Source: Candidatus Omnitrophota bacterium
Lineage (GTDB): Bacteria; Omnitrophota; Omnitrophia; Omnitrophales; Aquincolibacteriaceae
Assembly (NCBI GenBank): GCA_043803685.1
Contig: JAZDJU010000061.1
Coordinates: forward strand, 1-28,515
Direction of reading: 5' to 3'
DNA length: 28,515 nt
A program made the position numbers and the translations under genes. Positions 1 to 28,515 of this stretch are shown one piece after another (within the stretch, counting starts at the first letter, position 1; the number at the start of each line of letters is the position of its first letter). Under the pieces are notes generated by a model. The model ran no database searches. It had not been told where the DNA came from and saw only the letters and a program-made list of their open reading frames with translations.

Positions 1-653
1 GTATTGGAGAGCCCTCGATCCAAAAGCTCTGAAACCGCCCGTTTTAAAATATGGATCGCCTCCTTAAAGATATAAGCCGCCACCAGGATCGACATGACCA
101 GGTCCCAAATGACGTTCTTGGTCCATCCGACAAGGGCCAGAGCTGCGATCACACCCACGTAAGAGACGAAATCCATGGAATAGTGCGCCTTTTCTGTCCC
201 AAGGATAAGCGACCGGTTCTTCCTGGAAAGGATCTTCAGGCGCCATGAAAGCAGGAGTGTCACGATACCTGAAAAAACGATCACCCCGATCCCCAACGGG
301 ATCTCGGAAACAAAGCTCCCATGAAGAAGACGGCGAATGGCTTCATAAACAACGAAGGAACCGCTCAACATAATAAAAAGGCTTTGGAAAAGTCCCGCAA
401 GACTTTCAACTTTGCCATGGCCATACGCGTGCTCAGCATCGGGCGGCTTCGATGCTTCCAGGAACGCGAAAAAATTCAACGCCGACATCAGCATGTCCAG
501 AGTCGAATCCAAGGCGGAGGCCATGATCGCCATGGAATGCGTCGCGAGCCCTGTCGAGAATTTCACGAGAGTCAAGCACAGCGCCGCCCCGACGGACAGA
601 ACGATGGCTTGCCTTGCCTGCTTCATGTATTGCTTCATCTCTTCAGTGGTCAT
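1..653 (-). CDS. fieF: Cation diffusion facilitator (CDF) transporter, FieF/YiiP-like; 3' end runs off the window
   Basis: Not in the ORF track because it has no stop in the window. Manual translation from ATG at 653: MTTEEMKQYMKQARQAIVLSVGAALCLTLVKFSTGLATHSMAIMASALDSTLDMLMS...KPPDAEHAYGHGKVESLAGLFQS...EKAHYSMD...ELLDRG. Shows the CDF signature (SxAxxAxAxDSxxD, PPDxxHxYGHGKxE) and DxxxD/HxxxD metal site A. SD-like GAAGGGA upstream. Confidence 0.88.
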   Translation of the reverse strand, partial: MTTEEMKQYMKQARQAIVLSVGAALCLTLVKFSTGLATHSMAIMASALDSTLDMLMSALNFFAFLEASKPPDAEHAYGHGKVESLAGLFQSLFIMLSGSFVVYEAIRRLLHGSFVSEIPLGIGVIVFSGIVTLLLSWRLKILSRKNRSLILGTEKAHYSMDFVSYVGVIAALALVGWTKNVIWDLVMSILVAAYIFKEAIHILKRAVSELLDRGLSN

Positions 654-730
654 GACATCCCTTCGTAAAAAAGCTCCGAGATCGCCTGATCTAAAATTTA
701 TTATCGACCGCTTCTGCCTCGACCCGACCC

Positions 731-2503
731 CTAAAGTTTTCTTTTGAACTGCTTTTCAAGGTCCGCCAATGAGTACTTCATGATACTGGGACGCCCATGC
801 GGGCAATTGAACGGATTCTTGCAGCGCGCCAATTGTTCTAAAAGACCCTGCATCCCCGGTAACGTCAACGGATCCGCGGCTTTCACGGACTTCCGTTTGC
901 AAGCGATCATGGCGGCCACATCCTCCTGAGCGCCTTTGAGCCCTGTCTGCGTCCTCCCCGTCTCTTCTTCGTCGACAAATTGTTTGAGGATCGCCACCGG
1001 GCTCTCGTCCTCGAAAATAGCCGGAACGCCGCGCACCACAAAAGCCCTCTCGCCGAATAACTCTATTTCAAATCCGATCCGGATAAGAAAAGGCAGTTTT
1101 TTCTTTAAGATCTCCACTTGCCGCGGATGCAGTTCCAGGACTTCTTCAATCAAAAGCCCCTGACTCGCTGGCCGCTCCGCCTCAAAATTCTTCATGAGAG
1201 CCTCGAACATCACCCGCTCGTGCGCCGCGTGCTGATCCACGATCACGTATCCTTCTTCCGTTTCCGCCAGGATATAAGTGCGATGGACCTGCCCGAGCAC
1301 GCGCGTGACCTTGAGCCCCTTACCGATCTCAAACGGCTGAAAAGAATCCACTTGCCGTGTCACCCCATCGCCCGCCACAGCCTCCGCGACCTTGAAGGAC
1401 ATTTCGGGAGAAGCCACACGCTCCTCGAATTTAAAACTCGATTCCTGGGATCGGGCTCCTTGAAAAGAGGAGGAAGGTCCCGGAACCTTGTCACGAAAAG
1501 ACGGCGCGAGATCTCCATCCTTTTCAAGCGCCGCGGCCACGGTCTTTTCGATCATGGATTTGATCATGGCTTCATGCGAAAGCCGGACCTGCTGTTTCGT
1601 CGGATGAACGTTCACATCCACATACTGCGGATTCAACTCGAGAAAAAGGATCGCCGCGGGAAACTGGTTCTGCATCAGAAATCCGTGATACCCCGCCTGA
1701 AGCCCGTAGCTCAGGCCATAGGCCTTGACCCACCGGCGATTGATAAAGAGAAATTGTTGGGCCCGGTTCCCCGAGGCGAGCGAAGGCTTTCCGATAAGTC
1801 CTGAAAGTTTTGCGTGCGGTGTTTCGTTCTGGATCGACAAAGTTTGTTTTGCCCAGGCATCCCCTAAAATAGCCGCCGCCCGGACCGAAAGGTCCGTGGT
1901 CGGCACGAGGTCGAGGACTTTTTTACCTCCGGAGCGAAGAACGAACCGGACCTGAAGGTTCGCCAGAGCCAGACAGGTCACAATATCCAGGATATGTCCG
2001 AACTCGGTGGTATCTTGCTTCAGGAATTTCCGGCGGGCTGGAGTATTAAAGAAAAGGTCACGGACTTCGATCACGGTCCCCGCGGCCGCGGGACATTCCT
2101 TGGCCTTAATGAGATTTCCGCCTTCAATCACGAGCTCCGTGCCAGAGGAAGCATCCGCTGTTCGTGTCTGGAGAGAAAAACGCGACACCGCGGCAATGCT
2201 CGGCAAAGCCTCGCCCCGGAACCCAAAGCTCGCGATGTGATCCAGATCCTCGGCCTTTTCGATCTTGCTCGTCGCGTGCCTCTGGATCGCCAGTTGAGCG
2301 TCCCCTGCTGTCATTCCAAAACCGTTATCGGCCACGCGGATCAGACTCTTGCCGCCATGCCGGATCTCGATCTCGATCTGGTCAGCGCCCGCGTCCAGAG
2401 AATTCTCGACCAATTCCTTCACGATGGAAGCCGGCCTTTCGACCACCTCGCCTGCCGCGATCTTGTTGGCCACATGCTCGGACAATACGTGTATTTTACC
2501 CAT
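731..2503 (-). CDS. mutL: DNA mismatch repair endonuclease MutL
   Basis: GHKL ATPase motifs (KIAAGEVVERPASIVKELVENSLDAG, GFRGEAL), endonuclease motif DQHAAHERVMFE, ACK and CPHGRP. Start moved from 2590 to the ATG at 2503 (or 2506), which follows AGGAG. Confidence 0.97.
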   Translation of the reverse strand: MGKIHVLSEHVANKIAAGEVVERPASIVKELVENSLDAGADQIEIEIRHGGKSLIRVADNGFGMTAGDAQLAIQRHATSKIEKAEDLDHIASFGFRGEALPSIAAVSRFSLQTRTADASSGTELVIEGGNLIKAKECPAAAGTVIEVRDLFFNTPARRKFLKQDTTEFGHILDIVTCLALANLQVRFVLRSGGKKVLDLVPTTDLSVRAAAILGDAWAKQTLSIQNETPHAKLSGLIGKPSLASGNRAQQFLFINRRWVKAYGLSYGLQAGYHGFLMQNQFPAAILFLELNPQYVDVNVHPTKQQVRLSHEAMIKSMIEKTVAAALEKDGDLAPSFRDKVPGPSSSFQGARSQESSFKFEERVASPEMSFKVAEAVAGDGVTRQVDSFQPFEIGKGLKVTRVLGQVHRTYILAETEEGYVIVDQHAAHERVMFEALMKNFEAERPASQGLLIEEVLELHPRQVEILKKKLPFLIRIGFEIELFGERAFVVRGVPAIFEDESPVAILKQFVDEEETGRTQTGLKGAQEDVAAMIACKRKSVKAADPLTLPGMQGLLEQLARCKNPFNCPHGRPSIMKYSLADLEKQFKRKL

Positions 2504-2517
2504 CATAACTCCTGGGA

Positions 2518-2572
2518 AACGGTTAACGGGGAACGGCAAACGTTCGTTCAGCGTTCCCCGCTCAACGTTCCA
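2518..2572. repeat. Inverted array of degenerate heptamers: (AACGNNN)x4 followed by (CGYTNNN)x4
   Basis: aacggtt-aacgggg-aacggca-aacgttc, then cgttcag-cgttccc-cgctcaa-cgttcca. Overlaps the last codons of mutS and fills the mutS-mutL gap. Confidence 0.75.
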
Positions 2573-5217
2573 CTGATTTTCTTTTTCCACTCCGATATTT
2601 TTTGTAACGCCTCCATTGGCGTCAGGCGATCCACATCCAGTTTTTTCAATGCTTCTTCGAACGCGTTCGGCTCCGCTCGGGCAATATCAAAAAGCGTAGG
2701 CCCTGTCTGGGCGGTCTTTTTGGAGCTTCCGGTCTTTTTAGCCTCAATGATCTGGGTCGCTTCGGTATTTTCGCTTTCAAGAACTGCCAGGATCTGCTTC
2801 GCGCGCAGGGTCACTTCTTTAGGGATCCCCGCGAGTTCCGCCACATGGATCCCGTAACTCCGTTCCGACGCTCCCCGGGCGACCTTGCGCAGGAACAGGA
2901 TCCCTTCCGAAGTTTCCTTGACCGTCATCTTGTAATTCTTGATCCCCGGAAAATGATCCTCCAGTTGCGTCAGCTCATGATAATGCGTCGCGAAAAGCGT
3001 GCGAGGCCGCGCCTTCCCCTGCGCCAGATACTCACAGACCGCCCAGGCAATACTCACTCCGTCAAAGGTCGACGTCCCGCGCCCCACTTCATCCAGGATC
3101 AGAAGGCTCCGGTCCGTCGCATCCTGCAAGATATGCGCCGTTTCAAGCATCTCCACCATGAACGTACTTTCCCCGCGGGCCAGATCGTCCGAAGCCCCAA
3201 TGCGCGTAAAGATCCGGTCCACCCACCCCACATGCGCGGACTTGGCGGGAACGAACGAGCCTATTTGTGCCAACAGCACGATGTGCGCCGTCTGACGGAT
3301 ATAGGTCGATTTCCCAGCCATGTTCGGCCCGGTGAGTACGACCAACTGGTTCTTGTCGTTATCGAGCAATCCGTCATTCTCGACGAATTTTCCCGCCGAA
3401 AGCATGCTTTCCACTACCGGATGCCGCCCCCCGTGAATGGACAGGACCCTGTCGTCGCTCACTTCCGGCCGCACCCATTTCTTTTCCAAAGCGGTCCTTG
3501 AAAGCGACATCAAAGCATCCAGCGTCCCTATGGCTTTCGCCATACTCTGAAGCGGCGCTAGATCCTCCAGCACCTTCGCGCGAATTTCCAGGAAGATCTG
3601 GTATTCCAGCATCTTGATCTTGTCCTGGGCGCCGGAGATCTTTTCATCCCATTCCTTGAGCTCCGGCACGATAAACCTTTCGGCATTCGCGAGCGTCTGG
3701 CGGCGGATGTAATTGTCCGGGACCTGATTCAGATAAGAACGGCTCACCTCAAGCGTATAGCCGAACACGCCCGAATATTTCACCTTGAGCGACTTGATCC
3801 CTGTACGCTCGATCTCGCGCTGCTGGAATTCCAGGATCCATTGCTTCCCCTTTTGGGAAATATTGCGCAGATCATCCAACTCCTCAGAATAACCATCACG
3901 GATCAGACCGCCGTCTTTGACGACAAGCGGCGGTTCCTCCACGATCGAACGGGCGACCAGCTCGCTCAAGCGAGGGAACGGCTGAACTTGTTTTTGAAGA
4001 TCGCGGATCAGATCCGCATCGAACGCTCCCAGTATATTGCGGATCTCCGGAACACGGTCGAGAAATGCTTTTAGATTCACGAGGTCCCGGGCATTCGCCA
4101 CACCGTAATTCAACCGGCTCAGGGTGCGCTCCATGTCCTTCACGCCCTTGAGAAGCCGCGCAATATTCTCCGTCTGATGAAGTTCCTTGATGAGTTCCAT
4201 CACCGACTCCTGCCGCCGGTGGATCTCAGCGATATCCAGGAGCGGGTGCGTGATCCAATGATAAAGGTGCCTCGAGCCCATCGCCGTGAGCGTCCGGTCC
4301 ACGACCGAAAGAAGCGTCCCGAAATCCTTGCGCCCACTCTGAGAGGCCACGAGCTCCAAACTGCGCTGGGCCTGACGATCGAGCACCATGAATTGAGCAG
4401 CATTAAAGAGCCTCGGCTTTTGGACATGCTCCAGAGCGCTGTGAAAATGATCTTTAAGATAATACAAAATAGCACCACAGGCGCCGACTGCAAGCGGATG
4501 ATCGTGGAATGGAATTCCCTGCGCCGACCCCAGATTAAAAGTCTCCAGAAGAAGCCGCATGGAATCCTCAGGCTCGAAGATCCAGTCATCGTAGACTGTA
4601 AGCGCGGCCTTGAGGTTCTCTTTGATAAAAGTGGTGAGACCCTCCCGGGCCTCCAAGGTTTTTGAGATAACAACTTCGCGCGGCCAAAGAAGCGTCAACT
4701 CATCGAGCAACCGTTCCTGCGCGATCTCACGGACATAGAATTCCCCGGTGCTCAGCTCCAGATAAGCCAGGACCGCGGAATCCTTCCCTGCCAGGATCGC
4801 CGCCATGTACTGAAGATTCTTCTCCGGCGTTTCATCATCGAGGTAGGTCGCCGGCGTGATAATGCGCGTGACCCGGCGCTCCACGAGGCCCTTGGCCTGC
4901 GCGGGATCGCCCATCTGTTCACAAATGGCGACTTTAAGATTGTGATCCAGAAGTGTCCTGACGTAACTCTGAAAGGCATGATGAGGAAAACCACACATCG
5001 GAACCCGGCCGGCTTCCCCGCCTTCGCGTCCGGTGAGCGTGATATTCAGAATATCCGAGGATCGGACCGCGTCCTCAAAGAACATTTCGTAGAAATCCCC
5101 AAGCCGAAAGAAGAGAACCGTGTCTGGAGGTAGGGTCTTCTTGATGGAACGGTATTGTTCCATCATGGGCGTCAGTTTCGCCTGGGCGTCAAGATTTGTC
5201 GGATCGGTCTGGGTCAA
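2548..5217 (-). CDS. mutS: DNA mismatch repair protein MutS (MutS1)
   Basis: TPMMEQY and FFRLGDFYEMF mismatch-binding motif, Walker A TGPNMAGKST, STFMVEM, ILDEVGRGTST, FATHYHEL, SYGIHVA. TTG start preceded by GGGAG. Confidence 0.98.
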   Translation of the reverse strand: MTQTDPTNLDAQAKLTPMMEQYRSIKKTLPPDTVLFFRLGDFYEMFFEDAVRSSDILNITLTGREGGEAGRVPMCGFPHHAFQSYVRTLLDHNLKVAICEQMGDPAQAKGLVERRVTRIITPATYLDDETPEKNLQYMAAILAGKDSAVLAYLELSTGEFYVREIAQERLLDELTLLWPREVVISKTLEAREGLTTFIKENLKAALTVYDDWIFEPEDSMRLLLETFNLGSAQGIPFHDHPLAVGACGAILYYLKDHFHSALEHVQKPRLFNAAQFMVLDRQAQRSLELVASQSGRKDFGTLLSVVDRTLTAMGSRHLYHWITHPLLDIAEIHRRQESVMELIKELHQTENIARLLKGVKDMERTLSRLNYGVANARDLVNLKAFLDRVPEIRNILGAFDADLIRDLQKQVQPFPRLSELVARSIVEEPPLVVKDGGLIRDGYSEELDDLRNISQKGKQWILEFQQREIERTGIKSLKVKYSGVFGYTLEVSRSYLNQVPDNYIRRQTLANAERFIVPELKEWDEKISGAQDKIKMLEYQIFLEIRAKVLEDLAPLQSMAKAIGTLDALMSLSRTALEKKWVRPEVSDDRVLSIHGGRHPVVESMLSAGKFVENDGLLDNDKNQLVVLTGPNMAGKSTYIRQTAHIVLLAQIGSFVPAKSAHVGWVDRIFTRIGASDDLARGESTFMVEMLETAHILQDATDRSLLILDEVGRGTSTFDGVSIAWAVCEYLAQGKARPRTLFATHYHELTQLEDHFPGIKNYKMTVKETSEGILFLRKVARGASERSYGIHVAELAGIPKEVTLRAKQILAVLESENTEATQIIEAKKTGSSKKTAQTGPTLFDIARAEPNAFEEALKKLDVDRLTPMEALQKISEWKKKISGTLSGER

Positions 5218-5341
5218 AGGCCACTCCCGGGTAGATTAATTTTCGTAGTATACCCAATCCCCCTCTATACCCAAAGGGGTTTCAGCCGAAGGGCCAATTC
5301 TATGAGAAGGTTAAAAGAGGCGGGAAAAGGCTTCCAAAAAC

Positions 5342-5854
5342 TTAATCCATCAACTGCCCGTTGATCTTGACGCGCATACGGCGAACGCCCCAGTGCGTGG
5401 CGGCCTTGTGTCCTCCACGCGAGTCAGGAAAGAAAATATCGATATGCCGCCCACGGATCTTGCCCCCACGGTCCTCAACAGTAAACTCACGTTTCCCGCC
5501 AAGAAAATGATACGTCGCGTACCAATCACGCGGCGTGACCGGAACCAGTTCCAGACTGGAGCCGAGAGGGACCGAACGATCGGCCGCCACACCTCCCCAG
5601 TAGACCGGACGACGGCTGGCAAACTTGCCGTCCCGGAACGCCGGAACGTTAATGCAGATCGGACAATTGCAATAGGCCGTGATCAAATACTCATGGCGTT
5701 TCCAAAAGAGATCGTAGGTTTTCCAGGCTCCGGCCATGAAAACCGCCATGATCAGGATCCAAAAACCCGTGCGGATATTCCTGTTCTTCTGACGCCACAT
5801 TTTTCCGTCGTCAACCCTGCCCGGACCGTTCAAGAAAATCGGTTCTTCGCTCAT
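5342..5854 (-). CDS. Membrane-anchored 3D-domain protein (putative lytic transglycosylase / peptidoglycan-remodelling protein)
   Basis: One N-terminal TM helix, then ITAYCNCPIC, VAADRSVPLGS and VEDRGGKIRGRHIDIF, matching the three-Asp 3D pattern. ATGA overlap with the upstream MFS gene. Confidence 0.8.
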   Translation of the reverse strand: MSEEPIFLNGPGRVDDGKMWRQKNRNIRTGFWILIMAVFMAGAWKTYDLFWKRHEYLITAYCNCPICINVPAFRDGKFASRRPVYWGGVAADRSVPLGSSLELVPVTPRDWYATYHFLGGKREFTVEDRGGKIRGRHIDIFFPDSRGGHKAATHWGVRRMRVKINGQLMD

Positions 5855-7116
5855 GTTCCCTCCCGAGAAACTGCTTCTTCCTGGACCACCGTTCCGACCG
5901 GAAGATGAGGGATCAGAAAGATCACGAACAAGGAAAATGCGGCGGAGATCAGGATCAGCGGCTCAAGACCGATCCGGGAAAAAAGATAGCCGCCGAGAGC
6001 GCTCGATCCCATCTGGCCCAAATTATAAAAGGACATCAATAGGGCAAAGACCGTCCCACCGGCATACTGGGGCGAAGTTCGGGCCGCGAGGTTGAGAAGC
6101 GCCAGGAAGATCACAGCGCTAGCAGCGCCCAGGAAAAAATTCATCGTAAGCGCGAAACTTTTGAGAAGAGCCGGATGTGCGACCATCCATGGAACGAAAT
6201 AGACGAAGTAGGAAAGCGTCGCGAATACTCCGACAGCGATCGCTATCAGCAGGAATTTCCGGATCGGGAACTTGGCGAAGGCAAGACCAAAGAGCACGCT
6301 CCCCAAAAGACCTCCCACGCTCGTCACCGCCTGGAGAATACCAAGAAACGAAGGGGTGAACTTCAACGTATCCACAGTGTAATAGAAAAAGGGAGCCCCG
6401 AAGGAAGGCGAAAAATTCCACAGAAAAAGAAAAATCGCGAGGACCCAGATGTCCTTATGAAAGAAAATCTCCCGCAACCCACGCTTTGCCGCTTGTTCAA
6501 GGTGGGCCGAAGGACGCTCCCGGACCAGGAAAAGAACAATGAGCGCTGTCAGCGCAGGAAAAACGGCAGTCATCCCGAAAATGCTCTTGTAGGATAAAGC
6601 GCCTTTCTGCGCAAGTTCCGCGACAAAACCACCGGCGAATGACGTAATGATCATGGCAATATAAACAGCCGTCCATTGGATCGACTGAAATTGGCCGGTC
6701 ATATCGAGCGATTGCCCGGTTTCGACCATCAGACCGTCGGACACCACATCCTGGAACGCGTAAGCCATGTAGATCAAGGTGAGAAGCATCAAGAGCGACG
6801 ATGCCACGGCGGGATCGGGCAGAAAAGCAAGAACAAGCCAGCACGCCATCGCGAAAAGTGAGGTCAGAAGCAGGTAAGACTTACGACGGGAGCCAAAGAT
6901 CGGAAAAAGGTCGGAGATCATCCCCCAGAGCGGCTTGATCACCCAAGCGATCAGCGTCACGGCCTGAAAATAGGCAAGCTGCGACGGAGTGAGTCCGGCT
7001 TTGTCCTTCAGGAGAAAATTGATAGCCAGTCCCGGCAAAGCCCCGAGACCGTTCATGGAAAAGAAATAAACAGCGGCAAAGACGACCGCCAAAGGGAGCC
7101 AGCCGGATTTTTTCAT
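5851..7116 (-). CDS. MFS transporter, BT1 folate/biopterin transporter family-like
   Basis: About 12 hydrophobic segments; WVIKPLWGMISDLFPIFGSRRKSY and AFQDVVSDGLMVE resemble BT1-family signatures. Confidence 0.8.
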   Translation of the reverse strand: MKKSGWLPLAVVFAAVYFFSMNGLGALPGLAINFLLKDKAGLTPSQLAYFQAVTLIAWVIKPLWGMISDLFPIFGSRRKSYLLLTSLFAMACWLVLAFLPDPAVASSLLMLLTLIYMAYAFQDVVSDGLMVETGQSLDMTGQFQSIQWTAVYIAMIITSFAGGFVAELAQKGALSYKSIFGMTAVFPALTALIVLFLVRERPSAHLEQAAKRGLREIFFHKDIWVLAIFLFLWNFSPSFGAPFFYYTVDTLKFTPSFLGILQAVTSVGGLLGSVLFGLAFAKFPIRKFLLIAIAVGVFATLSYFVYFVPWMVAHPALLKSFALTMNFFLGAASAVIFLALLNLAARTSPQYAGGTVFALLMSFYNLGQMGSSALGGYLFSRIGLEPLILISAAFSLFVIFLIPHLPVGTVVQEEAVSREGT

Positions 7117-7168
7117 GGACGGGATTTTAGCATGGGCTAAAAAAAAAGATATGCTATATTACCGTCCA
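7116..7168. promoter_or_regulatory. Symmetric divergent promoter with two back-to-back extended -10 elements
   Basis: Minus strand reads TGC-TAAAAT-7 nt-ATG (MFS gene); plus strand reads TGC-TATATT. The arms 7116-7133 and 7151-7168 form an 18-bp inverted repeat matching at 15 of 18 positions. Confidence 0.6.
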
Positions 7169-7281
7169 AGTCTTTATTTCTTTTCATTCATGGTGCCTTG
7201 GGCGGCACGGATTACCTTTGTTTTTCAAATCAAGGAGAATCAGTGCCGCTTTGTTGAAATGGATACGCATTGGGACCGCTC

Positions 7282-7965
7282 ATGAAAAAACTTCTTCTTT
7301 TCGATATCGACGGGACGTTGTTGCTCACCGGGGGCACCGGCAAGGTCGCCCTTGAAGAGGCCTTTGAGGAACTCTTCGAGATCCCGAACGTCTGGGGCAA
7401 CTTGGATCCTCACGGCAAGACGGACCCTGCCATTTTTGATGAAATTGCCAAGCGCGAGCTCGGTCGCCTGCTCTCCCCCGGGGAGTTCGAACTTCTCATG
7501 GAACGCTATGAAGAACTCTTTGAGGAACGGATCCTGGAGGCTCCGCATTTTAAGCTCATGCCCGGCGTCGTCGAGATCCTCGAGCACCTCTCCCGTGATC
7601 CAAATGTTTTCCTCTCCCTTGGGACGGGCAACTTTGAAAGAGCGGGGCGACTCAAGCTCAAGCGCGGCGCGATCGAACACTATTTTGTAACGGGCGGCTT
7701 CGGGAATGACGCGCGGGAGCGCGACAAGATCCTCCTCTCGGCCGTGGCCTATTCAGAAGAACACGCCCGGGAACACTTTGGAAAGGACAGGATCTTCGTG
7801 ATCGGAGATACCGAGTACGACATCGCGGCCGCTAAAAAAGCCGGCCTCCGGAGCATTGCGGTGCTCACGAACGGGAGGACCCGGGAACATTTCAAAAAAG
7901 ATCCGCCTGACCACATCCTCGAAGACTTGTCGGATATTCAGGCTTTTCTCGCCTGCCTCCAGTAA
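7282..7965 (+). CDS. HAD-superfamily hydrolase (phosphoglycolate phosphatase-like)
   Basis: Motif I LFDIDGTL, motif II TGN and motif IV IGDTEYD. ATG at 7282 (MKKLLLFD) preferred over TTG at 7270. Confidence 0.88.
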   Translation: MKKLLLFDIDGTLLLTGGTGKVALEEAFEELFEIPNVWGNLDPHGKTDPAIFDEIAKRELGRLLSPGEFELLMERYEELFEERILEAPHFKLMPGVVEILEHLSRDPNVFLSLGTGNFERAGRLKLKRGAIEHYFVTGGFGNDARERDKILLSAVAYSEEHAREHFGKDRIFVIGDTEYDIAAAKKAGLRSIAVLTNGRTREHFKKDPPDHILEDLSDIQAFLACLQ

Positions 7966-7970
7966 TCTTC

Positions 7971-7993
7971 ATAAAGGGGTCTGACCCCTTTAT
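7971..7993. repeat. Perfect hairpin ATAAAGGGGT-CTG-ACCCCTTTAT (REP-like; possible bidirectional terminator)
   Basis: 10-bp stem with a CTG loop, lying between the convergent HAD and radC stop codons. Confidence 0.75.
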
Positions 7994-7999
7994 TAGAAT

Positions 8000-8680
8000 T
8001 TAAAGTGAATTGCGTTCGGAAAAGCTGAAATACTGGTTTTCACCGATGATGATATGGTCCAGCACACGGATCGAAACTGTCTGGCAGGCGGCCTTGATCT
8101 TTTGGGTGATCTCGTAATCCTCACGACTCGGCTCGACCTTTCCCGAAGGATGATTATGGACAAGAACAAGGCTTGAAGCGTGAAATTCGAGCGCGGCCTT
8201 GACGATCTCGCGCGGATGGACCGCGGCCTCATCAATGGTCCCGTAGAAAAGGTCCCGCTCCCCGATGATACGGAGCGCCTTGTCCAGAAAGAGGACTTTA
8301 AAGATCTCGCGCTTCTGGTCCCGGAGCGCGGCGGTAAGATAGTCGGTCACGGCTTGCGGACTTCGGACAAAATTTTGGCCGATCATTTTCTCCCGAAGCT
8401 GACGAAGCCCGATCTCCCGGACCGCGGCGAGCATGCAGATCCTGGCTGCCCCGAGACCTTTGGTTTTCCTGAAAGAACCCGGTGGCTCGGCTAAAATCCC
8501 CCGTAAACCGCCGAATTGGAGAAGAAGATCTCTGGAAAAACTTACCACGTCCTGCCCACGCGTTCCCTGTCCAAAAAGAATGGCCAGAAGCTCGGCATCT
8601 GAGAGCGAGCCACTCCCCTTTTGAAGGAGTTTTTCCCTCGGTCTTTCACCCTCCGGCCATTTTCGAATACTATGGATCAT
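8000..8680 (-). CDS. radC: RadC family protein (JAB/MPN domain, UPF0758)
   Basis: ERPREKL, LSDAELLAIL, HhH-like KGLG, VHPREI, HNHPSG...PSRED and VLDHIIIG. Confidence 0.95.
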   Translation of the reverse strand: MIHSIRKWPEGERPREKLLQKGSGSLSDAELLAILFGQGTRGQDVVSFSRDLLLQFGGLRGILAEPPGSFRKTKGLGAARICMLAAVREIGLRQLREKMIGQNFVRSPQAVTDYLTAALRDQKREIFKVLFLDKALRIIGERDLFYGTIDEAAVHPREIVKAALEFHASSLVLVHNHPSGKVEPSREDYEITQKIKAACQTVSIRVLDHIIIGENQYFSFSERNSL

Positions 8681-8685
8681 GCCCC

Positions 8686-8713
8686 ATCATAGCCAAGGAC
8701 CTTCCCATGTCAA
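8686..8713 (-). promoter_or_regulatory. Sigma70-type promoter for radC, probably giving a leaderless transcript
   Basis: Minus strand reads TTGACA-16 nt-TATGAT-GGGGC-ATG; no room for a Shine-Dalgarno sequence. Confidence 0.65.
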
Positions 8714-8874
8714 TGATTTATTATCATATTTTATTGCTATATAAACATACTCGAAGAGACTCTTGCCGAAAGCGCGGGGTCTGATTTTTCCGGATCAATG
8801 TCCAAGCGGAAACAGTAGAAAAGCGCGAAAACACCGAGTCAATTGCCTCGGCCTGCTCAAAAAAATTTCAATCC

Positions 8875-10221
8875 TTAGCGTTTCTGGAACCTCTCAAAAT
8901 CCTGGCGGCTTTGCGCAATCGCGGTATCGATATAGGAAGAATTATTGGGAGTTAATTTTTTGGCCTTATCGAGCGCGATCAAGGCCGCATCAAAACGCCC
9001 CAACCCCCGGTAGGTATTCGCCAAAGTCATGTAAGCCTTCGGATCGTCGTAACCCTTGATAAGGGATTCATCCAACATTTTTTTCGCCATCTGAAAATCC
9101 TGGATCCCGTTATAAGCATGCGCGACAGCTACAAGAAGGGGGGGATTCCGGCGCTTGTAGAGCATCCTTTGGCCGCGCGCAATGGCGACCCGATATTGCT
9201 GAGAGGCAGCCTCAACCTGGCCTTTCCCTCTGTAGATATCCCCAAGATCATTATAAATATTCAGATCGTCGGGCTTTAGTTGTATGAGCCGGAGATAACC
9301 TTCAATGGCCTTGTCAGCATGCCCATGATCGCGATAGAGGTTCGTTAAATTGTGGAGCGTTTCCACATTGGCCGGATTAAGGACCAAGGACCTCTCGAGA
9401 AGGGGGATCGCCTGGCCATATCGTTCCAGATTCATATAGGCCAACCCCATATTATTAAGAACAAACGAATTATCCCCGCAGATAGAAAGGGAATCCTTGT
9501 ACTGTTGAAGAGCTGCTTCAAAATCCCCCTGTCCGAAATAGAGATCCCCTAAAAAACTTCGAGCTGCGCAATACTTGGGATCCAACCGGATCGCCGTCTT
9601 GAGATGATCTTCCACGCGATAAAAATCCTGTTCCTCCCTGAAAGACAAGGCGATCAAATAATGGAGATGCGCGGAATCAGGATTCGCCGCAAGCCCCTTG
9701 TTCAATAATTCACGAGCCTTAACCTCATCTCCTTTTTCAAAGCTGCTCACGCCAGATTCAAGGAAATACACATAGGAGGCATCTTTTTTCAAGTCCTTGA
9801 TATCAGGATTGCCCGGATGTAGCTTCTCGGCTTTTTCCAACAACGCTAACGCTTCTGTGGGATGCCCACGGCGAAGATAGATCTCGGCCAGAGCTACAGA
9901 AGCGTCCGTAAAATGCGCGTCTATTTGAAGGGTCTTTTTATACTCGTCCACAGCCAAGCTTTCCGCTCCCTCATCGAGGTAGGAATTTGCCAGCGCATAA
10001 TGTCCAGCTGCAAAAGGAAGAGCCCCCAACACCTTTCGGCCCAGGGATACCACTTTCTTATAGCGAGGATCGATGTATCGTTCATTCGCAGGGATCGCGG
10101 AAAATTCGTTCCACTGATTTCTTCCAACAAAGATAAGCACCCAAAAAAAACCTACGAGGATCGTAGTCCGGATTATTTTTTTCAATAAACCCGCTTTTTG
10201 TTTCACAAAAAACCCTTCCAT
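8875..10221 (-). CDS. Membrane-anchored tetratricopeptide repeat (TPR) protein
   Basis: Basic N-terminus and one TM helix, followed by many 34-aa TPR-type repeats (e.g. VLNNMGLAYMNLERYGQAIPLLERSLVLNP, IYNDLGDIYRGKGQVEAASQQY). Start uncertain (10248, 10221 or GTG at 10206). Confidence 0.85.
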   Translation of the reverse strand: MEGFFVKQKAGLLKKIIRTTILVGFFWVLIFVGRNQWNEFSAIPANERYIDPRYKKVVSLGRKVLGALPFAAGHYALANSYLDEGAESLAVDEYKKTLQIDAHFTDASVALAEIYLRRGHPTEALALLEKAEKLHPGNPDIKDLKKDASYVYFLESGVSSFEKGDEVKARELLNKGLAANPDSAHLHYLIALSFREEQDFYRVEDHLKTAIRLDPKYCAARSFLGDLYFGQGDFEAALQQYKDSLSICGDNSFVLNNMGLAYMNLERYGQAIPLLERSLVLNPANVETLHNLTNLYRDHGHADKAIEGYLRLIQLKPDDLNIYNDLGDIYRGKGQVEAASQQYRVAIARGQRMLYKRRNPPLLVAVAHAYNGIQDFQMAKKMLDESLIKGYDDPKAYMTLANTYRGLGRFDAALIALDKAKKLTPNNSSYIDTAIAQSRQDFERFQKR

Positions 10222-10347
10222 TTTCAGCGATCGAGTTGCGCTTCGCACTACGCCATGTGGATACAGTATCGACCTCTCACGCTAGGGCGTTTACGTGTAT
10301 TCTGCGACGAGAAATGGCTTCAGGAAGAAAAACTCTGTTTAAAAAAG

Positions 10348-10592
10348 CTAGCACTGTTCTCCATTTGATTTTGGGGGGTTAACAGTACTGCCCAAGTTTT
10401 TATTTCATTTCACGAAGGGCGACTTGGACTGCACTGACTTTAATTCAAATTAAGGGTAGTCAGTGCTGCCCCAATCTCAACCCTGTTTCGATTGATAAGA
10501 ATTGGGACTGCACTGATTTCCAATCATTTTTTATTAATGAAAATCAGGTGCTGTACCGCATACCCCTAATTTCGAATGTGATGCGGTACTAG
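10348..10592. repeat. Tandem array of six different hairpin cassettes (34-40 nt) joined by CTG and bounded by CTAG
   Basis: CTAG|CACTGTT..AACAGTA|CTG|CCCAAGT..ACTTGGA|CTG|CACTGACT..AGTCAGTG|CTG|CCCCAAT..ATTGGGA|CTG|CACTGATTT..AAATCAGGTG|CTG|TACCGCAT..ATGCGGTA|CTAG. Confidence 0.85.
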
Positions 10593-11014
10593 TAAAGGGT
10601 GATCCGTCGCCGGGAGGCGTCGAGGATCTCAAACCGGATATGCCGGGCTTTCGCAGGAATAAGGTCCCCGGCTTTTTCAGCCCACTCGACGCAGGAGATC
10701 GCACGAGGATCGTTCACAAAATCCTCGAACCCGATGTTCTCTAATTCCTCGAGAGAATTCAGGCGGTAGCAATCAAAGTGGTAAAGCGGTGTCTTGACTT
10801 TGTAGATATGCATCAGCACGAAGGTCGGGCTCTTCACCTGCGCCGAGCGTTCCAACCCCAGGCCTTCGGCAAGCCCTTTGATGAACGTTGTTTTCCCGCT
10901 CCCGAGCTGACCTTCAAAACAAAGCACCGTTCCGGGCTTGACCTCGGAAGCAACGCTCTTGCCGAGATCCATCGTTTCTTGGGCAGAAGATGTTGTCACC
11001 GTTCGTTGCTTCAT
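10589..11014 (-). CDS. tsaE: tRNA threonylcarbamoyladenosine biosynthesis ATPase TsaE
   Basis: GQLGSGKTTF, VKSPTF, LYHFDCYRL and VEWAEK. Start taken as the ATG at 11014, just after the thiL stop. Confidence 0.95.
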   Translation of the reverse strand: MKQRTVTTSSAQETMDLGKSVASEVKPGTVLCFEGQLGSGKTTFIKGLAEGLGLERSAQVKSPTFVLMHIYKVKTPLYHFDCYRLNSLEELENIGFEDFVNDPRAISCVEWAEKAGDLIPAKARHIRFEILDASRRRITLY

Positions 11015-11015
11015 A

Positions 11016-11948
11016 TCAGAAGTGTGAAAACCCTTTTTGAGAAAGCTCAAGTCCAGCAGCTGGCTTTCCGTTCCGGCGCCAAGAGATCCCGGGAGTTCCC
11101 TTTTCGATCCTCCCGATCCAACTGAGAGGCGTTCCGGGAAATTTCTTTCTCCATTGCCTTTGAATTTTCATCCTGTTCGCGTTCGTGACCGTGAACAAAA
11201 TCTCGAAATCCTCACCGTCACTTAAGGCGCGACGTAGAGCTTTCGCCTCATGGCCGCAACTCATAGTCTTTGCGTCATGAGACACCGGAATTCCGTCGAG
11301 ATCAAGCACTGCTCCCACCTTGGAGCTTTTGAGAATATGGAACAGATCCTGAACAAGACCGTCGGAGATATCGATCATGGCACCCAGCCTCGCATTCTGC
11401 GCGAGAAACAACCCTTCACGGACACGCGGCGTGAATTCATGGTGATGGCGCAAGAGAGAACCGCCCAAAGCGCCCGTCACCGCGATCCAGTCCCCTGGCT
11501 TCGCGCCCGACCTCTTTACGATACGATCCGGTGAAGCCTCCCCAAAGATCGTCACGCTCGCGAAGAACTCTTTGGACTTTGAAAAATCCCCACCGACGCA
11601 GACAACGCCAAATTGTTTGGCCAACGCGAACAGTCCCTTATAAAAACGCTTCAACCACAAAGTGGTAACATAAGAAGGCTTTCCGATATTGATCACAAAC
11701 GAGGTAGGTAACGCTCCCATCGCGGCCATATCGCTCAGATTGACCGCAAGCGCCTTGCGACCGATCTTCTCGGGGCTCAGAGTCTTAAGCTTGAAATCCA
11801 CATTCTCCACGATCACATCAGATGAAACGATAAGCCGTTTATTTTTCGCCACACTCAGCACGGCTGCGTCATCCCCGATCCCGATCAGCACCCGCGAGGA
11901 GCGAGTCGCCTTCTTTCTCAGATACTCGATGAATGAGAATTCGTCCAT
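11016..11948 (-). CDS. thiL: Thiamine-monophosphate kinase
   Basis: MDEFSFI, IGIGDDAA, AVNLSDMAAMGA, GGD, RSGAKPGD, MIDISDGL and GEDFEILFT. Confidence 0.95.
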   Translation of the reverse strand: MDEFSFIEYLRKKATRSSRVLIGIGDDAAVLSVAKNKRLIVSSDVIVENVDFKLKTLSPEKIGRKALAVNLSDMAAMGALPTSFVINIGKPSYVTTLWLKRFYKGLFALAKQFGVVCVGGDFSKSKEFFASVTIFGEASPDRIVKRSGAKPGDWIAVTGALGGSLLRHHHEFTPRVREGLFLAQNARLGAMIDISDGLVQDLFHILKSSKVGAVLDLDGIPVSHDAKTMSCGHEAKALRRALSDGEDFEILFTVTNANRMKIQRQWRKKFPGTPLSWIGRIEKGTPGISWRRNGKPAAGLELSQKGFSHF

Positions 11949-11966
11949 ATCTCCCTTGCCGTATTT

Positions 11967-13037
11967 TTACCGGACGCAGCGCTTGAGGATTTTTTGTATC
12001 TTTCCGATCGATCGTTTGAAAGGCGGCTTGAGAACACCGGCTTCGGTAATGATCCCGGAGATGTATTCGTGGGGGGTCACGTCGAACGACGGATTGAAGA
12101 TCTTCATCCCCTTTGGAGCAAGACGCTTGCCGTTCATTTCGGAGACTTCGGAGTGCGGCCGCTCCTCGATCGGGATATCCTTCCCCGTCTTCGCCTTGAG
12201 ATCAAAAGTCGTACTCGGTGCCGCGATGTAGAACGGGATCTTGTGAACATGCGCGAGCACGGCAACGCCATAAGTGCCGATCTTGTTGGCCGTATCACCG
12301 TTCATGGCAATGCGGTCAGCACCCACCACCACGCCATCGATCTTCCCCGCCCGCATAAGACTCGCCGCCATGTTGTCACAGATCAAGGTCGAAGGGATCT
12401 TGTTCTTATGAAGTTCCCAGGCGGTCAGGCGCGCGCCCTGCAAAAGCGGCCGCGTTTCGTCGGCATAGACAAAGAACGGGATCTTTTTCTCTTTCATCGC
12501 ATAAAAGACCGCAAGTGCGGTTCCGTAACCCGAAGTCGCAAGCCCCCCGGCATTGCAATGCGTGAGGATGCGGGAACCCGCCTTAAAAAGTTTCGAACCG
12601 TATTTTCCGATACTCCGGCAAATGAGAATATCCTCGGTGTGGATACTTTTCGCTTCCTGGAGCACCAGTTCCCGGAGCTTTGCGACACTCGTTTCCCTGC
12701 TCACGGTGGTTTTATGGACGATCCTTTCAACCGCGTAAGCGAGATTCCGGGCGGTCGGTCGTGAGGAATCGAGATACGCCGCCTGCTCCCGAAGTTTCTT
12801 CAGGAAACCTTCCCGCGTCCCGCGAAAGGTGTGAATACCTAGATAGAGTCCGTAACCTGCCGTGACGCCGATCGCGGGCGCCCCGCGCACCACCATCGTA
12901 CGGATCGCTTTCCAGACCGCCTGGGAATTCCGGCACGAAACCCAGATCTCTTGAACGGGAAGTTTTCGCTGGTCCAAAAGATAAAGCGTTTTATTCGAAA
13001 ATCGAAGCGGAGAAAAAGGCACTTTTAAATTCTTCAT
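11967..13037 (-). CDS. mtnA: S-methyl-5-thioribose-1-phosphate isomerase
   Basis: LDQRKLP, MVVRGAPAIG, RPTARNL, THCNAGGLAT, ETRPLLQGARLT, GADRIAMNGDTANKIGTY and FDVTP. Confidence 0.96.
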   Translation of the reverse strand: MKNLKVPFSPLRFSNKTLYLLDQRKLPVQEIWVSCRNSQAVWKAIRTMVVRGAPAIGVTAGYGLYLGIHTFRGTREGFLKKLREQAAYLDSSRPTARNLAYAVERIVHKTTVSRETSVAKLRELVLQEAKSIHTEDILICRSIGKYGSKLFKAGSRILTHCNAGGLATSGYGTALAVFYAMKEKKIPFFVYADETRPLLQGARLTAWELHKNKIPSTLICDNMAASLMRAGKIDGVVVGADRIAMNGDTANKIGTYGVAVLAHVHKIPFYIAAPSTTFDLKAKTGKDIPIEERPHSEVSEMNGKRLAPKGMKIFNPSFDVTPHEYISGIITEAGVLKPPFKRSIGKIQKILKRCVR

Positions 13038-13047
13038 AGATCCCTCA

Positions 13048-13656
13048 TTAAGAAAGCCATTGTGTCAGACTCGGGACCCCGACCAGCCAACAAAGAAGGT
13101 CCGTCCCCGCCCGAACAATCGGCATTAGAAACCCGGTGAAATAAAACAGCAACACGAGAAGAAAGCCAAACCTCTCGGTCCTAAGATACCAGACCGCCCA
13201 CTCCACAGGTAAGAGACCCGCAAGGATCCGAGAACCATCCAAGGGCGGAAGAGGCACAAGATTGAGCGCCCCGAGGCCCAGATTCATATAAACCCCGTAG
13301 AGCAGGAACGGATTATGGGTCATCCTGAAAAAGAAGGCAAGCGCCGCGGCCATCAGGATATTCGAGAGCGGCCCCGCCAACGCAACCCAGATCATGTCCC
13401 GCCGCGGATTTCTGAGATTAGAAAAATTGACGGGAACGGGTTTTGCCATCCCGATCATAAATCGGCCGCCGGTAGTAAAAAAAAGAAGCGCCGGAAAAAT
13501 AAGCGTCCAGAAGGGATCGATGTGCGGGATCGGGTTCAGAGTAAGACGCCCCGCGCGCTTGGCGGTATCGTCCCCGAGCCAATGCGCCACAAGCCCGTGG
13601 CTGATCTCATGGACGATCATCGCTACGAACAGGAATAGAAGCGTGACAAGGATCAT
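13048..13656 (-). CDS. Site-2 protease family (M50) zinc metalloprotease, YwhC-like
   Basis: HEISH, GDDTAKRAGRLTLNP, VALAGP and NLVPLPPLDG. Start ATG at 13656 overlaps the tatD stop (ATGA). Confidence 0.92.
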   Translation of the reverse strand: MILVTLLFLFVAMIVHEISHGLVAHWLGDDTAKRAGRLTLNPIPHIDPFWTLIFPALLFFTTGGRFMIGMAKPVPVNFSNLRNPRRDMIWVALAGPLSNILMAAALAFFFRMTHNPFLLYGVYMNLGLGALNLVPLPPLDGSRILAGLLPVEWAVWYLRTERFGFLLVLLFYFTGFLMPIVRAGTDLLCWLVGVPSLTQWLS

Positions 13657-14420
13657 AGGCCGAAAAGACGTTTTGCGTTGGTCGTGGTGAGCTCTGCGAG
13701 TTCCTCTACTGTCACACCGTGGAGCTGGGCAGCACATTCCGCTGTTTCGATCATGTACAGAGGCTCATTCCGCTTCCCCCGCACCGATTGCGGCGCAAGG
13801 TACGGCCCGTCGGTCTCAAGAAGCAGGTGGTCTTTCGGACACGCCGCGCAAGCTTCGCGCAGAGGGTCATTCTTTTTGTAGGTCAATGCTCCCCCGAACG
13901 CGATATAAAACCCAAGGTCCAAATACTTTTTCATCGTCGCCGCGTCCGAGGAATAACAGTGAAGCGTCCCGCGATAGGCTAACTGAGTATGCGTCTTCAG
14001 AATATTCAGAAGATCTTCGTAGGCATCGCGGCAATGAATGATGATGGGCTTCTGATACTTTTCATACCAACCGAGAAAGGTCTGGAGAAGCTGCGCCTGC
14101 ACGTCCCTCGGCGAATGGTCGTGAAAATAATCGAGCCCCACCTCTCCGATCGCGACCACTTTGGGATGCGTGAGGAGTTTTTCGAGCGCGGCAAGGTCTT
14201 CGGCGCTGGCCGTTTTCGTTTCGTGAGGATGGTACCCGATCGCGGCATAGACTTCCGGATATCCTTCGGCGACCGCGATGGCCTTTCGGGAATTTTCAAG
14301 ATCCGTACCAATATTCAGAAAAGAGCTCACCCCACCTCGAACCGCCCGTTCGATCACTTCCCGCCGGTCAGCGTCATATTGGGGAAAATGCAGATGGACG
14401 TGAGTGTCCGTCAGGTTCAT
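13653..14420 (-). CDS. tatD: TatD family deoxyribonuclease
   Basis: DTHVH, GYHPH, AIGEVGLDY, IIHCRDA, HCYS, LLETDGPYLAP and RGKRNEP. Confidence 0.95.
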   Translation of the reverse strand: MNLTDTHVHLHFPQYDADRREVIERAVRGGVSSFLNIGTDLENSRKAIAVAEGYPEVYAAIGYHPHETKTASAEDLAALEKLLTHPKVVAIGEVGLDYFHDHSPRDVQAQLLQTFLGWYEKYQKPIIIHCRDAYEDLLNILKTHTQLAYRGTLHCYSSDAATMKKYLDLGFYIAFGGALTYKKNDPLREACAACPKDHLLLETDGPYLAPQSVRGKRNEPLYMIETAECAAQLHGVTVEELAELTTTNAKRLFGL

Positions 14421-15946
14421 GCCGTTTTCTCTTCAAGGCGCGGAAAAAGCGGCTCTCCTTTTTCGATCACCGTTCCAACAGTGACCAAAGACTTGGAAAA
14501 TTCCTTGCCGTCCGTGATCTTTTCGTAGGAAGCGACTTTGAGACGCGCCAGGATCTTTTTCGCTGTCTCAGGCATAAAGGCCTGGAGCAACACCGCGGTA
14601 TGCGCCACGCTATCAGCTAAATTGAAAAGCACGTCCGCGAGTTCTTCTTTTTTAGAAGGATCTTTGGCCAGCGACCAGGGCTTCGTCTCTTCCACGAACT
14701 GATTCGCGCGAGTGATCACCGCCCATATCGCGGCCAACGCTTCGCGCGGCGCGTGAGAAAGGACCGCTTTTGAAACGTCTTCCCATAGCTTCAGAGGCGC
14801 ATAAAAACGGTCCGCCGTAACACCTTGCGGAACTTTTCCTTCGAAGTATTTTTCGATCATGGAAGCCGTCCGGTGCCAAAGATTGCCGAGGCCATTGGCC
14901 AGATCACTCGAGTAGCGTTCCACTAAAAGATCTTCGGAGTAGCTCCCATCCATGCCCAGAGTGACCTCGTTCAGGAGAAAATACCGGAGCACATCACTGC
15001 TGTATTTCTCGACGATTGCGATCGGGTCGACAACATTTCCGACCGATTTCGACATCTTCGCGCCGCCGATCTTCCACCACCCGTGTGCGAACACGAGCTT
15101 CGGCATTTCGACGCCCATGGCCTTGAGCATGATCGGCCAGAAGATCGCGTGCTGACGGAGAATGTCCTTCCCCAAGAGCTGAAGATCCGCCGGCCAAAGC
15201 GATTTAAATTTTTTCTCGTCCTGAAGATAGCCGGCCCCGCTGAGGTAATTCAGGAGCGCGTCAAACCAGACATAAATGACGTGGTCCTTGGACCCAGGAT
15301 ACTCGATCCCCCAAGTCAGGCGCGCCTTGGGCCGTGTGATGCACAGATCCTCAAGCGGTTCCTTCAAAAATCCGAGCACCTCGTTCTTGCGGTACTCCGG
15401 CTGAATAAAATCCGGGTGCTGACCGATATAATCGACAAGCCATTGCTGATAAGCGGACATCTTGAAAAAGTAGTTTTCTTCTTCGAGCCGATCCACCCCA
15501 CGGTTACATTCGGGACACTTTCCTTCCTTAAGCTGCAACTCGGTCCAGAAAGATTCACACGGCGTGCAGTACCAACCCTGGTAAGACGCCTTGTAGATGT
15601 CGCCCTTTTTCTCGAGCGCGCTCAGCACCTTCTGGACGACCTGCTTGTGGTAATCATCGGTCGTGCGGATAAAGTGGTCATACTGGATCCCGAGCACGCA
15701 CCAAAGCTCCTTGAACTGCGGGACGATCTCATCGACAAAAGCCTTGGGGTCTTTACCCTGTTCAGCTGCGGCCTTCTGCACCTTGATCCCGTGCTCGTCC
15801 GTTCCGGTGATATAGAAAACATTCTCGCCGATCATCCGGTGAAAACGCGCAAAGGTGTCGCACAGGATGCTCGTGTAAGCGTGTCCAATGTGCGGCTTGC
15901 CGTTCACGTAGTAAATGGGCGTTGTCAGATAATAAGTCTTTGTCAT
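14417..15946 (-). CDS. metG: Methionine--tRNA ligase (short form lacking the C-terminal tRNA-binding domain)
   Basis: TTPIYYVN, HIGH, GTDEHG, CTPC/CPEC zinc knuckle, YVWFDAL and KMSKS. Confidence 0.97.
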   Translation of the reverse strand: MTKTYYLTTPIYYVNGKPHIGHAYTSILCDTFARFHRMIGENVFYITGTDEHGIKVQKAAAEQGKDPKAFVDEIVPQFKELWCVLGIQYDHFIRTTDDYHKQVVQKVLSALEKKGDIYKASYQGWYCTPCESFWTELQLKEGKCPECNRGVDRLEEENYFFKMSAYQQWLVDYIGQHPDFIQPEYRKNEVLGFLKEPLEDLCITRPKARLTWGIEYPGSKDHVIYVWFDALLNYLSGAGYLQDEKKFKSLWPADLQLLGKDILRQHAIFWPIMLKAMGVEMPKLVFAHGWWKIGGAKMSKSVGNVVDPIAIVEKYSSDVLRYFLLNEVTLGMDGSYSEDLLVERYSSDLANGLGNLWHRTASMIEKYFEGKVPQGVTADRFYAPLKLWEDVSKAVLSHAPREALAAIWAVITRANQFVEETKPWSLAKDPSKKEELADVLFNLADSVAHTAVLLQAFMPETAKKILARLKVASYEKITDGKEFSKSLVTVGTVIEKGEPLFPRLEEKTA

Positions 15947-16815
15947 AAAGAGACCACTTTCTGGGACGGAAAGAGACGCGAAAGCCTCATGGCCAACCGC
16001 GTCGCCATCAGTTTCTGGTTCACATTCATATCAAGCGCCGCCTTGGAATCGTAAAGAAGGTCCATCGCCTCAAGCCACAGGTTCACTTTGGCAGAGTCCG
16101 CATCACCCTTCGAGACCATCTGATAGATCTTCTCCCGGGAAGTGGCCATGAGCCCGTCGAGCTTTCGTTTCACTTCATCACGCGCCAAGGTCGGAAAGGT
16201 CTCGAACACCTCGCGTACCGGCAAAGCTTCAAGTGATCCCACGCCCATCGGAATAGACGGTGCTGCCATCGGCATCAAACGGATCTCGAACGAACGCGAC
16301 TGGATCGTCTCGAGAAGATTTTCCTTATTCTCCACCAGAAGACAGAAGACCGTGTTCTTGGGTGGCTCCTCGAGCGTTTTCAGGAACGCATTCGCCGCGA
16401 CCTCCTGCATACGCTCCGCCTTGGGAATAATGCAAACCTTCCACTCGCCCTCAAAAGGCTTCATGGACGCCCACTGGATCGTTTCGCGAACGGTTTCAAC
16501 CTTGATCGACCGTTCGGTAAGATCTTCCCCGAGCCACCGGACATCCGGATAGCTGTGTTTCCATATCCGGTTAAGAAGTCCCGCGTCCTTCGCGCTAAAA
16601 AGTTTTGGGTCGCGGCTTTCGAGCGCGTAGGCAAATGCCACCGCGAATTCTTCCTTAATGTCCGCGCTGTGCCGCTCACCGCCCATCTCGGCAGTTTCCC
16701 CTTCGTCCCCGCAACCGCTAAAAATGTAGGAAGAGGCAATGCGCCCTTCCCGGATATGGGACTCCAGAATACGCGCCGCAAGTTTCTGGGTATTATTGGC
16801 CAAAAACACGTTCAA
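15943..16815 (-). CDS. holB: DNA polymerase III subunit delta' (divergent)
   Basis: YPDV, IKVETVRE, AERMQEVAANAFLKTLEEPP and LLETIQSRS; located between tmk and metG. Confidence 0.85.
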   Translation of the reverse strand: MNVFLANNTQKLAARILESHIREGRIASSYIFSGCGDEGETAEMGGERHSADIKEEFAVAFAYALESRDPKLFSAKDAGLLNRIWKHSYPDVRWLGEDLTERSIKVETVRETIQWASMKPFEGEWKVCIIPKAERMQEVAANAFLKTLEEPPKNTVFCLLVENKENLLETIQSRSFEIRLMPMAAPSIPMGVGSLEALPVREVFETFPTLARDEVKRKLDGLMATSREKIYQMVSKGDADSAKVNLWLEAMDLLYDSKAALDMNVNQKLMATRLAMRLSRLFPSQKVVSL

Positions 16816-17406
16816 GCCTTTCCCGGATCATTTCACTCACCCGCTCCACGGACTGGTTGCTGTCGATCACGACCATGCGTCTCGGTTCTTTTTTCGCGAG
16901 CGCAAGGAATCCCTGCCGTACCCGCCGGTGAAAGCTCAAAGCCTCGCGTTCGATCCGGTCGTGGCGACCGCCACGTGCGAGCCCTTTCGCGATATCAATA
17001 TCGAGCACAAAGGTCAGGTCCGGCTTGAGCGTTTCCCGGACGAGGCGACTCGCCTGCTCGATCGCCTGAAGCGAAAGTCCACGGCCAAATCCCTGATAGG
17101 CGCGCGTGGAATCCTCAAAACGATCACAAATCACAACCTTCCCCGTTTTAAGCGCCGGAAGGACCTTTTCACGGACGATCTGAGCGCGAGCCGCGAGATA
17201 CAGCAAAAGCTCCGTCACAGGCGCCATTTCTTTCAGGTTCTTGTCCAAAAGGATCGCGCGAATCGCTTCGCTGATCCTCGTGCCCCCCGGCTCGCGAAGC
17301 ATAACGACCGAGCGCCCCTTCTTTTTCAGAAAAGCAACGGTCTTGCGGATCTGCGTGCTCTTCCCGCTCCCCTCCGCCCCTTCAAATGTAATGAAAAATC
17401 CTTTTT

Positions 17407-17410
<4 letters not shown>
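16793..17410 (-). CDS. tmk: Thymidylate kinase
   Basis: FITFEGAEGSGKSTQ, REPGGT, ELLLYLAARAQ, CDRFEDSTRAYQG and PDLT. Confidence 0.97.
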
Positions 17411-18824
<1,414 letters not shown>

Positions 18825-18828
<4 letters not shown>

Positions 18829-20027
18829 GGCGTTACTTTCCTCATGCTCACAAGAGCTTCACATGTCACGGCCAGACCTTCCCCTTCGGGGCCGAGGCCT
18901 TCCCGGGTACGGGCCTTGATCGAAACATCTTGTTCGGAAAGACCGAGACACTTCGCGACACTTTTACGGATCTTCGGCTTGTGCGCGTAAAGCTTCGGAG
19001 ATTCCAGGATAATATTCGTGTCCACATGATACGGCTGCCATCCCCGCCGTTTCGCTTCCGCGAGAACGGTCGTAAGGATCTTCGTGCTCCGGATATTCTT
19101 GAACTTCGGGTCGCGGTCCGAGAACCATTCCCCAATGTCCCCGGCCCCGATCGCTCCCAAGATCGCGTCCGTGATCGCGTGCAAAAGCGCGTCCCCGTCC
19201 GAATGACCGAGCGAGCCTTTGGGCGACGGGATCACCACACCGCCGAGATAGAGCTTGCGGCCCGGGACAAGCCGGTGAGTATCAAAACCGATCCCGACAC
19301 GAACTTCCTGTGGAACGTTCTTTTCTGTCATCGCTTGAGCCAGTTTTAGATCCGTCAAAATTGTGAGTTTGGGATTCCAGTCACTGTGAGACACAACCCG
19401 CACACGGGCGCCGATCGCCTCCAAAAGTCCCGCCTCGTCCGTCGCTTCGAACGCCTTGGGATTCTGCGTGTACGCTTTCAAAAGAACTTCCCGCCGGACG
19501 AACTGCGGCGTCTCGGCCTCAAAAAGCGTCCCACGATCCACCGTTTCATGAATAGGCCCGTCCGAGGTCAGAACTTTTTTGATCGTCGGCACGACCTTGC
19601 GGGCCAGGATCACCCCATCCCAACCCTTCGCGGCCTTGATCACTTGCCGGACCGCTTCGGGTGTCACAAGCGGCCTTGCCCCGTCATGCACCATGACCCA
19701 ATCAGAACGCGGCGAAGTTTTTTTAAGCGCCTTCCACACCGACTCGGCGCGAGTCTTGCCGCCCAGGATCCACTGGATCCGCGCCCCTCGGGTCAGTTGC
19801 TTCCACTTTTTGACCTCAGGACGCATTTCGGGACTGATGGCAACGATCGTCTCATGGATCTCAGAAATCTTGGCAAAGGCCCGAAGGGTTTTGAGGAGCA
19901 CCGGTTCCCCGTTCAGCTGGTAGAGGAGCTTGGAGCCAAGCGGAGCATCCCTCTTATCCGAACGACCCAGACTTTGCCGAAAGCGATTACCCAGTCCGGC
20001 GGCGGGAATAATGAGAGAGATTCGCAT
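18825..20027 (-). CDS. ispDF: Bifunctional IspD/IspF (MEP pathway)
   Basis: IspD part: PAAGLG, GGKTRAESV, VHDGARP, ETPQ, TDEA, NPKLT. IspF part: RVGIGFDTH, GHSDGDALLHAITDA, GDIG. Confidence 0.95.
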
Positions 20028-20045
20028 TCACCCCTACCTTCCTCC

Positions 20046-21200
20046 CTAGTGGGCCTGGGAGTGCTGAGAGCTCTGCGGATTCTGATAGGTCTGATGAGTC
20101 TGCCGCTCGTTACCGTTCCGCGGACGGCGGGCGTCATTTCCATGACCGCCCCGGTTGTCGCGCCAACGCTGTTCGGCGCCACGTTCGGGATGATGTCCAT
20201 TATCATCGGATAGCTTCGCGAAGATCATGCGCCCTGCCTGGGTCTGGAGCACGCTCGTGATCGTGACCTTCACGGAATGGCCCAAACGGCGTTTGCCGTT
20301 ATCCACCACGACCATGGTCCCGTCATCGAGGTACGCCACACCCTGCTCGTGTTCTTTGCCTTCCTTGAGGATCTTGATCTCCATCTCTTCCCCGGGCATG
20401 ACCACGGGCTTCAAGGCATTGGCTAGATCGTTAATGTTGAGGACCTTGACGCCTTGCAGTTCGGCAACCTTGTTCAGATTGTAATCGTTCGTGAAGACCT
20501 TGGCCTGAAGTACCTGGCCCATTTTGACAAGCTTGGCGTCCACGGTATTGAATTCCGGAAAATCCAATTCATGGATCTTCACGGTGATGTTCGGATTGGA
20601 CTGGATCGCATTCAGGACATCAAGGCCCCGCCGTCCGCGAGCGCGCTTCAAAGGGTCTGAGGAATCCGCAATGAGCTGGAGTTCCTTCAACACAAAACGC
20701 GGCAGGATCAACTTACTGGAGAGAAAATGCGTGTTGGCGATATCCGCGATGCGGCCATCGATGATGACGCTCGTGTCCAAAAGGATCATTTCCTCGCCCG
20801 GCCCCTTGGAATCAAGGTGCACGAACGGGATCATGAGACTGAACTCGTCCTGCCCGCGAAGGATCGTGATGATGCCCAGGTAGGAAAAAATGATAGCGGT
20901 CGCGATCCCGAAATTACGCGAAACCTCCGCTGTGAAATGGGCGTAGGCCACCACCGTCATAAAAAGCTTGTGCGTCAAAAGTCCGAGCGCCAACCCCAGG
21001 ATCACCGCGAGGATGTTACGGACCGTGTACTGCTTGAAAAAAATATCGATCGAAACAATGAGAACGCCGATCAATCCCCCGATCGCGGCCGAGATCCACT
21101 CACTATAAGGCACCTGCAGGTTCAAAAGCCACTGGATCTGAGCAAGATATCCGAACAGGGCACAGCCTAGAATAAAAATAATCCTTATCGCAAGAATCAT
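20046..21200 (-). CDS. PIN/TRAM-domain membrane protein (YacL-like)
   Basis: Four N-terminal TM helices, [29 protein letters not shown] and [13 protein letters not shown]...[14 protein letters not shown] at 21200 fits the AAGGAG spacing better than GTG at 21206. Confidence 0.93.
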
Positions 21201-21250
21201 GATCACCGCTCCTTTGAGATTGTTCGTATAACGTGTAAGAAAAGTGAATA

Positions 21251-21266
21251 TTCATCGTTCCCCGCT
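21251..21266. repeat. Second, partial copy of the heptamer repeat
   Basis: TTCATCGTTCCCCGCT matches TTCAGCGTTCCCCGCT (2547-2562) at 15 of 16 positions; lies just downstream of the mlaD stop. Confidence 0.5.
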
Positions 21267-21272
21267 ACCCCC

Positions 21273-22082
21273 TTAGGCCAAAAAGAGAAAATACCATTTC
21301 CTTCCGTCCTTGGAGTCCTTCTTTAAAAGCTTCCATGGATGCGCGCGCACATCCTTCACGAACGCTTCCATTTCCTTGTAAAGCTCGTCTTGCATCAAGA
21401 GTTTCCCGAGCGTTCCATCACCCTTCTGGACCTTCGCAAGGATACTGCTGAGCGAGGCGCTCGTCGATTCAATGTGCTGGAAGCTCTGCTGCATATTCCC
21501 GCCCGGCTTGAGAGAAGTATCCAGCGCTCCGCTAAGCGACGAGAGATTGTGGATCAAGGTCTTGAGGTCCTCGACCGTCCCCTTATCGTCCATCCCCGCC
21601 TTGAACTTGCCCAGGATATCTGCAAGGTGGCTCAAGATCTCATGAGCCCTATCGATCAATTCTTCGACGGCAACCAACGGAACGCCCTCCAATACCGCTC
21701 CCTGATGCAGAAGCGGAAAAGCGCCGGGTTTGGGCGTGATCTCCACATGCGGCTCGCTTAACACGTGCGTCCCGCGGATCGTGAAGGCGTAATTTTCCCT
21801 AATTTCCACACCCTTTTCAATGAAAAGCTTGACCTTCACGCGATTGTTCTGCTTCGCTTCGTCAAAAACAATGTCCACCTTGCTCACTTCCCCGACCCGG
21901 ACCCCCGCCATGCGCACCGGAGCCCCCTGATTGAGGATGCTGACATAATTGAACATCACATCAACGGTATATCCCGAGCGGAACAGATAAACACCGCTGA
22001 CAAAAAAGAGCACTAACGTCAGAAAAATGAAACCCACGATCACAAAAACACCGACCGACACCTCATTGCTTTTCTTTTTCAT
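21273..22082 (-). CDS. mlaD: MCE/MlaD family protein with a helical C-terminal extension
   Basis: EVSVGVFV TM helix, MCE motif LNQGAPVRMAGVRVGEV, helical region, GDGTLGKLL and HPWKLL. Confidence 0.9.
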   Translation of the reverse strand: MKKKSNEVSVGVFVIVGFIFLTLVLFFVSGVYLFRSGYTVDVMFNYVSILNQGAPVRMAGVRVGEVSKVDIVFDEAKQNNRVKVKLFIEKGVEIRENYAFTIRGTHVLSEPHVEITPKPGAFPLLHQGAVLEGVPLVAVEELIDRAHEILSHLADILGKFKAGMDDKGTVEDLKTLIHNLSSLSGALDTSLKPGGNMQQSFQHIESTSASLSSILAKVQKGDGTLGKLLMQDELYKEMEAFVKDVRAHPWKLLKKDSKDGRKWYFLFLA

Positions 22083-22849
22083 AATGACTCCGTCTCCTTT
22101 TGCTGCTTAGCCGTGATCGGCCCATGCGCCGATCCGGTGATAAATTGCTGAATGACCGGGTCCTTGGAATTCCGGATCTCATCTGGCGTTCCGATGCCGA
22201 TGATCTTCCCCTCGTAAAGCATGGCGATACGGTCCGCCACCTTGTAAGCGCTCGTCATGTCGTGGGTCACCACGATCGAGGTCACCTTCAACTGCTTCTG
22301 CATGCTCAGGATAAGATCGTTGATGACGTCGGCGTTGATCGGATCAAGGCCTGTCGTCGGTTCATCATAAAGAATGATCTTCGGCTCATTGCAGATCGCC
22401 CGCGCCAGCCCGACCCGTTTTTTCATACCTCCGGAAAGGCTGGAAGGCATCAGCTCCTCGATCCCCTCGAGCCCCACCATCCGCAACTTTTCCACGACTT
22501 TTCTCGTGATCACTTCCTCGGAGAGGGTTGTGTGCTCAAAGAGCGAGAATCCGACATTCTCGAGCACGGTCAATGAATCAAAAAGCGCGGCCCCCTGGAA
22601 AAGCATCCCGAGTTCCAACCGGAACTGATCTTGTTCTTCAGGCTCCATCGAGAACATGGAACGTCCATCGATCTTGATATCCCCTTCGTCCGGCTCCAGG
22701 ATCGCCATAATGTGTTTCAAAAGAACGCTTTTTCCGCACCCCGAGCGTCCAATGATCACGATCGTCTCGCCTTCCTTGATGGTCAGGTCGACACCACAAA
22801 GCACATGGTGATCGTCAAACCATTTATGAATACCCTTGATCTCGATCAT
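22079..22849 (-). CDS. mlaF: ABC transporter ATPase, MlaF/Mkl family
   Basis: GRSGCGKS, GMLFQGAALFDSLTV, LSGGMKKRVGLARA, YDEPTTGLDP and VVTHD. Confidence 0.93.
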   Translation of the reverse strand: MIEIKGIHKWFDDHHVLCGVDLTIKEGETIVIIGRSGCGKSVLLKHIMAILEPDEGDIKIDGRSMFSMEPEEQDQFRLELGMLFQGAALFDSLTVLENVGFSLFEHTTLSEEVITRKVVEKLRMVGLEGIEELMPSSLSGGMKKRVGLARAICNEPKIILYDEPTTGLDPINADVINDLILSMQKQLKVTSIVVTHDMTSAYKVADRIAMLYEGKIIGIGTPDEIRNSKDPVIQQFITGSAHGPITAKQQKETESL

Positions 22850-22867
22850 GAAATACGATTCTCTTGT

Positions 22868-23680
22868 TTAGAAAAAATAGAAGATCGCTGAAAAAAGCGC
22901 GTCGGAGGCGATCACCATGATAAGCGAAACCACCACCGCAAGCGTTGTCGCCCGTCCCACGCCTTCAGCGCCCCCTCGGGCCGTGAACCCGAAATAGCAG
23001 CCGACGATCGAAATGATTCCCCCAAAGAAAAAGGCTTTGATCAATCCCGTCACGACATCCTTGACCATCAGCGCGTCGATTCCGCGTTTGATATACATAT
23101 GAGAGCTCATGCCGAGCTTGAAGACCGAGATCAAATACCCCCCGAACATCCCGATCACGTCCGCGTACATGGTCAAAAGGAACAGCATGAAGAGTCCCGC
23201 GATGAACCTCGGGACCACGAGATACTGGACGGGATTCATGGCAAGGGCCTTCAGCGCGTCAACCTGCTCGGTCACTTTCATGGTCCCGAGTTCCGCGGCA
23301 ATGGAGGCGCCCACACGCCCGGCCACCACCATCGACGTAAGCACAGGCCCAAGCTCGCGGCAAAGCGAGACGGAGATAAGATCAGAAGTGAACTTTTCGG
23401 CGGAAAAAAGGCGTAATTGATAGGCCGATTGCAGGGCAAGCACCATCCCCGTAAAGAATGCCGTAAGAAAAACCAGCGGAAGCGACTGCACGCCGATCTT
23501 GTTCATCTGGTCGAGTGTGGCTTTCCAACGGATCTTTCCGGAGACCAGGAGTACGAACGCGTCCCTGAAAAGAAGGGCGATCCCTCCAGCGCCCTGAAAA
23601 ATATCCAGGCACCCGGCCCCGAACCTTTGGAGCCATGTCCTGACCGACACAGCCCGCCTCAGATCATCCCAGTCCGACAT
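22868..23680 (-). CDS. mlaE: ABC transporter permease, MlaE family
   Basis: IGVQSLP, RELGPVLT, AGRVGASIAAELGTMKVTEQVDAL, LVVPR and GGAEGVGRATT. Confidence 0.95.
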   Translation of the reverse strand: MSDWDDLRRAVSVRTWLQRFGAGCLDIFQGAGGIALLFRDAFVLLVSGKIRWKATLDQMNKIGVQSLPLVFLTAFFTGMVLALQSAYQLRLFSAEKFTSDLISVSLCRELGPVLTSMVVAGRVGASIAAELGTMKVTEQVDALKALAMNPVQYLVVPRFIAGLFMLFLLTMYADVIGMFGGYLISVFKLGMSSHMYIKRGIDALMVKDVVTGLIKAFFFGGIISIVGCYFGFTARGGAEGVGRATTLAVVVSLIMVIASDALFSAIFYFF

Positions 23681-23734
23681 AGAATCCCTTTATCATGAAT
23701 CCGCTCACATTTCCAAGAATACAATTCTTCGAAC

Positions 23735-25666
23735 TCAGAACTTCAATTTAGGCCCGAAAAGGATCGTCTGCTCTTCCTTTTGGGAGTCCGTGTCCTCGTC
23801 TCCGTCCGCGACAGCTCCGGACTTTGTTTCCGGAGGACGAGCCTCCAGGATCGAAAGCTCCCCCCACCGACCTAACTTGGAACTATTCAGCTCCAGACTG
23901 TTGTCCTTTTCATGAAGAACCGCCTCGAGCCCTTTCCAGATCACCAGATTGTCCGGCGTCTGTATTTTTACTCCCGCGAATATATTGTCAAGCTTCAAAT
24001 CCATGGCCCCGGTCAAAAAAAAGGCCGTCCGGCCCTTCCATATCTTCGAATCCTTAAGCGGTAGATAAGGAAGAAAACCGCGAAGTTGGATGATACCACG
24101 GTCGTAATCAAGTTGCCCCCATTTTCCGTCACGGATATTAAAGATCCCCGAGACTTCGGGCTTCTTAAGGTCCCCTTCCACGGAAAGCGTCCCTTCCAGG
24201 AGACCCCCGAGGGCTTTAGGTAAAGGTTTCGCAGAAAACTGGTGCACGGTCCCAAGATCAAAATCCGCCACCTTCAGAAGAAGTTTCACGTGCGGATTCT
24301 TGCCCGGCTTCGTCACCTGTCCCGTCATCTGGAATTTCTCTCCCCACGTAGAGCGGATGCCCGTAACACCGAGTGGACTTAACTCAAAAGAACCTTTGAG
24401 GTCTTTAAAGGGTTGGCGATCCAGAATAAAATAGTCTGTCTCATATTCTCCTTTAAAGAAAATGTCACGGCCCTTCCAGCGCGGCGACATGGCATGGAAA
24501 AAAAGTTTCCCCTGCGTCACAAGGTCCATCCCGAAGATCTTGATGTGGTCCAGGTGAAAGTTGAACATAAAGTCCAGCCCCCGGAGATTGGAATGGATCG
24601 CCATCCGCTTTGTTCCCTTCGCCACGCTCAGCTCGTAGTTACCACTTGAAAAATCGAACTCTCCACGCCCCTCGTAACCCCGATTCAAAGCGATCGAATC
24701 GATCACAAAACGTTTCCCGTCCTGGTGGACCTTCCCCTGGAAATTAAAAGCCCGTTCGTCCACCGGCTGAAAAGTCCCTTCGAGCGTCTGGTGCGGCAAA
24801 TTAAGCGCGAAATCAAGCTTCATCAAGGGCATGTCTTTCCCGACCCGGAGATGCCCGCTGATCTCGGGCTGCCCCTCATGGTTCAAAAAGGCCCCGGAAA
24901 GCTCCGCGTGCCACCCGTAGAGCGTCCCCTGCAGTCCCTCAAAAAAAAGATCGTTCCCGACCCAATGGATCTTTCCCTCGAGGGCTTTCAAAGGAAGAGG
25001 AATATCGGAGGCAAAATCGGTCGCGTTCAGTTCCAGCCAAAGATCGTGGGTGTTATTGAAGGGATCCACCTCACCGTAGATACGGACCCGCCCCTCCAAC
25101 ATTCCGGACATGCGGGCCCGCACATCCACTCCAACTTTTTTACCGAAGGAAGGCAGGATCTTACCCTCCAGGTCCTTGAGCAGGATCTCTTTACCGAGGG
25201 ACGAGAGCAGATAACGGACCTCCCCGCCCTTGAAATCGAGCGATGGCATGGCGGGACCCGACGTTCCTTCGGGAGAACCTTCAAAATAGCGGTAGGGAAA
25301 CTGGCCCTGTTCGATCAGGATCGCGGGATTTTTCAATACGACACCCTCGGGCGCGTCGAATTTCCGCGTCCAAAGCTGTTTCAGTCCATAACGAAAAAGG
25401 AGGCGGTCCGCGCGTATCGATTGTGAGCCGCCTTTGATGGAAGGGGTCTCGATGAGGATCTTCTCGAGGGACAACTGGTTCAGGCGGTAAGGACGGATCT
25501 GACCAATGTGGACAGTGGCTTTAAGATACTCTCCGACCTTTTTCTCGGCAAAGGCTTTAAATTCCTGGGAATGCGCCAGACGTCCGAGAAGAAAATAAAA
25601 GAGAAGCGCGACCGTCACCCCCGCAAGAGCGAGGGAGAAAAGGAAAACCTTCAAAAAGCGGAACAT
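23735..25666 (-). CDS. Hypothetical envelope protein, AsmA/TamB-like (putative beta-groove lipid bridge)
   Basis: N-terminal TM anchor, then ~600 aa of amphipathic beta strands (e.g. LEGTLSVEGDLKKPEVSGIFNIRDG, LSVxGxLxxP being TamB/AsmA-like). Ends TILFGPKLKF. Family assignment is from pattern only. Confidence 0.6.
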   Translation of the reverse strand: MFRFLKVFLFSLALAGVTVALLFYFLLGRLAHSQEFKAFAEKKVGEYLKATVHIGQIRPYRLNQLSLEKILIETPSIKGGSQSIRADRLLFRYGLKQLWTRKFDAPEGVVLKNPAILIEQGQFPYRYFEGSPEGTSGPAMPSLDFKGGEVRYLLSSLGKEILLKDLEGKILPSFGKKVGVDVRARMSGMLEGRVRIYGEVDPFNNTHDLWLELNATDFASDIPLPLKALEGKIHWVGNDLFFEGLQGTLYGWHAELSGAFLNHEGQPEISGHLRVGKDMPLMKLDFALNLPHQTLEGTFQPVDERAFNFQGKVHQDGKRFVIDSIALNRGYEGRGEFDFSSGNYELSVAKGTKRMAIHSNLRGLDFMFNFHLDHIKIFGMDLVTQGKLFFHAMSPRWKGRDIFFKGEYETDYFILDRQPFKDLKGSFELSPLGVTGIRSTWGEKFQMTGQVTKPGKNPHVKLLLKVADFDLGTVHQFSAKPLPKALGGLLEGTLSVEGDLKKPEVSGIFNIRDGKWGQLDYDRGIIQLRGFLPYLPLKDSKIWKGRTAFFLTGAMDLKLDNIFAGVKIQTPDNLVIWKGLEAVLHEKDNSLELNSSKLGRWGELSILEARPPETKSGAVADGDEDTDSQKEEQTILFGPKLKF

Positions 25667-25681
25667 GTACTCGCTTTCGCG

Positions 25682-25853
25682 CTATCCTTGTCTAAAACTT
25701 GATTTCTCAAATGGTTGACAAGGACAGCCCTGACTATCATTTTCTTTTTCTGAATGGTAGTCAGGACAGCCCCAATCTCAGCTCCGCTTCGATTGATTGG
25801 GATTGGGACTGCCCCAATTTCAACTCCGTTGAAATTGATAGGCATTGGGACTA
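25682..25853. repeat. Tandem array of four hairpin cassettes (39-40 nt) joined by CAG/CTG and bounded by CTA
   Basis: CTA|TCCTTGTC..GACAAGGA|CAG|CCCTGACTATCATT..AATGGTAGTCAGGA|CAG|CCCCAATCTCA..TGGGATTGGGA|CTG|CCCCAATTTC..CATTGGGA|CTA. GGAC recurs at 25722, 25764, 25806 and 25848 (42-nt period). Confidence 0.88.
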
Positions 25854-28322
25854 GGTCGCTTTTTCGAAAGAGATCCGTTCGCCACGGATCTCCGCCACGA
25901 TCTTGTCACCTTCCTCGAATTTCCCGCCTAGGATCTCTTCGGCCAACACATTCTCAATGAAGCGCTGGATCGTCCTCTTGAGAGGCCGGGCGCCAAACAC
26001 AGGATCGTATCCCTGATCGATCAAGAACTTCAGGACCTCTTCGGAAAGGACCAGTTCGATCTTCTTTTCCTTGAGACGTTCATGCACTTCCTTGAGCTCG
26101 ATATGGATGATCTGCTCCAGGTCCTGACGCGTGAGCGGATGAAAAACGATCGTGTCGTCGACCCGGTTCAAAAACTCCGGACGGAACACTTTTTTCGTTT
26201 CGTCCAAAAGCTTCTGCTTCAATCCGTCGTAATTCATCTCGTCTTTTTTTGGCGCAAAACCAAGGTCCCCCTGCTTCCGGACAAGGTCCGCCCCGACATT
26301 CGAGGTCATGATCACGATCGTGTTCCTGAAATCCACTTTGCGGCCGAATGAGTCCGTCAAACGTCCTTCTTCCATGAGTTGAAGGAGAATGTTGAAGACA
26401 TCCGGATGAGCTTTTTCGATCTCGTCCAGGAGCACCACCGAATAGGGGCGCCGGCGCACTTTTTCCGTGAGCTGACCGCCCTCTTCGTAACCCACGTACC
26501 CCGGGGGCGCCCCGACAAGACGCGACACGTTGAATTTTTCGCCGTACTCGGAGCAATCCACCACGATCACGGCATCCTGATCGCCGAACATGAAATCCGC
26601 GAGCGCGCGGGCGAGAAGCGTTTTCCCGACACCGGTCGGCCCTAAAAAGATGAACGAGCCAATGGGACGGCGCGGATTGCGAAGTCCGGAACGGGAGCGG
26701 CGTACCGCGTGCGAGATGGCACGGATCGCCTCGTCCTGACCAATGATCTTCCGGTGGAGCTCTTCTTCCATTTTGAGAAGACGCGCTGTCTCCTTTTCCT
26801 CTAAACGGGAAAGAGGAACGCCGGTCCACTTGGCGACCACGTACGCGATGTCTTCTTCAGTCACCTGCACCTCGACCTCGGACTTGGATTCCTTCCAGCT
26901 TTTCTTCATCTTCTGGAGTTCTTCCTTGGCCTTGCGCTCGTCGTCCCGCATTTTCGCGGCCTTCTCAAAATCCTGGGCCTTAATGGAAGCTTCCTTCTCG
27001 CGGCGCAGGGCTTCGATCTCGGTCTCAGCTTTCTTCAGGTCCTTGGGCATGGTCGTAACAGACAGCCTCGCGCGCGAGGCTGCTTCATCGATAATATCGA
27101 TCGCCTTGTCCGGAAGGAACCGTCCGGAAATGTAACGGTCCGAAAGTTTGGCCGCAGCCTCGAGCGCCTCGTCCAAGATCTTCACCCGGTGATGGGCTTC
27201 GTATTTGTCGCGGAGTCCCTTCAGGATCTGGATCGTGTCCTCCACCGACGGCGGTTCCACGACCACGGTCTGAAAACGACGGGCAAGCGCCGCGTCTTTT
27301 TCGATATATTTCCGGTATTCGTCGAGGGTGGTCGCTCCGATACACTGGATCTCGCCCCGGGAAAGAGAAGGCTTCAGGATATTCGACGCGTCGATCGCGC
27401 CTTCCGCGCCTCCGGCACCCACGAGCGTATGCAATTCGTCGATAAAGATCATGACATTTTCCGTGCGACGAATTTCGTCCATCACGGCCTTGATACGTTC
27501 TTCGAATTGACCTCGGTATTTCGTTCCCGCGACCATCAGCGCGAGGTCGAGCACGACAATCCGCTTGTCCGCCAGGATCTCCGGCGCGTCGCCATTGATG
27601 ATCATCTGAGCCAGGCCTTCCACGATCGCGGTCTTTCCGACCCCCGCCTCTCCCAAAAGCACGGGGTTGTTCTTCGTGCGGCGCGCGAGGATCTGGATCA
27701 CACGCTGAATCTCATCCTGACGGCCCACAACCGGGTCCAGTTTTCCGTCCCGGGCGAGTTGTGAAAGATCGCGGCCAAACGCGTCAAGAGCCGGCGTCTT
27801 GGTCTTGGATTTCCCCGCGGGTCCACTCCCCATCCCGGAGCCACCCATCGTGGGCGACGGCGCGCCAGGTTCTGAATTGGGCGTCGTGGAACCTAAGAGT
27901 TTAATGACCTCGGAGCGCACCTTATTCAGATCAAGCCCCACATTCATGAGCACGTGACTCGCGACGCCTTCGCCTTCCTTGATAAGACCCAGGAGCAAAT
28001 GCTCGGTCCCGATATAGTTGTGTCCAAGACGACGGGCTTCGTCCATCGCGAGCTCGATCACTTTCTTGGCCTTGGGCGTGAACGGGATGTCCCCCGAAAC
28101 GACCGTGCTCGGTCCGAACTGGACAAGCTTCTCGACTTCAAGACGGATCGTATCCAGTGACAGTCCAAGGTTCTGGAGCACCGCCGCCGCGACACTTTCC
28201 CCTTCTTTGATAAGCCCAAGCAGAATGTGCTCGGTCCCGATATAGTCGTGGTTAAAACGCTTGGCTTCTTCCTTGGCAAGAATGATGACTTTACGAGCTC
28301 TTTCCGTGAAACGATCGAACAT
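25851..28322 (-). CDS. clpC: ATP-dependent Clp protease ATP-binding subunit ClpC
   Basis: Two ClpN repeats (MFDRFTERA, HxYIGTEH), Walker A motifs GEAGVGKT and [11 protein letters not shown] coiled coil ([11 protein letters not shown]), ClpP-binding loop LGF. GGAGG SD. Confidence 0.97.
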
Positions 28323-28356
28323 GGTAAACCTCCAGATGAATTAAAACGTTATGAGA

Positions 28357-28398
28357 CTGTCACAATACTTATCAAATTCAACGAAGTTGAAATTGGTG
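28357..28398 (-). repeat. Inverted copy of the CCCCAAT-type cassette with an adjacent CTG junction, upstream of clpC
   Basis: Reverse complement of 28360-28398 is CACCAATTTCAACTTCGTTGAATTTGATAAGTATTGTGA, 33/39 identical to 25812-25850. CTG at 28357-28359. Confidence 0.8.
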
Positions 28399-28515
28399 TT
28401 CACGCATACTCTGTTGTTAAGGAAGGTTACTTACCTGTTGTAGGAACCGTAAACGTTACAACTCAAGATGTTGATGTTGATGTTGTACTTGTTCTCGAAA
28501 CCTACACCATTACCT
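28399..28515 (+). other. Start-less coding-like fragment resembling a PEGA/Ig-like surface-protein repeat; possibly foreign or chimeric
   Basis: Open frame VHAYSVVKEGYLPVVGTVNVTTQDVDVDVVLVLETYTIT. About 40% GC by hand count, with GTT/GTA Val codons unlike the neighbouring genes. Confidence 0.5.

Follow-up and report, generated by a model that had tools for sequence, protein, structure and literature searches.

The closest described counterparts of the repeats reported here are the REPIN/BIME elements, in which a doublet of inverted extragenic hairpins is the replicative unit (PMC3116915) and for which TnpA-REP has been described to cleave between C and T and to carry out strand transfer, within a model of single-stranded BIME (ssBIME) circles (PMC3333891). 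Site choice by TnpA-REP and by transposases of the IS200/IS605 type has been attributed to DNA-DNA pairing with a guide (PMC8266576). The TIRYTs, which make up Y1 subclass 2.1, are flanked by repeats of the GGGGWSAS type that are also found as dimers and groups (PMC3733652, PMC6006769), and the same literature already describes stop codons supplied by REP ends, as well as REP heterodimers spaced 1-2 bp apart in Opitutus terrae (PMC3733652).

The locus considered here lies in a 28,515-nt stretch, referred to as the window, of contig JAZDJU010000061.1 (positions 1 to 28,515, forward strand) from a Candidatus Omnitrophota bacterium (assembly GCA_043803685.1); the source genome, G000, is 91% complete. 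An initial annotation had described six hairpin units (36, 38, 34, 39, 40 and 35 nt) joined by CTG and bounded by CTAG, with the tsaE stop inside the right-hand CTAG, and every one of these features was found where it had been placed, all five junctions reading CTG on the plus strand (Table 1). In each CTG the two outer bases, C and G, pair with the opposite end of their own unit, so that the true hairpins measure 38, 40, 36, 41, 42 and 37 nt and are spaced by a single base. Letters A to F are assigned in minus-strand order, which is the direction of tsaE. All six are oriented toward the centre of the array, as set by an ACC motif in the loop, and all seven array junctions contain CT on the plus strand, whereas CCG/CGG junctions elsewhere do not. 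The array is genuine and lies far above chance expectation. Chains of at least three hairpins linked by CAG/CTAG, a pattern whose frequency had been proposed as a check, occur eight times in G000 and in none of three block-shuffled genomes, and a linker-free scan returned 76 chains of at least two hairpins against 8 in one shuffle. None of the 23 window ORFs scanned is a mobile-element gene: beside tsaE, the surroundings encode a TPR protein and housekeeping functions. Promoter and terminator scans returned none, and three weak Rfam matches (E 3-8.9) were not meaningful. A decayed lone C unit lies upstream of clpC (window 28359-28399).

Table 1. Family features in the window; doublet membership follows the probable reading argued in the text.
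Feature	Position	Strand	Basis
CTAG direct repeat, F end; duplicated target core of outer A-F doublet	10348..10351	.	sequence and 4-nt repeat statistics
Hairpin F, probable right member of outer A-F doublet, 38 nt including closing pair; GGAG in loop	10351..10388	-	17 free AF doublets in G000
CAG (CTG on plus strand) direct repeat bounding B-E doublet, E side	10388..10390	-	AF vs ABEF at orthologous sites
Hairpin E, probable right member of middle B-E doublet, 40 nt	10390..10429	-	free BE doublets
CAG direct repeat bounding C-D doublet, D side	10429..10431	-	
Hairpin D, probable right member of innermost C-D doublet, 36 nt	10431..10466	-	free CD doublet at G000 C114:3570
Central CAG junction of C-D, predicted site of next nested insertion	10466..10468	-	nesting pattern
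Hairpin C, probable left member of innermost doublet, 41 nt; left arm starts with GGGAC-type half-site as in TIRYT ends	10468..10508	-	
CAG direct repeat bounding C-D doublet, C side	10508..10510	-	
Hairpin B, probable left member of middle doublet, 42 nt	10510..10551	-	
CAG direct repeat bounding B-E doublet, B side	10551..10553	-	
Hairpin A, probable left member of outer doublet, 37 nt	10553..10589	-	
CTAG target core with native tsaE stop (TAG, minus strand 10591-10589)	10589..10592	.	homologous stop codon, array absent in relatives
tsaE, host gene intact, outside element	10589..11050	-	PF02367, E 1.7e-38
Second family array C[C K]J, four units, on clpC stop codon; TAG direct repeats	25684..25851	-	
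B-E-type doublet at CGG within remnant C hairpin; CGG direct repeats	7164..7246	-	

Within the array the units share size and fold and differ in sequence, as had been observed from the window alone, but genome-wide this does not hold, because each unit A-F has 5-19 further copies in G000 at 80% identity or more, the best other copy being 90-97% identical. A catalogue seeded from the window units comprises 133 loci in G000. The earlier proposal of a mobile unit is upheld in that the family is mobile, non-coding and inserted at CWG/CTAG-type sites. The CTG linker, thought invariant, is so in the window array only; across the genome linkers follow the form Y-N-R (CTG 31, CAG 23, CCG 8, TTG 6, CAA 6, CGG 5, TAG 3, others 1-2). 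Loops are AT-rich and about 20 nt long, and all unit types carry the ACC motif next to one arm, which gives them a direction, although its frequency is partly a matter of construction as the motif was used for orienting. The commonest polarity, '<>', was seen at 15 loci, with many units not orientable. Stems covary at several positions, for example among 57 doublets, position 7 of A being C-G in 44 and T-A in 12, and position 7 of F T-A in 48 and C-G in 9. The arms of C, J, K, M and E yield GGGAC-W-G or GGGGC-W-G junctions, while those of A, F, B, D, G and H do not. Conservation in the flanks is limited to three bases per side.

The family is concentrated in one group of Omnitrophota. Of 18 genus genomes, 17 contain a match to the query region, whereas none was obtained in 12 genomes belonging to other families. 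Searching with a generic two-unit pattern yielded 5-65 matches in 18 of 19 genus relatives (0-1 for a reversed-pattern control); elsewhere among 401 sampled genomes of the phylum the number was mostly 0-2, G386 and G240 being among the few exceptions that look real. The exact A-F junction pattern was found across the genome collection at 20 loci, 16 in entries titled Omnitrophota and four in 'uncultured bacterium'. A BLAST of the units against phage and plasmid sequences, which had been suggested for their variable middles, returned a single 21-nt match at E 0.9, attributable to chance, and the 16 + 1 matches from pattern scans of viral contigs all lacked a paired hairpin. Distant Omnitrophota families (G386, G362) were noticed to have similar two-hairpin doublets, with arms of the GTAC type (L228, L231, L232, L235); one such doublet is identical in both genomes including its flank, suggesting transfer or shared contamination.

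Units occur mostly in pairs. At the 96 multi-unit loci of G000 the number of units is two at 78, four at nine, six at five and three at four, that is, even at 92, and by eye most of the 37 single-unit loci have a decayed or interrupted partner. A doublet spans 73-83 bp and places two different hairpins head to head with one base between them (in G000: AF 17, CJ 15, GH 13, CM 7, CK 4, CE 3, BM 3, BE 2, CD 1); A, B and C are left members, and D, E, F, J, K and M right members. Longer words mostly read as balanced brackets (ABEF, ABCDEF, CCKJ, CCKM), with CMCF a tandem exception. Among the 32 A-led loci of G000 there are 17 AF, one A with an untyped unit, five ABEF, four ABCDEF, one ABCDE followed by an untyped unit (a divergent F) and four lone A, and no ABF, AEF or similar word; 92 A-containing groups in relatives add six ABEF, one ACEF, one AC-x-F and one degenerate three-unit A-C'-F. 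A change in unit number, which had been proposed for comparison, is seen at three orthologous sites that hold AF in some species and ABEF in others (L065/L112 vs L138; L057 vs L141; L069/L224 vs L140), pairs that are compatible with either gain or loss of BE. The one DNA sequencing run considered, with a share of 0.05, gave no reads or contigs over the array. Exceptions to pairing include the clean lone A at C72:83952, which has a CTAG on either side. In relatives, six loci with a lone A proved to be decayed or interrupted doublets next to ordinary genes. The even counts, the occurrence of AF, BE and CD as free pairs, and the series AF, ABEF, ABCDEF together lead us to read the window array as A[B[CD]E]F: its six hairpins are very probably three nested, non-coding, two-hairpin doublets. 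We are similarly confident that the doublet would be the unit of movement, and that arrays would grow from the middle by nesting.

Filled and empty sites, together with flanking repeats, indicate where the doublets land. The array is not shared by relatives: each of the 13 with the tsaE locus has an empty site, and since in most of them the stop lies at the homologous codon, the target of insertion was a native stop. Across the A..F elements, 36 of 52 are flanked by identical 4-mers (shuffled mean 11.8, maximum 21 in 10,000), namely CTAG (17), TTAG (10), CTAA (7), CCAG (1) and CTGA (1), leaving 16 with no perfect flanking repeat. That TTAG/TTAG and CTAA/CTAA occur 10 and 7 times, and TTAG/CTAA never, identifies these as direct repeats and not inverted tags. 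Elements led by B or C instead have a 3-nt repeat in 27 of 41 cases (shuffled mean 7.5, maximum 17). Comparison with empty sites bears this out: C-K doublets within the F loop are flanked by two TAGs (L085, L086, L092), and two G-H doublets interrupt REP-type stems that are restored on removal of the doublet and one CG. Repeat length thus depends on doublet type, being 4 nt for A-F, 3 nt for those at CGG, CAG, TAG or CTG, and 2 nt for those at CG. An unrelated GC-rich hairpin repeat also sits in the F loop in G005 (L120, L121, L124).

Stop codons are strongly over-represented at these sites. One adjoins 20 of 28 A-led arrays in G000 (71%), against 13.9% of non-coding YTAR sites, an expectation taken from a crude ORF call that overcounts intergenic DNA. 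In 82 A..F matches, of which about three are false positives of the pattern, the unit that faces the stop is A in 31 cases and F in 12; start codons come after F in 19, as opposed to 4. Landing on stop codons would have allowed about one element per 20 kb to accumulate inside operons.

The flanking repeats are matched to the inside of the doublet. In 34 AF doublets with perfect repeats, the first base of the repeat complements the internal linker in 32 and the last base in 33; in 24 B/C doublets the outer repeat bases complement the linker in 23 and 24 (shuffled 15.5; reached in 1 of 10,000). As a consequence each hairpin retains its closing pair even though one partner is a base of the target. 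Where there is a mismatch (L059, L107, L129), the outer base follows the target. A nearest-neighbour lineage test gave 29 of 34 for F (p 0.0015) and 25 of 34 for A (p 0.09), p-values that are overstated as the copies are related. The matching would be expected if lineages favour targets that pair with their own linker, the reading addressed by the lineage test, and also if arms undergo conversion once a doublet has inserted, in line with the aroC site, where arms and both repeats change in step between species. Closed dumbbells were obtained in silico on circularising three of four free C-led doublets that have CGG-type junctions.

Sequence comparison shows that A-F inserted on the CTAG of the tsaE stop codon, duplicating it; in the nested reading B-E occupies the central CAG of A-F and C-D that of B-E, a 3-nt repeat accompanying each. 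The probable order of gain is B-E and then C-D, while the composite may also have come ready-made, as ABCDEF is present at five loci. As the mechanism we propose that a doublet would leave single-stranded DNA in the form of a small circle, take up a dumbbell fold and re-enter at a Y-(N)0-2-R core able to pair, through its two outer bases, with the internal linker of the doublet, under the action in trans of a TIRYT-type Y1 HUH transposase (subclass 2.1). The central junction of a doublet is itself a Y-(N)-R core between half-sites, and arrays would for that reason grow from the middle. We consider this overall explanation, of three nested non-autonomous doublets akin to REPIN/BIME, moved through single-stranded circles by a Y1/TIRYT enzyme, to be reasonably likely. 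In a bolder version the doublets would represent the smallest self-targeting mobile DNA known, being dumbbells of ~75-85 nt with a built-in linker guide of 2-4 nt, moved by a single-strand recombinase tied to no repeat so far and landing harmlessly on native stops; we regard that as fairly unlikely, but if it were true, a change of linker would retarget insertion (among CTAG, TTAG, CTAA, CGG and TAG).

The family resembles REPIN/BIME (PMC3116915, PMC3333891) in that an extragenic doublet of inverted hairpins appears to move, clusters are even, copy number at a locus varies between relatives, and a single-strand circle can be modelled. It differs in lacking the GTAG/GGAG foot, whose absence had been remarked on at the outset: of 510 unit ends, GTAG is found at 1, GGAG at 1 and GTGG at 3. 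The arms of the two partners differ, and the single long hairpin that REPINs form is not open to them; in further contrast, loops are ~20 nt and AT-rich with an ACC motif, spacing is one base, growth is by central nesting instead of in tandem, the 2-4-nt direct repeats match the internal linker, and no cognate RAYT was found. Given the missing GTAG foot, and as no cognate gene was found among the loci examined, we do not file the family as a member of REPIN/BIME.

The TIR repeats of TIRtrons (PMC3733652, PMC6006769) are alike in having no REP foot, in occurring singly, as dimers and in groups, and in the GGGAC-type half-sites of C, J, K, M and E, but the junctions of TIR repeats are equal-arm palindromes whereas the half-sites of the family differ, the arms of A, F, B, D, G and H do not fit GGGGWSAS, and no TIRYT gene was seen with family units as its ends. 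Nesting and target matching are not described for TIR repeats in the text covered. With IS200/IS605 elements (the IS608 model, PMC8266576) the family shares two different end hairpins and, apparently, the selection of sites through bases at the foot of the hairpin; it differs in that its hairpins are terminal and not subterminal, in that constraint extends to both flanks, which together make up a direct repeat, and in having no TnpA or TnpB between the ends. As to IS110/IS1111 elements, no IS110 recombinase is present in G000, and flank conservation ends at three bases per side in place of a long bridge-defined target. The initial annotation had called this the best candidate in the window for an undescribed system. 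That stands in part: the array seems to work like REPIN/BIME or TIR repeats, but in the literature covered, most of it freely accessible, we found no account of the family, of hairpin heterodoublets nested at their centres or of base matching of this kind. Judged from its sequences, the family is a previously unrecorded and unusual variant of REP-like selfish DNA that is common in one group of uncultured Omnitrophota.

Its value would be descriptive if it were merely one more TIR-repeat family. Beyond that, it bears on how REP/REPIN-type repeats spread and form mosaics, and it does so with readable footprints, namely nesting in the manner of brackets, orthologous sites with and without the element, and covariation between flanking repeats and internal bases, from which a dumbbell-circle intermediate, a cut site and a targeting rule can be predicted directly. 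We found no demonstrated substrate of a TIRYT in the literature covered.

A Y1/TIRYT transposase is our candidate for the mover, at somewhat better than even confidence. G000 has three Y1 genes: L001 is an intact TIRYT, L002 a fusion that lacks the first HuH histidine, and L003 is degenerate. L001 (G000 C72:67078-67861) has its own, different 25-bp terminal inverted repeats. The ends of TIRYTs in this lineage are built as half-site, one base, half-site. The metagenomic TIRYT L297 has arrays of 38-45-nt hairpins at one-base spacing on both flanks, of sequences other than the A-M units, and TIRYTs L047/L204 have in their flank a 35-nt hairpin with an AT loop, set between GGGAC-A and T-GTCCC. Hairpin pairs are not enriched near TIRYT genes in general: pairs with one-base spacing lie close to 11 of 80 metagenomic TIRYT genes, and 11 of 80 shuffles have them as well. 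L297 alone is convincing. A search for arrays beside an HUH/Y1, IS5-like or Nop-domain gene had been suggested; no Y1 gene with A-M units as its ends was found among the loci examined in these incomplete genomes, units lying within 1.5 kb of such genes at few loci only, and no clade of the Y1 tree tracks the repeat. The element-rich genomes G006, G015 and G031 (82-95% complete) gave no Y1 match; G013 has neither elements nor Y1. L002, with a C-M pair upstream, was considered as a partner gene and rejected, as its first HuH histidine is missing and the pair is absent from its orthologues L034-L036.

Several Y1-related observations were made alongside. L002 (G000 C106:35530-36078), L034-L036 and L043 represent a conserved Y1-like gene in which the first HuH histidine is replaced (DRIH) and the Y-x3-NP motif is absent; in relatives the gene is fused to a transmembrane segment and a C-terminal domain (~420 aa), and a stop splits the G000 copy. 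A gene of this type looks like a domesticated, inactive transposase fold. A GGGGTC-W-SACCCC palindrome related to the ends of L001 has 41 matches in G000, counting both strands. A separate Y1 clade in this bacterial family (L037-L044, L052, L053, L196-L200) has short flanking hairpins centred on CG, and near-identical non-coding stretches of ~80 nt that follow the Y1 gene in L042/L197, L052 and L053 may be a conserved RNA leader.

Integron integrases act on folded single-stranded attC sites, and an unrecognised enzyme other than a TIRYT, be it a host or a mobile recombinase acting on folded single-stranded DNA with the linker as a 2-4-nt guide, would account for the missing cognate Y1 locus and for element-rich genomes without Y1 matches. 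The matching at the core resembles site-specific recombination, and a stop-codon share of 71% against ~14% expected is strong. We nonetheless hold such an enzyme to be unlikely. The best match to the integron integrase model TIGR02249 in G000 scores 95.6 bits, below the cut-off of 265; IS110, present in 5 of 20 genus genomes, is absent from G000, and no family unit occurs at the genus IS110 loci. Moreover, L297 shows that a TIRYT gene can already be flanked by the grammar of hairpins spaced by one base, and genes flanked by repeats are often left unassembled in incomplete genomes.

Transposition by DDE enzymes has characteristic target rules, with a TA duplication for IS630/Tc1, 4-bp duplications for IS5 and IS701, and targets of the YTAR form. 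The doublets might on these grounds be MITEs of a DDE transposase of the IS630/Tc1, IS5 or IS701 kind, each hairpin being one transposon end and nesting an insertion beside an existing end. The 4-nt repeats of A-F (CTAG, TTAG, CTAA), its preference for stop codons and the three PF01609 genes of G000 accord with this, but sister doublets with 3-nt (CGG, CAG, TAG, CTG) or 2-nt (CG) repeats do not agree with a fixed DDE stagger. Outer ends have only 3-5 nt in common, compared with 7-10 paired bases per hairpin, so there are no shared terminal inverted repeats of the MITE type, and the linker matching is left unexplained. The ends of the three PF01609 genes are unrelated to the units or not visible. 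No IS630 or IS701 gene was detected in G000, IS701-type genes being present in 3 of 20 genus genomes. A scan of G000 for long inverted repeats found no transposase with A/F ends and no gene-carrying form, nor did inspection of the genes between neighbouring arrays. We therefore regard a DDE partner as quite unlikely.

A role in RNA could also be what maintains the array, either through guide RNAs of ~40 nt, similar to those of TIGR systems and to the stem-loop RNAs first offered as an alternative, or as a stabiliser of mRNA 3' ends or a source of ribosome-binding sites. The hairpins fold cleanly on the transcribed strand; on one strand, G-T exceeds A-C by 78 to 39; stops and starts are distributed unevenly about A and F, as given above; and some insertions have been retained across species. 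TIGR arrays (PMC12045711) likewise have tandem units of ~36-42 nt with stems that are variable but palindromic. Their box C (CCA)/box D (UG) pattern with 8-12-nt spacers, however, is absent from all six units on both strands; G000 has no Nop-domain Tas gene (PF01798, 0 matches) and the array no Rfam family; and the loops are not unique spacers, since they recur with 90-97% identity in copies dispersed over ~130 loci and match no phage or plasmid beyond the chance hit. The site is empty in all 13 relatives, and direct repeats and nesting would go unexplained. As the main reason for the array, an RNA role thus appears very unlikely, though an effect on RNA is conceivable as a by-product, and retained elements may act as a ribosome-binding site for the next gene through GGAG in the F loop. 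This GGAG was noted ~9-14 nt ahead of the next start codon at L065, L112 and L138 (the aroC start) and at L063, L070, L135, L209 and L224, and several elements with it are located in overlapping stop/start junctions; insertions on stop codons would sometimes bring a GGAG for the next gene.

Finally, the notion that single hairpins are cassettes added one at a time at CWG sites, as originally supposed, or that a six-unit ancestor shed units by CAG slippage, draws on the same triplet bounding every unit, the lone A between two CTAGs and the four three-unit loci, but is highly unlikely and largely refuted by the even counts, by A-led arrays that vary only by a central pair, by left and right unit types that nest like brackets and by the existence of BE and CD as free doublets.

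Two further features of G000 deserve mention. An IS4-type element with 20-bp inverted repeats (L072, C110:3945-5247) lies in a TIRYT-like palindrome and has an apparent 8-bp duplication. A C-M doublet appears to be in frame near the start of a 7,108-codon ORF (C123:54196-75519), and a second very long ORF, on C98 near 21305, overlaps a doublet too.

Follow-up and report, generated by a model that had tools for sequence, protein, structure and literature searches.

The hairpin array at the stop codon of clpC arose by insertion and consists of two copies of an 81-base twin-hairpin repeat, one nested within the other. Within this repeat, a central triplet pairs with the triplet that is repeated at the ends of the element, so the repeat likely moves as a folded circle of single-stranded DNA that chooses its own 3-base target. 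The window (the whole stretch of DNA analyzed) is the 28,515-nt contig JAZDJU010000061.1 of assembly GCA_043803685.1, and the genome to which it belongs is labeled G000. The features of the window are listed below by coordinates and strand.

25851..28322, minus strand: clpC-type Clp ATPase gene (host), 823 aa, with a TAG stop
25851..25853, minus strand: TAG, both the clpC stop codon and the left (target) triplet of the outer doublet; a single TAG in empty relatives
25812..25850, minus strand: C1, C-type hairpin of the outer doublet, its inner stem with a C(GGA)G loop
25809..25811, minus strand: CAG junction, left flank of the inner doublet
25770..25808, minus strand: C2, C-type hairpin of the inner doublet, its inner stem with tandem GA mismatches
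25767..25769, minus strand: CTG, central triplet (putative guide) of the inner doublet
25728..25766, minus strand: X2, X-type hairpin of the inner doublet, with a covarying 8-bp stem and an A-rich loop
25725..25727, minus strand: CTG junction, right flank of the inner doublet (CAA in free TAG-class doublets)
25685..25724, minus strand: X1, X-type hairpin of the outer doublet, its nearest neighbors being the clpC-site copies in G012, G006 and G002
25682..25684, minus strand: second TAG (the repeated triplet)
25667..25681, minus strand: native spacer of 15 nt (17–24 nt in empty relatives)
23735..25666, minus strand: downstream host gene, 643 aa, with a weak DUF748 match
10348..10592, minus strand: first array, six units (A-B-C-D-E-F) that form three nested doublets of a sister family, at the tsaE stop, with 4-nt CTAG ends
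7162..7278, minus strand: third element, a CGG-class C unit split by a B-X doublet, part of it deleted
28359..28396, plus strand: C-type unit upstream of clpC, its X partner lying on the end of contig C74

On the minus strand, the array at clpC reads C1-CAG-C2-CTG-X2-CTG-X1. A preliminary description of this DNA had recognized four hairpin units (25685-25724, 25728-25766, 25770-25808 and 25812-25850) separated on the plus strand by CAG, CAG and CTG, and had read the locus as clpC, TAG, array, TAG, 15 nt and the ATG of the next gene; our analysis confirmed both, with CTA at 25682-25684 and 25851-25853 and the next ATG at 25666. The same description placed the start of both arrays at a TAG within CTAG. 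This is true of the first array, at the tsaE stop, but the far end of the clpC array reads ATAG; only 3 nt are therefore repeated there, whereas the first array repeats 4 nt (CTAG). The minus strand of the clpC array folds with −34.5 kcal/mol (z −6.1), and 0 of 200 shuffled sequences folded equally well. In the fourth unit, an inner hairpin with the C(GGA)G loop is favored over pairing of the terminal arms.

To compare the clpC site among relatives, we used the 17 genomes of the genus that have both genes in the locus, G000 included. Alignment of this intergenic region had been suggested as a check on an insertion that duplicated TAG, and single-stop empty sites were indeed found in 10 of the 17 genomes; eight of these have TAG and two have TGA, with 17–24 nt from the stop to the ATG. 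Elements occupy the site in G000 and G012 (four units each), G002 and G006 (three units) and G008 (two units), in every case between TAG and TAG. The site of G015 holds a sister-family array with doublets nested inside it, and that of G011 holds an unrelated spacer of 96 nt. At other loci, we started from 128 arrays in relatives, 95 of which mapped to G000 and 17 of which had both flanks well aligned. In 10 of these 17 rows, representing eight distinct sites, exactly 3 nt were left in G000; the remaining seven rows were filled in G000, contained remnants or had longer gaps. At the eight empty G000 sites, the triplet equals the left flank at three and differs from it by one or two bases at five, in genomes that are well diverged. 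The C79 site also shows empty and filled alleles; the comparison covers sites with reliable alignments to relatives, which leaves out the C16 site and the C114 A-F site. Orthologous sites that are either empty or filled, with one triplet repeated, establish insertion, and we hold this insertion and the doublet anatomy with high confidence.

Although a single hairpin cassette had been proposed as the mobile unit, the unit that recurs is a doublet consisting of a C hairpin, 3 nt and an X hairpin. A well-paired second hairpin follows 102 of 107 C units. Across G000, an HMM search identified 113 clusters, including 88 with a score of at least 18, compared with four weak hits in the reversed genome. 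In G000, each element has a left unit of C, A or B type, which three bases separate from a right unit of X, F or a related type, and the repeats are multicopy and mostly extragenic. The consensus sequences of the C and X units differ, and each unit folds on its own; the A-F doublet of the sister family is partly inverted, and that family has 4-nt repeats (CTAG, CTAA, TTAG) opposite a 3-nt center. No doublet enclosing a gene and no gene-bearing (autonomous) copy was found in G000 or in the loci fetched from relatives.

Among 40 relatives, multicopy array matches were present in 18 of 19 genomes of the genus and in 0 of 21 genomes of other genera. G013, a member of the genus (1.5 Mb, 97% complete), had neither an array-type match nor a Y1 match, which makes this small genome a helpful contrast in a hunt for the enzyme. 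A pattern search of GTDB identified at least 105 loci; among the 80 matches listed, the record titles were Candidatus Omnitrophota or “uncultured bacterium.” A pattern scan of IMG/VR gave 0 matches, a distant blastn search of the array against plasmids and phages gave none, and Rfam at gathering scores gave 0 hits over the window.

The proposal that arrays grow by insertion at their own junctions was supported at another site, where two and four units can be compared. There, G008 has C-CAA-X, and the four units of G011 comprise related outer units that enclose an inner doublet; in G007, the C loop itself contains a doublet and CGG is repeated, and seven genomes keep an empty CTAG. Such growth need not have happened at clpC, because the four-unit form is common at many other loci: C-C-X-X was the form (by HMM) of 14 of the best 20 array matches fetched from relatives, all of them away from clpC and some of them orthologous to each other. 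The two-unit copy of G008 has decayed (9–10 differences in X1), which favors entry of the inner doublet at clpC over its arrival in a ready-made four-unit element. The three-unit forms would most simply have arisen by loss of one of two tandem C units.

In 96 doublets, five variable positions of the X stem are Watson-Crick paired in 90–93 copies, compared with 31–47 in shuffled sets; the inner stem of C covaries too, with C(GAA)G, C(AAA)G and C(GGA)G making up most of its loops. Such triloops, as well as tandem GA pairs, are stable in DNA. On the C-to-X strand, T-G wobbles outnumber C-A mismatches by 16:1 and 12:2, and C(GNA)G-type loops dominate one strand; the asymmetry of wobbles and loops points to a single folded strand. 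These comparisons gain no information from positions that the search pattern fixes, among them the initial C of the central triplet.

The flanking triplets follow the central one. Based on 102 of the 107 parsed doublets, the most common left/center/right classes are TAG/CAA/TAG (30), CGG/CCG/CGG (17), CAG/CAG/CAG (9), CAG/CTG/CTG (6) and CCG/CGG/CCG (6), with rarer ones such as TGG/CCA/TGG. The left flank equals the right flank in 69 of 102 doublets (21.8 in shuffles). Complementarity between the first flank base and the last central base is seen in 95 of 102 on the left (50.6 in shuffles, maximum 66) and in 89 of 102 on the right. The rule is that a Y-N-G flank is complementary to a C-N-R central triplet. 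It replaces the CTA(G)/CWG target put forward in the preliminary description; CGG is about as common as TAG. We then reduced 156 sites to 60 non-redundant ones by removing orthologous and most nested copies, although kin still share classes and these loci may overlap the genus genomes used for the site comparison. In this set, the pairing of first flank base and last central base was the strongest of 2940 element-flank tests on the left (56 of 60, 30 expected) and held on the right (50 of 60, 28 expected), and the next-ranked signals also involve the triplets. When each element was folded as a circle with its own triplet, at least two of three junction bases were paired in 57 of 60, compared with 38.6 with shuffled triplets. 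The flank and center classes cut across six common X-stem types. A long guide within the loops was considered and rejected, as the longest word shared with the flanks was 5.63 nt compared with 5.51 ± 0.08, with no match beyond the triplet.

Opposite a left TAG, the center is CAA in 38 of 44 doublets and the perfect complement CTA in 0 of 44; together with empty sites that are already TAG or CGG, this argues for an inherited determinant. Part of the covariation can nevertheless arise after insertion, because at C114 the left flank and center changed together (TGG/CCA/TAG in G000 and TAG/CAA/TAG in G007, in an element that is 95% identical). At C79, the left flank alone changed. On a tree of element bodies, each trait changed 11 times, with only two supported independent pairs. 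The left flank also matches the right arm of X at 7–8 of 8 bases in 17 of 180 doublets, where 3.5 would be expected, and roughly six of these share one array-internal context; the long matches may reflect extended targeting, conversion or tandem duplication. At three positions in G000 (C79:43538, C79:47367 and C92:18840), the right arm of X plus the triplet repeats approximately 11 nt of the left flank; the repeated segment at C79 contains a likely start codon, and that at C92 overlaps what we take, from its motif, to be the end of a tRNA gene. A few sites have tandem units with flank repeats of 11–24 nt, which recombination explains as well.

A three-locus tree placed G000 outside a supported clade of 12 genomes, and carriers are scattered among empty sisters at clpC (G000, G012, G002 and G006), C79 (G000, G004 and G005) and C114 (G000 and G007). 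X1 units at the same site are each other's nearest among 132, which makes independent look-alike insertions at clpC in those four genomes unlikely. The clpC arrays of G000 and G012 differ at 7 of 166 bases, and adjacent four-fold sites are 60% identical. Overall, same-site copies have a median identity of 0.91 versus 0.64 at four-fold degenerate sites and are more alike in 21 of 22 pairs, these pairs being non-independent and limited to copies that are still recognizable. The possibility that homologous recombination had carried a flanking patch between genomes was not supported, since flank identity is not raised in carriers (100-nt bins, three sites). The simplest reading is an old insertion followed by slow evolution in place and repeated precise loss.

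The preliminary description had the element surviving mainly at amber stops, but only 3 of 54 loci of the clpC-array family abut stops, as do 14 of 34 loci of the sister family, as counted with a crude ORF caller. A suggested count of stop types did show the enrichment: the abutted stop is TAG in 15 of 17 cases, compared with 492 of all 2362 stops in the genome. The link to amber stops is genuine; it is a consequence of the target triplet and not a survival route for most copies. At an amber stop, a TAG-class copy does no harm, since it leaves the stop intact. The reading frame is open for 300 nt on both sides of two of the five copies tested, as an insert of 84 nt permits, and in-frame doublets lie in G000 inside ORFs of ~5359 aa (C98:21308) and ~1151 aa (C117:49327). 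Orientation showed no bias relative to replication: local GC skew, which is an indirect proxy when a genome is fragmented, gave 27 of 54. The clpC-array family also has no orientation preference relative to genes; in the sister family, 26 of 34 loci run in the same direction as the upstream gene.

Judged from the sequence patterns, a mechanism in which the central triplet guides a single-stranded dumbbell is probable. The element would be excised from single-stranded DNA with one flank triplet. The resulting circle of ~84 nt would close as a dumbbell, with the two stems joined into one rod, because the junction triplet pairs with the central triplet. The circle could then re-insert beside a triplet able to replace the junction triplet, and precise loss could proceed by the reverse reaction or by slippage between juxtaposed triplets. 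Contigs of four sequencing runs, which derive from relatives, yielded no usable signs of excision, and no circle was seen. We give roughly even chances to the fuller reading, in which an HUH (Y1-type) nuclease encoded by the host cuts and rejoins the folded single-stranded DNA of a protein-less element and the central triplet serves as guide. The HUH enzyme is favored by analogy only, and a Y1 enzyme as the mover has slightly less than an even chance. The most far-reaching version is rather doubtful: an 84-nt self-targeting element whose single-stranded circle is a fully paired dumbbell, in which one internal triplet would program both excision and target. This triplet would have been re-programmed several times (TAG, CGG, CAG, CCG, TGG), with targeting sometimes extended to ~11 nt via the X stem; the mover would be a nuclease or recombinase that falls outside the described RAYT/IS200 classes, and the element would enter and leave genes without a scar and be conserved in place far beyond synonymous sites.

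We searched for a cognate enzyme at 32 Y1 loci (3 from G000, 29 from relatives), and in these incomplete genomes 0 of 32 were flanked on both sides by the element. A doublet lies near two of the 32; the doublet at one of them, L002, is absent from three orthologues. L002:1150-2670 encodes a Y1-like gene without the first HUH histidine, and the doublet lies before this gene. The gene is present as two ORFs in G000 and as a 429-aa open frame in G004, G005 and G007, and it lies behind a conserved leader with a resemblance to a c-di-GMP riboswitch. IS110 was not found in G000. This genome has one reverse transcriptase, three DDE_Tnp_1 matches and ten phage-integrase matches, none of them linked to the element; one of G000's matches, L188, looks XerD-like.

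Other movers would account for part of these data. A tyrosine recombinase, similar to an integron integrase or Xer, could act on the folded single-stranded dumbbell and exchange one strand within a 3-nt overlap, in which case the central triplet would merely complete the duplex and the junction triplet would give homology. IntI and XerC recombine folded single-stranded DNA, and the dumbbell is a continuous two-arm duplex with a 3-bp core and frequent central mismatch; the lack of strand bias, the perfect tandem copies, the 17 of 180 long matches between flank and X arm (3.5 expected) and the ten phage-integrase matches in G000 are also consistent with such an enzyme. However, the units are without attC-type RYYYAAC/GTTRRRY boxes, a recombinase site would be expected to have arms longer than 7–8 bp, roughly six of the 17 long matches go back to a single array-internal context, and no integrase is linked to the element; we regard this explanation as unlikely. 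We assign a lower probability still to a MITE moved by a DDE transposase with duplications of 3 nt (or 4-nt YTAR), in which complementarity arose later from template-switch repair of a quasi-palindrome. IS5-like elements make 4-nt YTAR repeats, as does the sister family; empty and filled sites show true target-site duplications (3 nt, and 4 nt in the sister family), the co-change at C114 occurred after insertion, and G000 has three DDE_Tnp_1 matches. Such repair should, however, put CTA opposite TAG, which was seen in 0 of 44 doublets. Moreover, the terminal repeats of the whole element are ~3 bp (only TCC...GGR is shared) and not at least 10 bp, the inverted repeats being internal to the units; the TAG, TGG and CGG targets are non-palindromic with fixed orientation, and the wobble and loop asymmetry indicates one folded strand.

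The least probable of the explanations considered is that the repeats are host RNA elements for mRNA stability or translation control, their mobility being old and their pairing reflecting RNA structure. Same-site copies that are more alike than four-fold sites (0.91 versus 0.64, in 21 of 22 non-independent pairs) would fit such a role, as would the start codon enclosed by some X stems and the co-orientation of the sister family with the upstream gene (26 of 34 loci). We consider it very unlikely given that the clpC-array family has no orientation preference to genes, most sister species have empty sites, the loops are DNA-type triloops and Rfam gave no match.

The array works like a REPIN or an IS200/IS605 derivative but lacks the features of membership in either (no GTAG, unlike hairpins, no cognate gene). 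Non-autonomous derivatives of IS200/IS605 are known as PATEs. In IS200/IS605, the cleavage site is recognized through pairing with a guide at the 5′ foot of a hairpin, and TnpA-REP can cleave on both sides of a single hairpin (PMC3479197, PMC8266576); REP doublets are described as mobile units whose insertions fall within or next to one another (PMC3116915). As in REPINs and REP-BIMEs moved by RAYT, a non-coding multicopy hairpin doublet replicates here and clusters by insertion into or next to copies, and cleavage sites on both sides could be recognized by pairing with a short motif at a hairpin's 5′ foot. In contrast to the GTAG (GT[AG]G) foot of those elements, the foot here is G plus CAA, CCG, CAG, CTG, CGG or CCA, and this central motif varies and tracks the target. 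Further, the C-family hairpins are unlike each other and 3 nt apart instead of being inverted copies within one long hairpin, the flank repeat is a clean 3 nt, and no RAYT gene flanked by copies was found. The likeness to IS200/IS605 and its derivatives lies in two subterminal hairpins and strand-specific folding and, in the proposed mechanism, would extend to precise excision and an element-encoded target choice by DNA-DNA pairing; the sequence rule expected of a guide that pairs with the cleavage or target site is seen here. The differences are that one central triplet faces both flanks, antiparallel, in place of two tetranucleotide guides, that no parent IS with tnpA was found and that there is no lagging-strand bias; IS608-type elements prefer the lagging-strand template (excerpt of PMC6006769).

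Integron attC sites and CTX-phage attP would share with the element a folded single-stranded substrate, structure-based, sequence-tolerant stems and 3-nt crossover homology, but the doublets have no cargo gene, R/L box consensus or linked integrase; there are no ORFs between the units and no integrase in the window. TIRYTs are, like this element, repeats of the same genome, where they are associated with Y1 and bound L001, but they form a separate family unrelated in sequence to the array; an excerpt of PMC6006769 gives the Y1 subclasses and the TIRYT ends GGGG[AT][CG]A[CG]. Unlike a CRISPR- or TIGR-type array, whole units recur at many loci, without constant repeats separated by unique spacers or long guides. 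No description of this repeat in Omnitrophota was found in a search of openly accessible literature. The spread of REP-like repeats is a long-standing open question, and an excerpt of PMC8266576 describes no full REP transposition pathway. Here, a natural series in which the putative guide and its target vary in concert, and for which many sites offer both empty and filled alleles, makes the guide model directly testable. If the dumbbell model is true, the repeat would be among the smallest target-programmed mobile elements and would suggest that an uncultured phylum has a further enzyme acting on single-stranded DNA. For genome annotation, the repeat accounts for in-frame inserts of 84 nt and for breaks between contigs in these genomes.

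Elsewhere in the window, the gene downstream of clpC had been labeled AsmA-like; all that remains of this label is the DUF748 match, which at E 8e-4 is below the cut-off. The first array (10348-10592) is nested, with outer doublet A-F and, inside it, B-E and C-D. The reverse end of contig C74 of G000 overlaps positions 28362-28396 of the window by 35 nt and bears the X partner of the C-type unit upstream of clpC, so that clpC is probably bracketed by elements at both ends. The same contig end carries ORFs that we take, from sequence motifs, to be mcsA-like and mcsB-like. The last 119 nt of the window (28397-28515) look mis-joined. The RadC-family gene (8000-8680) has several paralogous segments in contigs C113, C39, C73, C35 and C23 of G000. 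Other repeat families coexist at 7977-7989 in the window and genome-wide, including the TIRYT-like GGGGTCAGACCCC (20 strand hits), pairs of AAAAGGGGACAGGC, GGACGGATCCGTCC (13) and AGCCACG repeats, and several of them share intergenic hot spots in relatives.
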